Assembly: GCA_019241645.1 (NCBI GenBank)
Contig: JAFAWQ010000017.1
Span: 1,973-65,972, forward strand
DNA: 64,000 bases
Reading direction: 5' to 3'
From: Alphaproteobacteria bacterium
GTDB lineage: Bacteria > Pseudomonadota > Alphaproteobacteria > Micropepsales > Micropepsaceae
Below, piece after piece: positions 1-64,000 of the stretch; within the stretch, counting starts at the first letter, position 1; every line of letters starts with the position of its first letter. The notes under the pieces are model-generated. The model saw nothing but the letters and a program-made list of their open reading frames with translations. It was not told the origin of the DNA and did not search any database. A program made the translations under genes and the position numbers.

Positions 1-805
1 CGACAAGCGTCGGTGGAATGCCGACGACCGAGACGATGGTCAGGACCTTGAAGATGTCGTTCTGCTCGGTGTTGATGAAACCCAGCACGGCATCCAGCAG
101 GAATTGAACCTTGTTGGACAGGTGAATTTCGAAATCGGAGAGGGATTGCAGGTCCTGTGCCGCAGTGTGCAGCCGGGTGACGGCCTCTACGGATATCCAG
201 CTCTTCGCGTTGTCAACGGCGTAAGGAACGATGCGCTGCAAGCCGAGCAGACTTTCCCGGATTTGCGACAGCTTCTCGCCGCGCTCGCCGACATCCGCCA
301 GGATCTGACGCAACGCGAGATTTGATCTGGCGATGTTGCGTGCCCGCGCGTTGCCGTAATTCCGGAAGACCCGGCGCGAGACGCCGACCATCTCCATGCC
401 GATCTGCTCGAGCGCGTCGGCAGCATAATCGGTGATCCCTTCGATTAGGGTCGCAAATACGGCGCAGCTCGTCTTGGCGCCTTCACCCTGGTTGAAACGC
501 TCGATCGCGAGGTCGAATCCGTGCAGATGCGTAAAACGAATCGTCAAGAGGACATCTCTTGTGAGGACGAAGCCCAGCGCGGTGGGCATGTCCTCGTCCG
601 CATGCGCCACCACGGGCATGTTGAGATGAATCTCGCCGTTGCGCTGCGACAGGCGGCTGGACGACTCGATTTCCTCGAGTTGCGCGCGGGACGGCACCTG
701 AAGATGCCATTCCGATTTTACGCGCGCTATTTCCTGCGGGGTCGGATCGAAAAGATCGATCCAGACGGGCCGATCACCGTGGGACGATGGGCAGACGTTC
801 AGCAC
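1..805 (-). CDS. corA: CorA-family Mg/Co transporter (3' end runs off the window)
   Basis: Not in the ORF track because it is edge-truncated. Manual translation from GTG at 805 gives MLNVCPSSHGDRPVWIDLFDPT...KVQFLLDAVLGFINTEQNDIFKVLTIVSVVGIPPTLV, the CorA stalk/TM1 signature. Confidence 0.9.
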   Translation of the reverse strand, partial: MLNVCPSSHGDRPVWIDLFDPTPQEIARVKSEWHLQVPSRAQLEEIESSSRLSQRNGEIHLNMPVVAHADEDMPTALGFVLTRDVLLTIRFTHLHGFDLAIERFNQGEGAKTSCAVFATLIEGITDYAADALEQIGMEMVGVSRRVFRNYGNARARNIARSNLALRQILADVGERGEKLSQIRESLLGLQRIVPYAVDNAKSWISVEAVTRLHTAAQDLQSLSDFEIHLSNKVQFLLDAVLGFINTEQNDIFKVLTIVSVVGIPPTLV

Positions 806-931
806 GAGAAGGAATCAACTGCGAATTCCAGCAAAGCCTAGAACCTCCGGCCCGCGCAGGCCAGACTGCCGTCACTGCTTGTTGCCTTACAGAACCGGCG
901 AGTGGATGGCATTGCGGAACGAAGCCGCCAG

Positions 932-1300
932 CTATCGGTAGACGATTGCGCCGGGCAAGCCGGAAAAATGTCCGTCGCACGTCAACAGGTCGGCGCCTTC
1001 GTTCTGGGCTGTTGCATGGACGATGGCGTCAGCAGTCGCCAGCCCGTGCTGGCGGTGTGATTCCACGGCCAGCAGCGCCAGCCGCGTGTCCAGAGGAACA
1101 ACTTTGCATTTCATGCTGAAGGCCATGACACGATCTGCCTCGTCCTCGCCTTTCTCGCGTAGCAGCCATTTCGCAAGTTCAAGCTGCACGATGGTAGGGA
1201 CGATCCATTGCGTCCGTTCGGGCAGTTCTCTTTCCAATCGTTTCCCGAGGGCGCTGCCGGTTAGCCATTCGATCCAGGCGGACGTATCCACCACCCGCAT
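932..1300 (-). CDS. vapC: VapC PIN-domain toxin
   Basis: 122 aa; N-terminal VVDTSAWIE, ADA and LLTCD acidic PIN motifs; ATG overlaps the antitoxin stop. Confidence 0.92.
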   Translation of the reverse strand: MRVVDTSAWIEWLTGSALGKRLERELPERTQWIVPTIVQLELAKWLLREKGEDEADRVMAFSMKCKVVPLDTRLALLAVESHRQHGLATADAIVHATAQNEGADLLTCDGHFSGLPGAIVYR

Positions 1301-1512
1301 CAGAATCGATCTCTGCGATCGCGGTAGCCGGTTTTCTTGGCACCCTTGGCGAGACCGGTCAGTTCCTTTTGCTCCGGTACAGGCATCACCAGGACGCCGT
1401 GGCCCTTGGGAATGAAAACGAATTCCTGTCCCGGCCGCCAGCGCTGATGTTCGCGCACGGCTTTCGGGATGGAAATCTGGAACTTTTCAGAAAGGGTTGC
1501 CGTCGCCGTCAT
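1300..1512 (-). CDS. vapB: AbrB/MazE/SpoVT-family antitoxin
   Basis: 70 aa from ATG 1512 (inside track ORF 1300..1722): MTATATLSEKFQISIPKAVRE swapped-hairpin motif, directly upstream of vapC. Confidence 0.88.
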   Translation of the reverse strand: MTATATLSEKFQISIPKAVREHQRWRPGQEFVFIPKGHGVLVMPVPEQKELTGLAKGAKKTGYRDRRDRF

Positions 1513-1554
1513 TGTCTTACCCTGATATGATCGATATCGACTATGTAAGACAAT
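1511..1554. promoter_or_regulatory. Probable TA autoregulatory operator (inverted repeat)
   Basis: Perfect 10-bp inverted repeat ATTGTCTTAC (1511-1520) / GTAAGACAAT (1545-1554) with internal palindrome TCGATATCGA (1531-1540), overlapping the antitoxin start. Confidence 0.6.
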
Positions 1555-1640
1555 AGGAGGCAGGCGCCGGCCGCGCAAGCCGGTACATAGGACCGCTCTG
1601 GCAGGCGGCCTAAAACGCAGCGAAATAAGAAAAGACCTGA

Positions 1641-4358
1641 CTAAACCAGAGCGCCGTGGCAATGCTTGAATTTCCGTCCCGAGCCGCATGGGCAGGGGGC
1701 GTTGCGCTGGACCTTGCCCCACGTGGCTGGATCGTTGGGATCTACCGGGACTTCCTCCAGACGGGAGACCCGGTGGCGCATGGATACAGGAGCCATTTCG
1801 TCTTCACCGGTTAGCGGATCGATATGCGATGCCTGCATGGGCCCAAGTGTTCGATCAAAGGTGGGCGGTGGCGCTTCCATATTGATCTGCAGATGCATGA
1901 GCTGTTGGACGACTCCGGTGCGCATCTTCGCAAGCAATGCCTCGAAAAGCTCGAACGCCTCGCTCTTATACTCGTTAAGCGGATCGCGCTGACCATATCC
2001 GCGCAGACCGACATATTGGCGCAGGTGGTCCAGATTTACGATGTGCTCGCGCCAGTCGTGGTCCAAGGTCTGGAGCAGAATCGATTTCTCGATGTAGCGC
2101 ATCAGGTCCGGGCCGACATTGGCGGCCCGTTCGGCGGCTCGCGCATCGACCATCTTTATGATGCGCTCGCGCACTTCTTCGTCGGCGATGCCCTCTTCTT
2201 TCGTCCATTCGACAATCGGCAAATCGACACCGAAAATCTTTTCCACTTCCTCGTGCAGCCCGGCGGCGTCCCATTGCTCTGCGTAGGCGCGCTCTGGAAT
2301 GTGGCGGGCAACGAGATCCTCGATCACCTGAGTGCGAAAATCCGCTACCTGATCGCTGACGTCGTCGGCGCGCATGATGTCGCGCCGCTGCTCGAAGATC
2401 ACGCGCCGCTGGTCGTGCTGCACGTTGTCATATTTGAGGATATTCTTGCGAATTTCGAAGTTGCGCGCCTCGACCTTCTGCTGCGCCTTTTCCAACGCTT
2501 TGTTCACCCAGGGATGCGCAATGGCTTCTCCCTGCTCGAGTCCCAGCCGGGTCAGGATCGCGTCCATGCGCTGGGAGCCGAAGATGCGCATCAAATCGTC
2601 TTGCAGACTTAGAAAGAACTTGGACGCGCCGGGATCGCCCTGGCGCCCCGAACGGCCGCGTAGCTGATTGTCGATGCGCCGGCTTTCGTGGCGCTCCGTG
2701 CCGACGATGTATAGACCGCCTGCCGCAAGTACCTTCTCCTTGTCGGCGGCGACTTCCGCCCTAATCTCTTCAGCGCGACGCGCGAATTCCTGCTCGTCGA
2801 GCAGCCCACCCAACTCCGATCTGATGCGCATATCGGCGTTGCCGCCCAGCTGAATGTCGGTGCCGCGACCCGCCATGTTCGTCGCAATGGTCACAGTGCC
2901 GGAGACGCCAGCTTGTGCGACGATCACGGCTTCCTGCTCGTGGTAGCGGGCGTTTAGCACATTGTGCCTGATCTTTCGGCTCTTCAGGAGATCGGAAAGC
3001 TGCTCGGATTTCTCGATGGATGTGGTGCCGACAAGCACCGGCTGACTACGGGTTCTGCAATCCTCAATGAGCTTGATGATGGCGTCGTTCTTCTCGTCGA
3101 TCGTACGGTAGACTTCGTCATCGCTATCGACGCGGATCATCGGACGGTTGGTCGGCACTTCCGCGACATCGAGCTTGTAGATATCCATGAACTCGGCCGC
3201 CTCGGTGAGCGCGGTCCCGGTCATGCCAGCCAGTTTGCCGTAAAGGCGGAAGTAGTTCTGGAAGGTGATCGAGGCGAGGGTGACGTTCTCAGGCTCGACA
3301 TGGACGCCTTCTTTCGCCTCAAGCGCCTGGTGCAGCCCTTCGGAATAGCGGCGGCCTTCCATCATCCGGCCGGTGAATTCGTCAATGATGACGACTTTAC
3401 CGTCCTTCACGATGTAGTCCCGGTCGCGGTCAAAAATCGTATGGGCCTTCAGCGCCTGATTGACGTGATGGACCATCGTAATGTTCTCGATGTCGTAGAG
3501 GTCGCCCGATTCGAGCAGCCCTGCCTCTTGCAGGAGAACGGCCATCCGCTCGTTGCCGGCATCGGTCAGGGTGACGGTCTTCTGTTTCTCGTCGAGTTCG
3601 TAATCGTCCCTCTCCAAGCGAGGAATCAGCGCGTCGACACTGCGATAGAGTTCCGTGTGATCCTCGGTCGGGCCGGAAATGATCAGTGGAGTTCGCGCTT
3701 CGTCGATAAGAATGGAATCGACTTCGTCCACGATCGCAAAGAAATGCTCACGCTGCACCATCGTGGCGATGGAGTATTTCATATTGTCGCGCAGATAGTC
3801 GAAGCCGTACTCGTTGTTGGTCCCGTAGGTCACATCGGCGTTGTAGGCCTCCTTGCGCTGCTCGTCGGTAAGCCCGTGCACGATACAGCCCACGGTCAGG
3901 CCAAGGAATTTGTAGATCTGGCCCATCCAGTCGGCGTCGCGTTTGGCGAGGTAATCGTTGACCGTCACGACATGCACGCCCTTGCCGGCCAGCGCATTCA
4001 GGTAAACGGGCAGGGTGGCGACCAGCGTCTTGCCTTCGCCTGTCTTCATTTCCGCAATGCGGCCCTGATGCAGCACCATGCCCCCTACCAGCTGCACGTC
4101 GAAATGCCGCTGTCCAAGGGTGCGCTTGGCCGCCTCGCGGACAACCGCGAAAGCCTCCGGCAGCAGGTCGTCGAGAGTTTCGCCTTTTTGCAGCCGCTCG
4201 CGGAAAGCGGGCGTCATCGCCCGTAATTCCTCATCGGACATTACCAGGAAGCGCGGCTCCAGCGCATTGATCTCCTCCACCCGCTTGAACAGGGGGCGGA
4301 GTTTGCGGTCGTTCACGGAACCGAAAAATCGCTGCGCGATGGCGCTGAAGCCGAGCAT
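1641..4358 (-). CDS. secA: Preprotein translocase ATPase SecA
   Basis: 905 aa; MKTGEGKT Walker [21 protein letters not shown]-terminal [18 protein letters not shown]. Confidence 0.99.
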
Positions 4359-4530
4359 GAAATCCTCAAGGTGGGTGGCCGTGGCCAGCCGGATATGCCG
4401 GCATGCGCGCCAGCCATCCGGAAAGTCCCAGGCGGCGCGCGGCCAGAGACATAGGAACCGGCCTGTCCCTTGTCAATTCGGGCGTTTCTGTCGCAATTGG
4501 TGCGGTTCGGGCGTCCGGAGATATCGCGGC

Positions 4531-5814
4531 GTGGCACGGAAAGAGGCAAAAAGATCAAGCGCAAAAAAGCCTCGATGGGCGCTCAAAATCCATCGTGCGC
4601 CTCTGGCTCCCGAGAGGTACCCGTGGCTGCCTGCCTTGGAAGGTGTGACCTTGGCGACGGGGATCGCAGGAATTCGTCATCGCGACAGGCCTGACGTTCT
4701 CCTTGTGAGCCTTCCAGCGAACACTCGGGCGGCAGGTGTTTTCACCCGATCCAAAACGGCCTCGGCCCCGGTGGAATGGTGTCGCCGCCAACTCCGCGGG
4801 GGCAGGGCGCGGGCGCTGATCGTAAACAGTGGAAACGCCAACGCATTCACGGGGCGCGCCGGGGTGGATGCCGTGCGCGAGGTGGCAAAAGCCACGGCGG
4901 CGGCGGTAGGTGCCCTCGCATCCGAAGTGTTCGTTGCCTCGACCGGGGTGATCGGAGAGCCATTGCCAGTCGGGAAAATCATCGGGATCCTGGGTCGTCT
5001 GGCTCGAGATGGAAGTGATGGGGCCTGGCCCGCCGCGGCGCGGGCTATCATGACGACCGACACCTATCCCAAAGTCGCGACGGCGGTCGCTACAGTCGAT
5101 GGGCATCGGGTTAGGATCAACGGCATCGCCAAGGGCTCGGGAATGATCGCGCCGGACATGGCGACGTTGCTGTCGTTCGTGTTCACGGATGCAAACATCG
5201 TCGCGCCGGTTCTGCAACGACTGCTGCGCGAGGCGGCTGAGCCTTCGTTCAACAGCATCACGGTCGACAGCGACACGTCGACCAGCGACACACTGCTGCT
5301 GTTTGCCACCGGCTCGGCACAGCATCAGCCTGTGCGAAGAGCGAGCGACCTGCGCCTGGCCGATTTTCGCGCCAAGCTGAACGCCGTGCTGCTCGATCTG
5401 GCGCAGCAGGTGGTGCGCGATGGGGAAGGTGCACAAAAGCTTATCACGGTGGAGGTCACAGGGGCGACTTCCGCCAAATCAGCCCGCAGCGTCGCGCTCT
5501 CGATTGCCAATTCGCCGCTGGTGAAGACCGCCATCGCCGGTGGCGACGCAAACTGGGGACGCGTGGTGATGGCAATCGGCAAGGCGGGCGAACCGGCCGA
5601 CCGCGACAAGCTCGCGATCCGCTTCGGAGACCAGCTGGTCGCCGAGAAAGGCGCCCGCGGGGGGCGCTACGACGAAGCGGCGGCGACGCGGGCAGTTTCC
5701 GGCCGCGAGGTGAATATCGCGGTTGACCTGGGCTTGGGGAAAGGCCGCGCCCGAATCTACACTTGCGACCTGACCGAAGGTTACATCCGCATCAACGGCA
5801 GCTACCGCAGTTAG
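4531..5814 (+). CDS. argJ: Bifunctional ornithine acetyltransferase/N-acetylglutamate synthase
   Basis: NSGNANAFTG, IMTTDT, AKGSGMIAPDMATLL and SPLVKTA motifs. Start placed at GTG 4531; the track extension to 4078 overlaps secA and is spurious. Confidence 0.95.
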   Translation: MARKEAKRSSAKKPRWALKIHRAPLAPERYPWLPALEGVTLATGIAGIRHRDRPDVLLVSLPANTRAAGVFTRSKTASAPVEWCRRQLRGGRARALIVNSGNANAFTGRAGVDAVREVAKATAAAVGALASEVFVASTGVIGEPLPVGKIIGILGRLARDGSDGAWPAAARAIMTTDTYPKVATAVATVDGHRVRINGIAKGSGMIAPDMATLLSFVFTDANIVAPVLQRLLREAAEPSFNSITVDSDTSTSDTLLLFATGSAQHQPVRRASDLRLADFRAKLNAVLLDLAQQVVRDGEGAQKLITVEVTGATSAKSARSVALSIANSPLVKTAIAGGDANWGRVVMAIGKAGEPADRDKLAIRFGDQLVAEKGARGGRYDEAAATRAVSGREVNIAVDLGLGKGRARIYTCDLTEGYIRINGSYRS

Positions 5815-5906
5815 TAACATGGGCATCGCCGGCTCGTGACAACGCCAAGCAGTGCGGAAGATTCAAACCGAAACGTTCCAAGATTGAGGCAGGGCTGCCG
5901 CAGTTC

Positions 5907-5921
5907 TTAAGCGTGTGTTAA
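5907..5921. promoter_or_regulatory. CtrA-type binding site (TTAA-N7-TTAA)
   Basis: TTAA GCGTGTG TTAA, 30 nt upstream of the mutT ATG; exact match to the alphaproteobacterial CtrA core consensus. Confidence 0.7.
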
Positions 5922-5950
5922 GCGCCTTGTGGCATTTTTGGAGACTTCGC

Positions 5951-6352
5951 ATGGTCCTGACAGTATTGGTTGCGGCCTGTGCGCTCATCGATCCCGACGG
6001 CCGCGTGCTTATCGCGCAGCGCCCGCCGGAAAAAACAATGGCTGGGCTATGGGAGTTTCCAGGCGGCAAGGTCGAAGAGGAGGAGACGCCGGAAGCGGCG
6101 CTGATCCGCGAGTTGTGCGAAGAGCTGGGGATCGCGGTAACGCCGGCCTGTCTCGCCCCTTTCACGTTCGCTTCCCACGCTTATCCCGAATTCCACCTGC
6201 TCATGCCGCTTTATCTCTGCCGGCGCTGGGAGGGCACGCCACTCGCGCGCGAGCATTCGGCCCTGAAATGGGTCCCGGCGCGCGAGCTTTCCTCATGGCC
6301 GATGCCAGCGGCGGATCTGCCCCTCATTCCAATGCTGCGCGATCTGCTGTGA
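5951..6352 (+). CDS. mutT: Nudix 8-oxo-dGTP diphosphatase
   Basis: WEFPGGKVEEEETPEAALIRELCEELG Nudix box; start at ATG 5951. Confidence 0.92.
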   Translation: MVLTVLVAACALIDPDGRVLIAQRPPEKTMAGLWEFPGGKVEEEETPEAALIRELCEELGIAVTPACLAPFTFASHAYPEFHLLMPLYLCRRWEGTPLAREHSALKWVPARELSSWPMPAADLPLIPMLRDLL

Positions 6353-6501
6353 CCCAATTCGCGCGCGACGAAGCGGGTGTCACCGCCATCGAATACTGCA
6401 TGATTGCAAGCTTTATCTCGATCATGATCGTGACGGGGGCGACCGGCATCGGCCAGACCCTGCTGGGGTTCTTCCAAGGCGTGATGTCCGGCTTTCACTA
6501 G
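6349..6501 (+). CDS. flp: Flp-family type IVb pilin
   Basis: 50 aa from a GTG overlapping the mutT stop (GTGA): MTQFARDEAG|VTAIEYCMIASFISIMIVTG, with the Flp G|xxxxEY motif and hydrophobic helix. Confidence 0.85.
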   Translation: MTQFARDEAGVTAIEYCMIASFISIMIVTGATGIGQTLLGFFQGVMSGFH

Positions 6502-7292
6502 TCTTTGATCGGCTCAGACGGGCCCCAGCCGGTCAGATAAACCACGTCGAACGTGGCACGCAGGCGTCTTTCTTGGTCCGAATGACTGCGTTGATAGTGA
6601 GCGAGACAGGCCCGCAGCACATCTCTGCGCAAGAATTGTTGGCTGCGCTGCAGCATGACATTGGTTTCGCCAAGCGTCCTGAGATCCGACACGAGCGCGA
6701 AAAAATCGCGATAGCCTACGGTCGTGCGTTCCACGTCTGAAACCGGACTCATGAAGCCAGCCCGTTGCAGCAAGGCGCCGATATCTCGCACATCCGCAAA
6801 AGGAGCAACACGAGGCGTTATTCCGCCCGTCACCTCGCTCTCGGCCGCCGCAAAAGAGTCACGCAATTCGCTCAACGTTTCGCCTCCGAGCAAGGCGCCC
6901 ACGAACAACCCCCCTGGTTTGAGCGCATGTCGGATCTGGATAAGGGCGCCAGGCAAATCGTTGACGGCATGAAGCGACAAAACGCTCGTAATCAGATGAA
7001 ATGACTGCGGACCGAATGGGATCGCTTCTTCGTCGGCCACGACGGCAGCCGAGGAAGGCAATCCGCAGCCCGGCGTCGATTTGATCCACATTCCGGCCAT
7101 ATCCCGGAGCTGCGCGAAGGAGGCCGGACGCGATGACAAATCCAGGGCAAGTTGGGGAGCGCCGGACCATGCGCTGATCCGCTCCGCGATATTTTGTGCA
7201 GCATCGGCAACGAGAAATTCCGCAGCATCCGATCTGGCACGATGCTGCGCATACAGTCGCCGGTCAAAAATCTGCGGCGGTGGTCTCGTCAT
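6498..7292 (-). CDS. SAM-dependent methyltransferase (BioC/NDUFAF5-like)
   Basis: ADEEAIPF, SVLSLHAVNDLPGAL, GGETLSELR, PRVAPF motifs; usual position divergent from comF. Confidence 0.85.
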   Translation of the reverse strand: MTRPPPQIFDRRLYAQHRARSDAAEFLVADAAQNIAERISAWSGAPQLALDLSSRPASFAQLRDMAGMWIKSTPGCGLPSSAAVVADEEAIPFGPQSFHLITSVLSLHAVNDLPGALIQIRHALKPGGLFVGALLGGETLSELRDSFAAAESEVTGGITPRVAPFADVRDIGALLQRAGFMSPVSDVERTTVGYRDFFALVSDLRTLGETNVMLQRSQQFLRRDVLRACLAHYQRSHSDQERRLRATFDVVYLTGWGPSEPIKD

Positions 7293-7331
7293 CTGTCGCG
7301 TCTGGCTCCTGTCGCGCTAAGCTAGCGCGGG

Positions 7332-8120
7332 ATGGTTGAAATGTTCGAGATTTCCCTAAAGGCGCTGTTCGCGGCACCGGCAAAGCGTGCAGGCAAGGCG
7401 GTGCTCGATCTTCTTTATCCGCCGCTGTGCCTCGGGTGCCGGTCGCCGGTAGCCGACCCAAGGGCGCTCTGTGGCGAGTGCTGGAAAAGGATCACGTTTT
7501 TCGACGGACCGATGTGCCAGCGTTGCGGACTCCCATTCGAGGTCGATCCGGGCGTCGATTCCCTTTGTATATCCTGCCTTGCCCAGCCGCCGGTGTTCGA
7601 TATGGCGCGGGCCGCGGTGGCATACGACGACGCGAGCAAGGGAGCCATTCTGGCATTAAAGCGCACGGACCGGCTCGAGTTCGCCAATCTTTTCACGCTG
7701 TGGCTCCGGCGCGCCGGTCAGCGGCTGCTTGACCAAGCGGACCTTATCGTGCCTGTGCCGTTGCACCGATGGCGCCTGTTGACGCGCCGCTACAACCAGT
7801 CCGCGGTTCTGGCCCAACGCCTCCACAAGATGAGTGGCCGGCCTTATGACCCTTTCGTGCTTGTCCGGACCCGCTCGACGGGAAGCCAAGGCGATATGCC
7901 TTCAGCGAGGGCACGGCAGCGAAACGTTCGGGGGGCTTTTCGGGTTGCCCCCGCCCGGGCCGCGGCGATCGCCGGCCGCACGGTCCTGCTGATCGACGAT
8001 GTTTTGACCACAGGGGCCACTGTCGAGGCTTGTGCGCGGGCGTTGAAACGGGCCGGGGCGGCTCGTGTACTGGTACTTACTGTCGCGCGCGTTGCTCGCC
8101 CCCTCCCGCGGGATATATAG
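7332..8120 (+). CDS. comF: ComF-family protein (double zinc ribbon + PRTase)
   Basis: CxxC motifs CLGC, CGEC, CQRC, CISC, plus LLIDDVLTTGAT PRPP-binding loop. Confidence 0.9.
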   Translation: MVEMFEISLKALFAAPAKRAGKAVLDLLYPPLCLGCRSPVADPRALCGECWKRITFFDGPMCQRCGLPFEVDPGVDSLCISCLAQPPVFDMARAAVAYDDASKGAILALKRTDRLEFANLFTLWLRRAGQRLLDQADLIVPVPLHRWRLLTRRYNQSAVLAQRLHKMSGRPYDPFVLVRTRSTGSQGDMPSARARQRNVRGAFRVAPARAAAIAGRTVLLIDDVLTTGATVEACARALKRAGAARVLVLTVARVARPLPRDI

Positions 8121-8143
8121 AAGGGCAACAGTGTGTTGAGTCG

Positions 8144-8404
8144 ATGCCGAAGATCACGATCTATACCACGCCCATCTGCCCGTACTGCGTTCGCGCAAAA
8201 GCGCTGCTGAAAAAGAAGGGCGCTGGCTTCGAGGAGATCGATATTTTCATGGATACGGAAGCACGCCGGGAAATGGAGAGGAGGGCGAGCGGCCGCTACA
8301 CCGTTCCCCAGATTTTCATCGGCACACGACACGTGGGCGGCTGTGACGATCTTTATGCGTTGGAACGTGCTGGCGAGTTGGACGTGCTTCTGAACGCCGC
8401 ATGA
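8144..8404 (+). CDS. grxC: Glutaredoxin 3
   Basis: CPYC active site, TVPQIFI and VGGCDDL; start at ATG 8144. Confidence 0.95.
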   Translation: MPKITIYTTPICPYCVRAKALLKKKGAGFEEIDIFMDTEARREMERRASGRYTVPQIFIGTRHVGGCDDLYALERAGELDVLLNAA

Positions 8405-9222
8405 CAAAGTTCCGCGCCGCTTGCGTGCAGCTTTGTTCTTCCGACAGCCTGGAAGACAACGTCCGGACGGTGTCCGAACTGATCCGAGAAGCGAAATCAA
8501 AGGGTGCCGAATTCGTCGCCACACCCGAAAACACGACCCTTATGGCGGCTGATGGCGGAGCGAAACTTGATCGCAGTTTTTCAGAGGAGCGCGACCCAGC
8601 CCTGCCCGGGTTCCGGACCTTGGCGGAAGACCTCGGCATTTGGCTCCTGATCGGTTCCCTGCCGATCAAGGTCAGTGACAGCAAGACCGCAAACCGTTCT
8701 TTTCTGCTCGATCCCAAAGGACGGATCGCAGCGCGCTATGACAAGATCTTTCTGTTCGACGTCGATCTTCCAAACGGCGAAAGCTACAGAGAATCAAATA
8801 CTGTCGTGGGCGGCGAGAAAGCGGTCACCGGTGAATTGCCGTGGGGCCGCATGGGGCTTTCGATTTGTTACGACCTGCGCTTTCCCCAGCTGTATCGAAA
8901 ACTGGCGCAAGCCGGCAGTTCATTTCTGGCTGTGCCGAGCGCGTTCACGGAAACCACTGGCAAAGCACATTGGCATGTGTTGCTGCGAGCGAGAGCGATC
9001 GAGAATGGTACTTTTGTGATCGCGCCTGCTCAGGGTGGAACTCACGCCAATGGACGGCGGACCTATGGCCATTCGCTGATCGTATCCCCATGGGGCGACA
9101 TTCTTGCGGAGGCTGCTACAGAGCCTTGCGTTATTACGGCCGATATCGACACAGCCGAGGTAGAGGCGGCGCGTGCGCGCGTCCCCAGCCTTCTCCATGG
9201 TCGAGCGTTCTCCGGGCCGTAA
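8401..9222 (+). CDS. Carbon-nitrogen hydrolase (Nit1/deaminated glutathione amidase-like)
   Basis: Triad motifs ATPEN, YDKI(F)LFD, ICYDLRFP; also HWHVLLRARAIEN. Confidence 0.92.
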   Translation: MTKFRAACVQLCSSDSLEDNVRTVSELIREAKSKGAEFVATPENTTLMAADGGAKLDRSFSEERDPALPGFRTLAEDLGIWLLIGSLPIKVSDSKTANRSFLLDPKGRIAARYDKIFLFDVDLPNGESYRESNTVVGGEKAVTGELPWGRMGLSICYDLRFPQLYRKLAQAGSSFLAVPSAFTETTGKAHWHVLLRARAIENGTFVIAPAQGGTHANGRRTYGHSLIVSPWGDILAEAATEPCVITADIDTAEVEAARARVPSLLHGRAFSGP

Positions 9223-9340
9223 TGACTCTATGGGGATCGCCACAAGAACCATTGTGGCTGTACCTTCCGCTAGCGCGCTTGCCGTGCGACAGAATTCGCA
9301 CCATGTTCGGTGTAACTGCCATGTTTGGAGCGAAGTGCCC

Positions 9341-9802
9341 GTGATTCTCTATAATCTACTTTGTTTCCGGGGGCATGCATTCGAAGGGTGGTTCACCAGC
9401 ATTGCGGCTTATGATGAGCAAGCTGAGGGCGGGAAGCTCTTTTGTCCAATCTGCAACTCACGAAAAGTCGGCAAAGCGCCGATGGCTCCGGCCTTGGCCA
9501 CATCTATGAGCCAGTGCGAGCGCGTGGTCGCCGAAACACCCGTGAGGACGCAGGAAATTCCGCAACAGCTTCCTGACGAGCTTCGAAAAATGCGCCAGTT
9601 CGTGACGGGGCTGCGGACGTATGTTGAACAAAACGCGGAATATGTCGGCCGCAAGTTTCCAGACGAAGCCCGCAAGATTCACTACGGTGAGTCGGAGGAG
9701 CGTCATATTTATGGAGAGGCCTCGCTCCAGGAAGCCGCAGATCTGGTGGAAGAAGGGATCGATCTGGCACCGCTGCCGCCGGATTTGAACGAGACGAATT
9801 GA
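9341..9802 (+). CDS. DUF1178-family protein
   Basis: MILYNLLC..GHAFEGWF, CPIC, KAPMAP, EYVGRKFPDEARKIHYGE; conserved position after the hydrolase. Confidence 0.88.
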   Translation: MILYNLLCFRGHAFEGWFTSIAAYDEQAEGGKLFCPICNSRKVGKAPMAPALATSMSQCERVVAETPVRTQEIPQQLPDELRKMRQFVTGLRTYVEQNAEYVGRKFPDEARKIHYGESEERHIYGEASLQEAADLVEEGIDLAPLPPDLNETN

Positions 9803-9811
9803 CCGTCCTGC

Positions 9812-12073
9812 CTATTTCAGCACGACGCCCCTTTCGGCGGCAAATGCCATCAATCGTGTGCGCAGGCTATGGTCAGTGCGGGCACAAAGACGGGTTACGA
9901 ACTCTCCGACTTCGCCGGCATTGATACTGCGCACCATCATTTTCACTGGCCCAACATTCGCCGGCTGCATCGACAGGGTGCGCAATCCCAGGCCAATAAG
10001 CGCCATCGCCTCCAGTGGCCGGCCGGCGATCTCTCCGCACAGTGAGACCTCTCCGTTGGCATCCGCTGCGCTTTGCACGATCTGCCTGATGAGGGTCAGG
10101 GCTGCGGGATTGAGCGCATCATAGCGCCGCGCGACGCGGGGATTGGTGCGATCCATCGCAAAAACGAACTGCAGCAGATCGTTCGATCCAATGGATACAA
10201 AATCGGCGCTGCGCAACAGCTGAGGTAGCATGAACATCAGTGCTGGAACCTCCAGCATGGCACCGACCAGCGTCTGGCGCGGTTGTGGTTGGGACAGCAG
10301 TCGCGCTCGCTCGAGCTCGCGATCGATCAAAGCCCGGGCCGCGTTGAATTCCGCGACATCACTGACCATTGGCAGCAATACTCGCAGGGTTCGGCCGGCC
10401 GATGCCGTCAGCAAAGCGCGGATTTGGTATCGCAGCAGTGCGGGCCGGTCGAGCGCGATGCGCAACGCGCGCCAGCCCAGAGCGGGGTTTTCTTCTCGCT
10501 CCCAGCGCCCGTAGGGAAGGATTTTGTCGCCACCGAGATCAAGGGTGCGGAAAGTCACCGGCTTGTTCCCGGCTTCCTCGATTACTTGCCGGTAGAAGGC
10601 GATCTGGGCGGACAATCCCGGCATCGTCTCGCCGATCATGAATTGCAGTTCGGTTCGGAACAGCCCGATGCCATCGGCGCCGCATTCCTCGAGATGAGGT
10701 AGATCGATCACCAAACCGGCATTCATCATCAGTTGAATATGAACACCATCCTTGGTAACGCAGGGAAGGTCGCGAATTAGCGCCATTTCCTTCGCCCGCT
10801 GCTCGCGAAGCGAGCTTCGTGTTTTGAAGGCGCGCACGATTTCCTGCGCGGGTCGCAGTTGCGCTTCGCCGGTTTCTCCGTCCACGACGATCAAATCGCC
10901 GCCTCGTGCATTGTCAGCAATGCCTTCCATATTTCCGACCAGCGGGATTCCCATCGCCCGGGCCACTATCGCGACATGCGAAGTCGGCGCGACTTCTTCG
11001 AGAACCAGGCCGATCAGCTTGCCCCTCGGATAGTCGAGCAATTCCGCCGGTCCCATGGCGCGCGCGATTATGACGGCATCATCGGGCAATACGGCCTCGG
11101 ACTCCGCGGTGTGGCCCAAATGGCGCAACAGGCGGCGGGCCAGATCCTCGAAATCGTGCAACCGCTCGCGAAGCAGTCCGTCGCCGGTCCTCACGATCCG
11201 CAAGCGCAACTCGTCCTGCACACGTTCCACCGCTGCTTCCGCGGTCAATCCGGTGCGCACGGCGTCCCGCAGACGCTGCCGCCACCCCTGGTCTCGCGCG
11301 AAAAGGCGATACGCTTCGATGACATCGCGACTCTCGCCGGTCAGGTCGAGTTCCGTGGAAGCCAGCATTTGATCCACGGAAGCGCGAAGCCCGTCCAGGG
11401 CTTTGTCGAGACGGGTCAATTCGGCAGCGGGATCGTCCGCGATCAACCGTTCGACCTTTATGCGCGGTTCATGCAGGACCGCGTAACCGATGGCTATTCC
11501 CTCGGATAGCGGATCGCCCTGAAAGGATCGGGGGCGATCCGCTCGCAGTTCTGGTTCGTCCAGCTCCGCGGTGTCGAACAGTCCGCCTTGGGCGACCACC
11601 TCGGCCAAAACCATGGCGACCGTCTGCAGCGCTTCGACTTCCTCCTCGTCATACATGCGCGCCGCACGATTCTGCACGGTAAGCACGCCATACACTTGGC
11701 CGCCGCGCACGATCGGCACGCCGAGGAAGGACCGATAGGGATCTTCGCCCGTCTCGGGCCGGTACGAAAAGCGAGGATGGGCGGGCGCATCGCTGAGGTT
11801 GATAGCCTCTGCAGTCTCGCCCACCATGCCGACTAGGCCTTCGCCACGCTTCAGACGGGTATTGTGAACGGCGCTTCGGTTGAGTCCCTCGGTGGCGAAC
11901 AGCTCGTAGACGGCACCGGCGCGCCGCAGATAAATCGAGCAGACCTCGGCTACCATGTTGGAAGCGATGACTTGCACCAGCTTGTCGAGGCGTGCCTGCG
12001 CCGTTGCCGCCTCGGCCATGATTTCTCGCAGCCGGCGCAGCAATATGCGGGGACCGCCTGCGACAGTGGGCAT
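9812..12073 (-). CDS. ptsP: GAF-domain PTS enzyme I-Ntr
   Basis: 753 aa; N-terminal GAF (VCSIYL, LFATEGL), TSHVAI phospho-His, GIGLFRTE, SIGSNDLLQF. Confidence 0.97.
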   Translation of the reverse strand: MPTVAGGPRILLRRLREIMAEAATAQARLDKLVQVIASNMVAEVCSIYLRRAGAVYELFATEGLNRSAVHNTRLKRGEGLVGMVGETAEAINLSDAPAHPRFSYRPETGEDPYRSFLGVPIVRGGQVYGVLTVQNRAARMYDEEEVEALQTVAMVLAEVVAQGGLFDTAELDEPELRADRPRSFQGDPLSEGIAIGYAVLHEPRIKVERLIADDPAAELTRLDKALDGLRASVDQMLASTELDLTGESRDVIEAYRLFARDQGWRQRLRDAVRTGLTAEAAVERVQDELRLRIVRTGDGLLRERLHDFEDLARRLLRHLGHTAESEAVLPDDAVIIARAMGPAELLDYPRGKLIGLVLEEVAPTSHVAIVARAMGIPLVGNMEGIADNARGGDLIVVDGETGEAQLRPAQEIVRAFKTRSSLREQRAKEMALIRDLPCVTKDGVHIQLMMNAGLVIDLPHLEECGADGIGLFRTELQFMIGETMPGLSAQIAFYRQVIEEAGNKPVTFRTLDLGGDKILPYGRWEREENPALGWRALRIALDRPALLRYQIRALLTASAGRTLRVLLPMVSDVAEFNAARALIDRELERARLLSQPQPRQTLVGAMLEVPALMFMLPQLLRSADFVSIGSNDLLQFVFAMDRTNPRVARRYDALNPAALTLIRQIVQSAADANGEVSLCGEIAGRPLEAMALIGLGLRTLSMQPANVGPVKMMVRSINAGEVGEFVTRLCARTDHSLRTRLMAFAAERGVVLK

Positions 12074-13296
12074 CAGGCATCCATTTCATACGCGGCGTGC
12101 AGGGCTCTCACGGCGAGTTCGACATATTCTTCCGCAATCAGAACGCTGACTTTGATCTCCGAGGTTGAAATGACTTCAATGTTGATGCCCTTGTCCGCAA
12201 GGGTTCCGAACATGATCTGCGCGACACCAGGGTGTGTTCGCATGCCGATACCCACAATGGATATTTTCGCGACCGAGGCATCGTGTGTGACATCGCGATA
12301 ACCAATGGCGGGCGCGGCTTTCTCAATGGCCTCAAGCGCGCGATGCAGCTGCGTTCGGCTAACCGTGAAGGTCAGGTCGGTTTTCTTGCCGTCCTCGGAC
12401 ACATTCTGGACGATCATGTCCACATTTACCCCGGCGTCAGCCAGCGGACCAAAAATGGCGGCCGCCACACCCGGTTTGTCGGGAATGCGATGCAGCGTGA
12501 TTTTTGCTTCATCTCGTGAATAGGCGATGCCGGTAACCGATTTCTTCTCCACGATATCTTCCTCATCGCAAACCAGAGTGCCGCTCCCGTCCGGTTCGAA
12601 GGTCGAGAGGACACGGACAGGTACCCCATGCAGCATCGCGATCTCGACCGACCGGGTCTGCAGCACCTTGGCCCCGAGAGATGCCATTTCCAGCATTTCC
12701 TCGAAGGCAATCCGTTCCAACCGGCGCGCCTTGGCGACGATCCGCGGATCGGTCGTGTAAACACCATCGACGTCTGTATAGATGTCACATCGGTCGGCCT
12801 GAACCGCCGCGGCAATGGCGACTGCGCTCGTGTCTGAGCCACCGCGGCCAAGCGTGGAAATGCGGTTGCCGGGCGCCACTCCCTGAAAACCGGTAATGAC
12901 CGCCACCTCGCCTGCCGCAAAACGGGTGTTCAAAAGGGCCGGATCAATCGACTCAATGCGCGCCGCCCCATGCGTGGCATTCGTCTGGACCGGAACCTGC
13001 CAACCCTGCCATGACCGTGCCGAAACACCATTCGCGGAAAGAGCAATAGCCAAAAGGCCGGCGGTGACCTGCTCGCCGGTCGCAACGACGGCGTCCTGTT
13101 CGCCTGCGTCGTGCAGAGGGGACAGATCCCGGGTCCAGGCAATCAGTTTGTTGGTCTCTCCAGCCATTGCAGACACAACGACGGCGACCTCGTGACCGCG
13201 GCTGGACTCCCGCTTGACGAGACCGGCAACGTGCCGGATGCGATCAAGATCGGCGAGGGACGTGCCGCCGAATTTCATCACGATCCTGCCCATCAT
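12073..13296 (-). CDS. lysC: Aspartate kinase
   Basis: VMKFGGTS, TLGRGGSDTSAV, DVDGVYTTDPR and two ACT domains. Confidence 0.97.
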   Translation of the reverse strand: MMGRIVMKFGGTSLADLDRIRHVAGLVKRESSRGHEVAVVVSAMAGETNKLIAWTRDLSPLHDAGEQDAVVATGEQVTAGLLAIALSANGVSARSWQGWQVPVQTNATHGAARIESIDPALLNTRFAAGEVAVITGFQGVAPGNRISTLGRGGSDTSAVAIAAAVQADRCDIYTDVDGVYTTDPRIVAKARRLERIAFEEMLEMASLGAKVLQTRSVEIAMLHGVPVRVLSTFEPDGSGTLVCDEEDIVEKKSVTGIAYSRDEAKITLHRIPDKPGVAAAIFGPLADAGVNVDMIVQNVSEDGKKTDLTFTVSRTQLHRALEAIEKAAPAIGYRDVTHDASVAKISIVGIGMRTHPGVAQIMFGTLADKGINIEVISTSEIKVSVLIAEEYVELAVRALHAAYEMDA

Positions 13297-13422
13297 TCGG
13301 ACTCATAAATATACCTACATGCCGTCATAAACGGCGGCCATCAGGCGCTCAATCGAAAACAAGGCCTTGACCGGCGCGCTGCGGGCTTGCATTCCGCCGG
13401 CAAAACAGGGGAGCGTGCTGCG

Positions 13423-14160
13423 ATGAGTTCATCCACGGACCTGGATGAAGTCGGCAAATTTGCCCGCTTGGCGGAGCAGTGGTGGGATCCAAACGGATCA
13501 TTTGCATCGCTGCATATGTTCAACCCCATACGGTTGAAGTTTCTCCGCGACGTGATGGCGGCGCATTTCACCCGCGATCAGCGGACGCCGCATCCGTTCG
13601 ATGGGCTCAGTCTGCTCGATATGGGCTGCGGCGGCGGCTTGTTGTCCGAACCGATGTCGCGCCTGGGGTTCACGGTTACCGGCTGTGATGCCGGTGAGGC
13701 CAATGTTCGCGCTGCCGCCAGTCACGCGCAATTGGGCAATCTGCCGATCTCGTATCGCTGCGCCACCGCCGATGTTTTGGGTGATGAAGGGCTAATCTAT
13801 GACGTGCTGCTCGCGATGGAGATCGTGGAGCATGTTGCCGACCTCCCCAAGTTCATCGAGGAATGCGCGCGGCTTCTTCGACCAGGTGGGCTGGTTTTCA
13901 TAGCCACGATTAACAAAACTTTAAGGTCCCTGGTTCTGGCGAAATTCACGGCCGAATATGTTCTACGCTGGTTGCCCGCGGGCACGCATGACTGGAACCG
14001 GTTCGTTTCACCCGCAGAGTTGAGCGAGCTGTTGGAGAAGCAGGGTCTTAAAGTGTCCCGATTGCAGGGATTGGTGTTCGATCCTTTCAGTTGGGAGTGG
14101 CGGCTGTCGGAGGACGCCGCGGTAAACTACATCGCCGTCGCAACAACCCCGCGTCGCTAG
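13423..14160 (+). CDS. ubiG: Ubiquinone biosynthesis O-methyltransferase
   Basis: WWDPNGSFASLHMFNPIR, LDMGCGGGLLSEPM, MEIVEHV, GTHDW motifs; start at ATG 13423. Confidence 0.95.
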   Translation: MSSSTDLDEVGKFARLAEQWWDPNGSFASLHMFNPIRLKFLRDVMAAHFTRDQRTPHPFDGLSLLDMGCGGGLLSEPMSRLGFTVTGCDAGEANVRAAASHAQLGNLPISYRCATADVLGDEGLIYDVLLAMEIVEHVADLPKFIEECARLLRPGGLVFIATINKTLRSLVLAKFTAEYVLRWLPAGTHDWNRFVSPAELSELLEKQGLKVSRLQGLVFDPFSWEWRLSEDAAVNYIAVATTPRR

Positions 14161-14289
14161 GCCCTGAATTAAGCTCGCGATATTGTGACGCAACCTTGTC
14201 GGCATTTGATTGTCATGGTCTTGCGCCGGAACGGAAAACCGGTGCAAAGATGGCGCGTAGGCCCAGCCGAACCCGGAAGGATTTCCAGA

Positions 14290-14571
14290 ATGCGTTTGTC
14301 CGTCGCGTTTGCCGCATCGCTGCTTTTGCTCAGTTCCGCTGGTCCCCTGTTGGCCCAGAACGCCACCGCCACCGCGACTTCCGCGCCAGCGACCGCGGAG
14401 GATCCAAATCGCATCGTTTGTCATATGAGCGCCGCGCCGACGGGGACACGCCTCGGAAAGTCCCGCGAATGTCATACCCAGCGTCAGTGGGATGAGATGC
14501 GCCAGCAGGAGCAGCAGTCCGTCAACGACATGCAGTCGAGCGGCCTTCGGAACGGTGTCCCTGGCGGCTGA
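14290..14571 (+). CDS. Small secreted protein with two-cysteine motif
   Basis: Signal peptide MRLSVAFAASLLLLSSAGPLLA, then DPNRIVC-x7-TGTRL-x5-C-x-T-x3-W; 93 aa. Confidence 0.75.
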   Translation: MRLSVAFAASLLLLSSAGPLLAQNATATATSAPATAEDPNRIVCHMSAAPTGTRLGKSRECHTQRQWDEMRQQEQQSVNDMQSSGLRNGVPGG

Positions 14572-14646
14572 TCTGACACCAATCCTGCGGCGCCAGTGCG
14601 CCTTTTGGGGTAGATAAGCGGGCCGGGACGTTCTATTGCTACCGGC

Positions 14647-15564
14647 ATGACGAAAGTGACCCAGCTGAGCCGTGGTGACGGGGAAGGCCCCCGGCAGCGG
14701 CGCACGCATCTCCGCGAGATCGTTCCAGACATGGATGCGCCCCTCGGGACCGTGGGTCAGGAATTGCGCGGCGCGCGGATCTCCCGTGGCGAAGACCTCA
14801 CAACCGTTTCGCGAATATTGAAGATTCGCAAGGACCACATTGAGGCCCTTGAAAACGATGACCTAAGTGCCCTGCCGGGGCGGACCTATGCTGTGGGATT
14901 TATTCGCGCCTACGCCGACCATTTGGGCCTAAATCCCGTCGCGACTGTCGAACGATTCAAGACAGAAATCGCCGGGCGGGACGAACCCTCCCGTAACGCC
15001 GGGTTCAAGGAAGATGAAGAACAGGGCTCAAGCCCAGGCGGCTGGATATTCTTTTCGGTTCTCCTGCTGGGATTGATTGCCTACGGCATCTATTACCTGT
15101 TTTCTTCGTCAGCCGGTGACCGTCAAACAAGCGTCAGCGCCCCGCCGGCGCGGATGGCGCAGAATAGCGGCCAGTCTGCTGATACGCAGAACAAGCCCAC
15201 CGCAAACGTAAGTATGGAAAACTCGCCAGCGCCAAACCTGGCTGTGAGCAGTCGCGTATACGGAGCGGCAAATGCGACCTCGCGCGTCACTCTTCGCATC
15301 AAGGCTCCCACGCGAATACTCGTTCAGGACGAGGGCGGCGCTGCATTTATCAATCAGACGATGCGGCCGGGGGACACGTATCGAGTTCCGATCAGTCCCA
15401 AACTGTTCCTCACCGCCGAGCATGGCAGCGCCGTTCAAATCGAAGTGGACAGCAAGCCCGTCGCTCTGGCCGGCAATTCAGCGGACGCCTCGGAGGCGCT
15501 CGCCCTCGATCCCGGAAAGCTGGCAGGCCCGGCGAATAGCCAGGCCCCGTCTCCGTCGCCGTAG
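14647..15564 (+). CDS. rodZ: RodZ-like protein (HTH, TM, DUF4115-like domain)
   Basis: GQELRGARISRG..LKIRKDHIEALEND..GFIRAYADHLGL, one TM helix, C-terminal beta domain; upstream of ispG. Confidence 0.88.
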   Translation: MTKVTQLSRGDGEGPRQRRTHLREIVPDMDAPLGTVGQELRGARISRGEDLTTVSRILKIRKDHIEALENDDLSALPGRTYAVGFIRAYADHLGLNPVATVERFKTEIAGRDEPSRNAGFKEDEEQGSSPGGWIFFSVLLLGLIAYGIYYLFSSSAGDRQTSVSAPPARMAQNSGQSADTQNKPTANVSMENSPAPNLAVSSRVYGAANATSRVTLRIKAPTRILVQDEGGAAFINQTMRPGDTYRVPISPKLFLTAEHGSAVQIEVDSKPVALAGNSADASEALALDPGKLAGPANSQAPSPSP

Positions 15565-15573
15565 GATGATTGC

Positions 15574-16707
15574 ATGAGCGTGCGGGCTTATCGCGACATT
15601 ACACGCCGCAAATCGCGCAAGATTCGCGTCGGAACGGTCGAAATTGGTGGCGACGCGCCGATCTCGGTGCAGACCATGACCAATACCGTTACCGCGGATG
15701 TCCGCGGCACCATCGACCAGGTTCGGCACATGGAGGAAGCGGGCGCCGACATCGTAAGGGTGTCTTGTCCGGATGAGGACGCGACAAAGGCGCTGAAGCA
15801 TATCGTCAAGGCCGCGGCCGTGCCGATTGTGGCTGACATCCATTTTCACTACAAGCGCGCCATCGAGGCGGCGGAAGCTGGTGCCGCCTGTCTGCGCATC
15901 AATCCGGGCAACATCGGCTCGGCCCAGCGGGTGCGGGAAGTCGTGCAGGCCGCCAAGGACCACGGCGTCTCGATGCGCATTGGTGTGAATGCAGGCTCGC
16001 TCGAGAAGGAGCTGCTGGAACGCTATGGCGAGCCGTGCCCGGAAGCGATGGTGGAAAGTGCGCTAAATCACGCGAGAATTCTCGAGGACAACGATTTCTT
16101 CGAGTTCAAGATCAGCTGCAAGGCGTCTGACGTGTTCCTCGCCGTGGCGGCGTATCAGGGCTTGGCGGAGGCCTGCGATTATCCACTGCATGTCGGCATC
16201 ACCGAGGCCGGCGGCATGATTTCCGGGAGCGTGAAATCATCCATCGGGATGGGCATGCTGCTTTGGTCAGGCATTGGCGACACCATTCGCGTATCACTGT
16301 CGGCCGATCCGGTTGAAGAGGTTCGCGTCGGTTTCGATATTCTGAAATCGCTCAACCTGCGCCACCGCGGCGTAAACATTGTCTCGTGCCCGTCCTGCGC
16401 GCGGCAGGGCTTCAACGTGATCGATACCGTGCGCATGCTTGAGGACCGGCTGAAGCATATTACCAAACCGATGACTCTCTCCATCATCGGCTGCGTGGTG
16501 AACGGGCCCGGTGAAGCACGGGAAACCGATCTGGGTTTCACGGGTGGTGGCGCCGGCGCGGGCAACGGGATGATCTATCTCGATGGGAAGCCATCCTACA
16601 AGCTCGATAACGACAAGCTTATCGAGCACGTCGTCGAGTTGTGCGAAAGACGGGCCGCTGAAATCGAAAACCGCGATTCCGTCCGGACGCTTGAGCCAGC
16701 GCTTTAG
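15574..16707 (+). CDS. ispG: (E)-4-hydroxy-3-methylbut-2-enyl-diphosphate synthase
   Basis: [34 protein letters not shown] and GCVVNGPGE. Confidence 0.98.
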
Positions 16708-16721
16708 CTCCTGCATCGGAC

Positions 16722-17807
16722 ATGATTCCGCAAGTTAAATTGTCACGCCTGGTGGACCGTTATGCGGCTCTTGAATCTCAACTCGCGGCAGGCATGGCGG
16801 GGAGCGATTATGCCAGATTATCGAAGGAACATGCCGAACTCGCGCCGGTAGTGCGCGCCGCTGAAACCTACCGTGCGCTGCTGCGTGAACAGGCGGATGC
16901 GGATGCTCTGGCCTCTGATCCCTCCGCCGATTCCGAATTGCGAGGCATGGCAGAGGAAGAGCGAGCCACGCTGAAGGAGCGGCTCGCAAACATTGAACGC
17001 GAATTGCAGCTTCAACTGTTGCCGAAAGATGCGGCCGATGCGTCCTCAGCCATTGTCGAGGTGCGGGCCGGCACCGGTGGCGACGAGGCGGCGCTTTTCG
17101 CCGGCGACCTACTCCAGATGTACCAACGCTATGCCCAGCTCCAGGGTTGGAAGGCAGAGTTGATGTCAGTCAGCGAAAACGATCTGGGGGGTGTCAAGGA
17201 AGCGGTTTTGGATGTGCAGGGGCGGGGCGCATTTGCCAAGCTCAAGTTCGAAAGCGGCGTACATCGCGTGCAACGCGTTCCGGTCACGGAAGCTGGTGGG
17301 CGTATCCACACGTCGGCGGCCACCGTCGCGGTTCTTCCCGAAGCGGAAGATGTCGATGTTCAGATCGACGACAAGGATTTGCGGATCGACGTCTTTCGGG
17401 CCTCCGGCGCCGGTGGCCAGCATGTAAACAAGACCGAAAGCGCTGTGCGAATCACGCATCTGCCCACCGGAATTTTCGTCGCCCAGCAGACAGAAAAGTC
17501 GCAGCACAAGAACAAGGCTCAGGCAATGAAGCTGCTGAAGGCCAAGCTCTATGAGATCGAACGCGAGCGGGTGGATAGCGCGCGGGCGTCGGAGCGAAAG
17601 GGCATGGTCGGCTCCGGCGATCGCAGCGAACGCATCCGCACCTACAATTTTCCGCAGGCGCGCGTGACCGATCACCGGATCAACCTCACCCTGTATAAGC
17701 TTGATCGTATTCTGGCGGGCGACGATCTGGGTGAGATTGTCGATGCGCTTGTGGCCGAGGATCAGGCAAACCGGCTGGCGGCGCTATCGAACGAAGACGG
17801 GGCGTGA
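16722..17807 (+). CDS. prfA: Peptide chain release factor 1
   Basis: [12 protein letters not shown] (PxT motif) and [12 protein letters not shown] motif. Confidence 0.98.
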
Positions 17808-18640
17808 AGGATCCAGTACGCGAGGCGACAGAACGGCTACGCGCCGCGAAACTTCTATCTGCTCGAGCCGACGCACGCATTCTTTGGCGGCACGCTGAAG
17901 GCAGGGATGATGTTTTCCAGCAGTTTATCGCCCGGCGACTTTCCCACGAGCCGGTGGCGTACATCACCGGTCACAAGGAATTTTGGAGCCTGGATTTCGA
18001 TGTCGGTCCCGGGGTGCTGATCCCTAGGCCGGAAACGGAGACTTTGGTCGAGCAGGCCCTGCGGGAGTTAGGGGACAGGACTCGATCCTACCGGCTGTTG
18101 GACTTGGGCACAGGCAGTGGCTGTCTGCTTATCGCCCTCCTGAAAGAGCTATCGAACGCGACCGGCATCGGAGTGGATGCCTCGGCAGACGCTTTGGCTG
18201 TGGCCAGCACGAATCTCCTGCGGCACGGTCTGGTGAACCGGGCCGCTCTGGTTGCGGGGGGATGGGACGCGGCACCCGGCCAATTCGATCTGATTGTCGC
18301 CAATCCGCCCTATGTTCGGTCCGGCGATCTGCAAGCGCTACCGCCAGATGTCCGGGATAATGAGCCCAAAGAAGCCTTGGATGGCGGGCCAGACGGTCTG
18401 GATGCCTACCGGAGCCTTGCATTCCTCCTGCCTCGGTATTTGAGCTCCACCGGCATCGCTCTTCTGGAAATTGGGGCGGGGCAACACCAGGTTGTAGGTC
18501 TTATGGAAGCTGCTGGACTGGTATTGTTCAGGATAGTTCCGGATTTGGCCGGTATTCCACGCTGCCTCGTGGTCGGGCTGGGTAGGGGTCTGGAAAGGCT
18601 GGCCCAAAAAAAGATTGGAAACCGAGGCCCGACTCGCTAG
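17804..18640 (+). CDS. prmC: Release factor glutamine methyltransferase
   Basis: [29 protein letters not shown] motif; overlaps the prfA stop. Confidence 0.96.
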
Positions 18641-18853
18641 TTTCCAGTTTGTGGGGCAAGCGGGACCCCCGCCGGAGGTCGAGGCTTCTGGTATGGCCGC
18701 GGAGGCGGTCAAGGCGCGACATAGCGTCGGTCCCCAGGCGGAAGACGAGCTCAATAGTATGTAACAGGGTGACGCGCCTTGGGCGCGACGGTCCTAAAAA
18801 TCCGGACAAGTGCCGGAACCGTCGCGGGGAGCGTCCAAATTTAAGGACAATCA

Positions 18854-19267
18854 GTGACACGTTCACGGCAACGCGGCCGGCGGCCGCAGACTACTCACAG
18901 CGGCGGCCAGCATCATAATCCGAACCGCACCTTTGACTCGAACGGGCCGGAGATCAAAATACGCGGCTCGGCGTCTCATGTGTATGAAAAATACCTTCAG
19001 CTGGCGCGGGATGCGAATTCGTCGGGCGATCGGGTGGCTGCAGAAAATTATCTGCAGCACGCCGAGCACTATTTTCGCATCATGGCGGCGACCCAGTTGC
19101 AGCAGCAACAGCAGTTTCAGCAGCGCAGCCAGCAGCCTCAGTATAACGGGAACGGCAATGGCCGGATCAATGGTGAGGGCGGGCAGCCCATGACCAGCGA
19201 ACCGTCGTTCTCTCTAGCAGAGGGCGCCGCTGAATCGGAGGCCGAGCAAACCGCCGCCAGCGAGTAG
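18854..19267 (+). CDS. DUF4167-domain protein
   Basis: FDSNGPEIKIRGSASHVYEKYLQLARDA..AENYLQHAEHYFR signature; Gln-rich tail. Confidence 0.92.
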   Translation: MTRSRQRGRRPQTTHSGGQHHNPNRTFDSNGPEIKIRGSASHVYEKYLQLARDANSSGDRVAAENYLQHAEHYFRIMAATQLQQQQQFQQRSQQPQYNGNGNGRINGEGGQPMTSEPSFSLAEGAAESEAEQTAASE

Positions 19268-19284
19268 AGACGCTCTCTCAAGGC

Positions 19285-19312
19285 CTTGCAGCCGCCGTTT
19301 CGGACCCCACAT
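19285..19312 (+). promoter_or_regulatory. Probable sigma-32 (RpoH) promoter of clpB
   Basis: CTTGCA-N14-CCCCACAT resembles the heat-shock CTTGAA-N13-17-CCCCATNT consensus, about 100 nt upstream of clpB. Confidence 0.6.
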
Positions 19313-19413
19313 TGTAGGATTGGAGCCGTGCCTTTTCGGGCTGCTCCTAATCCAAGGGACGCCGGGATAAACCGTCTTCGGAGGTTTGCCTATGCGGGCT
19401 CAAGAGGTCTGAC

Positions 19414-22047
19414 ATGGATATCGAAAAATTCACGGAGCGGGCGCGCGGTTTCATTCAGTCTGCGCAGGGGCTGGCCCTTCGTTCCAATCATCAGCAACTG
19501 CTGCCCCAGCATCTTCTGAAGGTGCTGATCGACGATGAAGAAGGTCTGGCGGCGCGGCTTATTCGTGCTGCCGGTGGCCGTCCGGACCAAGTCCGCACCG
19601 AAAACGAAATCGCTCTCGCCAAAATCCCGCAGGTTCAAGGCGCTGGATCGGGCCAAGTATACCTCGCGCCGGAAACCGCGCGATTGCTGGACACGGCTGA
19701 GAAAATGGCGAAGAAGGCGGGTGACTCTTATGTCACGGCCGAATACGTGCTGGTGGCCCTTGCCATGGCACAGGGTACCGAGGCTGCGCGCGTCCTGAAG
19801 GATGCCGGTGTTACCGCGCAAGGGCTGAACAAGGCCATCGCCGATCTGCGGCAAGGGCGTGTCGCGGATTCCGCCACGGCGGAAAACCAATACGATGCTC
19901 TAAAGAAGTACGCACGCGATCTCACCGAACTCGCGCGGTCCGGCAAGCTGGATCCCGTCATCGGGCGAGATGAAGAGATCCGGCGCACCATTCAGGTGCT
20001 GTCGCGGCGCACAAAGAATAACCCCGTGCTGATCGGCGAGCCCGGGGTCGGTAAGACCGCGATTGCGGAGGGCTTGGCGCTGCGCATCGTCAATGGCGAC
20101 GTGCCGGAAAGTCTGCGCGACAAGCGTCTGATGGCGCTCGACATGGGGTCGCTGATCGCCGGCGCGAAGTTCCGCGGCGAATTCGAGGAGCGGCTGAAAG
20201 CGGTGCTCTCCGAGGTCGTGTCCGCGCAAGGCAAGGTCATCCTTTTCATCGATGAAATGCATACGCTGGTCGGCGCTGGAAAAGCCGAAGGCGCCATGGA
20301 CGCTTCGAACCTGCTGAAGCCGGCGCTGGCACGCGGCGAGCTGCATTGCGTGGGCGCGACCACGCTCGACGAATATCGCAAGCATGTCGAGAAGGATGCA
20401 GCACTTGCTCGCCGCTTCCAGCCGGTGTTCGTCGCCCAGCCTACCGTGGAGGATACGATCTCCATTCTGCGCGGGCTAAAGGAAAAATACGAGGTCCATC
20501 ACGGCGTGCGGATCACCGATTCTGCCATTGTCGCCGCGGCGCAGCTCTCCAACCGCTACATCACCGATCGCTTCCTTCCGGACAAGGCCATCGATCTGAT
20601 GGATGAGGCGGCAAGCCGTCTGCGCATGCAGGTCGATTCGAAGCCAGAGGCGCTGGACGAACTGGACCGCCGCATCATCCAACTCAAAATTGAACGCGAG
20701 GCGCTGCGCAAGGAGAGCGACAAGGCCTCGCGGGACCGTCTCCAGACACTGGAAGGCGAATTGGCGGATTTGGAGGAGGAGTCTGCGTCGCTGACGGCGC
20801 GCTGGCAGGAAGAGAAGAAGTCGGTTCAGGACACCCAGGCGCTGAAAGAGAAGCTCGACAGCGCGCGACAGGAAGTCGAAATCGCTCAGCGGCGGGGTGA
20901 TTTCGCCCGCGCCGGTGAACTCACTTATGGCGTCATCCCGGACCTCGAGAAGAAGCTGAAGGATATCGAGGAAAAGGAAGGCACGGCGCTGGTCAATGAG
21001 GCGGTAACGCCTGAGAACATCGCGCAGGTCGTCTCGCGCTGGACCGGCATCCCGGTCGACAAGATGCTGGAAGGCGAGCGCGCCAAGCTCCTTCACATGG
21101 AAAAGTCACTGGAGCGGCGCGTCGTCGGCCAGAACGAAGCGGTGCGCGCCGTTTCCAATGCCGTGCGCCGCGCACGGGCGGGCCTGCAGGATCCGAACCG
21201 GCCGATCGGCTCGTTCTTGTTCTTGGGTCCTACCGGTGTTGGCAAGACTGAACTCACCAAGGCACTAGCCGAGTTTCTGTTCGATGACGATACCGCCATG
21301 GTGCGCATCGACATGAGCGAGTTCATGGAAAAACATTCCGTCGCGCGGCTGATTGGCGCGCCTCCCGGCTATGTCGGTTATGAAGAGGGCGGCACATTGA
21401 CCGAAGCGGTACGGCGCCGTCCCTACCAGGTGATCCTGTTCGATGAAGTCGAAAAGGCACACCACGACGTCTTCAACGTGCTGCTGCAGGTGCTTGACGA
21501 CGGGCGGCTGACGGATGGGCAGGGCCGCACGGTGGATTTCCGCAACACAGTCATCATCCTGACCTCGAATCTCGGCACAGAATTCCTGTCTGTCGGCGAG
21601 GGGGCAGAGTCGCCGCAACAGCGGGCGCAAGTTATGGGGGCGGTGCGCTCGCACTTCCGGCCAGAATTCCTCAATCGGCTGGACGAAATCATTCTGTTCC
21701 ACCGGCTGAACCGAAGCGACATGGACCGGATCGTCGACATCCAGATCGAGCGGCTTCAGAGGTTGCTGGCGGATCGCAAGATTGTGGTCACGTTGGATGA
21801 AAAGGCGCGAGAGTGGCTGGCACAGGCGGGATACGATCCGGTCTATGGCGCGCGCCCCCTGAAGCGGGTCATTCAGCGCCGGCTGCAGGATCCTTTGGCC
21901 GAGTTGCTCCTTGAAGGCCGCATTTCAGATGGTGATGAGGTGAAAGTGTCGGCCGCGAAGCATGGGCTGACGGTCAACGGGATGGAATTCGCTCCTGGAG
22001 ACTCGGAACTGATGGACGAAGCCGCACCCAGTCACGCGGTCCACTGA
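19414..22047 (+). CDS. clpB: ATP-dependent chaperone ClpB
   Basis: 877 aa; two Walker A motifs ([16 protein letters not shown]), coiled-coil middle domain, GYVGYEEGG pore loop. Confidence 0.99.
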
Positions 22048-22072
22048 GCGGCCAAGCCAACGGCGCCGACGG

Positions 22073-23350
22073 TTGACGAAACCATTGGCGAAGCACAGCA
22101 TCCGGCGCTTGCCGAGTCGTTCCATCAAGAAGATTCTGATCGTCGCCGGCGCTCCGCCTGGGAACGCGCAGACCTTCGTCATGAATCAGGTGGAGGCTCT
22201 GGTGGAAGCCGGCCACGACGTCACCTATTGCGCGCTTCAATACAGCAGGGATTTGCCGGGAAGGCTGCATGATGCAGCCAAGCGGCTGGCGGGCCGCCTG
22301 AAAACAATTCAACTCTTTCCAGACAACGAGACTACTGTTCAAAGCATGCCGCTCGCGCTTCGAGGGTTGGCGACTTTGACGCACGCTGCTGTCCGCCAAG
22401 GCAAATGGAGCGAGCCTTTCGTCGGATTTAGCCTCAATCCCCGACTCATTCGTTTGGCGGCATCGGCGGAAATACATGGGCAATACGACGCCATCCTCTG
22501 CCACTTCGGGATGCCAGCTGTACTGTTCGACCGCGCGCGGGCTCTTGGGCTCGTGAGCGGGAAGCTCGCGGTGTTCTTCCACGGCCGCGATATCCCGAAG
22601 CCACCGGCAGCATCGCGCTATCGCAAGCTCACGGCGCGTGCGGAGCTGGTTGTTGCGAATTCCCAATTCACCGCGAAGCGCCTTGCAGGCCTCGGCCTTT
22701 CATCGCCGCGCCTAAAGGTGATTCCCGTCGGACTCTTCCCTGAGCGCTGGCCGCTGATCGGGCCGCGCGGCGGCGCGCGATTCTTCACCATCGCGCGCCT
22801 CACGGAAAAGAAGGGTCTGGAGTACGCCATTCGCGCGCTTCGCCTGGTGCGGCTCGCCGGGTATCCCGCAACCATGTCGATATTCGGCGATGGCCCCTTG
22901 CGACAACACTTGCAGGCGCTGGTCGCGGAACTTTCTCTGGAGGAGGCCGTGCAGTTTTGCGGCTTCGTTCCCCAGGAACAATTCGTAACTCGCTTGGCGG
23001 ATATGGATGCATTTGTGCTTCCGTCCGTCACGGCGGCGTCGGGTGATATGGAAGGGCAAGGTTTGGCTCTCGCGGAGGCTCAGGCGATGGGATTTCCCGT
23101 CATTGCCACTCGGCACAATGGCTTTCCCGATAGTGTGGTCGAGGACAAGACAGCCTTCCTCGTAGCGGAACGCGATGTCGAAGCACTTGCGGCATGCATG
23201 ATCCGGTTGATCGACTGCCCAGATCTGGCCCGCGACATGGGAAAAGACGGCCGCGCCTTCGCCATCGAGAAATTCGATCAGCGCAAGATTGTGGGAGAAA
23301 TACTCTCAGCGCTGTTCCATGAACCGTTTGTCCGGGATCAAGGCGCGTAG
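22073..23350 (+). CDS. GT4 glycosyltransferase (WcaL-like)
   Basis: IARLTEKKGLEY, DAFVLPSVTAASGDMEG, EAQAMGFPV, HNGFP motifs. Confidence 0.9.
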   Translation: MTKPLAKHSIRRLPSRSIKKILIVAGAPPGNAQTFVMNQVEALVEAGHDVTYCALQYSRDLPGRLHDAAKRLAGRLKTIQLFPDNETTVQSMPLALRGLATLTHAAVRQGKWSEPFVGFSLNPRLIRLAASAEIHGQYDAILCHFGMPAVLFDRARALGLVSGKLAVFFHGRDIPKPPAASRYRKLTARAELVVANSQFTAKRLAGLGLSSPRLKVIPVGLFPERWPLIGPRGGARFFTIARLTEKKGLEYAIRALRLVRLAGYPATMSIFGDGPLRQHLQALVAELSLEEAVQFCGFVPQEQFVTRLADMDAFVLPSVTAASGDMEGQGLALAEAQAMGFPVIATRHNGFPDSVVEDKTAFLVAERDVEALAACMIRLIDCPDLARDMGKDGRAFAIEKFDQRKIVGEILSALFHEPFVRDQGA

Positions 23351-24096
23351 CCCAGCGCGCGCGCCCGCGCGCCGCATATGGCTTCGATGCGCGCGAGGTT
23401 GGGGCCAAAGAACCTATGCGGGGATTCATCGGTTCCCTGCGGCTGGAATGGATGATCGACCTGTGAGGCAATGTCCGCAATCATAGGAAATCCTGCGCCT
23501 GCCGCAAGCTGCGCGATGGTGTTGCGCTTTGCCGCCGTGAAATCCTCGTATCGCACGACTGCCGCGCGATCTCCAAGCGACTGACCGATCTCTGCCGCTC
23601 GCAGCCATCGTGTTGCCAGTATGCTCACGAAGTGATCGGGAGGAAGTCCCAGATCGGCGCCCGAAAGGATATCGGACCATGTGGGATTGATCCTCTTCGA
23701 TCTGGCCGCCGGCTGAGGGGTATCACCCCGCACATCGAGCCGGTTGAGGATGCTGCGGATATTCTGCCACGGATTCCGCAGAACGAAGATGCAGCGTGCT
23801 TCCGGAAACAACGTCAGTAGCGCCGCTGCCACGAAAGTGAGGCTTGGCTCTTTCACGATCGGCGCGGAGAAGGAGCCTCTGTTCCGACGGACGAATGTTG
23901 TGATCGGCGTTTCGCCACGAAGGAGTGGCCCAATGAAAGGATGTCGCGCTCCGGGAAAATCCGCCGCGAGCCGTTTGCCGGTCGCGGCGGCGAGCAGCCC
24001 GGCGATCGCAGACGTTCCAGATTTCTGGTTGCCGAAAACGAAGAGCTGCGGTGAACGCCGCCAAGGTGCGAGAAGGGAATCGAGCAATTGAATCAT
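23338..24096 (-). CDS. Sulfotransferase-family protein
   Basis: GNQKSGTS 5'-PSB loop, RNPWQNIRS 3'-PB motif, VVRYEDF. Confidence 0.8.
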   Translation of the reverse strand: MIQLLDSLLAPWRRSPQLFVFGNQKSGTSAIAGLLAAATGKRLAADFPGARHPFIGPLLRGETPITTFVRRNRGSFSAPIVKEPSLTFVAAALLTLFPEARCIFVLRNPWQNIRSILNRLDVRGDTPQPAARSKRINPTWSDILSGADLGLPPDHFVSILATRWLRAAEIGQSLGDRAAVVRYEDFTAAKRNTIAQLAAGAGFPMIADIASQVDHPFQPQGTDESPHRFFGPNLARIEAICGARARALGYAP

Positions 24097-24737
24097 TCGT
24101 CAGGTGCGAAGACATAAAAATCGGCCAGCGAGGTTTCACTGGGCCGCGCCGGCTCGTGAGGAAACGGATTGTCGATTCGCTCGATCGATTTCCAGGCTGG
24201 CACGTTGCGCGCAATCCAGTCGGTGAACTTCCGATGCCGGACATGTGGCGAACCCCGCTGCGCACCATCGAAATTGCTGGAATAGACGACCACGAAGCGG
24301 GACGCGGCAGCGAACAATTCCCGCATGTAGGTGTCGAAAACCGCGTCCTCCACCAGATGCAAAATAACGTCGATGGAAAGCGCCAGATCGTACTGGCCTG
24401 CGTAACCGGGCCGGTCGTCAAATGTGAAGAATCGGAACTGCTGCTGCCCTTCGAAAAGCTTCCGGCAGAGCGCCACGGCGGCCTGCGATACGTCGATGCC
24501 GGTATAAGCAGGGTAGCGGGCCAAGGCGAGTTGGCGTCCGTCGCCACAGCCGAATTCCACGACGGAGTGGATCGCGTGCCGTTCGACGAAGCCGTTCAGG
24601 AAATCCGCTTTGAACCGCGCCAAGGCGCCCGACGAACCGGAGCCCGAAGTGCCGCCCTCAAGATACCGCTGCTCCCAGTATTGCGCCGAGCCTGAAAAGA
24701 GGCGCGCGCCGAACCATCTGTTCAGCAAGGCTTTCAT
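24093..24737 (-). CDS. Class I SAM-dependent methyltransferase
   Basis: YWEQRY, VEFGCGDG motif I, GIDVS, DVILHLVED. Confidence 0.85.
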   Translation of the reverse strand: MKALLNRWFGARLFSGSAQYWEQRYLEGGTSGSGSSGALARFKADFLNGFVERHAIHSVVEFGCGDGRQLALARYPAYTGIDVSQAAVALCRKLFEGQQQFRFFTFDDRPGYAGQYDLALSIDVILHLVEDAVFDTYMRELFAAASRFVVVYSSNFDGAQRGSPHVRHRKFTDWIARNVPAWKSIERIDNPFPHEPARPSETSLADFYVFAPDE

Positions 24738-24769
24738 GGAAGGCGATTAGCGCGTCCGCTACGGACGAT

Positions 24770-26503
24770 TCAATCCTTTGCGGCGCGCAGTTCGCCGCCG
24801 CCTTCCGCCACCTTGTTCTCAAGCGGCATCGAAGCAAGTTCGCTGTCGACATGCAGGCGGTCGTCGAGGAACTCCCGCAGGTCGCGACCGAACAGGCGCC
24901 GGCCGGTGGCGATCTTCACCGCGGCGGGATTAACCTGCGCATCCCGTATGCGGATTTCATAGTGCAGATGCGGTCCGGTCGACATGCCGCTGTTGCCGCT
25001 ATAGGCGATGACCTGGCCCTGCCGCACCCGCGAGCCGACATGAATTCCGGGCGCAAAGCGGGAGAGGTGGCCGTACGCGGTCGAATAGCCGTTCTGGTGA
25101 TTCACAGAGATGAAGTTGCCGTAGCCGCCCAGCCGCCCTTCCTGCTGGATGACACCCGCGCCAGCCGCCATCACCGGCGTTCCGATCGGCACGCCGAAGT
25201 CCACGCCCTTGTGCATCCGGCTGTAACCGAGAACCGGATGGAAGCGCATGCCGAAGCCTGAGGTGATGCGCGCGCCGTCCACTGGCGTTTTCATCAGCAT
25301 GCTGCGCGCGCTTTGGCCGCGGCTGTCGAAGTACTCCGGCACATCGCCTTTCGGCCGGTAGCGATACAGCGAAACGTGGCGGCCGCCGAAGTTTAGAGCG
25401 GCGTATTGCACATCGCCTTCCTTCGCGGGCTGGCCGTCAGGCGTGTAGTAGTAATTGTAGAGGACCTCGAACGAATCCCCGGACTTCAGGTCGCGCTGAA
25501 AGTCCACTTCGTACGAGAACATGTGAATCATCTTCACGACGATATCGGCAGGGATCCCCGCCTGCATCGCAGCCAGATACAGGCTTGAATCGATCTGGGC
25601 ACCGGCCCGGTGGAAGCGGGCTTCCAGCGTCTTGTGCACATCCTGCGTGGTGAAGGCACCGGTGGCGCCGCGCGCGATGGTGATCTCCCGATCGACGGTC
25701 GGCGAGTAGCTGAGCGACAAAAGCTTGCCAACCGGCGTCTCCGGAACCGCTTCCAGGGTGCCGTTTCCGGCATCGTCGTCGCTCACGGAGTCCATGGATT
25801 GGGCCGGCGGCGTATAGATGATCTGCGCCACCGAACGCACGGGAACGGTGGTGAACGAGATGTCGAAGGTTTCGCCTGCGCGGACCGCCTTGGGATCGTA
25901 GACCCGGGCAAGCGCCAGGATTACCGCGTTTGCCTCTTCCTGCGAAACTCCGGCCTCCGTCAGAGCGCCAACAAGCGTGTCGCCGCGGTCCAGCGTGATG
26001 GTGCGCGTGTCCTCGTCGTTATCCGATCCACCCGCGCGTCTGTCAGCGAAGTCATGGTCGAGCAGGGCAGAAGGATTGCCGATCGAAGGATTGGCCGACA
26101 CCGGGCCGAGCGCAGGCCCCAGGCCGCTATAGCTGACCTGGCTGAGAGTGTTGCGGCCCGCCAGCTTGAGAAAAAGCTGGTAGGGCATCAGCGACCGCTC
26201 GCGGCCCGAATTGGAATGCGACTGAGGCATGATGCCCGACGCCAGCCACGCCACCGAACCCGCCACCAGGGCAGCCATGGACGTCGAGACCAGGGCCCAG
26301 CGCCCGTCGCTCGTGCCGAGAACCTGCCCGGCATTGGCCGCCCAAGCTTCGCCCGTTGCGCCAGCCACACGCCAGCCGTTTACAACACTCGCAAGTCCGA
26401 ATGTGGGGCGACGCTCCACGCCTACTCCTGTCCATCTCGCCGGCGGGAGATAGGTCCCAGCCCACCGCTTCGCGTGCCCCGGAGGGCTTTTCTCAGCCGC
26501 CAT
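24770..26503 (-). CDS. M23-family peptidoglycan endopeptidase (TM, LysM-like, M23)
   Basis: HKGVDF (HxxxD) and HLHYE (HxH) zinc motifs, TYAHL-like TAYGHL, LDRGDTL LysM-like segment. True start may be downstream of 26503. Confidence 0.92.
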   Translation of the reverse strand: MAAEKSPPGHAKRWAGTYLPPARWTGVGVERRPTFGLASVVNGWRVAGATGEAWAANAGQVLGTSDGRWALVSTSMAALVAGSVAWLASGIMPQSHSNSGRERSLMPYQLFLKLAGRNTLSQVSYSGLGPALGPVSANPSIGNPSALLDHDFADRRAGGSDNDEDTRTITLDRGDTLVGALTEAGVSQEEANAVILALARVYDPKAVRAGETFDISFTTVPVRSVAQIIYTPPAQSMDSVSDDDAGNGTLEAVPETPVGKLLSLSYSPTVDREITIARGATGAFTTQDVHKTLEARFHRAGAQIDSSLYLAAMQAGIPADIVVKMIHMFSYEVDFQRDLKSGDSFEVLYNYYYTPDGQPAKEGDVQYAALNFGGRHVSLYRYRPKGDVPEYFDSRGQSARSMLMKTPVDGARITSGFGMRFHPVLGYSRMHKGVDFGVPIGTPVMAAGAGVIQQEGRLGGYGNFISVNHQNGYSTAYGHLSRFAPGIHVGSRVRQGQVIAYSGNSGMSTGPHLHYEIRIRDAQVNPAAVKIATGRRLFGRDLREFLDDRLHVDSELASMPLENKVAEGGGELRAAKD

Positions 26504-26518
26504 TAAGCCGCCCCACCG

Positions 26519-26534
26519 GTTAATGGCGTGTTAG
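26519..26534 (-). promoter_or_regulatory. Near-consensus CtrA site upstream of the M23 peptidase
   Basis: Minus strand CTAA-CACGCCA-TTAAC, one mismatch to TTAA-N7-TTAAC, plus a half site TTAA at 26503-26506. Confidence 0.5.
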
Positions 26535-26678
26535 CGCTGACCGTCGCACGATTCTGGGACATGGACCAATTCACGTCCCCGGCAACGCAATCCAAGGGCC
26601 AAGCCCGGTAAAACCGAATGCGCCACCATCGAAAAACGGCGGCGCATTCGGGCAGTCCGGCCTTTTACCTGGGGGGAA

Positions 26679-27590
26679 TTACAGCCGGACCAGAAGCAGT
26701 TCCGCGATCCTGCCGTGCAGCCAACCAATGGCACGCGCAACATGCAGCATGATGAAGAACAACAGGATGCCCACGATCGTGGCGAGGATAAGGCCGGGTG
26801 CCGTGTGAAGCAGATGTTCGAGCCACGGCACATCGCTGATCTGGACTTCGGAGCGGCCGGTGATCAGGCTCCAGATGCCGCCGAAGGTCAGGCCGAATGA
26901 AACCGCGATTCCGGTTACGGCAATCGTGAAATAAGCGATGCCGAGCGGCAGCATCAGCGCCAGGTAGAACATGGTGGACCAGGTGCGCACATCCACCAGC
27001 GCTTCCTTGATCTGCGTCCAGATTCTCTCGTCGGCGGGTGTCGGAGCGGGCAGCCGGCGCGGCATGCGGACCGCAAGCAAGCCTTCCACGATGCGGCCTT
27101 CCACATGGCCGAGCACGCGGCAGACGCCGATAAACATCAGCGCGAACGGGATGCCGATGATGAGAATGAACAGGCCGACGCTCAGTGCCAGCCCCGTGAC
27201 TACGACAGTGAAATAGAAAATGCCCGTCACCAGCGACAGCAGCATGTACATCAACGCGCCATAGGCGCGCGGATCGCGCACCACGTTGAAGAATCCGAAC
27301 GGGCGGACAGCTCTGTCGCCTTCGGTTTTGGGGAAGGGCCCGGTGATGGCGGCTTCCATCGATTTATACTCCTCTGCAATTTCCTCCGGCGTTCCGTAAG
27401 TTTCAACCACCCGCGCGAGTACGTCGGCCTCGCTCGCACCGGGGTTCATCGCAATCTCGTTGTTCAGGTGTTCCTCGCAGTCGGATACCGCGTCGGCAAT
27501 GAGGCCGGGCTTGCAGCCTTGGGCCTTCATCGACCGCTGCAGCGCCGCGAGGTAGGCGCGGACCGTGTCAGGCGGACGGTCTTGCTTCAT
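26679..27590 (-). CDS. HAAS-like N-terminus + putative sensor membrane protein
   Basis: VRAYLAAL..DAVSDCEEHL..GTPEEIAEEY helical N-domain, then about 4 TM segments (YMLLSLVTGIFYF, RIVEGLL, LPLGIAYF); no kinase domain. Start at ATG 27590. Confidence 0.8.
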   Translation of the reverse strand: MKQDRPPDTVRAYLAALQRSMKAQGCKPGLIADAVSDCEEHLNNEIAMNPGASEADVLARVVETYGTPEEIAEEYKSMEAAITGPFPKTEGDRAVRPFGFFNVVRDPRAYGALMYMLLSLVTGIFYFTVVVTGLALSVGLFILIIGIPFALMFIGVCRVLGHVEGRIVEGLLAVRMPRRLPAPTPADERIWTQIKEALVDVRTWSTMFYLALMLPLGIAYFTIAVTGIAVSFGLTFGGIWSLITGRSEVQISDVPWLEHLLHTAPGLILATIVGILLFFIMLHVARAIGWLHGRIAELLLVRL

Positions 27591-27963
27591 AAACCGCTCC
27601 CTGCACCTGCGCATTCAAGGCGTCGTCCACGAACTCCCGCATGTCTTTCCAGGCGCCCTGCCATTCGCGGAGCGCCTGAAGGCCATCGTCCGTGATGTTG
27701 TAGTAGCGCCGCGGGGGCCCGAAGGCGGACGCCTCGACCCGGCTGTTCAGCAGCCCCAGCTGATTGAGAGAGCGAAGGACAGGGTAGATGGCGCCCTGCT
27801 TGAAGATCAGCCCGCCTTCGCCTTCCGCCTTCACGGCCTTGGCGATTTCGTAACCATACATCTCCCGGCCGGCTCGGGCGAGCACCGCCAGGAGGACGAG
27901 CGAGGATAGCCCGGCCATGAGTTCCTTACGGAATTTGCGCGTATATACGGATTCCTCTGACAC
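27568..27963 (-). CDS. PadR-family transcriptional regulator
   Basis: MYGYEI, GAIYPVLRSL, PPRRYYNIT winged-helix motifs. Confidence 0.92.
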   Translation of the reverse strand: MSEESVYTRKFRKELMAGLSSLVLLAVLARAGREMYGYEIAKAVKAEGEGGLIFKQGAIYPVLRSLNQLGLLNSRVEASAFGPPRRYYNITDDGLQALREWQGAWKDMREFVDDALNAQVQGAVYEARPSA

Positions 27964-28318
27964 GCGCCTGCTTCCGCCTCCCTACTATTACGAACATCAA
28001 TCTAGCGCGGACTTCACACTATACAAGACTGCCCTCCAGTGGAGCTGTGTATATTTTTGACGAGCGCGACCACAACATATTGTGCCTGAATTCTGACGAA
28101 GCATTCGAAATCACGACTCCCTGCCAAAATGCCCTCGCAATTTTATTGCGGAATTGAACCTCGGTTTTCGAAATTTTTCTTTCCTCCTTTGTGATGTCGC
28201 GATCCGCGGGCCATCTCAAGACACATAGGACAGACTCCCCCAAAATGCAACGAATAGAGAACAATGTTTCTGGGGAGACGACGCATTCACGGGACCAAGC
28301 CGCGCCCGTAGGGCTCTC

Positions 28319-29329
28319 CTACCGGCTCCGCACGAAGCCATGGTATTGCGAACCGTCAAGGTAGGTTCCGGCGATCGCATTCCCCTTACCGATGCTCGTA
28401 GCGACGGTCCTAACCGATCCCGGAGGATCGATTGTGGTGAATGTTCCGTCGGCCGCTCGTACGAAGCCGTGATCCACGCCGCCGGCAGCGCTGTAGTATC
28501 CGGCGATTGCGCCTTTGTTGTTGATGCTGTTGTTGACGGTGTAAATCGATCCCGGAGGATCGAACGTGGTGATCGTCCCATCGGGCGCGCGCACGAAGCC
28601 GTGGCTCACGATGCCGCCGGCATCGATGTAGGATCCTGCAATCGCACCTTTCTTGTTGATGGCAAAGGCGCGGGTGGCGGTTGATCCCGCGACATCGAAC
28701 GCGGTGATGGTCCCACCGGCGGCCCGCACAAAGCCATGAACCATGACATTATCCGAGTATTGGCCCGTGGTCGCGCCCTTGCTGTTGATGGCCCAGGCAA
28801 AGGTGCCGGCTGACCCCGGAGGATCGAACGCGGTGAAGGTCCCGTCCGGAGCGCGGACAAAGCCGTGAAACATGCTGCCGGCAATGTAGTAACCGGTGAT
28901 GGCGCCTTTGTCGTTGATGGCGTTGCCGATAGTGCGGATCGATCCGGGAGGATCGAACGCGGTGATCGTCCCGTTGGCAGCCCGCGTGAAGCCGTGATTC
29001 ACGCCGCTGGCATCCTGGTATGATCCCGCGATCGCGCCCTTCTTGTTGATGCCGTTGCCAAAGGTGCCGTTTGATCCCGCAGGATCGAACGCCGTGATCG
29101 TCCCATCGGGGGCCCGCACAAAGCCGTGCGCCACGTTGCTGGCATCCCTGTAGGATCCCGTGATCGCACCGTTGCTTATACTGGCAGGATCGGTTTCGGT
29201 TGATCCCGGCGGATCGAACGTCGTGATCGCGGGCTGGGCCAGCGCCGGCGTGGCGGTCGAAACGAAGCTCAGAAGCACACCATTTGCGGCTAGTTGGGTC
29301 AGCAATGTGAAGGAGTTGTGAGAGCTCAC
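28319..29329 (-). CDS. Secreted 7-repeat HAF-like (HGF) beta-propeller protein
   Basis: Signal peptide, then 7 copies of about 43 aa FDPPGS-x9-IN-x-KGAI-x-G-x-Y-x7-HGFVRA-x-DGT; GTG start at 29329 after AAGGGA. Confidence 0.85.
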   Translation of the reverse strand: MSSHNSFTLLTQLAANGVLLSFVSTATPALAQPAITTFDPPGSTETDPASISNGAITGSYRDASNVAHGFVRAPDGTITAFDPAGSNGTFGNGINKKGAIAGSYQDASGVNHGFTRAANGTITAFDPPGSIRTIGNAINDKGAITGYYIAGSMFHGFVRAPDGTFTAFDPPGSAGTFAWAINSKGATTGQYSDNVMVHGFVRAAGGTITAFDVAGSTATRAFAINKKGAIAGSYIDAGGIVSHGFVRAPDGTITTFDPPGSIYTVNNSINNKGAIAGYYSAAGGVDHGFVRAADGTFTTIDPPGSVRTVATSIGKGNAIAGTYLDGSQYHGFVRSR

Positions 29330-29671
29330 GGCTTTCCCTTGGAATGTGCCTCCCACCTACATTACCACGTTCTGCCGGAATTGTGAAACGCAGTTAATGT
29401 ATTAAGCGTGAATAGTGACTGCTAGTCCATTCCGCTGTTGCGCCCCCAAACCGAGAACACTCAAATGACAATGCTGTCAAATGCTGCCCGGTCGGCCTCA
29501 AAGTCTACTCAGTCCGCAACGCGCTCAGGCAGCGAATGGATTGGCTGCCACTGTTTTCCGCGGGAATACCGGAAATAGCTAGAAATGGAGGCCGCCCGAT
29601 CGTTAACTTAAGTAAATGCCCCCTCTTACCACAACCAGATAGTCTGACTGGATTGATTGGGAGATCGGGGC

Positions 29672-29857
29672 ATGCGCGACAGGGCTGCGCAAGCGGAGCA
29701 CTACCGCAACAAGGCCGAGGAAACCAGGATCATTGCCGAGTCGATGCAGCACGAAGAAACCAGGCAGTTTCTGATGAGGGTCTCGCACGATTACAGCATG
29801 CTGGCCGGCGTCCTGGAGCGAACTACCTTGGGGGATGTGCTTCCGGCGAGCGAGTGA
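29672..29857 (+). CDS. Small helical hypothetical protein
   Basis: 61 aa MRDRAAQAEHYRNKAEETRIIAESM..LMRVSHDY; GGAGA/GGGG upstream; amphipathic pattern like small rhizobial hypotheticals. Confidence 0.65.
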   Translation: MRDRAAQAEHYRNKAEETRIIAESMQHEETRQFLMRVSHDYSMLAGVLERTTLGDVLPASE

Positions 29858-30079
29858 GCCGCACCCGGTGAAATTCTGTATCGTTATCGCGCGGAATTGC
29901 CGGTCTGGCAGTCTGGGCTTCTCTTCGCCAAATGAAAGGATTCGGAAACCAAACCGTTTCGTGCTAGTTTCCGTATTGTCGCCAGCACGCACCCATGGGC
30001 GCTGGCGTTTGAGAGACCTCCGGGGCACCCATCAAGACTCGTGTCCGCGCTCCCGCTCGCAGCAGCAAGGGATGCCGAT

Positions 30080-30328
30080 ATGCTCCAATATCATTTCTAC
30101 CAGACAGACAGCGCAGGCCGGTTTTTGCACGGCGCGACCATTCTCCTTCCCAACGATGAAACGGCGCTTGCGAAGGCGCGCGAATACGCTGCGCAGTGCA
30201 ATGTGGAAGTGTGGAAGGACCAGTTGCGGCTGGCGGTCATATTCTGCGCGAACCCGGTCGACGCCACGGTGGCGGATCCTTCGCATGCGATCTCTGTTGC
30301 GGAGACCGATCGGCGCCTGACAGCCTGA
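30080..30328 (+). CDS. Small hypothetical protein
   Basis: YHFYQTDSAGRF..DETALAKARE..VEVW pattern, familiar from small rhizobial hypotheticals; AAGGG upstream of ATG 30080. Confidence 0.65.
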   Translation: MLQYHFYQTDSAGRFLHGATILLPNDETALAKAREYAAQCNVEVWKDQLRLAVIFCANPVDATVADPSHAISVAETDRRLTA

Positions 30329-30472
30329 CGAGAAAGCATCAGGGCTCTGAGAGCGGGTTCGCGGCTTGCCTGTTTCGCAGGAACCCATGTTGCAGCGCGC
30401 CTTGCGAAGCCGCAGTGGATGATCGTTGTCGCAGACGGTATAAGCGCCCATCGACAAAATCGGGAGCATGCG

Positions 30473-30658
30473 ATGGCGCTGCAAATGAAAGAGCGGTGTG
30501 AACGCTGCGACACGACGCTGCCCGCGGACTCGCAAGAGGCGCACATCTGCAGCTTCGAATGCACTTTCTGCGCCGCCTGCGGCGCGGCCATGGATCATGT
30601 CTGCCCGAATTGCCGGGGCGAATTAGTGCCCCGTCCCCGGCGCGCGGCGCGCGCGTGA
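30473..30658 (+). CDS. DUF1272-family Cys-rich protein
   Basis: CERC, ICSFECTFCAAC, CPNCRGELVPRP. Confidence 0.9.
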   Translation: MALQMKERCERCDTTLPADSQEAHICSFECTFCAACGAAMDHVCPNCRGELVPRPRRAARA

Positions 30659-31491
30659 ACTATCGCCATGTCTTTCACGCCGGCAACTTCGCCGATGTGC
30701 ACAAGCATGTGGCGCTGGTCTGCATTCTCCAGCGTCTGCAGCGCAAGGAAACGCCGTTTGCCGTGATCGACACGCATGCCGGCCGAGGCCTCTACGATCT
30801 CTCGACAGCGGAGGCGGCACGAACAGGGGAGGCCGCGGACGGGATCGGAAAGCTGGCGGCGCATTCCGCCGAAACACCGGCATTGGCCAAGTATCTGAGT
30901 GTTGTTCGCACTTTCGGACCGGAGACCTATTCCGGTTCGCCCGCCATCGCCGCGCGCCTGTTGCGGCCGCAAGACCGGCTGGTCGCCATCGAGAGCGAGG
31001 CCGGTGAATTCCACGAACTGGCAAGCGTGCTGGCGAGGCGGCCGAATGTTCGCTGCATGCACGCCGACGGTTACACGAGCCTCTCGCGGCTGCTGCCGCC
31101 GCCGGAACGGCGCGGCGTTGTCTTCATGGATCCGCCGTATGAGGATGCGGACGAGATGCAGCAGGTCGCGGCCGCTATTGGCGCCGCGCATCGGCGGTTC
31201 GCCACCGGCGCATACGCGATCTGGTATCCGCTCAAATCGGAAGTTCCCGCTCAGGCACTCGCCGGAGAACTGGAGAGCGCGGGCATTCGCAGGCTTCTCT
31301 CGCTGATTATGGATATCGGCAGCGGGAAACACGATGCGCCGGGGCGGCTTGGCGCCTCCGGGCTGCTGGTGGTGAACCCGCCTTATGGACTGGACGCCGA
31401 AATGCGCGATGCGCAAGCCGAGCTGCTGCCGCTTCTGAAGCGCGGCGGCGGAGCCAAATCAGACATTCAATGGCTGATCGGCGAACCCTAG
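30655..31491 (+). CDS. rlmJ: 23S rRNA m6A2030 methyltransferase
   Basis: MNYRHVFHAGNFADVHKH, DTHAGRG, YSGSP, DPPY, WYPLK; GTG overlaps the DUF1272 stop. Confidence 0.95.
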   Translation: MNYRHVFHAGNFADVHKHVALVCILQRLQRKETPFAVIDTHAGRGLYDLSTAEAARTGEAADGIGKLAAHSAETPALAKYLSVVRTFGPETYSGSPAIAARLLRPQDRLVAIESEAGEFHELASVLARRPNVRCMHADGYTSLSRLLPPPERRGVVFMDPPYEDADEMQQVAAAIGAAHRRFATGAYAIWYPLKSEVPAQALAGELESAGIRRLLSLIMDIGSGKHDAPGRLGASGLLVVNPPYGLDAEMRDAQAELLPLLKRGGGAKSDIQWLIGEP

Positions 31492-31537
31492 CCGTGCTTG
31501 AAGTGCGCCGGGACCGCCCCTATGTTCGCCGCCCCGC

Positions 31538-31627
31538 GGACAGGTGGCAGAGCGGTTGAATGCACCGCACTCGAAATGCGGCATACGCGCAAGCGTATCG
31601 GGGGTTCGAATCCCTCCCTGTCCGCCA
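31538..31627 (+). tRNA. tRNA-Ser(CGA)
   Basis: GGACAGG acceptor stem pairing with CCTGTCC, anticodon arm CCGCA-CTCGAAA-TGCGG, long variable arm, GGTTCGAATCC T-loop, encoded CCA; 90 nt. Confidence 0.97.
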
Positions 31628-31773
31628 CTCCTGCAAGATTTCCTGTGATTCATCGAGAGATTGGGTGCTGTCCGTAACTCGCAAAAGCCGGCAACAAGAC
31701 AATTAAGCTGACGGTCTGTTGTGCGGTTCCAGCTGCGATGCCACAGTGGCCCGACACGGCGGGAGATGAAGAC

Positions 31774-33339
31774 ATGACACATCGGTGCTGGCTATGGCCT
31801 CTTGCAATCTTCTCCACCGCCATAGCGGCCAGTTCCGCGTTTGCGAGCGGACCTATCTCTACAAAGGCGTTGCAGTTCGAGATCAGCAGGCCGGTGCGTG
31901 ATCTTCCGCCGCCTAGCGGCAGCCGAAATGTGAAAGTGCCCTTGCGCGTCAATCCACTTGCCAGTGAATTGGGTCATGGCCAGCGTGGCACATGGACCAG
32001 AGGCCGGCCACCCGCCGATCCACTGCTTCAACAGGCGAGCAATGGAGCCAAGCCCACCCCGCCGCTCGATCTTCGATTCAAAGGCATCGGCAACCCTTTC
32101 GCGTGCGGCGGCTGCAGTCCGCCTGACACCAACGGCGATGTTGGCCTCAACGAATATGTGCAGATCGTGAATGCCAGCCCGATTGGCGTTTTCAACAAAG
32201 CGGACGGAAAGCAACTCAAGATTTTCGATCTGGGCTCGCTATGGACAACTGGCCCCTGTGCACAGGATGTTGGCGATCCCGTTGCGGTGTTCGATGCCAT
32301 GGCGCAGCGGTGGCTCTTTACACAACTCGCTTCGCCCCATCACGTCTGCATCGCCGTTTCCCAAACGAGCGATCCGCTTGGCGCGTATTATCTGTACCTG
32401 TTCGACGTCGGCGACTTCCCGGACTACTTCAAATTAGGCGTGTGGTCGGATGCATATCTGGGAGCTGCAAACCAAACCACCTATACAGCCATGGCATTCG
32501 ACCGCGCCAAGATGCTGGTTGGCGATCCAAACGCCGGTCTAATCAAGTTCGACGGCGAGACCAACCTTCTCATGCCCGCGAGCGTAACCGGGCCTTTGCA
32601 GCCGGCGCCGGGCGGCTATTTCTTCACCTTCAAAGACGATGCCTTTCACGGCGGCAAAGATCGAATCGAATTGTTCCGCCTCACACCCAATTTCCGTCAC
32701 ACGAATAAGAGCAAGTTTGAACTCGTGAAGGCCTTCAAGACTGCGCCCTTCACCTACACCGTCTGCGGTTTCTTCAATTTCGACTGCATCCCGCAGAAGG
32801 GGACATCAGTGCTCGTCGACGCAGTCAGCGAATGGCCTATGCAGCATCTCGCGTATCGCCTGATCGGTTCGCGGGAGGAACTGGTGGGCAACTTTACCGT
32901 CGGCGGCGGCTCAGCCGATCCCGGTGCCGCAGTCCGCTGGTTTGAGCTGCGAAATACCGGAAACAAGTGGAAGCTCATCCAGGAGGGAACGCAAGATTTG
33001 GCTGACGGTCTAAACCGCTTCATGGGCAGCATTTCCATCGATCAGGCGGGAGATATTGCCTTGGGTTATTCTGCATCGAGCGCGAACGATTATCCCAGCA
33101 TTCGTTACGCGACGCGTACTCCGACCGATCCGCCTGGCACGCTCGGCGCGGAGAATGTTCTCAAAAAGGGCAAGGGATCGCAGATCGAATCCGACCGTTG
33201 GGGCGACTACAGCGGAATGGTCGTGGATCCTGTCGGCGGCTGCCAGTTCTGGTACACGAACGAATTCTATCCGGAAGATTCGGGAAGCGATTGGCAAACG
33301 GAGATAGGCGCCTTCACCGTGCCGGAGTGCTCGCAATAG
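31774..33339 (+). CDS. Secreted uncharacterised protein with RWGDY motif
   Basis: Signal peptide from ATG 31774; motifs PPDTNGDVG, GDPVAVFD, DYFKLGVW, RFMGSI, RWGDYSGMVVDP, FWYTNE. Confidence 0.85.
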   Translation: MTHRCWLWPLAIFSTAIAASSAFASGPISTKALQFEISRPVRDLPPPSGSRNVKVPLRVNPLASELGHGQRGTWTRGRPPADPLLQQASNGAKPTPPLDLRFKGIGNPFACGGCSPPDTNGDVGLNEYVQIVNASPIGVFNKADGKQLKIFDLGSLWTTGPCAQDVGDPVAVFDAMAQRWLFTQLASPHHVCIAVSQTSDPLGAYYLYLFDVGDFPDYFKLGVWSDAYLGAANQTTYTAMAFDRAKMLVGDPNAGLIKFDGETNLLMPASVTGPLQPAPGGYFFTFKDDAFHGGKDRIELFRLTPNFRHTNKSKFELVKAFKTAPFTYTVCGFFNFDCIPQKGTSVLVDAVSEWPMQHLAYRLIGSREELVGNFTVGGGSADPGAAVRWFELRNTGNKWKLIQEGTQDLADGLNRFMGSISIDQAGDIALGYSASSANDYPSIRYATRTPTDPPGTLGAENVLKKGKGSQIESDRWGDYSGMVVDPVGGCQFWYTNEFYPEDSGSDWQTEIGAFTVPECSQ

Positions 33340-33612
33340 CCGCTTTCGAAGTGTGGTTGTCTATTAGCGGAATTTGGACTGAAGCGCGTGGTCGCACCTC
33401 ACTCGGCCTGTCAGCATCGCAACAGGAATCTCACGCGCTCATGAACCACTGGCGTTTCTCAAACATGTCGCCGCGCCGGTATGCAAGCTTTCCGGGCTTG
33501 GCCCGATGCGGGTGTTCGGGCGCCGATCGCGGTTCTGCTCCCTGAAATCCGCTGCGCGCGGCCATCGGACTGGTAAATAAACCTTAGTATCTGCCGCCTT
33601 AGGTTCGCCGGC

Positions 33613-35832
33613 ATGGAGATTGCCGCTTCCGCGCGACCTGTTCTGCCGGCCGAGGCGAAAGCATCGGCGTTGAAGGCCGTTTTCGCCGCGGCGATTTTCA
33701 TCAGCGCCTTTCTGCTGTTCTGGGTGCAGCCGCTGTTTTCCAAGATGGTGCTGCCGTCGCTGGGCGGATCGCCGTCGGTGTGGAACACGGCGATGATGTT
33801 CTTCCAGCTCGTACTGCTCGGCGGATATTGCTATGCGCATCTGTTGACCCGCAGCGTAACGCGGCTGCATTGGCAGTTCGCGATCCACGGCGCGATCGTT
33901 GTCGCCGGGCTCTTCTTCCTGCCGCTCGCCATTTCGCGCGATCTCGCTCCGCCGGCGGACGCATCGCCCATTCCATGGCTGCTCGCTCTGCTGGCGGCAT
34001 CGGTGGGATGGCCGTTCTTCGCCTTGTCGGCGTCGGCGCCGCTGCTGCAGGCCTGGTTTGCGCGCAGCGGGCACAGGCAGAGCGGCGATCCCTATTTTCT
34101 CTATGCCGCGAGCAATTGCGGCAGCCTTCTGGCGCTGTTGTCGTTTCCGATTTTGCTCGAGCCGAGGCTGACCTTGGCGGGCCAGTCTACAGGCTGGGCA
34201 TTGGGTTACGCGGCCCTGCTCGCGGTTCTGATTGCCGTCGCCGTGTTTGTGTCGAGAAGGAACGCAGGCGAGATACTTCCGGCACCCGATGCACCCGCCA
34301 TCGCGCCGTCGACGACGAGCTGGCGTGAGCGACTCGTCTGGATGGCGCTGGCCTTTGTGCCCTCGAGCCTTCTGTTGGGCGTGACCACCTACATCACCAC
34401 GGATATCGCCTCCGCTCCGCTGTTGTGGGTGATTCCGCTGGCGCTCTATCTGCTCTCTTTCATCGTGGCTTTCTCGCGCCACTCGCTTCTGGAAACCGGC
34501 TGGGCCCTGAAAGCCCAGACGGTCGGCATCCTGTGCGTTGCAGCGCTGGCCTTCTCGCGCGGATCGGTATTCATCATCGCCGGCGCACATCTGTTGACGT
34601 TTTTTGTCACCGCGGTCGTCTGCCATAGCGAACTGGCGAGGCGCAGGCCCAGTGCCGAAAACCTGACCGTCTTCTATTTCTGCATGTCCGCCGGCGGCGC
34701 GGCCGGCGGCGTGTTCAACGCGCTCGTTGCGCCCATGATCTTCTCGTCGAGTTACGAATACTATCTGGCGTTGATCGCGGCATGCGCCTTGCGCAGCCTC
34801 ATGAAAGATCAACCCAGGACTCTCACGTTACGTGATGTCGTCTATCCGCTGTTGCTGGCGGGCCTCGTCGCGGCGATGTCCTATCGCATGATCGACGCGG
34901 CCTCTGTCGGCGTGGTCACCCGTTTGGCGTGCATCATTCCCTGCACGATCGCCCTCTATCTCTTCGCCGAGCGCCCGTTCCGTTTCGCATTCAGCGTGGC
35001 GGGCGTGTTCCTCGCTTCCATGCTAATTCAAGGTTCCGATGTGCTGCACATCGAGCGGAACTTTTTCGGTGTGAGCAAGGTCAAGCTTGTCAAGAATGGC
35101 CGCATGACGGCGCTGGTCCACGGCACGACCATGCATGGAACCGAGTTCGTGGATCCCGCGCTGCGGCGCGAGCCGCTGGCGTACTACGCCCGCTCGGGTC
35201 CGGTCGGACAGGCGCTTGCCTTGTCAGGCAAAAGGCCCAGCGTGGCGGCCATCGGCCTGGGTACCGGCGCGCTTGTCTGTTATCGCAAACCGGGCGAACG
35301 CTGGACGTTCTTCGAGATCGACGGCGCCGTCGAGCGGATCGCGCGCGACACGCGCTACTTCCATTATCTCGCCGACTGCGGCGGCGACACGAAGGTGGTG
35401 CTCGGAGACGGCAGATTGTCCCTGAAGGCGCTGCCCGACCGTTCCTACGATTTGATCATCCTCGACGCCTTCAGCTCGGATGCGATCCCCATGCATCTCC
35501 TCACCAGGGAAGCGATCCAGCTATACCTGAAGAAACTGAAGCCGCGCGGCGTGATTTTGGCGAACATCAGCAACAATTATCTGGACCTTTTGCCAATCCT
35601 GTCCACGCTGATCGATAGCGTCGGCGCCGCGGGCAAGCATGAAACGTTTCTCCCCAGCGCAGCCGACGCCGCCCACGGTGCCACGGCTTCAATTTGGGTG
35701 GCGATCAGCGCCGCGCCGGCCGACCTCGATTTCCTGGCGTCTGAAAAGCGCTGGCGCGACATCAACAAGCGGCAGGGCGGGACGCCGTGGTCCGACGATT
35801 TCTCAAACATATTCAGCGCCGTCAGATGGTGA
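33613..35832 (+). CDS. Membrane-fused spermidine-synthase-like methyltransferase
   Basis: Multi-TM N-terminus (SAFLLFWVQP, GGSPSVWNT, DPYFLYAASN), then IGLGTG, EID, GDGR, DAFSSDAIP, WSDDFSN. Confidence 0.9.
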   Translation: MEIAASARPVLPAEAKASALKAVFAAAIFISAFLLFWVQPLFSKMVLPSLGGSPSVWNTAMMFFQLVLLGGYCYAHLLTRSVTRLHWQFAIHGAIVVAGLFFLPLAISRDLAPPADASPIPWLLALLAASVGWPFFALSASAPLLQAWFARSGHRQSGDPYFLYAASNCGSLLALLSFPILLEPRLTLAGQSTGWALGYAALLAVLIAVAVFVSRRNAGEILPAPDAPAIAPSTTSWRERLVWMALAFVPSSLLLGVTTYITTDIASAPLLWVIPLALYLLSFIVAFSRHSLLETGWALKAQTVGILCVAALAFSRGSVFIIAGAHLLTFFVTAVVCHSELARRRPSAENLTVFYFCMSAGGAAGGVFNALVAPMIFSSSYEYYLALIAACALRSLMKDQPRTLTLRDVVYPLLLAGLVAAMSYRMIDAASVGVVTRLACIIPCTIALYLFAERPFRFAFSVAGVFLASMLIQGSDVLHIERNFFGVSKVKLVKNGRMTALVHGTTMHGTEFVDPALRREPLAYYARSGPVGQALALSGKRPSVAAIGLGTGALVCYRKPGERWTFFEIDGAVERIARDTRYFHYLADCGGDTKVVLGDGRLSLKALPDRSYDLIILDAFSSDAIPMHLLTREAIQLYLKKLKPRGVILANISNNYLDLLPILSTLIDSVGAAGKHETFLPSAADAAHGATASIWVAISAAPADLDFLASEKRWRDINKRQGGTPWSDDFSNIFSAVRW

Positions 35833-35860
35833 TGGGCTGTTCGGGTGCCGTCACAGAGGT

Positions 35861-36040
35861 TCAGGCCTTGCTCCACTTGCCCTTGTGGATGTCGAACTTC
35901 ACCTTTCCCGCCGCCCGCATGCGCAGCAGCAATTCCTGCAGGCCATCGGTGTTTTTGTTGCTGGGATCGAGCCGCTGCTGCAGCGGGTAAAGGGCGCGCG
36001 GCTTGTCCAGTGCCGCCAGCACTTCTTCTTCCTTGATCAT
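35861..36040 (-). CDS. Small winged-helix-like hypothetical protein
   Basis: 59 aa MIKEEEVLAALDKPRALYPLQQRL..LQELLLRMRAAGKVKF..GKW; GGGAGA SD 9 nt upstream; follows pdeM on the same strand. Confidence 0.65.
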   Translation of the reverse strand: MIKEEEVLAALDKPRALYPLQQRLDPSNKNTDGLQELLLRMRAAGKVKFDIHKGKWSKA

Positions 36041-36099
36041 GACCGATGTTCTCCCAGGCCCTTTCGTCATTATGGCGCCGATGCAACGCCAGAGGAAGC

Positions 36100-36753
36100 T
36101 CAGGCCGCGACGGCGTACACGCGTGCGCGGCCGAGAACGTAGGCCAGGAACCTGTCGGCGAAGAGCGAGCGCAGCGGCCGTTCGCGCACATCGAGGCCGC
36201 CGGTGTAGGCGCCGAAGGCCGGCAGTACCATGCGATGTCCATCCGAAGCGAAGCAGCGGGCGCGAATAGAGCGGCCGCGCCGCGTCACCTTCGCGCAGGG
36301 ATGCAGGTGCCCGGCAATTTCGCCTTTGGCTGGATGAGGCGAGGGCAGGTGGCGGAAGATCAGTCCGCCGATGGCGATTTCCGAGGTGACAAAGCCGCCG
36401 AGCCACGTGGGTGGATGCGGATCGTGATTGCCTTCAATCCAGATCCATTCTGTGTTGTAGCCGAGTTCGCGCAGCACTGTGCGTTCGTTTTCATCCAGTC
36501 GGTTGGCGGCATCGCGGTCGTGGAACGAGTCGCCGAGCGCGATGATGCGTTCGGAAGTGTAGTGCTGCGCCAGCGCCGAGATGCGCGCCAGGGTGGAGCG
36601 GGTGTCGTATGGCGGCAGCAATTGTCCGCCGCGCGCGAACGACGACCCCTTTTCGAAATGCAGATCGGCGAACACCAGCGTGCGTTCCGCCGCCCACCAT
36701 AACGCTCCGGAGGGATGGAGTATCAGCTGCTCGCCATTGACGTTTAGCTTCAC
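36100..36753 (-). CDS. pdeM: Ligase-associated DNA damage response metallophosphoesterase
   Basis: ADLHFEKG, PPYDT, LGDSFHD, GNHD, RH and GHLHP motifs; GTG 36753 after GGGGGAG. An in-frame extension to 36966 is possible. Confidence 0.92.
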   Translation of the reverse strand: MKLNVNGEQLILHPSGALWWAAERTLVFADLHFEKGSSFARGGQLLPPYDTRSTLARISALAQHYTSERIIALGDSFHDRDAANRLDENERTVLRELGYNTEWIWIEGNHDPHPPTWLGGFVTSEIAIGGLIFRHLPSPHPAKGEIAGHLHPCAKVTRRGRSIRARCFASDGHRMVLPAFGAYTGGLDVRERPLRSLFADRFLAYVLGRARVYAVAA

Positions 36754-36777
36754 CTCCCCCAACGCGGATTCTTGGTT

Positions 36778-36896
36778 CCTCCCCTGCGAAGCGGGGGAGG
36801 GGGACCACGCGAAGCGTGGTGGAGGGGGCGAAAGCGGCGCGACAACTGCGCCCCCCTCCCCGCTTTCGGCGGTACTCCCCCCGTAAACGGGGGGAG
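36778..36896. repeat. ~119 bp alphaproteobacterial palindromic element (CIR/RIME-like MITE)
   Basis: Four hairpins in mirror layout: CCTCCCC..GGGGAGG, ACCACGC-GAA-GCGTGGT, then GGAGGGGGCG, an 18-nt core, CGCCCCCCTCC, CCGC-TTTCG-GCGG and CTCCCCCCG-TAAA-CGGGGGGAG. Confidence 0.8.
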
Positions 36897-36987
36897 AGCC
36901 ATTACTCGATACGTTCCGACCTCCCGGAATAGGGGGAGGTAAGACGTTGGTCGCATCCTCGCTCACGCACTAAACTCCATACCAGAA

Positions 36988-37028
36988 TTCCCTCTCCCCC
37001 TCTGGGTGAGAGGGTTAGGGTGAGGGGG
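36988..37028 (+). repeat. Left palindromic half-repeat of cassette
   Basis: TTCCCTCTCCCCCTCTGGGTGAGAGGGTTAGGGTGAGGGGG; inverted counterpart of 37331-37376. Confidence 0.85.
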
Positions 37029-37320
37029 ATGCCTTTTCCTCAATAGCCTTCGCTTCGCTCTCGCTCCCAGCGCCGTAAAACGTGCAGCCGCGATTGGGCG
37101 CTTTCGGAATTTCAAAGACGCTGATTCGCCACCCCTGCTCAACCTTCAGCGACGATAGCGGACCTAACCGCTGTCTCTCAACGTCTTTGCGTACAATCTT
37201 TATCGCCTTTGCAGCCCCACTCTCCTGATCGCGCGCCCAGCACCACCGAGTTGTGTAGAAGCCCACGATTCCATTCCGTATATTTCCAGTTCCATGAACT
37301 CTGAATCGATAGAACGACAT
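37015..37320 (-). CDS. Orphan hypothetical protein inside repeat-bounded cassette
   Basis: 101 aa with GFYTTR..A...A..GCTFY pattern; visibly more AT-rich than the flanking lhr and pdeM; stop codon lies inside the left repeat. Confidence 0.7.
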   Translation of the reverse strand: MSFYRFRVHGTGNIRNGIVGFYTTRWCWARDQESGAAKAIKIVRKDVERQRLGPLSSLKVEQGWRISVFEIPKAPNRGCTFYGAGSESEAKAIEEKASPSP

Positions 37321-37330
37321 TTCGTCGCGT

Positions 37331-37376
37331 CACCCCTCACCCCGACCCTCTCCCCCACTTCGTGGGGGCGAGGGAG
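37331..37376 (-). repeat. Right palindromic half-repeat of cassette
   Basis: Reverse complement CTCCCTCGCCCCCACGAAGTGGGGGAGAGGGTCGGGGTGAGGGGTG; starts 2 nt after the lhr stop. Confidence 0.85.
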
Positions 37377-37378
37377 AT

Positions 37379-39880
37379 TCATTTTTTCTCTTCCATACGC
37401 ATCGCATCCGCAATCAAAGCCTCTTCCGCTTCGCGCAGGATATCCTCATGCGCTTCGCCGGCCACCATTTCCTTTGCAATCGCAAGCAGCGCCGGAACCG
37501 CAAGCGGCGAGACGCGATCCAGTAGCTTTGCCACGATTCGCCCCTTCACGCGCCGCAGCGCTTCCGATAGCCGCGCGATGTCGAGCAGGCCATGCCCGGC
37601 GTCCTCATACGTGGCGCGCAGCAGGATGTGATCCGGCTCGTGCTCGCGCAGCACGTCATAGATCAGGTCGGAGGAGAAGGTGACCTGTCGCCCCGTTTTC
37701 TCCTCGTTCAGCCCGCGCCGCTGGATGAGGCCGGAAACAATCGCGCAGTTGCGGAAGGTGCGTTTGTAGAGCGCCGATTCCGCCAGCCACGCATCCAGAT
37801 CGTCACCCAGCATGTCCTCGTCGAACAATTTGTCCATGTCGGCGCCGCCCAGGTCGCGCAGGGCCCAGATGGCAAGCGCGTATTCATTGGCGACGAAGCC
37901 CAGCGGACGCAGGCGCAGCCGCTCCAGCCGGCGCGTCAGCAACATTCCCAGCGTTTGGTGCGCCAGCCGCCCTTCGAAAGGATAGCAGACGAGATAGTGC
38001 TTGCTGCCGCGCGGGAATGTTTCCACAAGCAGCTGGTTGGGGGAGGGAATGATCGAGCGCCATTCCTGGATCTTCAGCCATTCGCCGACCGGCTCGGGGA
38101 GCGCGCCCCACATCTTCGGGTTCGCCAGCATCTCGCGCACGCGACGAGCGAGAAAGGTGGAGAGCGGAAATTTGCCGCCATTGTACGACGGCACTTCCGC
38201 TTCCGGATCCTGGGTGCGCGTGACATAGGCGGCGTTTTCGCGAATGCCTTCGAAGCGCAGCACATTGCCGGAAAAAACGAAGGTATCTCCCGGCGCCAGC
38301 TGCTCCAGAAAATACTCTTCCATATGTCCCAGCACGCGGCCTCCCGCACCCACCGGCCGGCCTTTTCCCTGCAGCTTGATGTCCAGCATTGGCTCTTCGA
38401 CGATGACGCCGGCGTTCAGCCGGTATTGCTGGGCGATGCGCGGATGCGAGATGCGCCACTTGCCGTCGCTCATGCGGCGCAGCTTGGCGTAGCGGTCGTA
38501 GCGCTTCAGCGCATAACCGCCGGTGGCGACGAAATCGAGCACACGATTGAAGGTGTCCCTGGTCAGCGCGCGATAAGGCGCAGCGGTCTTCACTTCGCGA
38601 AAGAGCGCATCCGCATCGAACGGCGCGGAGCACGCCATGCAAAGAATGTGCTGCGCCAGCACATCGAGCCCCCCGCGGCGCGGCGGATCGCCGTCGAGCT
38701 CGCCCGCCAACACGGCGTCGCGCGCCGCTTCGCACTCCAGCACCTCGAAGCGGTTGGCGGGAACGAGAATGGCCTGCGAGGGCTCATCCAGCCGGTGATT
38801 GGCCCGGCCGATCCGCTGCACGAGGCGCGCGGCGCCTTTCGGCGCGCCCACGCAAATAACCTTGTCCACCGCGCCCCAGTCGATGCCGAGATCGAGCGTG
38901 GAGGTGCACACCACCGCGCGCAATTGCCCGCGCGACATTGCGGCTTCGACCTTGCGCCGCTGCTGCGGCGCGAGGCTGCCGTGATGCAGCGCGATGGCGA
39001 GATTGTCTTCGTTGATGCGCCACAGCGCCTGGAAGGTGCGCTCGGCCTGCGCGCGCGTGTTGACGAAAACGAGCGCGGTGGTGGAGGCGCGGATCGCCGC
39101 CATCACATCCGGCATGGCGTGGTAGGCCATGTGCCCGGCCCATGGCACATAGGATTCCGAAGCGATCACTTCGATGTCCGGCCTGGCGCCGGCTCGCCCA
39201 ATCACCAGCGCTGACTTCGCTTCCCCAATCGGCGGCTGCGGCGCGAGGTAGTGCTGCAGCGGCGCCGGGTCGGCGACCGTGGCCGACAAGCCGATGCGCC
39301 GGTGCTTCGCGGCGAAGGTTTGCAGGCGCGAAAGGCCCAGCGCCAGCAATTCGCCGCGCTTTGTGTTGATCATCGCGTGCAACTCGTCCAGCACCACCGT
39401 CTTCACCCGCGCGAACATGCGCTCCGCGTCGCGATGCGACAGGAGCAGCGAGAGCTGCTCCGGCGTGGTCAGCAGAATGTCCGGCGGGGAATATTTCTGG
39501 CGCTGACGGCGCGAGGCGGGCGTGTCGCCGGTGCGCGTCTCGATGCGGATGTCGAGGCCCATCTCCGCCACCGGCATTTCGAGATTGCGCGCGACATCCA
39601 CCGCCAGCGCCTTCAGCGGCGAAATGTAGAGCGTGTGCAGGGCGCGGGCGCGCGACCGCTTCGGCGTCTGGGAAATCTCGATCATGCTGGGCAGAAAACC
39701 GGCCAGCGTCTTGCCGCCGCCGGTTGGCGCCACCAGCAGCACGGATTCCCCCCGTCGTGCGTGATTGAGCAGCGCCACCTGGTGCGCCCGCGGTGTCCAC
39801 CCGCGCGCCGCGAACCAATCCGCGAAACGCGGAGGCAGCCCCGCGCTGTGGAGGATTGCGGTTGGGAGGACCACGTTCAT
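37379..39880 (-). CDS. lhr: Ligase-associated DNA damage response DEXH helicase (Lhr-core)
   Basis: APTGGGKT, SPLKAL, TTPE, DELH, HHGSL, TSTLDLGIDW, QRIGRANH. Confidence 0.95.
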   Translation of the reverse strand: MNVVLPTAILHSAGLPPRFADWFAARGWTPRAHQVALLNHARRGESVLLVAPTGGGKTLAGFLPSMIEISQTPKRSRARALHTLYISPLKALAVDVARNLEMPVAEMGLDIRIETRTGDTPASRRQRQKYSPPDILLTTPEQLSLLLSHRDAERMFARVKTVVLDELHAMINTKRGELLALGLSRLQTFAAKHRRIGLSATVADPAPLQHYLAPQPPIGEAKSALVIGRAGARPDIEVIASESYVPWAGHMAYHAMPDVMAAIRASTTALVFVNTRAQAERTFQALWRINEDNLAIALHHGSLAPQQRRKVEAAMSRGQLRAVVCTSTLDLGIDWGAVDKVICVGAPKGAARLVQRIGRANHRLDEPSQAILVPANRFEVLECEAARDAVLAGELDGDPPRRGGLDVLAQHILCMACSAPFDADALFREVKTAAPYRALTRDTFNRVLDFVATGGYALKRYDRYAKLRRMSDGKWRISHPRIAQQYRLNAGVIVEEPMLDIKLQGKGRPVGAGGRVLGHMEEYFLEQLAPGDTFVFSGNVLRFEGIRENAAYVTRTQDPEAEVPSYNGGKFPLSTFLARRVREMLANPKMWGALPEPVGEWLKIQEWRSIIPSPNQLLVETFPRGSKHYLVCYPFEGRLAHQTLGMLLTRRLERLRLRPLGFVANEYALAIWALRDLGGADMDKLFDEDMLGDDLDAWLAESALYKRTFRNCAIVSGLIQRRGLNEEKTGRQVTFSSDLIYDVLREHEPDHILLRATYEDAGHGLLDIARLSEALRRVKGRIVAKLLDRVSPLAVPALLAIAKEMVAGEAHEDILREAEEALIADAMRMEEKK

Positions 39881-39970
39881 GGGGGAAGACTAACTCAAAA
39901 CACTTGCTAGGCAGAACGTGAACGACATGGTATATATGACCAGAATTCGGACCAGATTGGAGTCTGGACA

Positions 39971-40210
39971 ATGGAAACCGTCAGCCTGGCCAATGCCAAG
40001 GCGCAACTCAGTAAGCTCATCGATAGAGTGGAAACCGGAGAGGAGGTTGTGATCACCCGTCACGGGCGACCTGTGGCTCGGGTCACGGCGGTCGAACAGC
40101 CGAAAAGGCCAATCGATTTCGACGCTCTCGCGAGGATCCGCAAGAGCAATCCGCCGCTGCGCAAATCGAGCGCGAAGCTGTTACGCGAAATGCGCGACGA
40201 AGAGCGGTAA
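39971..40210 (+). CDS. Phd/YefM-family antitoxin
   Basis: VSLANAKAQLSKLIDRVETGEEVVITRHGRPVARV. Confidence 0.92.
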   Translation: METVSLANAKAQLSKLIDRVETGEEVVITRHGRPVARVTAVEQPKRPIDFDALARIRKSNPPLRKSSAKLLREMRDEER

Positions 40211-40647
40211 TGCTCTACTTCGATACAAGTGTCCTCATCCCCTTGGTTTTGTCAGAAAGCACGAGCGCCGAGGTTCATCGGTTTATCAAAAAACAGGCCG
40301 TCTCCGGTCTGGCGACGAGCCATTGGACAAGAGTGGAATGCTCATCGGTGTTGGCGCGGGAAGTCCGCATGAAACATTACCTCTCATCAGCCGCTCTAAA
40401 GGTGGATGCCGATCTCGAATCGCTGATCTACGCGTCCTTCGAAATACTGGCAGTCACACGGGGCGATCTAGAGACTGCAAAACTACTCCTACAAAAGTAT
40501 GAGACAGGCTTGCGTGCTGGGGATGCGCTGCATCTGGCGATCGCGAAGAACAACCATGCGCAGATGATCTATAGTCTGGACGATAGGATGATCCGCGCCG
40601 GACGATTGCTGGGCCTGCCGGTTTCTCGTGGGATTGACAGGAAATGA
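40210..40647 (+). CDS. vapC: VapC PIN-domain toxin
   Basis: LYFDTSVLI, RAGDALHLA, YSLD; ATG overlaps the antitoxin stop. Confidence 0.9.
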   Translation: MLYFDTSVLIPLVLSESTSAEVHRFIKKQAVSGLATSHWTRVECSSVLAREVRMKHYLSSAALKVDADLESLIYASFEILAVTRGDLETAKLLLQKYETGLRAGDALHLAIAKNNHAQMIYSLDDRMIRAGRLLGLPVSRGIDRK

Positions 40648-40671
40648 ACAGGTTTGCTGTGGGAGAATGAG

Positions 40672-41334
40672 ATGTTTCTCGTCGTCAAGAACGTGCTGGC
40701 GCCGGCCGAGATCGAGCAGATTCGCGCCATCGCCAAATCGGTCCGGTTTGTAGAAGGGCGCGCCTCCAATCCGCACAACCTCGCCAAGGACAACCTGCAG
40801 ATGGATGTGAGCCAGCCCGATGCCGTGCACGCCTCCAACATCGCGGGCGCTGCCATCGCGCGGAACGAGGAAATCCGCAACTTCGTCTTCCCCAAGCGCA
40901 TCGCCTCGCCGTTGCTCGCCCGCTACGAGCCGGGCATGAAGTACGGCAGCCATGCGGACGCGCCCTTCATTCAGCTGCCGAATGGGCCGCTGCGTTCCGA
41001 TGTGTCCGGCACGATCTGGATTGCCGACCCTGCAACTTACGAGGGCGGTGAACTCACCATTCACCTTGGCAGCGAGAACATCTCCATCAAAGGCGAGCCG
41101 GGATCGATGGTGGTGTATCCGTCGACCACCTTGCACGAGGTAACGCCGGTGACAGCAGGGCAGCGCCTTGTCCTCATCACTTTTATCGAGAGCGCGATTT
41201 CCGACCAGGTCGAGCGCGAACTGCTGTGGCAGCTGAACGAGATCCATGCTCTCGAGGGTCTTAAGATGGACTGGGAGAATCGCACCCGTCTTCAATACGT
41301 CATCGCCAGCCTCCACCGGCGCTGGGCAAGCTGA
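40672..41334 (+). CDS. PKHD-type Fe(II)/2OG dioxygenase (PiuC/YbiX-like)
   Basis: YGSHAD (HxD), RSDVS, YEGGEL, YPSTTLHEVTPVTAGQR. Confidence 0.9.
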   Translation: MFLVVKNVLAPAEIEQIRAIAKSVRFVEGRASNPHNLAKDNLQMDVSQPDAVHASNIAGAAIARNEEIRNFVFPKRIASPLLARYEPGMKYGSHADAPFIQLPNGPLRSDVSGTIWIADPATYEGGELTIHLGSENISIKGEPGSMVVYPSTTLHEVTPVTAGQRLVLITFIESAISDQVERELLWQLNEIHALEGLKMDWENRTRLQYVIASLHRRWAS

Positions 41335-41562
41335 CAGGTACGTGACTTGTCTCGGGCACGCGACAGGAAATTCCCCCCAACCAAGCGCCATTGAAGCCTT
41401 GTTTCAAAATCCAAGGAGGGTAGGCAAAAAGCGAAGATTAACTCTGGCGCAACGCACGCTCTATGTGGTACCCCGCGCGCGGGTAATCCCATCGGGGAGT
41501 GACGGCGGCCTGGGCTGCACCCCTTACGCGCAAGATCCCGGCAACCAAAGAGAGGGTAAGAC

Positions 41563-43137
41563 ATGCCAAAGTTTCGTGCTTCAAGCACAACGATCGTGGC
41601 CGCGATGTCGGCCGCACTGCTTTCGACGACTGCGCTTGCCTCGAAAGGGCACCTCACGCCATTGCCGGGTCAGGCCAAGCATTCCGATGCTGCCAATGTT
41701 TCGCAAGGAAAGGGGCTGGCACCGAAGATCAAGTCCGGCGTGTGGTCCGCGCTCAAGAACATGCCGGCATTCAGTTCTTTCCCCGATACGGCACTGGTGC
41801 TGACCGACGGCACCGTTGTGATGCACGATGGCTGTACCTCTGACTGGTTCAGGCTGACACCCGACAGCAAGGGAAGTTACATCAACGGCGCGTGGAAAAA
41901 GACGGCATCGATGTCGTCCGACTACAAGCCGCTCTACTTCGCCTCCCAGGTCCTGAACGACGGCCGCATGATCATCAATGGCGGCGAATACAATAGCTGC
42001 AGCGCGGTGTGGACGACCAAAGGCGCGCTGTACGATCCGGCCAAGGACAGTTGGTCTTCGGTCAGCCCGCCGAGCGGCTGGAGCACGATCGGCGACGCAA
42101 CGTCCATCGTGTTTGCCGATGGCACCTATGTTCTGACGAATTGTTGTTCGTCGGACTACGCTCTGGCGACAATCGGCGGCAGCGTGTCATGGACCGTCAA
42201 AACGGGAGCTCAGACCGGCAAGGGCGACAGCAACAACGAAGAAGGCTGGACGACCCTGCCTAACAACACGATCCTGACGGTCGACGCCAATCGCAATCTC
42301 GGGGCGGGCAAAAACAACGTCGAAATCCTGAATCCATCCACCAACAAGTGGAGTCAGGCCGGCACGACTTGTAGCGCCGTCGTGGACGCGGGTTCGCATG
42401 AAATCGGACCGGCGCCACTGCTGCCCACCGGGTTTGTCTTTCAGGCCGGCGGTACCACCAATAATAACGTTTACGATCCGGTGGCCGACAGTTGGAAGTG
42501 CTCGGTAGCTTTCGCCGGTGGCCTGGATTCGTCAGACGGACCAGCGGTGGTCCTGCCAAACGGGCATGCCCTTTTCCAGGTGAGCCCCGGTGTGTTCCAG
42601 ACGCCTTCGCACTTCGTGGAAGTTGAAGTGAAGAGCATGAGCAAAGTCACGGCCAAGCAGGTGGCCGAGCCGGCGAGCGCCGCGAACCAGAGTTCGTATG
42701 AAGGCCGTCTCGTTCTGTTGCCGACAGGCCAGGCTTTCTGGACAAGCGATGTAGGCGACATCCGGATCTACACGCCAAAAGGTCATGCAAAGGCCGCGTG
42801 GAAGCCGACTATCACGAATGTCCCGGCAACGGTCGCTCGCGGAAGCTCGAACAACGTCGTTCAGGGCACGACCTTCAACGGTCTGAGCGAGGGCGGTTAC
42901 TATGGCGACGATGGGCAGATGAGCACCAATTTCCCGCTCGTGCGCATCACCAACAACGGTTCGGGAACTGTCTGCTATGCGAAGACGCATGACTTCTCCA
43001 GCCGCGGTGTTTCTCACATCGGTGATGCTGGTTCGGCGAAGTTCGACGTTCCGAACAGCTGCGACAAGGGCGCAAGCAAGCTTGAAGTGGTGGTGAACGG
43101 CATCGCCTCCGTTCCTTCATCGGTGACGGTCAACTAA
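41563..43137 (+). CDS. Secreted Kelch-repeat protein with C-terminal Ig-like domain
   Basis: Signal peptide; 7 blade motifs (LTDG, LNDG, FADG, LPNN, LPTG, LPNG, LPTG) with YDP..W closers; C-terminal beta-sandwich. Confidence 0.85.
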   Translation: MPKFRASSTTIVAAMSAALLSTTALASKGHLTPLPGQAKHSDAANVSQGKGLAPKIKSGVWSALKNMPAFSSFPDTALVLTDGTVVMHDGCTSDWFRLTPDSKGSYINGAWKKTASMSSDYKPLYFASQVLNDGRMIINGGEYNSCSAVWTTKGALYDPAKDSWSSVSPPSGWSTIGDATSIVFADGTYVLTNCCSSDYALATIGGSVSWTVKTGAQTGKGDSNNEEGWTTLPNNTILTVDANRNLGAGKNNVEILNPSTNKWSQAGTTCSAVVDAGSHEIGPAPLLPTGFVFQAGGTTNNNVYDPVADSWKCSVAFAGGLDSSDGPAVVLPNGHALFQVSPGVFQTPSHFVEVEVKSMSKVTAKQVAEPASAANQSSYEGRLVLLPTGQAFWTSDVGDIRIYTPKGHAKAAWKPTITNVPATVARGSSNNVVQGTTFNGLSEGGYYGDDGQMSTNFPLVRITNNGSGTVCYAKTHDFSSRGVSHIGDAGSAKFDVPNSCDKGASKLEVVVNGIASVPSSVTVN

Positions 43138-43161
43138 AGCTTGGAATTTGACTAGAAGTTG

Positions 43162-43194
43162 GGCCGCGGCGTTCCACGCCGCGGCCTTTCTCTT
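43162..43194 (+). terminator. Rho-independent terminator
   Basis: 11-bp stem GGCCGCGGCGT-TCC-ACGCCGCGGCC followed by TTTCTCTT. Confidence 0.8.
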
Positions 43195-43349
43195 GTGGCG
43201 CAGGACGGATTCGTCAGCGCTGCCCTACTGTTCCAATCAGTGTAATGTAATGTTAATGTGTCAGAAAGTTTATGGCAATGCGAGGCGCCTAGAGTGGCGG
43301 ATATGCGGCATCGGGTGACGGTGCTGGGCAACGAGGCGGGATAGTTCAG

Positions 43350-45023
43350 GTGAGTTTGCATCCGGAACGTCGGCTAGAGCAGCTGGTCCTCGATCGGGGG
43401 CTGGTTGCCCCTGAAACCTTTGCGCGCGCCCGCCTTGTGCAGGAGGAAACCGGCGAGCGGCTGGATTCCGTGCTCACCCGGCTGGGGCTCGTCGCCGAAC
43501 AGACGCTGGCCAATACCATTGCAGCGGAGGCGGGGCTGTCGGTCGCCACTCCCGAGGATTTTCCGCAGGAACCAGTTGCGGTTGAGCTGCTCGCCGCGCG
43601 TTTTCTGCGCGACGTTAAGGCGGTCCCCCTGGCGGCGACGGATTCTGAATTGCGAGTCGCTCTTGTAGATCCTCTCGATCCCTATCCCATTCAGGCGCTG
43701 GGCTACGCCACCGAGCGCAAAATTTCGGCGCTGGTCGCGCGGGCCAGCGACCTCGAAGCGGCCCTGGACCGGCTTTACGGTTCGGAGCACGAGGCGGACG
43801 GCGAAGATCCCAATGCCGCCGACGAGGCGGATGTCGAGCGGCTGAAGGACCTGGCGAGCGACGCGCCAGTCGTGCGGCTGGTGAACAGTCTGATCACCCG
43901 CGCTTCGGAATCCCGCGCCTCCGACATTCATATCGAGCCGACCGACGACAGCATCAAGGTGCGCTTCCGGGTTGACGGGGCGCTGAAGGAAATCGAGAGC
44001 CTGCCGGCGCACCTCAAATCCGCGCTCATCTCCCGCATCAAGGTCATGTCGAGTCTCGACATCGCAGAGCGCCGCCTGCCGCAGGACGGCCGCCTGCGCA
44101 TCGCCGTGCGCGGGCATGAGATCGATCTGCGCGTCGCCACATCGCCGACCATTCACGGCGAAACGGTTGTTCTGCGTATTCTTGACCGCTCGAAGCTGTC
44201 GCTCGATTTCAGGGCGCTGGGTTTCGACGACGAGGTTCTCGATCCCTACCTCAACGCCATACGCCAGCCGCACGGCATTGTGCTGGTGACGGGACCGACC
44301 GGCAGCGGCAAGACCACGACGCTTTACGCCTCGCTCGCGACGTTGAATTCGCCGGACCGCAAGATTCTCACCATCGAGGATCCCATCGAATATCGGCTCG
44401 CGGGCATCAATCAGACTCAGGTGAAACCGCAAATCGGCCTCACCTTCGCCGCCGCGCTGCGCTCGTTTCTGCGCCAGGATCCGGACGTGATGATGGTCGG
44501 CGAAATCCGCGATCTGGAGACGGCGGAGGTGGCGGTGCAATCGGCGCTCACGGGCCACACCATTCTTTCAACGCTCCACACCAACGACGCGTCGAGCACG
44601 GTTACCCGCCTGCTCGATATGGGCGTCGAGCCGTTCCTGATTACCTCAACGCTGAACGCGGTGCTGGCGCAGCGCCTCGTGCGCCGCCTCTGTCCGCATT
44701 GCCGCGAGGATTACGAGCCGTCGCAAGCGGCCCTGCACGCGCTCATGCCGGAGCTGACTTCGCGGTCTATCACGCGCCTTTACCGGCCCAAGGGCTGCGA
44801 GGCCTGCGATGGAACCGGATTCCGCGGACGGCTTGCCGCTACCGAACTGCTTGTGATGAATGACGAAATCGCGCGGCTGGTGCTCGCGCGCTCGGAGGCG
44901 CGGGAAATCCAGCGCGCGGCAGCGGGCCAGTCGATGCGCACGATGTTCGCGGACGGTCTCGCCAAGGCCCAGGCGGGGCTCACAACGATTGAGGAGGTGC
45001 TTCGCGCCACGCGCGAAGTCTAG
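43350..45023 (+). CDS. gspE: T2SS ATPase
   Basis: ASDIHIEP, LPQDGR, GPTGSGKT, TIEDPIE, LRQDPD, TGH..STLHTN, CPHC/CEAC. Confidence 0.96.
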   Translation: MSLHPERRLEQLVLDRGLVAPETFARARLVQEETGERLDSVLTRLGLVAEQTLANTIAAEAGLSVATPEDFPQEPVAVELLAARFLRDVKAVPLAATDSELRVALVDPLDPYPIQALGYATERKISALVARASDLEAALDRLYGSEHEADGEDPNAADEADVERLKDLASDAPVVRLVNSLITRASESRASDIHIEPTDDSIKVRFRVDGALKEIESLPAHLKSALISRIKVMSSLDIAERRLPQDGRLRIAVRGHEIDLRVATSPTIHGETVVLRILDRSKLSLDFRALGFDDEVLDPYLNAIRQPHGIVLVTGPTGSGKTTTLYASLATLNSPDRKILTIEDPIEYRLAGINQTQVKPQIGLTFAAALRSFLRQDPDVMMVGEIRDLETAEVAVQSALTGHTILSTLHTNDASSTVTRLLDMGVEPFLITSTLNAVLAQRLVRRLCPHCREDYEPSQAALHALMPELTSRSITRLYRPKGCEACDGTGFRGRLAATELLVMNDEIARLVLARSEAREIQRAAAGQSMRTMFADGLAKAQAGLTTIEEVLRATREV

Positions 45024-45025
45024 AC

Positions 45026-46246
45026 ATGGCGACTTATCGGTATCGCGCCGCCACTGCCACGGGTCAGCTGCGGACGGGTTTGCTGGAAGGCAATTCCCGC
45101 GCCGATGCGCTTGAGCGCCTGAAGCGCCTCGGGCTGATGCCCATTGAGGCTGTTGAGGCCGCGGGAAAGGCCGCCGCGAAGGGATCCGCGGTTCGCGTGA
45201 ATGCGTCCATGCGCCAAGGTGTCGCCAACGCGCTGGGCGAGCTTGCGGTGCTGTTGAATGCGGGCCTCTCGCTCGATCGTGGACTGCAGGTCTGCGTCGA
45301 CAACATTACCAAGCCGCCCGCGCTGAAGGGCGTGTTTGGCAAGCTGCGGGACAAAGTCCGGCACGGCACGGCGCTGTCGCGCGCCATGATGGATTCGGGC
45401 GGCGTATTCCCTCCCATGGCGTCGGCCATGGCGGAAGCGGGTGAGGCGAGCGGAAAGCTCGATGAAAGCCTTGGCCGGCTTGCGGCGACGCTCGATCGCG
45501 CGGAAGCGTTGCGCCAGACCATCGTCTCGTCCCTTGTCTATCCGGCTCTGCTCTTGATCGTGGCCAGCGGCGTTATTCTGGTGATGCTGTTGTTCGTGGT
45601 GCCGCAATTCGAAGACCTGTTTGCCGATGTCGGTGGCAAGCTTCCATTCATGACCCAGGTGATCCTCGGCGCGAGTCGCGCGGTTCGTTCGTATGGCTTG
45701 CTGGCCGCATTGGGAATTGTGTTCGCCGGCATCGCGTTCTACCGCTGGCTCAAACGCCCGCATGTACGCCGCGCCTTCCATCGCCGGCTCCTGAATGTGC
45801 CGATGCTTGGAACGGTGGTTCGAAACGCGGAAACCGCCCGCTTTGCCCGCACGCTCGGTAGTCTGCTGGATGGCGGAGTGCCGCTTCCTACGGCGCTGGG
45901 CATCGCGCAACGATCGATCGCCAATGTTCACATGTCGGAATCGATCGACAAGGTGACGCGCGGGTTGAAGCAGGGCGGCGGCCTCTCGGGCCCGCTTGCC
46001 GCGACCGGACTGTTTCCCCCGATGGCGCTGAGCTTCCTCCGCACGGGCGAGGAAACAGCCCAGCTCGGCTTGATGCTGAACCGTCTTGCGGATGTTCTCG
46101 ACCGCGACGTACGCAATTCGATCCAGCGGATGATTTCCGTCATGACTCCCGCCATCACCATCCTGATGGGCGCAGTTGTGGCGACGGTTATCGCTTCCAT
46201 CATGTCTGCGATTTTGGGCTTCAACGATTTGGCACTGGGACCATGA
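45026..46246 (+). CDS. gspF: T2SS inner-membrane platform protein
   Basis: GEASGKLD, SLVYPALL, VVPQF, GEETAQL; two F domains. Confidence 0.95.
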   Translation: MATYRYRAATATGQLRTGLLEGNSRADALERLKRLGLMPIEAVEAAGKAAAKGSAVRVNASMRQGVANALGELAVLLNAGLSLDRGLQVCVDNITKPPALKGVFGKLRDKVRHGTALSRAMMDSGGVFPPMASAMAEAGEASGKLDESLGRLAATLDRAEALRQTIVSSLVYPALLLIVASGVILVMLLFVVPQFEDLFADVGGKLPFMTQVILGASRAVRSYGLLAALGIVFAGIAFYRWLKRPHVRRAFHRRLLNVPMLGTVVRNAETARFARTLGSLLDGGVPLPTALGIAQRSIANVHMSESIDKVTRGLKQGGGLSGPLAATGLFPPMALSFLRTGEETAQLGLMLNRLADVLDRDVRNSIQRMISVMTPAITILMGAVVATVIASIMSAILGFNDLALGP

Positions 46247-46677
46247 CAATGAAACTGAAACTCCGCCACCGAGGCGATGCCGGCTTCACGCTTCTCGAAC
46301 TGCTCGTGGTGCTCGCGATTCTCGGCCTGCTTGCCGCGATCATCGCGCCGCAGGTGATCAAATATCTCGGCACCTCGCGCACGCAGACGGCCAAGGTGCA
46401 GATCAACAACGTGGTTGCGGCGCTCGAACTCTTCCGCCTCGATGTCGGCCGCTATCCCACGCCGCAGGAAGGTCTCAAGGCCCTGGTGACGGCGGCGCAA
46501 ACCGCGAATGGCTGGAACGGGCCTTACCTGAAGAAGGACAGCGCGCTCGTCGATCCCTGGGGCGACCCATACCTTTACAAGGCTCCGGGCGAGCATGGCG
46601 AGGTCGATGTCTTTTCCCTGGGATCGGACAAACAACCCGGCGGCACCGGTGAGGCGCAGGATGTCGGCAACTGGTAA
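46243..46677 (+). CDS. gspG: Major pseudopilin
   Basis: AG|FTLLELLVVLAILGLLA, WNGPYL, DPWG.PY, SLGSD. Confidence 0.96.
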   Translation: MTMKLKLRHRGDAGFTLLELLVVLAILGLLAAIIAPQVIKYLGTSRTQTAKVQINNVVAALELFRLDVGRYPTPQEGLKALVTAAQTANGWNGPYLKKDSALVDPWGDPYLYKAPGEHGEVDVFSLGSDKQPGGTGEAQDVGNW

Positions 46678-47077
46678 TTCCGAAGCCGGAGTCACGCTGC
46701 TGGAAGCGCTCGTGGTCATCGCGATCATTGGACTGATCGCGGGCGTCGTCGGACCGAATATCGGTGCTTCGCTCGATCTCCTGTCGCTGCGTCAGTCGGC
46801 GAGCGTGCTTCAGGCCGATTTGCGTGTTGCCAGGGCTACGGCCCTGCGCACCGGCAGCCGCGTCAACGTTAAGCCGCTGGCGAATGGCCGCGGTTATGAC
46901 TGGATCGGCGGGACCAAACGCCTGCCGTCGAATATCAGCCTGAATATGTCCGGACCGGTGTCCTTTTTCGCGGATGGGTCGATGGTGCCTGCCAATGTCG
47001 CTCTCGTGTCGGGTCAGCGCCGGCTTGCGATGACCTTTAATGTCACCACCGGCGCCATCACCACAGGTGCCCGATGA
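46661..47077 (+). CDS. gspH: Minor pseudopilin (GspH/FimT-like)
   Basis: AG|VTLLEALVVIAIIGLI; start at ATG 46661; position after gspG. Confidence 0.8.
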   Translation: MSATGNSEAGVTLLEALVVIAIIGLIAGVVGPNIGASLDLLSLRQSASVLQADLRVARATALRTGSRVNVKPLANGRGYDWIGGTKRLPSNISLNMSGPVSFFADGSMVPANVALVSGQRRLAMTFNVTTGAITTGAR

Positions 47078-47448
47078 AGCGTGGAGATTCCGGAACCGCC
47101 CTTGTCGAGGCGTTGATCGGCTCAGCCATCGTCGCACTGACCCTTGCTGCCATGTATCGCGCCATGGCCGACACCGCCGCCCGCAACCGGATGGCGGCCG
47201 AGCGGCGTTTCGGCACCCTCATCGCCCAGTCGGAACTGGCGACGGTGGGTCCGCTGATTCCGGTGGAGCCCGGCGTGACGACCGGTGTCGAGGTCGGCTT
47301 TCCGTGGCGGATCCAGATAGAGCCGCTCTCCGTGACCCTGCCGCCCAGCAACGCAGGACAAGTCTGGCGTGTCACCGTGTCGGTGCGAAATCCCAAAGGG
47401 CGCCTGCTTTCATCGCTGACGACGCTGGCGCTTGGAAAGAATACGTGA
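47074..47448 (+). CDS. gspI: Minor pseudopilin
   Basis: SG|TALVEALIGSAIVAL; 124 aa; ATGA coupling. Confidence 0.78.
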   Translation: MKRGDSGTALVEALIGSAIVALTLAAMYRAMADTAARNRMAAERRFGTLIAQSELATVGPLIPVEPGVTTGVEVGFPWRIQIEPLSVTLPPSNAGQVWRVTVSVRNPKGRLLSSLTTLALGKNT

Positions 47449-48116
47449 TGACCGACCGCTCGGCCGGATACGCGCTTGTGGAGTTGCTGGCAACGCTGGT
47501 GATCGTCGGCTTCACCAGCGCGCTGATGATTTCCGGCCTCGGCTCAAGCCGCAGAGTGTGGGACCACATGGATGCGTCGAACAGCATGGGCGACGCGATT
47601 GCCGGAACGCAGAATCTCTTGCGCGATCGTCTGGAGCGAATTTTTCCAGCCACGCGATACGACAAGATTCCATCCTATGCCGACATGGACGGTGTCGCCG
47701 ACAAGTTCGCGTTCTTGTCTTCGCCGCGCGATGCCGGCGCGCCGTCGCCGCTTCGGCGATACCAACTGAACGTTGCTCCCAACGGCGATCTGGTTCTATC
47801 GTCGATCAGCGATGTGGCCGCCGACCCCACGCAGGGGGTCGAGAACCTTGTACTGTTGCACAATGTGCAGGGCCTCGATATTGCCTATTACGGGGTGGCG
47901 CCTCCGGACAATCGTCCGGGCTGGCGTTTTGCGTGGCAACTTCGCCCCGCGCCTCCGCAATTGATCCGTATTCGCGTGCAGTTCGCGCCTCAGGATCCGC
48001 GGGTGTGGCCGGAATTGCTTGTGAAGCCGGTTGTCACCGTCGATTCGATGTGCGTGCTGATGGTGACGACAAAAAGCTGCCGCGGCCGGGCAGTCGTGCG
48101 GCCGGTCGGAAGTTAG
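47448..48116 (+). CDS. gspJ: Minor pseudopilin
   Basis: AG|YALVELLATLVIVG; C-terminal W...P.LIRI..WPEL pattern; start at ATG 47448. Confidence 0.8.
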   Translation: MTDRSAGYALVELLATLVIVGFTSALMISGLGSSRRVWDHMDASNSMGDAIAGTQNLLRDRLERIFPATRYDKIPSYADMDGVADKFAFLSSPRDAGAPSPLRRYQLNVAPNGDLVLSSISDVAADPTQGVENLVLLHNVQGLDIAYYGVAPPDNRPGWRFAWQLRPAPPQLIRIRVQFAPQDPRVWPELLVKPVVTVDSMCVLMVTTKSCRGRAVVRPVGS

Positions 48117-48124
48117 AGGCGTCA

Positions 48125-49159
48125 GTGAATTTCAAGGACCTCCTGCATACCGATCACGAAGCCATCCTGCAGTGGCTGCTGCATGCTTTTCGATGGTGGG
48201 TCGATGAACTGATGGGCATGGTGCCGCCGCAATGGAGAGACCGTTTTCTCCGCCGCAGTTCGATCGTCGCCGAGATCACGGAAAAAGGCATTGTGTATCG
48301 CGATGAGGACACAGGCGAGATATTGCCGGCAAAGCCGCGCCGCTCGATCAAGGTGCTGTTGCCGTCGGATCAGGTGCTGACGCGGCAGATCGATCTGCCG
48401 ATCCTTCCCGCCAGCGACGTGAAGCGGATGGTGGCGCTGGACCTCGATCGCCTGACTCCCTTCCGCGCCGACCAGGTGCTGTTCGATACAGAAGTGGTGT
48501 CTCGCGACGAGGAGAAGGGACGGCAAAAACTTCTTCTCGGCGTGCTTCCCCGAAGCGTAATCGGAAAAGTGATCGAGTTTGCGCGCACGCACGACATCGA
48601 ACCGGCAGGCGTCGCGGTGGTTTCGCCGGTAAGCGGCCGCGCGGCGCTCGATTTCCTGCCGGCGCTCCGTCATGCGGAGGGGGGCGATGCCGCGCGGCGG
48701 CGGGCGGTTTACTGGTGGGCCGCGGCGGGCGTCCTGCTCGCGTTCAACGTCATCATGCTGACCTATCGCGACATCAACGCCACCAACCAGCTGCGCGAAG
48801 CCGTGGAATCCCAGCAGGCCCCGGTAACCGTGGCCATGCGGTTGCGTAACCAGGTCCAGAAGGAAGGCGCGCGCCGTTCCGCGCTGCTCAAGCAGCAGGG
48901 CCAAGACGCCCCCCTTCCGATGATCGAGGCTGTCACCAACGCCATGCCGGAGGGCACCTGGGTCGAGCGCTTCGAATGGAATGGCCGCACGGTTCATATA
49001 CGCGGCATTCGCAACAACACGCCAAATCTGCTCGCCAGGCTGGAAAGTTCTCCGCTGCTGCGGAACGCGCATTCGCTGACCACCGATCCGCACGCCGCGA
49101 TGGCGGCCAGCGGCTCGTTCGATCTGGCCGCCGAGCGTGAAGGGGAGCGCGCGCGATGA
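48125..49159 (+). CDS. gspL: GspL/PilN-like assembly protein
   Basis: FRWWVDEL N-terminus, LDLDRLTPF, TM segment, PilN-like MPEGTWVERFEW; start at GTG 48125. Confidence 0.8.
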   Translation: MNFKDLLHTDHEAILQWLLHAFRWWVDELMGMVPPQWRDRFLRRSSIVAEITEKGIVYRDEDTGEILPAKPRRSIKVLLPSDQVLTRQIDLPILPASDVKRMVALDLDRLTPFRADQVLFDTEVVSRDEEKGRQKLLLGVLPRSVIGKVIEFARTHDIEPAGVAVVSPVSGRAALDFLPALRHAEGGDAARRRAVYWWAAAGVLLAFNVIMLTYRDINATNQLREAVESQQAPVTVAMRLRNQVQKEGARRSALLKQQGQDAPLPMIEAVTNAMPEGTWVERFEWNGRTVHIRGIRNNTPNLLARLESSPLLRNAHSLTTDPHAAMAASGSFDLAAEREGERAR

Positions 49160-49713
49160 GGCCGCTGGGACAAAGAGAACGGCGGATGGTGGCGCTTGGC
49201 GTGCTGTTCGTGCTTGTTGCCATTGTCGTGCTCGGCGTCATCGTTCCGGTCATCGGCGGAATGGCGGCGCGGGCGCTTGAGCGGAGCGAGCTGCGCGAAA
49301 CCTATCTTCGCAATCAGCGGGTGCTGGCGGAAATTCCGCTGTGGCGCGCGCAGGCGGTGGAGCAGAAATCAACGGCCGGCCAGTATGCAATGGTGGCGCC
49401 CACCGAGGCACTCGCCGCCGAAATGCTGAAGCAGCGTCTGAACCGCATGACCAGCGAACAGGGTGGCACGGTGCAGACGGTTTCCGAAATTCAGGGGGAT
49501 GTCCCCGAAGGCTGGGTCAAGGTTCGCGCCGATCTGCAGCTCACAATTGCGCAGTTGTACAAGAGCCTGGCGCGGCTCGAAAGCGAGGCACCTTATGTCG
49601 TTGTTGGATACCTTTCGGTCGCTGCCGACCGCGCGGCAAAGACTGGGCACGCTGCCCCGATGGATGTCCGGATTGAGGTCTCGGCTCCCGTCCGGACTGG
49701 GCAGCCGTCGTAG
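49156..49713 (+). CDS. gspM: GspM-like assembly protein
   Basis: RERRMVALG TM, coiled coil, ferredoxin-like LARLESEAPYVVV. Confidence 0.8.
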   Translation: MRPLGQRERRMVALGVLFVLVAIVVLGVIVPVIGGMAARALERSELRETYLRNQRVLAEIPLWRAQAVEQKSTAGQYAMVAPTEALAAEMLKQRLNRMTSEQGGTVQTVSEIQGDVPEGWVKVRADLQLTIAQLYKSLARLESEAPYVVVGYLSVAADRAAKTGHAAPMDVRIEVSAPVRTGQPS

Positions 49714-49729
49714 CCCGGAACTTCTGCCG

Positions 49730-50251
49730 GTGCTGGCGACCACCGTTCTGCTGGTGGCCGTCGCCTTCCAGATTGCCATGCCGCCCTCGGTTGAACTGCC
49801 GCGCAATAGCGCAGTGGCGCCGCGCCAGCCTGTTGCGCTGGCCGCTCCCACCGCGAAGAGCTACCCAGCCGTCCTTGCCAGGCCGATATTCGCGCCAGAC
49901 CGCGCGCCGGTTGTTTTGCAGGCGCCGTCCGCGGGCAATCTGGCGGGTTTCGAAGTTCTCGGCACGGCGATCGCCGGGAAAACCTCGGCAGCACTCCTGC
50001 GCGAATCCAGCGGCCGGATCATCCGCATCAAGCCTGACGATGTGATACAGGGTTGGCACCTGGTCTCCATAGAGCGCGCGCAACTCACCTTCGATCGCGA
50101 CGGGGAGCGCCGCCTGCTCGCGGTGACGGCCGTTGCACCGAAGACCGGAGTCAATCCCCAGCTCGCGGCCTCGCATTCGAGCAGCAGCAGCGATGACGAT
50201 GACGAAGATGACGACAGCAGCAGCAACAGCAGTGATGATGACGATGAATAA
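49730..50251 (+). CDS. GspC/XpsN-like protein with acidic tail
   Basis: TM, RPIFAPDRAP motif, HR-like domain (VLGTAI..IQGWHLVSIE), Ser/Asp tail; start approximate. Confidence 0.7.
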   Translation: MLATTVLLVAVAFQIAMPPSVELPRNSAVAPRQPVALAAPTAKSYPAVLARPIFAPDRAPVVLQAPSAGNLAGFEVLGTAIAGKTSAALLRESSGRIIRIKPDDVIQGWHLVSIERAQLTFDRDGERRLLAVTAVAPKTGVNPQLAASHSSSSSDDDDEDDDSSSNSSDDDDE

Positions 50252-52412
50252 AACCATGATCCGGTTCGCACCGCTGGGTGCGCTTTTGCTGGCGTTGACC
50301 GGCTCGGCCGCCGCGCAAAGTCCACAACCCCTGACGCAGCCTCCCGGCGCGTCCAGTTCCGCCGTCTATCCCGGGACGCAACAATTCACGGCCGGCCCGC
50401 GCCGGCCGGCCGGCGGCGGAGCCAAGGGCGATGTCACGCTGAACTTCCCCAATGCTGACGTGCACGAAGTGGCGAAGGCTCTTCTCGGCGATATCCTTGG
50501 CGTGAACTACGCGGTCGATCCCCTGGTGCAAGGGAACGTCACGGTGGAGACGGCGCGGCCCGTCGCCCGCAAGGACGTGCTTCCAATCTTCGAGGATGCG
50601 CTGCGCGCCGCCAAGATGGCGCTGGTGCGCCAAGGCGATGTCTACACGGTGGTGGCGCTGGATAAGGCCCAACGTCAGCCACAGCTCCTTCCCGAAACCT
50701 CGGCCGGTTTCGGCAACGAAGCGATCCAGCTTCGTTACGTCAACGCCGTGGAGCTGAAGAAACTGCTCGATCCGCTGGTGCCCGAGCACGCGATCGCGCA
50801 GGCTGACGTGTCGCGCAACATACTGCTGATCACCGGTACCGCGGGAGAGCGCAAATCCATCCGGGAGCTGGTGCGTCAATTCGATGTCGACTGGATGCGC
50901 GGCATGTCGTTCGCCTTGCTCGTCCCAACGCGCACCGACATGCATGTGCTCCTGCCCGAGCTCGATGCGATGGTGAACAGCAAGGATTCGCCCACCGCCG
51001 GTCTCGTTCGCCTTGTCCCCATTGAGCGTTTAAACGGCATTTTGGCGATCTCGGCACAGCCGCGCTACCTGGCGCAGCTCAAGAAATGGGTTGGGATTCT
51101 AGATCGCGCGAGCGCGGACAATGAGCGCAAGCTGTTCGTCTATCACGTGCAAAACGGCCGCGCGTCCGATCTCGCCACCGTTCTGGTGGGAGCATTCGGC
51201 GGCCAGCCCGCGCAGCAACAGCAATCGACCACGCCCAATCTGACCGCGACCGGACAATCCTCAACCATCCCGGGCTACCGTCCAACCTTCGGCGGGCAGC
51301 CCGGGGGCACCTCGACAGGCACGGCGGTGCAGCCAGGTATGGGCACCACGGGAGCAGGTGGCTTCCAGAGCAGCTCGACGCTTGGTTCCAGCTCCGGTTT
51401 CCAATCCGGCGCCACGAGCGCAATCGGTAGCCAGAGCGGCGATAGCGGAGCCTCCGGAACGCAGCAACCGAACTCCATTGTCTCGCAAACGCTTATGCTG
51501 CCGGGCCAGATCACGCCAATCAGCATCACGTCCGATGACGGGAACAATTCGCTCGTCTTCTATTCGACGCCCCGGCAATACGGCCTTATCGAAGACGCAC
51601 TGCGCCAGCTCGACGTGCTGCCGCTTCAGGTCCTCATTGAAGCTGCCATCACCGAAGTGACGCTGAACAACGAACTGGCGTATGGCGTGCAGTGGCGATT
51701 TGGCGGCAGTGGAGGGGAGGCGGCACTGACGCAGAGCACGGATAACGGCCTTTTGCGCGTTTTCCCTGGCTTCTCCTATTTCTTTGCCAACAGCAGCGGA
51801 AACATCGCGGTCGCTCTGAACGAACTATCAGACCTCACCACGATCAAGGTGTTGTCCGCGCCGAAAGTCATGGTGCTCAACAACCACACCGCGGCGCTGC
51901 AAGTCGGCGACCAGGTGCCGATCCTTTCGGCGCAGGTGACATCGACCATAACGTCCGACCCCGCCATCACCAATCAGGTCGAATACAAGGACACCGGCGT
52001 CATATTGAACGTAACCCCCCGCGTGAATGACAGCGGTTTGGTGCTCCTCGACATCTCGCAGGAGGTCAGCGATGTCGCGGAGACCACCACATCCGGCATC
52101 AACTCGCCCACCATCCAGGAACGCAAGATCGCAAGTTCGATCGCCGTCAAGGATGGCCAGACAATCGCGCTTGGCGGCCTTATCCGCGATAACAACACCC
52201 AGACGAAAACAGGCATTCCTTATCTCAATGACATCCCGTTTCTCGGATTTATTTTCGGCCAGACTGACAACAAGGATAAGCGAACGGAATTGCTGGTGCT
52301 GCTGACCCCGCGAGTTATTCGCAACGCGCAGGATGTAAAGACCATCACCGACGAACTGCGCGAGAAAATTCACGCCATCGTGCCGTTGCCGCCGGCCGAT
52401 ACGAAGCCGTGA
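50244..52412 (+). CDS. gspD: T2SS secretin
   Basis: Signal peptide; LNFPNAD, LDVLPLQVLIEAAI, AALQVGDQVP, YKDTGVILNVTPRV, TIALGGLI, RTELLVLLTPRVI. Confidence 0.96.
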   Translation: MNKTMIRFAPLGALLLALTGSAAAQSPQPLTQPPGASSSAVYPGTQQFTAGPRRPAGGGAKGDVTLNFPNADVHEVAKALLGDILGVNYAVDPLVQGNVTVETARPVARKDVLPIFEDALRAAKMALVRQGDVYTVVALDKAQRQPQLLPETSAGFGNEAIQLRYVNAVELKKLLDPLVPEHAIAQADVSRNILLITGTAGERKSIRELVRQFDVDWMRGMSFALLVPTRTDMHVLLPELDAMVNSKDSPTAGLVRLVPIERLNGILAISAQPRYLAQLKKWVGILDRASADNERKLFVYHVQNGRASDLATVLVGAFGGQPAQQQQSTTPNLTATGQSSTIPGYRPTFGGQPGGTSTGTAVQPGMGTTGAGGFQSSSTLGSSSGFQSGATSAIGSQSGDSGASGTQQPNSIVSQTLMLPGQITPISITSDDGNNSLVFYSTPRQYGLIEDALRQLDVLPLQVLIEAAITEVTLNNELAYGVQWRFGGSGGEAALTQSTDNGLLRVFPGFSYFFANSSGNIAVALNELSDLTTIKVLSAPKVMVLNNHTAALQVGDQVPILSAQVTSTITSDPAITNQVEYKDTGVILNVTPRVNDSGLVLLDISQEVSDVAETTTSGINSPTIQERKIASSIAVKDGQTIALGGLIRDNNTQTKTGIPYLNDIPFLGFIFGQTDNKDKRTELLVLLTPRVIRNAQDVKTITDELREKIHAIVPLPPADTKP

Positions 52413-53254
52413 AAACCGCGCGCGACAGCGGCTATGCCATGCTGGCGGCGATTCTCGGAATCGCCGCATTCAGCTACGTTTCCTTTCAGGTCCTGGCCGA
52501 GAATCGCGGCATCATTTCGGTTGTCCAGGCGGAGACCGAGCGAGCCAGGCTGACGGCTGCGTGCAATGCGGGCTTGACGCTTGCGATCCAGGGTCTGGCG
52601 AGCAAGGACAAGAAGCAGCAATGGCTGATCGACAGTACGAAGCGCACGCTGAAATTCGATGACGTGACGCTGACCATCATCGTGGAAGATGAGCGCGGCA
52701 AGGTTCCGCTTAACGGAATCAACGAAGACCAGGTTCACGACCTCTTCCGCACGGCGGGAGTTTCCGGCTCCCGGCTCAGCACGCTGGTCGACAGCTACGA
52801 GGACTGGATCGACCCGGACAATCAGCGCCGCGACAGTGGCGCAGAGGCTCCGCAATACGCGGCTCTCGGCTACAAGCCGCGCAACGGCAGTTTTCATACC
52901 ATTTCCGAGATACGATACCTCAAAGGGATGGATGACGATCTTTACGCGCGCGTGGCTCCCGCCATAACGACATTCTTTGGTGAAAGTGGCGGCTTCAGCG
53001 AGGGCACTTCTCAGGTTCTGGCCTTGGCAGCCCTCAGCGAAGTGGGGCTGGATTCCAGCGACGTCATTCAGCGCCAGCAGGAGCTCGCAGGATTGCGTCC
53101 CGCACCCGATGTCAGGGATCCACCCTACCTGATCGGACGCACGCTGACTGTGCGCGTCGAAGCGAGCCGTGCCGGAGCCGATATCAAACGGTCGGCTATC
53201 GTCGAGCTGACGGCAAACCCCAACGATCCAGTGTGGGTGCGCTACCTGGAATAA
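52409..53254 (+). CDS. gspK: Minor pseudopilin K
   Basis: SG|YAML without E5, DERGKVPLN, DWIDPD, EIRYLKGM. Confidence 0.88.
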   Translation: MKTARDSGYAMLAAILGIAAFSYVSFQVLAENRGIISVVQAETERARLTAACNAGLTLAIQGLASKDKKQQWLIDSTKRTLKFDDVTLTIIVEDERGKVPLNGINEDQVHDLFRTAGVSGSRLSTLVDSYEDWIDPDNQRRDSGAEAPQYAALGYKPRNGSFHTISEIRYLKGMDDDLYARVAPAITTFFGESGGFSEGTSQVLALAALSEVGLDSSDVIQRQQELAGLRPAPDVRDPPYLIGRTLTVRVEASRAGADIKRSAIVELTANPNDPVWVRYLE

Positions 53255-53932
53255 TCAGAGCGGCGGGCCATACAGCCAGACCAGCCAGAATGCGAAGCAT
53301 AGCGGGACGCCGAATGCGATCTGCTCGCGCAGCGCCCTCTTGCCGCGAAATGCCAGGGCGACACCGACCCAGACAAATCCTGCAAGACAGGCAATGAGGA
53401 TCACGGAGGGCAGCGGTGGCCAGCCGAGCCATGCGCCCGCGGCAGCCGCAAGTTTGGCGTCGCCCAGCCCCAATCCTTCGTGGCCGCGCGATTGCCGGTA
53501 CAGCCAGCTGACCGCGTAGAGCACGCTAAATCCAGCGGCCGCACCGATGAGATGGGCCACAGGATCCCGGTCGGGGAGGAAGAACGACAAGAGCAGGCCA
53601 GACCCAGTCAGGGGGAACGTCAGAAGGTCCGGCAGACGGAAGGAAAGCGCGTCTATCGCGCACAGCACCAGAAGCGTCCAACCAAGCAGCAGGGTGGCGG
53701 CGAGCAGATAGCCCACGGGCACGATGGTGGCTGCCCAAATAAACGTAACGGCGGCTGCCGCTATCATCGGGGCGGCGAGTGGCTGTGTCGTCTGCGTCTC
53801 TCTCCTGACCAGAATTGCGCCAGCCCAGCCGGCGGGAACACTGATCGCCGCAGCTACGCCCAACGTGGCGAAATGAGAGGGAAAAATCATCCTTGCTGCC
53901 ATGCCGACAGATGGGAAGTCTGTGGTCGACAA
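53255..53932 (-). CDS. A24 prepilin peptidase lacking N-terminal zinc domain
   Basis: IDALSFRLPD and GLGDAKL catalytic Asp motifs, IAFGVPL; no CxxC pairs. Confidence 0.88.
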   Translation of the reverse strand: MSTTDFPSVGMAARMIFPSHFATLGVAAAISVPAGWAGAILVRRETQTTQPLAAPMIAAAAVTFIWAATIVPVGYLLAATLLLGWTLLVLCAIDALSFRLPDLLTFPLTGSGLLLSFFLPDRDPVAHLIGAAAGFSVLYAVSWLYRQSRGHEGLGLGDAKLAAAAGAWLGWPPLPSVILIACLAGFVWVGVALAFRGKRALREQIAFGVPLCFAFWLVWLYGPPL

Positions 53933-54078
53933 CAGTTGGGCCGGGCGCCACGTGACTCGAAGGTTTTGTCGGAGACCGGTTGCGATTCGGTCTGGCTTGA
54001 AGGCATGATGGGCACACGCGACCAGCCTGTGCCGGGGGGTAGGCGCGCTTTCATTTTGCCCGGACGGTCACGTTGAAA

Positions 54079-54816
54079 ATGGCACATCTCGAAAATGGTG
54101 ATTCCGCGCCTCTGGCTATGGCGTCCGCCCGGGGCACGGTCAAATGGTTCAATTCGACTAAAGGTTACGGCTTCATAACGTTGGACAATGGCGGCGATGC
54201 TTTCTGCCATGCCTCGGCATTGGCCGCGATCGGCACGCCCGATATGCCGACTGGAGCCACCGTGGTTTGCGATCTCCAGGATTCGCCACGCGGGCTCCAG
54301 GTGGTCGCGGTCCATAGTGTCGATACCAGTACTGCCGAGCAGGCCCCGTCGCGCCGTCCTCGTCAGGGCGGCTATGGTGATCGTCACGGCGGTGGCGACC
54401 GGTTTGGCGGCGGCGGTGACCGTTTCGGCGGCGGCGGCGACCGGTTTGGCGGCGGAGATCGTTTCGGCGGTAGCGACCGCTACGGCGATGACAGATTTGG
54501 CGGCGGCGGCCGCTTCGGGGGTGGTGACCGATTTGGCGGTGGGGGCGGCGGCCGGTTCGGCGGCGGCGACCGATACGGCGGTGGCGGCCGGGACTCTGGG
54601 CCGACCGGACCGATGGTCGAGGGCAAGGTCAAATTCTATAACGAGCAGAAAGGTTTCGGCTTCGTCATGTCGGAAACCGGCGGCGGCGATGTGTATGTCC
54701 ACGCCAGCGCCCTGCGCCGGTCGGGGATTTCGGCCTTGGGGCCCGAGCAGCGCATCCGATATTCGACACGGCAGGGCATGAAGGGCGTCGAGGTCGACCG
54801 GATCGAGGTTCTTTAG
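54079..54816 (+). CDS. Tandem cold-shock-domain protein with Gly/Arg/Phe-rich linker
   Basis: CSD1 GTVKWFNSTKGYGFI and CSD2 GKVKFYNEQKGFGFV..DVYVH flank 11 R[FYH]G repeats. Confidence 0.92.
   Translation: MAHLENGDSAPLAMASARGTVKWFNSTKGYGFITLDNGGDAFCHASALAAIGTPDMPTGATVVCDLQDSPRGLQVVAVHSVDTSTAEQAPSRRPRQGGYGDRHGGGDRFGGGGDRFGGGGDRFGGGDRFGGSDRYGDDRFGGGGRFGGGDRFGGGGGGRFGGGDRYGGGGRDSGPTGPMVEGKVKFYNEQKGFGFVMSETGGGDVYVHASALRRSGISALGPEQRIRYSTRQGMKGVEVDRIEVL
54379..54591 (+). repeat. Coding low-complexity (D)R[FYH]G2-6 repeat
   Basis: 11 imperfect units with varied synonymous codons. Confidence 0.85.
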
Positions 54817-54840
54817 GGCGCCTTGCGACTGTTGCTGTGC

Positions 54841-54862
54841 GCGCAGGCCAGACCTGCGCTTG
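54841..54862 (+). terminator. Possible hairpin terminator after the csp gene
   Basis: GCGCAGG-CCAGA-CCTGCGC with only a short T run. Confidence 0.35.
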
Positions 54863-54901
54863 AGCGGCCGTCAGTAACCATTGATTAGAATGCATGCGCG
54901 A

Positions 54902-54936
54902 CTATATAGGATCGATTTATATCGGGCCTATATAGG
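54902..54936. promoter_or_regulatory. Probable PadR operator
   Basis: Palindromes CTATATAG (54902-54909) and CCTATATAGG (54927-54936) just upstream of the padR ATG. Confidence 0.5.
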
Positions 54937-54944
54937 CTAGGGGC

Positions 54945-55475
54945 ATGGACGTTCGCTCGATTTGTCTCGGTATCCTCACGCGTGGGGAGGCCACCGGATA
55001 CGAGATCCGGAAGGTCTTCGAGGGCAGCGGCTTTCAGCACTTTGCTGAGGCGAGCTTTGGCTCGATCTATCCGGCGCTCAGCCGACTGACGGAGGAGGGT
55101 CTCGTCTCCGTCCGCGAGGAGGCACAAAAGAAGCGGCCGGATCGAAAGGTGTATTCAATCACACCCGCGGGCCGATCTGCGTTTCTCGCGGGACTGATGA
55201 AGACCTTGCCGGAGGACCGGCATCGATCGCCGTTCCTGTTCGCGATGCTGTTTTCCGATTTGCTTCCGGGCAGCCGGGTTCGCTTCCTGGTGGACGATTA
55301 CATTGCCCAAGGCGAGCAAAAGCTCGCGCAACTTGAACGGAAGCAAAAAGAGACGCTTTTGCCGGGCGAGCGCTTTGCGATCGGTCTCGGCCACACCATG
55401 TACACGGCAATGCTCGAGTTCCTGCGGATGCATCGCGGCGAAATCGAGGAACAGTTACCTCAGGCGGCGGAGTAG
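54945..55475 (+). CDS. PadR-family regulator
   Basis: ATGYEI, GSIYPAL, RPDRKVYSIT, helical C-domain. Confidence 0.92.
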   Translation: MDVRSICLGILTRGEATGYEIRKVFEGSGFQHFAEASFGSIYPALSRLTEEGLVSVREEAQKKRPDRKVYSITPAGRSAFLAGLMKTLPEDRHRSPFLFAMLFSDLLPGSRVRFLVDDYIAQGEQKLAQLERKQKETLLPGERFAIGLGHTMYTAMLEFLRMHRGEIEEQLPQAAE

Positions 55476-55486
55476 GGCGGAACGTC

Positions 55487-56620
55487 ATGGCGAGGAAAAA
55501 TTTGAACGGTATTCGTGACTGGTGGGACCGGGTGCAACCCAGCTTCTGGCGCCGCATGACTTCGGGATATCGAGCCGCGCTCGTCATCCTGCTTCTGGTG
55601 GTTGTGTGGATCGGCTCGGGCATATTCCGCGGCGGATCCGCGACAGGAGAACAAGACGCTGCCGCCAAGCCCAACGAGGTGCCGCGCGTGCAGGTCAAAA
55701 CGCTCGCGGCCGCCGATCGCGATGCGACCCTCACCATACGCGGCCGGACGCAGTCGCTGCATTGGGTGGATACGCGCGCGCAGGTGGATGGCGTGGTGCG
55801 CGCCATTCATTTCGAGAAGGGCGACAAGGTCAAAGCGGGAGATGTGCTCTGCGAGCTGATGGTGAACGATCGCGGCGCAAAGCTGGACCAGGCAAAAGCG
55901 TTGGTCGCGGAACGCGCGAAGGAGCATAACGCAGCCGAGAGCCTGTTGAAGCAGGGCGCGACATCGGAAACTTCGGCCAAGCAGGCAATGTCCGCACTCG
56001 AAGCAGCCCGTGCCGCGGAGCGCACGCAGCAGATCGAGCTCGCGAACACCAGAATCCGGGCGCCGTTTTCGGGCTTCGTGGACGACCGTTATGTAAACGT
56101 CGGCGATTACATGCGGGTTGGCGACAAATGCGAACTGGTGATTGCGCCACAACCCTTCCTCGCGGTCGGGACGGTCTCCGAGCATGACGTTGGCCAGATC
56201 CAGGTAGGCCAGACGGCGAGCGCCAATCTCGTCACCGGCGAAAAGGTGGACGGCAAAGTCTATTTCGTCGCGTCCAAGGCGGATCAGTCGACCCGCACAT
56301 TCCGCATCGAAGTCGAACTTCCAAATCCGGAGGGCAGGCTGCGGGATGGGGTGAGCGCCGATATCCACATTCCGGTGAAGGCGCTGAAGGCGATGCAGAT
56401 TTCGCCAGGCATTCTTGTCCTGAACGATAGCGGTGTCGTGGGCGTGCGCACGGTTGAGAGCGGGGTGGTCCACTTCAAGCCGGTCAACATCATTTCAGAC
56501 GGCCCGGAGGGCATGTGGGTGAGCGGCCTTCCCGAAGGTACCACGGTCATAACCGTTGGGCAGGAATTTGTCGCCGAGGGCTCGCGCGTGAAGACGGTTC
56601 GGGCAGGAGCGCGCGCATGA
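55487..56620 (+). CDS. RND efflux periplasmic adaptor
   Basis: TM anchor, GDKVKAGD and IRAPFSG lipoyl halves, TRTFRIE. Confidence 0.92.
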   Translation: MARKNLNGIRDWWDRVQPSFWRRMTSGYRAALVILLLVVVWIGSGIFRGGSATGEQDAAAKPNEVPRVQVKTLAAADRDATLTIRGRTQSLHWVDTRAQVDGVVRAIHFEKGDKVKAGDVLCELMVNDRGAKLDQAKALVAERAKEHNAAESLLKQGATSETSAKQAMSALEAARAAERTQQIELANTRIRAPFSGFVDDRYVNVGDYMRVGDKCELVIAPQPFLAVGTVSEHDVGQIQVGQTASANLVTGEKVDGKVYFVASKADQSTRTFRIEVELPNPEGRLRDGVSADIHIPVKALKAMQISPGILVLNDSGVVGVRTVESGVVHFKPVNIISDGPEGMWVSGLPEGTTVITVGQEFVAEGSRVKTVRAGARA

Positions 56621-59600
56621 CCAAAATCGTCGACTGGGCCGTTCAGAATACGCGGTTGGTGATCGCGGCGCTTGTCGTCACCATTCTCGCCGGCATCTAT
56701 GCCTTCATCGCGATCCCGAAGGAGTCGGATCCGGACATACCAATTCCCTACATCGTGGTGCAGGTCTACTACCCGGGCATCAGCCCCGAGGATAGCGAAC
56801 GGCTTCTGGTGAAGCCGATGGAGAACTATCTTCGTTCCATCCAGGGCCTGAAAGAGATGACCGGCCGCGCCTATCCGGGTGCCGGCGTCATCATCATGGA
56901 GTTCGACGTCTCCTTCAACAAGGACCGCGCGCTGGCGGACGTGCGCGCGCAGGTCGATACGGCCCGAGCGGAATTGCCGCCCGATGTGCAGCAGCCGTTC
57001 GTGCAGGAAATCAGCACCAGTCTTTTCCCTGTTATTTCGGTGGCGCTGTCAGGCGATGTGCCTGAGCGAACGCTATATCACCTGGCGCGCGATCTGAGCG
57101 ACCAGCTGAAGACCATCCCGACCGTGCTGGATGCGCAATTGTCCGGCACACGCGACGAAATGCTCGAGATTGTGGTCGATCCGGCCAAGCTGGAAACCTA
57201 CGGGATCACCCAGCAGGAAATGTTCAACGCGATCACCAACAACAACACGCTGATCGCGGCGGGCTCCATCGATACTGGCCACGGCAATTTCGCCGTGAAA
57301 GTGCCCGGCGTCATCGAGAATGCCAAGGACGTGTTGAATCTGCCAATTCGGGCGACCGCGGATGCCACCGTAACGCTCAAGGACGTGGCCCAGGTCCGCC
57401 CCACCTTCTACGACGCGACCAGCTATTCCAGCATCAACGGCAAGCGCACCATCGCCATTGACGTCACCAAACGCGTCGGCGCCAACGTGATCGCGAACAA
57501 CCTCGCGGTCCGGCAGATGCTGGCTGCCGCGCAGAAATATTTCCCCTCCGGCGTGCATGTGTCATTTGTCGGCGACCAGTCCACCGACATCCGCGACCAG
57601 ATCAGTTCGCTTTCCGATGCGATCATTCTCGCCATCGTGCTGGTCATGATCGTGGTGGTCGCGGCGCTGGGCCTGCGGTCGGGCCTGCTCGTCGGCGTGG
57701 CCATCCCGACCTCGTTCCTGATGAGCTTTCTGGTCATCAGCAACGTCGGCTACACCCTGAACTTCATGATCATGTTCGCGATGCTGCTGGCGGTCGGCAT
57801 TCTCGTCGACGGCGCCATCATCGTCGTGGAGTACGCCGACCGGAAGATGACCGAAGGGCATCCGCCGAAGCTCGCCTTCGCGGAGGCCGCGCGCCGCATG
57901 TTCTGGCCGGTGGTGAGTTCGACCGCCACCATGATCGGCGCCTTCCTGCCGATGCTGTTCTGGCCCGGCATTGCCGGCAAGTACATGAGCTTCTTCCCGA
58001 TCACGCTGATCGTCGTGCTGTCATGCTCGATGGTGGTGGCGCTGATATTCCTGCCCGTGCTGGGCGGATTCTTCGGCAAGGCGCCGGAACGCAACGAAAA
58101 GCACGAGAAAGCGATCGAGGCGTCCGAGACCGGGGACTGGCGCGATATTCCCGGCATCACCGGCTGGTACGCGCATCTGGCGGACTGGATTACGCACAAT
58201 CCCGGCAAGATGATTTTTGCCGCCCTCGCCACCGTCGTGGTCGTCTTGACGCTGTTCGTGAAATACAATCACGGGACGGAATTCTTCGTCCAGACCGATC
58301 CCACAGAGGCCACCGTTCTCGTTTCCGCGCGCGGCAATCTCGCCGCCAATGAAAAGCGTGAGTTGGTGATGAATGTGGAGCGGCGGGTGGAGAGCGTTAA
58401 GGGCGTGGATTACATCTACGCCAACGCCGGCGGCAATCCGTCGAGCCAAAACATCCCGGTCGACAACATCGGCCGTATAACGGTGGTGCTGAAGCCCTAT
58501 CGGGAGCGCGCGCGCGGCAGTCTTATTCTGGAGGAAATCCGCAAGCGCACTGCCAACATTCCCGGCATCAATGTCGAGGTGCGGAAGCCGGAAGGAGGCC
58601 CGTCATCCGGCAAGGACGTCATGATTGACGTCAATTCCGACGATTACCTATCGCTGCTGCAGACAACAGACAAAATCCGCCGCCATCTGGACGGCATGTC
58701 CACCTTGCGCGATATCGAGGACACACGGCCGCTTCCCGGAATAGAATGGGATCTGGACGTCAAGCGGGACGTGGCGCAGCGCTTCGGCGTGAGCACGCAG
58801 GCGGTCGGCGCCGCCGTGCAGCTGGTAACCGACGGCATCTTTGTGGGCCGCTACCGGCCGGCCGATTCCACCCGGCTTGTCGACATCCGCGTACGCTATC
58901 CGGCTGATGAGCGCGGCATCCATGCGCTGGATGACGTGCGCGTGGCGACTTCGCAGGGCATGGTGCCGATCAGCACTTTCGTGGACGTGAAAGCGGCCCC
59001 GCAGGTGAACAAGATCGAACGTGTGAACGCACACCGGACCTATCACGTCCGCGCCAATGCGAAGCCCGGTGTGAATGCGAACGCGGAGGTCACAAAAATC
59101 AAGACCTGGCTGGCCGCCCAGACATTCCCGCACACCGTGCGCGTGGCCTTCAAGGGTGCCGACGAGCAGCAGCAGGAATCGGGCCGCTTCCTGATGATTG
59201 CCGGGTTGATGGCGCTGTTTATCATCGCGGTGGTTCTGTTGGCGATGTTCAACAGCTTCTATCACGCAAGCCTGATTCTGATGGCGGTGATTTTGGCCAT
59301 GATCGGCGCGCTGCTGGGCATGGTGGTGATGGGGCAGTCTTTCTCCATCATCATGACAGGCACCGGTCTTCTGGCTCTCGCCGGCATCGTCGTGAACCAC
59401 AACATCGTGCTGATCGACACGTATCATAAGCTGCTGGATTCTGGGATGAACCCGATCGAGGCGGTGATACGGTCGGGCGCGCAGCGGCTTCGGCCGGTGT
59501 TCCTGACGACGGTGACGGCCATCTTCGGCCTGTTGCCGATGATGATGGCTGTGGAAATCGACTTCGCCGCGCGCAGCATCACCATCGGCGATCCGTTCGC

Positions 59601-59829
59601 GATGATGTGGATTCAGCTGTCCACCGCGATCGTGTTCGGTCTGGCTTTCTCCAAGGGCATTACGCTGGGGCTGGTGCCGGCGCTGCTGGCCTATCCTCAC
59701 CGGGTGCGGGAGACGGGCCAGGGATTCTGGTGGATGCTCAAACAGGTGTTCGGTTGGCCCGTTCGCGCGATCCGCAATCGCGGCCGCCGGATGCCCCCGG
59801 CGCGGGGCCTGCAGCAACCGGCGGAGTAA
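56617..59829 (+). CDS. RND efflux permease (AcrB family)
   Basis: GILVDGAIIVVE TM4, GIVVNHNIVLID TM10, RLRPVFLT TM11; start at ATG 56617. Confidence 0.95.
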   Translation: MTKIVDWAVQNTRLVIAALVVTILAGIYAFIAIPKESDPDIPIPYIVVQVYYPGISPEDSERLLVKPMENYLRSIQGLKEMTGRAYPGAGVIIMEFDVSFNKDRALADVRAQVDTARAELPPDVQQPFVQEISTSLFPVISVALSGDVPERTLYHLARDLSDQLKTIPTVLDAQLSGTRDEMLEIVVDPAKLETYGITQQEMFNAITNNNTLIAAGSIDTGHGNFAVKVPGVIENAKDVLNLPIRATADATVTLKDVAQVRPTFYDATSYSSINGKRTIAIDVTKRVGANVIANNLAVRQMLAAAQKYFPSGVHVSFVGDQSTDIRDQISSLSDAIILAIVLVMIVVVAALGLRSGLLVGVAIPTSFLMSFLVISNVGYTLNFMIMFAMLLAVGILVDGAIIVVEYADRKMTEGHPPKLAFAEAARRMFWPVVSSTATMIGAFLPMLFWPGIAGKYMSFFPITLIVVLSCSMVVALIFLPVLGGFFGKAPERNEKHEKAIEASETGDWRDIPGITGWYAHLADWITHNPGKMIFAALATVVVVLTLFVKYNHGTEFFVQTDPTEATVLVSARGNLAANEKRELVMNVERRVESVKGVDYIYANAGGNPSSQNIPVDNIGRITVVLKPYRERARGSLILEEIRKRTANIPGINVEVRKPEGGPSSGKDVMIDVNSDDYLSLLQTTDKIRRHLDGMSTLRDIEDTRPLPGIEWDLDVKRDVAQRFGVSTQAVGAAVQLVTDGIFVGRYRPADSTRLVDIRVRYPADERGIHALDDVRVATSQGMVPISTFVDVKAAPQVNKIERVNAHRTYHVRANAKPGVNANAEVTKIKTWLAAQTFPHTVRVAFKGADEQQQESGRFLMIAGLMALFIIAVVLLAMFNSFYHASLILMAVILAMIGALLGMVVMGQSFSIIMTGTGLLALAGIVVNHNIVLIDTYHKLLDSGMNPIEAVIRSGAQRLRPVFLTTVTAIFGLLPMMMAVEIDFAARSITIGDPFAMMWIQLSTAIVFGLAFSKGITLGLVPALLAYPHRVRETGQGFWWMLKQVFGWPVRAIRNRGRRMPPARGLQQPAE

Positions 59830-61716
59830 TTACTCCGCGGCGGCAATCGCTCCCTCTTGCGGGTGCGGTTGCCGCGCGACATCTGGATCGCTTTCCACTT
59901 CCTTGAGCCGCTCGCGCACGGCGGCGGCCTCCTTCTGCTTGTTCCACATGGCGGCATAGTGCCCGCCGCGTGCTACCAGCTCGCCGTGCCGTCCGCGCTC
60001 CACGATCCGGCCGTGGTCGAGCACCAGGATTTCATCCGCATCGACAACAGTGGAAAGTCGGTGCGCGATCACGAGCGTGGTGCGGTCTTTTGAGACCTCG
60101 CGCAGGGCAGACTGGATCTCGCGTTCGGTATGCGTATCGAGCGCTGACGTGGCTTCATCCAGAAGGAGGATCGGCGGGTTCTTGAGAATGGTGCGGGCGA
60201 TGGCGACCCGCTGTTTCTCGCCACCAGAGAGCTTCAACCCTCGTTCTCCCACCATCGATTCGTAGCCCTGCGGCAGCTCACGGATGAAGGGATCGATCTG
60301 CGCCATTTGCGCAGCCTGCTCGATATCTGCCTCGCCGGCACCGATGCGGCCATAGGCGATGTTGTAGCGGACGGTGTCGTTGAACAGCACGGTATCCTGC
60401 GGCACGATCCCGATCTTCTCGCGCAAGCTTGCCTGCGTGACGTCGCGGATGTCCTGCCCGTCGATCGTCACGCTGCCGCTTTGGATATCGTAGAACCGGT
60501 AGAGAATCCGCGAGATGGTGGATTTGCCGGCACCCGACGGACCAACCACCGCCACAGTTTTCCCCGCCGGCACGTCGAAGCTGATGCCTTTCAGCACGAC
60601 ACGATCCGGCTCGTAGGAGAACATCACGTTGTCAAAGCGGACCGCGCCGCCGGTCACGATCAGTGGTTTGGCGCCGGGCTTGTCCTTCACCTCCTGCGGC
60701 TGATGCAGGAGGCGGAACATCGCGTCCATGTCCACCAAGGCCTGGACGATCTCGCGGTACACGGTGCCAAGGAAGTTCAGCGGCTGGTACAGCTGCATGA
60801 GAATGGCATTTGCCATCACGAAATCGCCGACCGAGAAGCGGCCATCGCGAATTCCGAAGGCCGTCATGATCATCACCGCCCCCATGCCAAGCGCGACGAT
60901 GGTGGCCTGGCCGGTGTTGAGCACGGAGAGCGAGGTCTGCGCCTGTATGGAGGCGCGGGCGAACTTCGCCATCGATTTGTCGAAGCGCGCGGTTTCGTGC
61001 GTTTCGGCGTTGAAGTATTTGACGGTCTCGTAATTGAGCAGGCTGTCGACCGCCTTGGTGTTGGCGTCCTGATCGCTTTCGTTCATGTCGCGGCGGATCT
61101 GGATGCGCCAGCGGGTGATGGCGAAGGTGAACCAGATGTAGAGCGCCACCATCACCAGGGTGGCGAGCGTGATCCACAGATCCAGCTTCACCATCATGAT
61201 GGCGCTGAACAGCACCAGCTGGAAAATCGTGGGGAAGATGCTGAAGATCGCGAACGACAACAGCGTGTCGATGCCGCGCGTGCCGCGTTCGATCACGCGG
61301 GAAAGCCCGCCGGTCTTGCGTTCCAGATGGAAGCGCAGCGACAGCGTGTGCACATGCGCGAAAGTGGAAACGCCAACCTCGCGCAGCGCGTGATACTGGA
61401 CCTTGGCGAAAATGCCGTCGCGGATTTGCGCGAAGGCCTGCATGAGAATGCGGGAGATGACGTAGCCGCCGATCAGCGCCAGCGTCGCCATCATGGCGAT
61501 GGTGGCGGGCGGCGTTTTCGTGAGTTCGTTGGTGATCCAGCCCATGAACAGCGGGAAGGCCGTGGTCGCCAGAATCGCCAGCACGAGGCAGGCGAGCGAA
61601 GCCGCCACCCGCGCTCTCAGCTCCGGGTGCCCCTTGGGCCACAGATATGGCAGGAGCATCCACAAGGGGCGGAGGGAGGGCGCGCCGTCGCCTTCCTCTA
61701 CAAGGGAATGCGCCAT
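59830..61716 (-). CDS. Atm1/HMT1-type ABC exporter (ABCB7 family)
   Basis: LSLRFHLERKTG, DSLLNYETVKYF, QPLNFLGTVYREI, GPSGAGKS, LSGGEKQR. Confidence 0.95.
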   Translation of the reverse strand: MAHSLVEEGDGAPSLRPLWMLLPYLWPKGHPELRARVAASLACLVLAILATTAFPLFMGWITNELTKTPPATIAMMATLALIGGYVISRILMQAFAQIRDGIFAKVQYHALREVGVSTFAHVHTLSLRFHLERKTGGLSRVIERGTRGIDTLLSFAIFSIFPTIFQLVLFSAIMMVKLDLWITLATLVMVALYIWFTFAITRWRIQIRRDMNESDQDANTKAVDSLLNYETVKYFNAETHETARFDKSMAKFARASIQAQTSLSVLNTGQATIVALGMGAVMIMTAFGIRDGRFSVGDFVMANAILMQLYQPLNFLGTVYREIVQALVDMDAMFRLLHQPQEVKDKPGAKPLIVTGGAVRFDNVMFSYEPDRVVLKGISFDVPAGKTVAVVGPSGAGKSTISRILYRFYDIQSGSVTIDGQDIRDVTQASLREKIGIVPQDTVLFNDTVRYNIAYGRIGAGEADIEQAAQMAQIDPFIRELPQGYESMVGERGLKLSGGEKQRVAIARTILKNPPILLLDEATSALDTHTEREIQSALREVSKDRTTLVIAHRLSTVVDADEILVLDHGRIVERGRHGELVARGGHYAAMWNKQKEAAAVRERLKEVESDPDVARQPHPQEGAIAAAE

Positions 61717-61824
61717 CTAATGCCCCAGATTCGTGCTGCCGAAGAGCAGGAAGCCCGCGGCCAGCGCCACGGCGGCGAGAATGGCGATAATGACGAAGGC
61801 TTTGCGGAAGTTTACTCTCTGCAA
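61717..61824 (-). CDS. 35-aa single-TM small protein (below the ORF-track cutoff)
   Basis: TTG start with AGAGG 6 nt upstream: MQRVNFRKAFVIIAILAAVALAAGFLLFGSTNLGH. Its TAG abuts the exporter ATG. Confidence 0.6.
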   Translation of the reverse strand: MQRVNFRKAFVIIAILAAVALAAGFLLFGSTNLGH

Positions 61825-61913
61825 GATGAACCTCTGAACGCGGTGGTGTGTGCCGTACGCATGTAGAAACCTTGGGCTGCCGCTGCAATCCCAGCTTCAA
61901 ACCGAATCGAGCG

Positions 61914-62468
61914 ATGGCCAACGCTTCCCATCATAGCAACGTGAAGTCGATTTGTGTGTTCTGCGGCTCGTCTCCCGGGAGAAATCCGGTCTATCTGGCG
62001 GCGGCCCGCCGCGCAGGCGAACTGATCGGCCAGCGCGGGTTTCGCATGGTCTATGGCGGCGGGGCCAGCGGCATGATGGGCGAGGCGGCGCGCGCGGCGC
62101 TCGCGGCTGGCGCCGGAGTGATCGGCGTTCGCCCCGCGCCGCTCGATCATCTGGAGCTGCCGCAGGGCGGTATCGAGATGATTCAAACGCCGGATTTGTT
62201 CGAGCGCAAGCAGCGCATGGTGGCGATGAGCGATGTCTTTCTTATTTTGCCGGGTGGACTTGGCACGCTGGATGAATTTTTCGAGGTGGCGACCACCGCG
62301 CAGCTTGGCATGCATGAGAAGATCATCATCCTGGTCAATACCGATGGCTATTTCGAACCGCTGCTGGCGCTGTTTCAGCGATGCAAAGGGGAAGGTTTCG
62401 TCTACGGCGACCTCACCCGGCTTTTTTATACGGTGGAAACGCCCGACGCGGCTTTCGCGCTGCTCTGA
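61914..62468 (+). CDS. LOG-family nucleotide phosphoribohydrolase (TIGR00730-like)
   Basis: CVFCGSS, VYGGG..GMMG, ERKQRM, PGGLGTLDEF. Confidence 0.92.
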   Translation: MANASHHSNVKSICVFCGSSPGRNPVYLAAARRAGELIGQRGFRMVYGGGASGMMGEAARAALAAGAGVIGVRPAPLDHLELPQGGIEMIQTPDLFERKQRMVAMSDVFLILPGGLGTLDEFFEVATTAQLGMHEKIIILVNTDGYFEPLLALFQRCKGEGFVYGDLTRLFYTVETPDAAFALL

Positions 62469-62473
62469 TTTGC

Positions 62474-63442
62474 TCATCGGCTGAACCGGCTTTCCAGCGC
62501 AACAACGCCCAGTGCCGCCCAGACACAGCCGAAGGTAATGGCATCGATCCGTGTGAAGGGCTCGCCGAAGCCGAACACCGCCAGCGCGAGCGTGATCGAG
62601 GGCGAGAAATATTGCAGGAAGCCAAGCGTTGAGAGTCGGATGCGCCGAGCGCCGGCGGCGAAGAGCGTCAGTGGTAGCGCGGTGATCGGCCCGCCGAGTA
62701 TGAGAAGTGTATCTGTCAGCGGATTGGCAGAGGGGAAGGTGCCGGTTCCATTAAGTCCCCAGAACAACACCAGGCCAAATGTCAGCGGAAAGAGGATCCA
62801 GGTTTCAACGGTCAGCCCGTCCAGTGAGTCCACATCGACGCGCTTGCGGAAATAGCCATAGAACCCGAACGACAGCGCCAATGCCGGCGCGATCCAGGGG
62901 AAATGGCCTAATTCGAATGCCTTCACTGCGACAGCAGCGGTCGCCAGCACCACCGCAACCAGCCGCCAGCGCGACAATCGCTCGCCGAACAGCGTCACGC
63001 CGAGCACGATCGAAACCAGCGGGTTGATGTAGTAGCCGAGGCTTGCTTCCACGAGCTGATGCGTGGCGACGCAGTAGATGTAGATCGTCCAGTTGACGCT
63101 GATGAGAACGCTGGTGAGCGCGAGTATGCCGAGCAGAACCGGATTGCTCGCCATCGCCACGAGTTGTTGCCAACGGCCGCGCGCCAGCGAAACGCCCAGC
63201 ACGAACACGGCGCACCACATCACGCGGTTGACGGTGATCTCGAATGGCGGCACCTGTGAAAGCAGCCGCCAGTAAAGCGGCATGATTCCCCACAGTGCGT
63301 AAGCCGCCAGCGCCAGCGCGATGCCGCGGGAATCGTCGCGCTCCGTCGTGCCTTTTTGCGCGCTGACGGCAATCGGCTCGCCAAGATCGGCGGCGGCAAT
63401 TTCGCGATCTTCCGAGCGCGCCGAATGCTCTTTCGTCAACAC
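62474..63442 (-). CDS. rarD: RarD/EamA-family transporter
   Basis: AYALWGIMPLYW, EASLGYYINPL, YGYFRK, LGFLQY.SPS; start approximate. Confidence 0.92.
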   Translation of the reverse strand: MLTKEHSARSEDREIAAADLGEPIAVSAQKGTTERDDSRGIALALAAYALWGIMPLYWRLLSQVPPFEITVNRVMWCAVFVLGVSLARGRWQQLVAMASNPVLLGILALTSVLISVNWTIYIYCVATHQLVEASLGYYINPLVSIVLGVTLFGERLSRWRLVAVVLATAAVAVKAFELGHFPWIAPALALSFGFYGYFRKRVDVDSLDGLTVETWILFPLTFGLVLFWGLNGTGTFPSANPLTDTLLILGGPITALPLTLFAAGARRIRLSTLGFLQYFSPSITLALAVFGFGEPFTRIDAITFGCVWAALGVVALESRFSR

Positions 63443-63471
63443 GGCGCACCGAATGCTGCCATGTCGAACCA

Positions 63472-63540
63472 ACCCTCTCCTTGCGGGAGGGTCGAAAAAT
63501 TCGAGGCCAGATTTATCCTCCCCCGTAGACGGGGGAGGAT
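63472..63540. repeat. Palindromic repeat remnants between cysS and rarD
   Basis: ACCCTC..GAGGGT hairpin and a perfect 11-bp ATCCTCCCCCG-TAGA-CGGGGGAGGAT, matching the outer hairpin of the 36778-36896 element. Confidence 0.7.
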
Positions 63541-63581
63541 ACTCTTGTGCCTGTCAGCCTCGCGAAAATGACACAAGAGCA

Positions 63582-64000
63582 TCACCGCTTGATTTCCCAG
63601 GTGGTGCCGTCGGGGCCGTCTTTCAGCTGGATGCCCTGCGCGAGAAGCTCGTCGCGAATGCGGTCGGACTCCTTGAAATCCTTCGCTTTCCGCGCCGCAT
63701 TCCGCGCTTCGATGGCCCGGGAAATCTCCACGGTATCCACACTCTTCTTTGATGCAAGCCGCTCGGATATCGGATTGAAGCCCAGCAGCGACAATCCGCC
63801 TGCAAGTTCTTCCGGTGAGGCCTTATGAAGTTCGGCAATGGCCTGCGGTGTGTTGAGATCATCGGACAACGCGGAAAGAAAGCCGTCTCCAATGCGTGTC
63901 GCTGTCACTGGCTCCGCCACATCGTACCATCGCGCGAGCGTGTCCCAGCTTTCCTTCATGCCGGCGAGCGTCCAGTCCATCGGCTGGCGATAGTGCGCGC
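63582..64000 (-). CDS. cysS: Cysteine--tRNA ligase, 3' part
   Basis: HYRQPMDWT, DDLNTPQA, R..ARKAKDF..SDRIRDEL..GIQLKDG..GTTW; 5' part lies beyond the window. Confidence 0.95.
   Translation of the reverse strand, partial: AHYRQPMDWTLAGMKESWDTLARWYDVAEPVTATRIGDGFLSALSDDLNTPQAIAELHKASPEELAGGLSLLGFNPISERLASKKSVDTVEISRAIEARNAARKAKDFKESDRIRDELLAQGIQLKDGPDGTTWEIKR

Follow-up and report, generated by a model that had tools for sequence, protein, structure and literature searches.

How does a small gene come to lie between two genes that normally adjoin, and what part is played by the repeats on either side of it? The question is raised by the junction of lhr and pdeM in the window, which is the whole 64,000-nucleotide stretch of DNA analysed here. 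At this junction a gene of 101 codons, P0001, is enclosed by two inverted repeats. From their block structure and sequence identity, these half-repeats are assigned to the BoxC/TMECO family rather than to a new one. The features of the locus are as follows, with positions counted from the first letter of the window.

36100..36753, minus strand: pdeM, ligase-associated DNA damage response endonuclease (TIGR04123, 232 bits)
36778..36966, no strand assigned: second doublet, gene-less, of a different three-block family (CCTCCCC..GGGGAGG plus GGGTGGGGGG-type block)
36974..36980, minus strand: ATGGAGT leader remnant (the leader carries the pdeM GGAG Shine-Dalgarno in six sister alleles)
36990..37028, plus strand: downstream BoxC/TMECO unit, or left repeat (C-block 36990-37000, G-block 37004-37014, TTA loop 37015-37017, third G-block 37018-37028)
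37015..37320, minus strand: P0001, 101-codon gene of an uncharacterised small alpha/beta family with motifs MPFYRF.IHG, GFYTTRW and APNRG.TFY
37321..37332, minus strand: spacer from the GAGGGG of the third block to the ATG (12 nt, sequence not conserved among alleles)
37333..37374, minus strand: upstream BoxC/TMECO unit, or right repeat (C-block 37374-37364, loop, G-block 37356-37346, TCG loop, third G-block 37343-37333)
37379..39880, minus strand: lhr, ligase-associated DNA damage response DEXH-box helicase (TIGR04121, 1110 bits, cut-off 850)

The repeats and the gene between them

The helicase gene lhr matches the Pfam families DEAD, Helicase_C, WH_Lhr and DEAD_assoc, and its stop (37379-37381, minus strand) lies 2 nt beyond the repeat end given in the preliminary description. 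On the other side, the TIGR04123 match begins at residue 75 of the 288-aa maximal pdeM ORF, and alignment with the sister alleles places the probable start at GTG 36753-36751. In alleles L001, L005, L006, L007, L008 and L012, pdeM is preceded by ATGGAGTA(C/T)G..GTG. In the window the ATGGAGT remnant is separated from pdeM by the second doublet, whose last hairpin arm gives GGGGGAGGTGAAG, apparently both the Shine-Dalgarno and the GTG from which pdeM starts.

BoxC and PIT elements were reportedly described by Bachellier and colleagues in 1999 and by Hoyne and colleagues in 2000. Elements of the BoxC/PIT/TMECO kind were recognised by a pyrimidine block, a complementary purine block and a second purine block mirroring the first, with short joining loops, a length of 34-37 nt and similarity to published copies. 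The left repeat reads CCCTCTCCCCC-TCT-GGGTGAGAGGG-TTA-GGGTGAGGGGG, and the right repeat, in reverse complement, CCCTCGCCCCC-ACGAAGT-GGGGGAGAGGG-TCG-GGGTGAGGGG, so that both have this block structure. The inverted, GC-rich pair around the ORF is real, with agreement in 33 of 43 alignment columns, against the 34 or so of 42 estimated earlier by eye. The left unit is identical to E. coli K-12 TMECO nos. 6 and 22 at 35 of 39 positions, and the right unit to E. coli TMECO nos. 3, 6 and 22 at 33 of 42 (Table 1, PMC4666352), which identifies them as this published motif and not as the CIR/RIME/Bru-RS-like palindromes first suggested. Folded as RNA, the right-unit hairpin reaches -29.5 kcal/mol (z -2.4). 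An Rfam search of 36000-38000 returned only two sub-threshold chance matches. A scan for promoters and terminators found one weak promoter-like site, within the P0001 ORF, and no terminator-like site, and a terminator role for the hairpins was therefore rejected.

The proposal that the repeats supply the translation signals of P0001 holds for the stop codon in some alleles. The TAA at 37015-37017 does fall inside the left repeat, where, on the other strand, it reads as the TTA loop that joins blocks 2 and 3. In the window and in L001 a BoxC unit contributes the final codons of P0001 as well as its stop; in L001 a unit also donates C-terminal codons and the stop to lhr. The P0001 stop is repeat-derived in only these two of the eight alleles. 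Ribosome binding is another matter. The usual Shine-Dalgarno spacing is 5-9 nt, and such a role for the right repeat is doubtful because its GAGGGG lies 12 nt from the ATG (not 11, as first counted). Nor are the repeats needed for the translation start, since in allele L004 the gene is present without them and its ATG lies 2 nt after the lhr stop.

P0001 itself is a genuine gene under purifying selection, because its relatives form 32 clusters at 50% identity, its dN/dS is 0.04-0.22 over eight alleles, and AlphaFold2 predicts a confident fold (pLDDT 87.7). The motifs are invariant in the alignment of these relatives, six of which are close, and the relatives occupy unrelated genomic contexts. 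The preliminary description called the frame AT-shifted, and this is borne out: GC is 0.54 vs 0.61 for the window, and GC3 is 0.58 vs 0.81 in lhr and 0.76 in pdeM. A GC below that of its neighbours would also suit a chance open frame in the spacer between two repeats, with no gene there at all, as would the lack of a strong Shine-Dalgarno at normal spacing and of any matching family in Pfam or NCBIfam. With so many conserved relatives in unrelated contexts, the low dN/dS and the predicted fold against it, this reading is effectively refuted, and we give it almost no weight. Compared with PDB folds, P0001 has no match below E 0.09, the best value obtained.

Empty and loaded lhr-pdeM junctions in Rhizomicrobium

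The unloaded junction, in which the stop of one gene abuts or overlaps the start of the next, is the rule in the genus Rhizomicrobium. In 20 of the 23 congeneric loci holding both genes, at most 49 nt separate the end of the lhr match from the start of the pdeM match, and in empty loci the two genes often overlap as stop/start. This bears out the statement that the unit is wedged between normally adjacent genes, and the two kinds of allele whose comparison was proposed both exist. The loaded state occurs in a single monophyletic subclade only (100% bootstrap in a tree of the flanking genes), always at lhr-pdeM: all eight P0001 alleles found have the order lhr-ORF-pdeM. Genome G000 has no second copy of the gene, and dS is 0.4-2.7 for P0001 vs 0.5-1.1 for the flanking genes. 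There is thus no sign that this unit moves, as had been imagined for it: the eight alleles share one locus, the unit is single-copy, and in dS it is comparable to the flanks. Since loading is the mark of one small clade and is always at lhr-pdeM, the unit is an old, fixed insertion and not an active cassette. Its value is for that reason that of a comparative example and not of an active element.

In three of the eight alleles the repeats are missing or show partial decay. L004 has none, and L005 and L006 have likely BoxC remnants; in L006 the upstream unit is complete and the downstream one is at most a remnant. The preliminary description had named in advance, as evidence against itself, the same ORF at this locus without repeats, and L004 is such a case. 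In the flank tree, however, L004 is sister to the repeat-bearing L001 (93%), which suggests that its repeat-free state is a secondary loss. The sequence behind that tree amounts to about 1.4 kb, and recombination could have blurred the tree. The second doublet before pdeM, which the window and L004 have in common, does not fit it, and the repeat-free state could instead be ancestral. The claim that the repeats came after the gene, drawn from L004-L006, was withdrawn as proven in view of the position of L004 beside a repeat-bearing allele and of the likely remnants in L005 and L006.

A related alternative makes the repeats bystanders: P0001 would have arrived by an unrelated route, and two BoxC units would later have landed independently in the newly formed gaps, their inversion being a coincidence or the result of a bias in targeting gene ends. 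Several observations at the locus are in its favour. The start of P0001 in L004 is coupled to the lhr stop, as in distant relatives, with no BoxC present; the two units are unequally preserved in L006; and members of the P0001 family elsewhere are repeat-free. The locus also behaves as a repeat magnet, with its second, different doublet before pdeM in the window and L004, and in genome G124 another gene entered lhr-pdeM without any BoxC. Against these stands the flank tree, which puts L004 inside the repeat-bearing alleles, together with the genome-wide arrangement of BoxC units described below, and we regard this course of events as unlikely.

BoxC doublets and their cargo in related genomes

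BoxC units in G000 are multi-copy, intergenic and often arranged as inverted pairs: of the 13 full units in its 2.87 Mb, 12 make up six inward pairs and one stands alone. Among the close pairs (<=2.5 kb) of four related genomes, 47 of 50 face inward, 2 face outward and 1 has both units on the same strand. Because of this bias, the pairing is not attributed to chance, and the idea that the two inverted repeats belong together structurally, and are not chance neighbours, is supported. Such figures weigh against independent landing at lhr-pdeM. Solo units are rare and pairs overwhelmingly inward, so that at 13 units per 2.87 Mb, two independent insertions 305 bp apart in the canonical orientation would be very unlikely; moreover, the coincidence would have to recur for the 150-aa, 83-aa and SEC-C ORFs and for each of the DUF559 genes described next.

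Most inward pairs are short, 36 of 47 enclosing 20-135 bp, and the other 11 enclose 195-1820 bp. It is in these larger ones that genes are found. Four pairs contain DUF559 genes, with a fifth such gene in tandem (genomes G095 and G149; PF04480, E 1e-31 to 1e-36), and the remaining cargo comprises P0001, a 150-aa ORF (c150), an 83-aa ORF (c83), a SEC-C mini-ORF and a 431-aa ORF (c431). All cargo genes have a low GC3 (0.56-0.64, vs 0.76-0.81 in resident genes), and their ORFs fill the space between the BoxC arms rather tightly. The 753-nt c150 unit of G095 corresponds to a clean site at G000 C33, where a stop overlaps the GTG of the next gene. This shows that at least one loaded unit differs between genomes as a whole. 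Comparison of the filled and empty c150 sites revealed no target-site duplication and no sharp element ends, with extra non-homologous bases outside the ends. In G000, no match was found to the flanks of L054 or L058.

The reading that we prefer, with a probability of roughly one half, is that the feature is a "loaded" BoxC/TMECO doublet, that is, two inverted three-block units with a genuine small gene at their centre, and that BoxC doublets are insertion hot spots able to hold genes. P0001 would have entered once, in the ancestor of the loaded clade, and would have been inherited vertically since. Its entry point may have been the centre of a BoxC doublet sitting at the lhr-pdeM operon junction, where the middle of the palindrome is a putative hot spot of breakage or instability. 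Perhaps it was cut by a DUF559 nuclease and then repaired with captured DNA. Today the unit would be a fixed relic, presumably co-transcribed within the lhr-pdeM operon, with the repeats probably incidental to P0001 translation except for the last codons and stop in two lineages. The hot-spot reading is supported by the raised local variation at TMECO loci and the deletions within palindromic pairs that have been published for E. coli (PMC4666352). Several observations go against it. The tight fit of the cargo would not be predicted by capture of random DNA, and no empty BoxC doublet occurs at lhr-pdeM among the alleles found, so that the proposed intermediate is missing. The repeat-free L004 and the lack of a target-site duplication and of sharp ends at the c150 site count against it as well.

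A more active role for the repeats is doubtful in our view. BoxC sequences would then be non-autonomous ends, and a nuclease acting in trans, the best candidate being a DUF559 protein whose gene lies between such ends at another locus, would move whole units of BoxC, gene and BoxC into tight junctions, the lhr-pdeM unit being one delivered cassette. The whole-unit presence or absence of c150 at an overlapping stop/start junction fits such delivery, and empty lhr-pdeM sites are equally tight. BoxC ends bracket DUF559 genes at several loci as well as other small ORFs, and all six loaded pairs of G095 share a single 381-kb contig. BoxC tails number from 0 to 106 per genome in 61 congeneric genomes (0-4 per strand for reversed-motif controls), and their count correlates with DUF559 copy number, a relation that the preliminary description proposed to test for repeat density, with a Spearman coefficient of 0.44 (p 4e-4, 61 congeneric genomes, not corrected for phylogeny). 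However, genomes without any DUF559 still have 5-26 tails, and G000 has no DUF559 gene flanked by the BoxC family, and five DUF559 genes there each lie within their own repeat variant. The absence of a target-site duplication and the extra bases outside the c150 ends speak against delivery too. Nor was non-DUF559 cargo seen with BoxC ends at more than one locus. Homologues at other loci gave no support: the close c150 relatives at other loci (75% and 68% identical) and all the distant P0001 relatives examined are BoxC-free.

The earlier suggestion that repeat pairs capture and move small genes with a nuclease encoded elsewhere thus fares unevenly. The varied cargo and the c150 unit favour it, and DUF559, one of the nucleases it guessed at, is the commonest occupant; the absence of any sign of movement in the present unit and the lack of a BoxC-flanked DUF559 gene in G000 do not. 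A carrier role for BoxC doublets is unproven, and ferrying of P0001 from locus to locus by its repeats would be less likely than its capture in a hot spot. A still broader idea is, in our view, also rather unlikely: BoxC/TMECO doublets might be what drives a small system for inserting genes, in which a DUF559 protein acting on the doublet would place its own gene and unrelated small ORFs (the 101-aa one here; the 150-aa, 83-aa and SEC-C ones in sister genomes) precisely in overlapping stop/start junctions of operons. If true, this would be a cassette system in miniature that lacks an integrase, and a family of repeats whose function has been unaccounted for since the 1990s would be explained.

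Known systems compared

The BoxC repeat itself is long known. Inverted BoxC doublets can hold whole genes centrally, most often one for a DUF559 nuclease and also unrelated small genes. Loaded units that appear or disappear whole at the tightest operon junctions give a testable handle on the role of BoxC, as a hot spot or as a vehicle of gene gain. The P0001 case illustrates one way in which a foreign small gene may slip into the DNA-repair operon lhr-pdeM and leave the operon unbroken.

The TMECO intrastrand-triplex motifs of E. coli (Holder et al., 2015; PMC4666352) share with the present repeats the three-block design, a near-equal sequence, an intergenic position, inverted pairs, and local variability and decay. 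The copies of E. coli K-12 include five inverted pairs, each made of one type A and one type B unit; all copies are reported as intergenic, with neither mobility genes beside them nor a known origin. BoxC/PIT/TMECO elements are conserved from E. coli to cyanobacteria and form triplex DNA in vitro (PMC4666352). Here the TTA loop is that of type A, and the TCG loop resembles the CCG of type B. The difference lies in the contents of the pair and in its variation: both in the window and in the sister genomes it surrounds complete genes, and loaded units can vary as wholes from one genome to another. That account does not describe TMECO pairs with genes at their centre (PMC4666352).

A second group for comparison is formed by the DUF559 genes within BoxC pairs. 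Units L057-L060 have the ends of the P0001 unit and the same architecture, with three-block inverted ends that directly abut P0001 here (ATG 12 nt off, stop in the downstream loop). A literature search found no DUF559 genes bracketed by BoxC-type repeats in print. P0001 differs from their cargo in not being a nuclease: it fails to match PF04480, has an hhalign probability of 0.2% against the DUF559 profile, and shows no Vsr-like structure among its fold-search matches.

Three other systems were considered. REP doublets are said to be mobilised by a REP-associated tyrosine transposase (RAYT), in work attributed to Nunvar in 2010 and to Bertels and Rainey in 2011, and we know of no REPIN that carries cargo genes. 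The likenesses are short GC-rich hairpin repeats, mainly in inverted doublets, conserved far better than the neutral flanks, and a candidate cognate enzyme gene between two repeats; BoxC differs in its third block and in an enzyme candidate of the PD-(D/E)xK and not the HUH fold. This reading was rejected because G000 has no RAYT (no PF01797 match; of the related genomes 7 of 13 do match, as do 6 controls). Integron cassettes likewise consist of a single promoterless small ORF with structured repeats, co-directional in an expressed array or operon, and each has one attC in direct orientation. Here two inverted repeats are found, and attI, Pc, an array and any sign of reshuffling are all lacking. 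The integron-like character first proposed was therefore given up, as there is no attC design and TIGR02249 gave only sub-threshold Xer-like matches in G000 and G095 (<=74.5 bits vs a 265-bit cut-off). MITEs by definition carry no gene, and Correia elements and Rickettsia palindromic elements are palindromes that donate coding sequence or signals. The present unit resembles them in its terminal inverted repeats, its insertion at a gene boundary, and its donated C-terminal codons and stops; it differs in having no target-site duplication and no related transposase, and no IS matching the P0001 unit was found. The MITE reading was rejected since the filled-versus-empty comparison of the sister unit gave no target duplication and a cargo gene is present.

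The repeat type of the second doublet is also met outside the lhr-pdeM locus. It flanks DUF559 genes at G000 C31 and C6, and at G000 C33 it fills the junctions of the GTA cluster.

The lhr-pdeM junction and its repeats

In the window, lhr and pdeM are separated by a 101-codon gene set between two inverted BoxC/TMECO units, and by a further doublet (two facing units) of another repeat family.

Features of the lhr-pdeM locus, in minus-strand order
37379-39880, minus strand: lhr (TIGR04121, 1110 bits)
37374-37333, read on the minus strand: upstream GC-rich BoxC/TMECO unit
12 nt, minus strand: spacer from the GAGGGG of the upstream unit to the ATG
37320-37015, minus strand: 101-codon ORF, encoding protein P0001
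37028-36990: downstream GC-rich unit, in opposite orientation to the upstream unit
About 20 nt, after the downstream unit on the minus strand: stretch with the conserved ATGGAGT
About 36966-36778: second, gene-less palindromic doublet of another three-block family, directly before pdeM
Start inferred at GTG 36753, minus strand: pdeM (TIGR04123, 232 bits)

Each flanking unit consists of three blocks: a C-run, a complementary G-run that forms a hairpin with it, and a second G-run (GGGTGAGGGG). When aligned, the two units match in 33 of 43 columns. The 101-codon gene has its TAA inside the downstream unit, complementary to the TTA loop that joins blocks 2 and 3. With a GC of 0.54 and a GC3 of 0.58, the ORF is AT-shifted (GC3 is 0.81 in lhr and 0.76 in pdeM). 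On re-reading, the preliminary description of repeats and ORF is accurate except for the spacer, which it put at 11 nt.

Judged by sequence identity, the half-repeats of the window pair are BoxC/TMECO units. The downstream unit is 35/39 identical to Escherichia coli K-12 TMECO nos. 6 and 22, and the upstream unit agrees with nos. 3, 6 and 22 at 33/42 positions; all are among the copies (e.g., CCCTCGCCCCTCTGGGGAGAGGGTTAGGGTGAGGGG) tabulated by Holder et al. (2015; Table 1, PMC4666352). These matches make the half-repeat a known kind of element, and rule out the kinship with CIR, RIME or Bru-RS palindromes that had initially been suggested. In vitro, the BoxC/PIT/TMECO motif folds into an intrastrand triplex. 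Its copies are without exception intergenic, are associated with higher local variation, and at five K-12 sites are arranged as inverted pairs, in every case a type A unit with one of type B (PMC4666352). No mobility gene lies near the TMECO copies, and their origin is left unexplained (PMC4666352).

The second doublet (36778-36966) belongs to a family with CCTCCCC..GGGGAGG plus a GGGTGGGGGG-type block. Its last arm supplies GGGGGAGGTGAAG, so that in the window both the start and the Shine-Dalgarno of pdeM appear to be donated by a repeat. The pdeM start differs in six sister alleles, where it lies behind ATGGAGTA..GTG.

The 101-codon ORF is a real gene. Its dN/dS across eight alleles is 0.04-0.22, close relatives of P0001 are 60-82% identical, and a full HMMER scan yields a family of 32 clusters at the 50% level. 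The family alignment shows the conserved motifs MPFYRF.IHG, GFYTTRW and APNRG.TFY, followed by a variable acidic tail. The AlphaFold2 model is a confident beta-beta-alpha-beta-beta-alpha fold (pLDDT 87.7, pTM 0.76), for which a PDB fold search returned nothing significant (best E 0.09, TM below 0.5). Pfam and NCBIfam searches gave no family match, and by hhalign P0001 is unrelated to DUF559 (probability 0.2%). In the congeneric (Rhizomicrobium) genome G095, the small gene of allele L012 (1501-1767) is 56% identical to that of the window over 82 codons, with family-invariant motifs altered (GFYAARSC, KPSDRG) and flanks that are 96% (Lhr) and 89% (PdeM) identical. This divergence could reflect relaxed constraint or allele replacement.

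Empty and loaded alleles

Both empty and loaded alleles exist at lhr-pdeM. In 20 of the 23 congeneric loci with both genes, no more than 49 nt separate the lhr match from the pdeM match, and tight empty junctions show stop/start overlaps such as GTTGACTGA; the gene is indeed inserted between normally adjacent neighbors, as first described. Among the same-genus genomes sampled, only two carry the ORF, which is also found on six metagenome contigs. The order is lhr-ORF-pdeM in all eight alleles, and these form one clade in a tree of the flanking genes (100% bootstrap). Since empty sites are tight and the single loaded clade is always at lhr-pdeM, we infer a single origin for the gene there, through one insertion into a normally tight junction. 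In another congeneric genome, G124, a 336-aa secreted beta-propeller-like gene lies on the opposite strand between lhr and pdeM (L047:371-1504) without BoxC units, evidence that genes have entered this junction on more than one occasion.

The window and alleles L001, L007, L008 and L012 have two intact units. In L006 the upstream unit is present and downstream there is only a likely remnant (TGACCTAACTCGCTCCCC), and in L005 both sides are degenerate. L004 has no unit of the BoxC family, its ATG being 2 nt past the lhr stop; downstream of the gene, at the same place before pdeM as in the window, it has a doublet of the second family. The repeats had been thought to provide the stop and probably the Shine-Dalgarno of the gene. 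The window (TAA) and L001 (TGA) are the sole alleles with the stop inside the repeat; in L007, L008 and L012 the gene ends before it. The Shine-Dalgarno role is doubtful, since the spacer between GAGGGG and ATG is 12-16 nt long with a sequence unconserved among alleles, and since the gene of L004 does without any repeat-borne Shine-Dalgarno. In L001 (812-871), the lhr reading frame continues into the upstream BoxC unit, where a TAG in the loop terminates it; this adds EPNKEFPSPPRGERG to the helicase C-terminus.

In L004 the gene thus stands at the same locus without BoxC units, which as an ancestral state would go against its being packaged by them, but a flank tree based on about 1.4 kb favors secondary loss. 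It groups L004 with L001 (93% support), an allele in which both repeats are present, with the window basal; by parsimony, both repeats would have been present in the clade ancestor and later lost or decayed. The evidence leans toward this polarity. The second doublet common to the window and L004 conflicts with the tree, so recombination may blur the picture. The repeat blocks have changed far less than neutral sites: at an lhr dS of 0.6-0.8, the window, L008 and L012 have near-identical upstream units, ACGAAGT loop included. Blocks that outlast neutral divergence in this way imply constraint or homogenization.

BoxC doublets, their cargo and a candidate nuclease

A profile search of the window's own genome (G000) finds 13 full units, forming six inward pairs (one split over two contig ends) and a lone unit; a bare hairpin is also present. 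Of the six pairs, the one in the window alone has a gene inside. Exact third-block motifs were then counted at 139 sites in G000 and the related genomes G095, G119 and G149: within 2.5 kb, 47 pairs are inward, 2 outward and 1 same-strand. Thirty-six pairs enclose at most 135 bp (mode 92-97 bp) and 11 enclose 195-1820 bp. DUF559 genes (PF04480, E 1e-31 to 1e-36) occupy four of these 11, and one of the four genes has a fifth as its tandem neighbor; two pairs are at the lhr-pdeM locus (G000 and G095); one each holds a 150-aa ORF, an 83-aa ORF, a 431-aa ORF and a SEC-C-motif mini-ORF (L061:43-361, on G119 C12); and one has no evident ORF. Low GC3 (0.56-0.64) is common to all cargo genes. In a further genome, G019, none of about 28 inward pairs is loaded. 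Independent insertions that merely came to flank a gene are unlikely, because solo units are rare and the pattern recurs at other loci. What fits best is that the doublet itself is the unit, with a variable center that genes can occupy.

The L061 pair encloses about 300 bp, and its mini-ORF bears the SEC-C metal-binding motif GRNDPCPCxSGKRYKNCC. All six loaded G095 pairs (L054-L058 and L012; C15:42751-189246) share one 381-kb contig, and three fall within a gene-transfer-agent-like cluster.

A whole loaded unit differs between G095 and G000. In that cluster G095 has a 753-nt unit with the 150-aa ORF, and at the orthologous G000 site (C33:81428/81435) one gene's stop overlaps the next gene's GTG, with no unit. 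This cargo is co-directional with its operon, and the target is of the same type as lhr-pdeM. Comparison of the filled and empty sites reveals no target-site duplication, and outside the ends there are some unrelated extra bases. At two neighboring junctions G000 has gene-less second-family doublets (C33:85076-85239 and 88732-88878) and G095 has BoxC-family units, which indicates that these junctions are repeatedly occupied.

A carrier model, in which BoxC ends would ferry their cargo with a nuclease acting in trans, is less likely than the entry of genes at doublet centers; no cargo was seen with BoxC ends at two loci, as it chiefly predicts. The relatives of P0001 examined at other loci all lack BoxC. 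Their contexts include a position directly behind a CitE-like lyase gene, one behind DUF2905 and before argG, and an overlap with another gene. Another relative (56% identical; L066:1622-2746) begins 3 nt past the stop of a transposase gene resembling the IS1 family (NF033558, E 3e-20, which is below cut-off). A further one (50% identical) lies between two 41-nt direct repeats (L068:375-415 and 1015-1055; 90% identical, spaced 640 nt), with an Arc-like mini-gene adjoining; this layout looks cassette-like in another way than a BoxC pair. As for the 150-aa ORF, only an 89% relative shares the gene-transfer-agent site, and other relatives (75%, 68% and 33-41% identity) are at other loci without BoxC. 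Such scattering marks both as itinerant small genes, found within BoxC pairs only in this Rhizomicrobium group, at one locus each.

G000 has five DUF559 genes (C47:91840-92262, C47:109091-109486, C31:14574-14921, C2:1459-1800 and C6:15587-15976), each with an inverted three-block repeat of its own sequence variant on both sides. None is bracketed by the window's repeat family, and none is within the window. Neither a RAYT nor an integron integrase was found in G000. DUF559 copy number correlates with BoxC third-block count over 61 congeneric genomes (Spearman 0.44, p 4e-4, uncorrected for phylogeny or completeness); DUF559-free congeners still have 5-26 motifs. A literature search gave no description of DUF559 paired with repeats; in this analysis the pairing is confirmed in G000, G095 and G149.

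In the favored model, a BoxC doublet would sit at the lhr-pdeM operon junction and a gene would enter at its center. The entry point would be especially prone to breakage or instability, possibly through cutting by a DUF559 nuclease, and foreign DNA would be captured there. Vertical inheritance and slow arm decay would follow. The preliminary observation is confirmed and its interpretation partly supported: the window unit is a gene-bearing, non-nuclease version of a known repeat kind, and no active cassette. It offers a comparative clue, of moderate interest, to the relation between BoxC doublets and gene insertion.

The GGGTGAGGGG block also occurs in 67 copies in G102 and 106 in G110, both congeneric, mostly as outward pairs 165-290 bp apart, a composite whose architecture differs from that of the inward-facing pairs in G000, G095 and G019.
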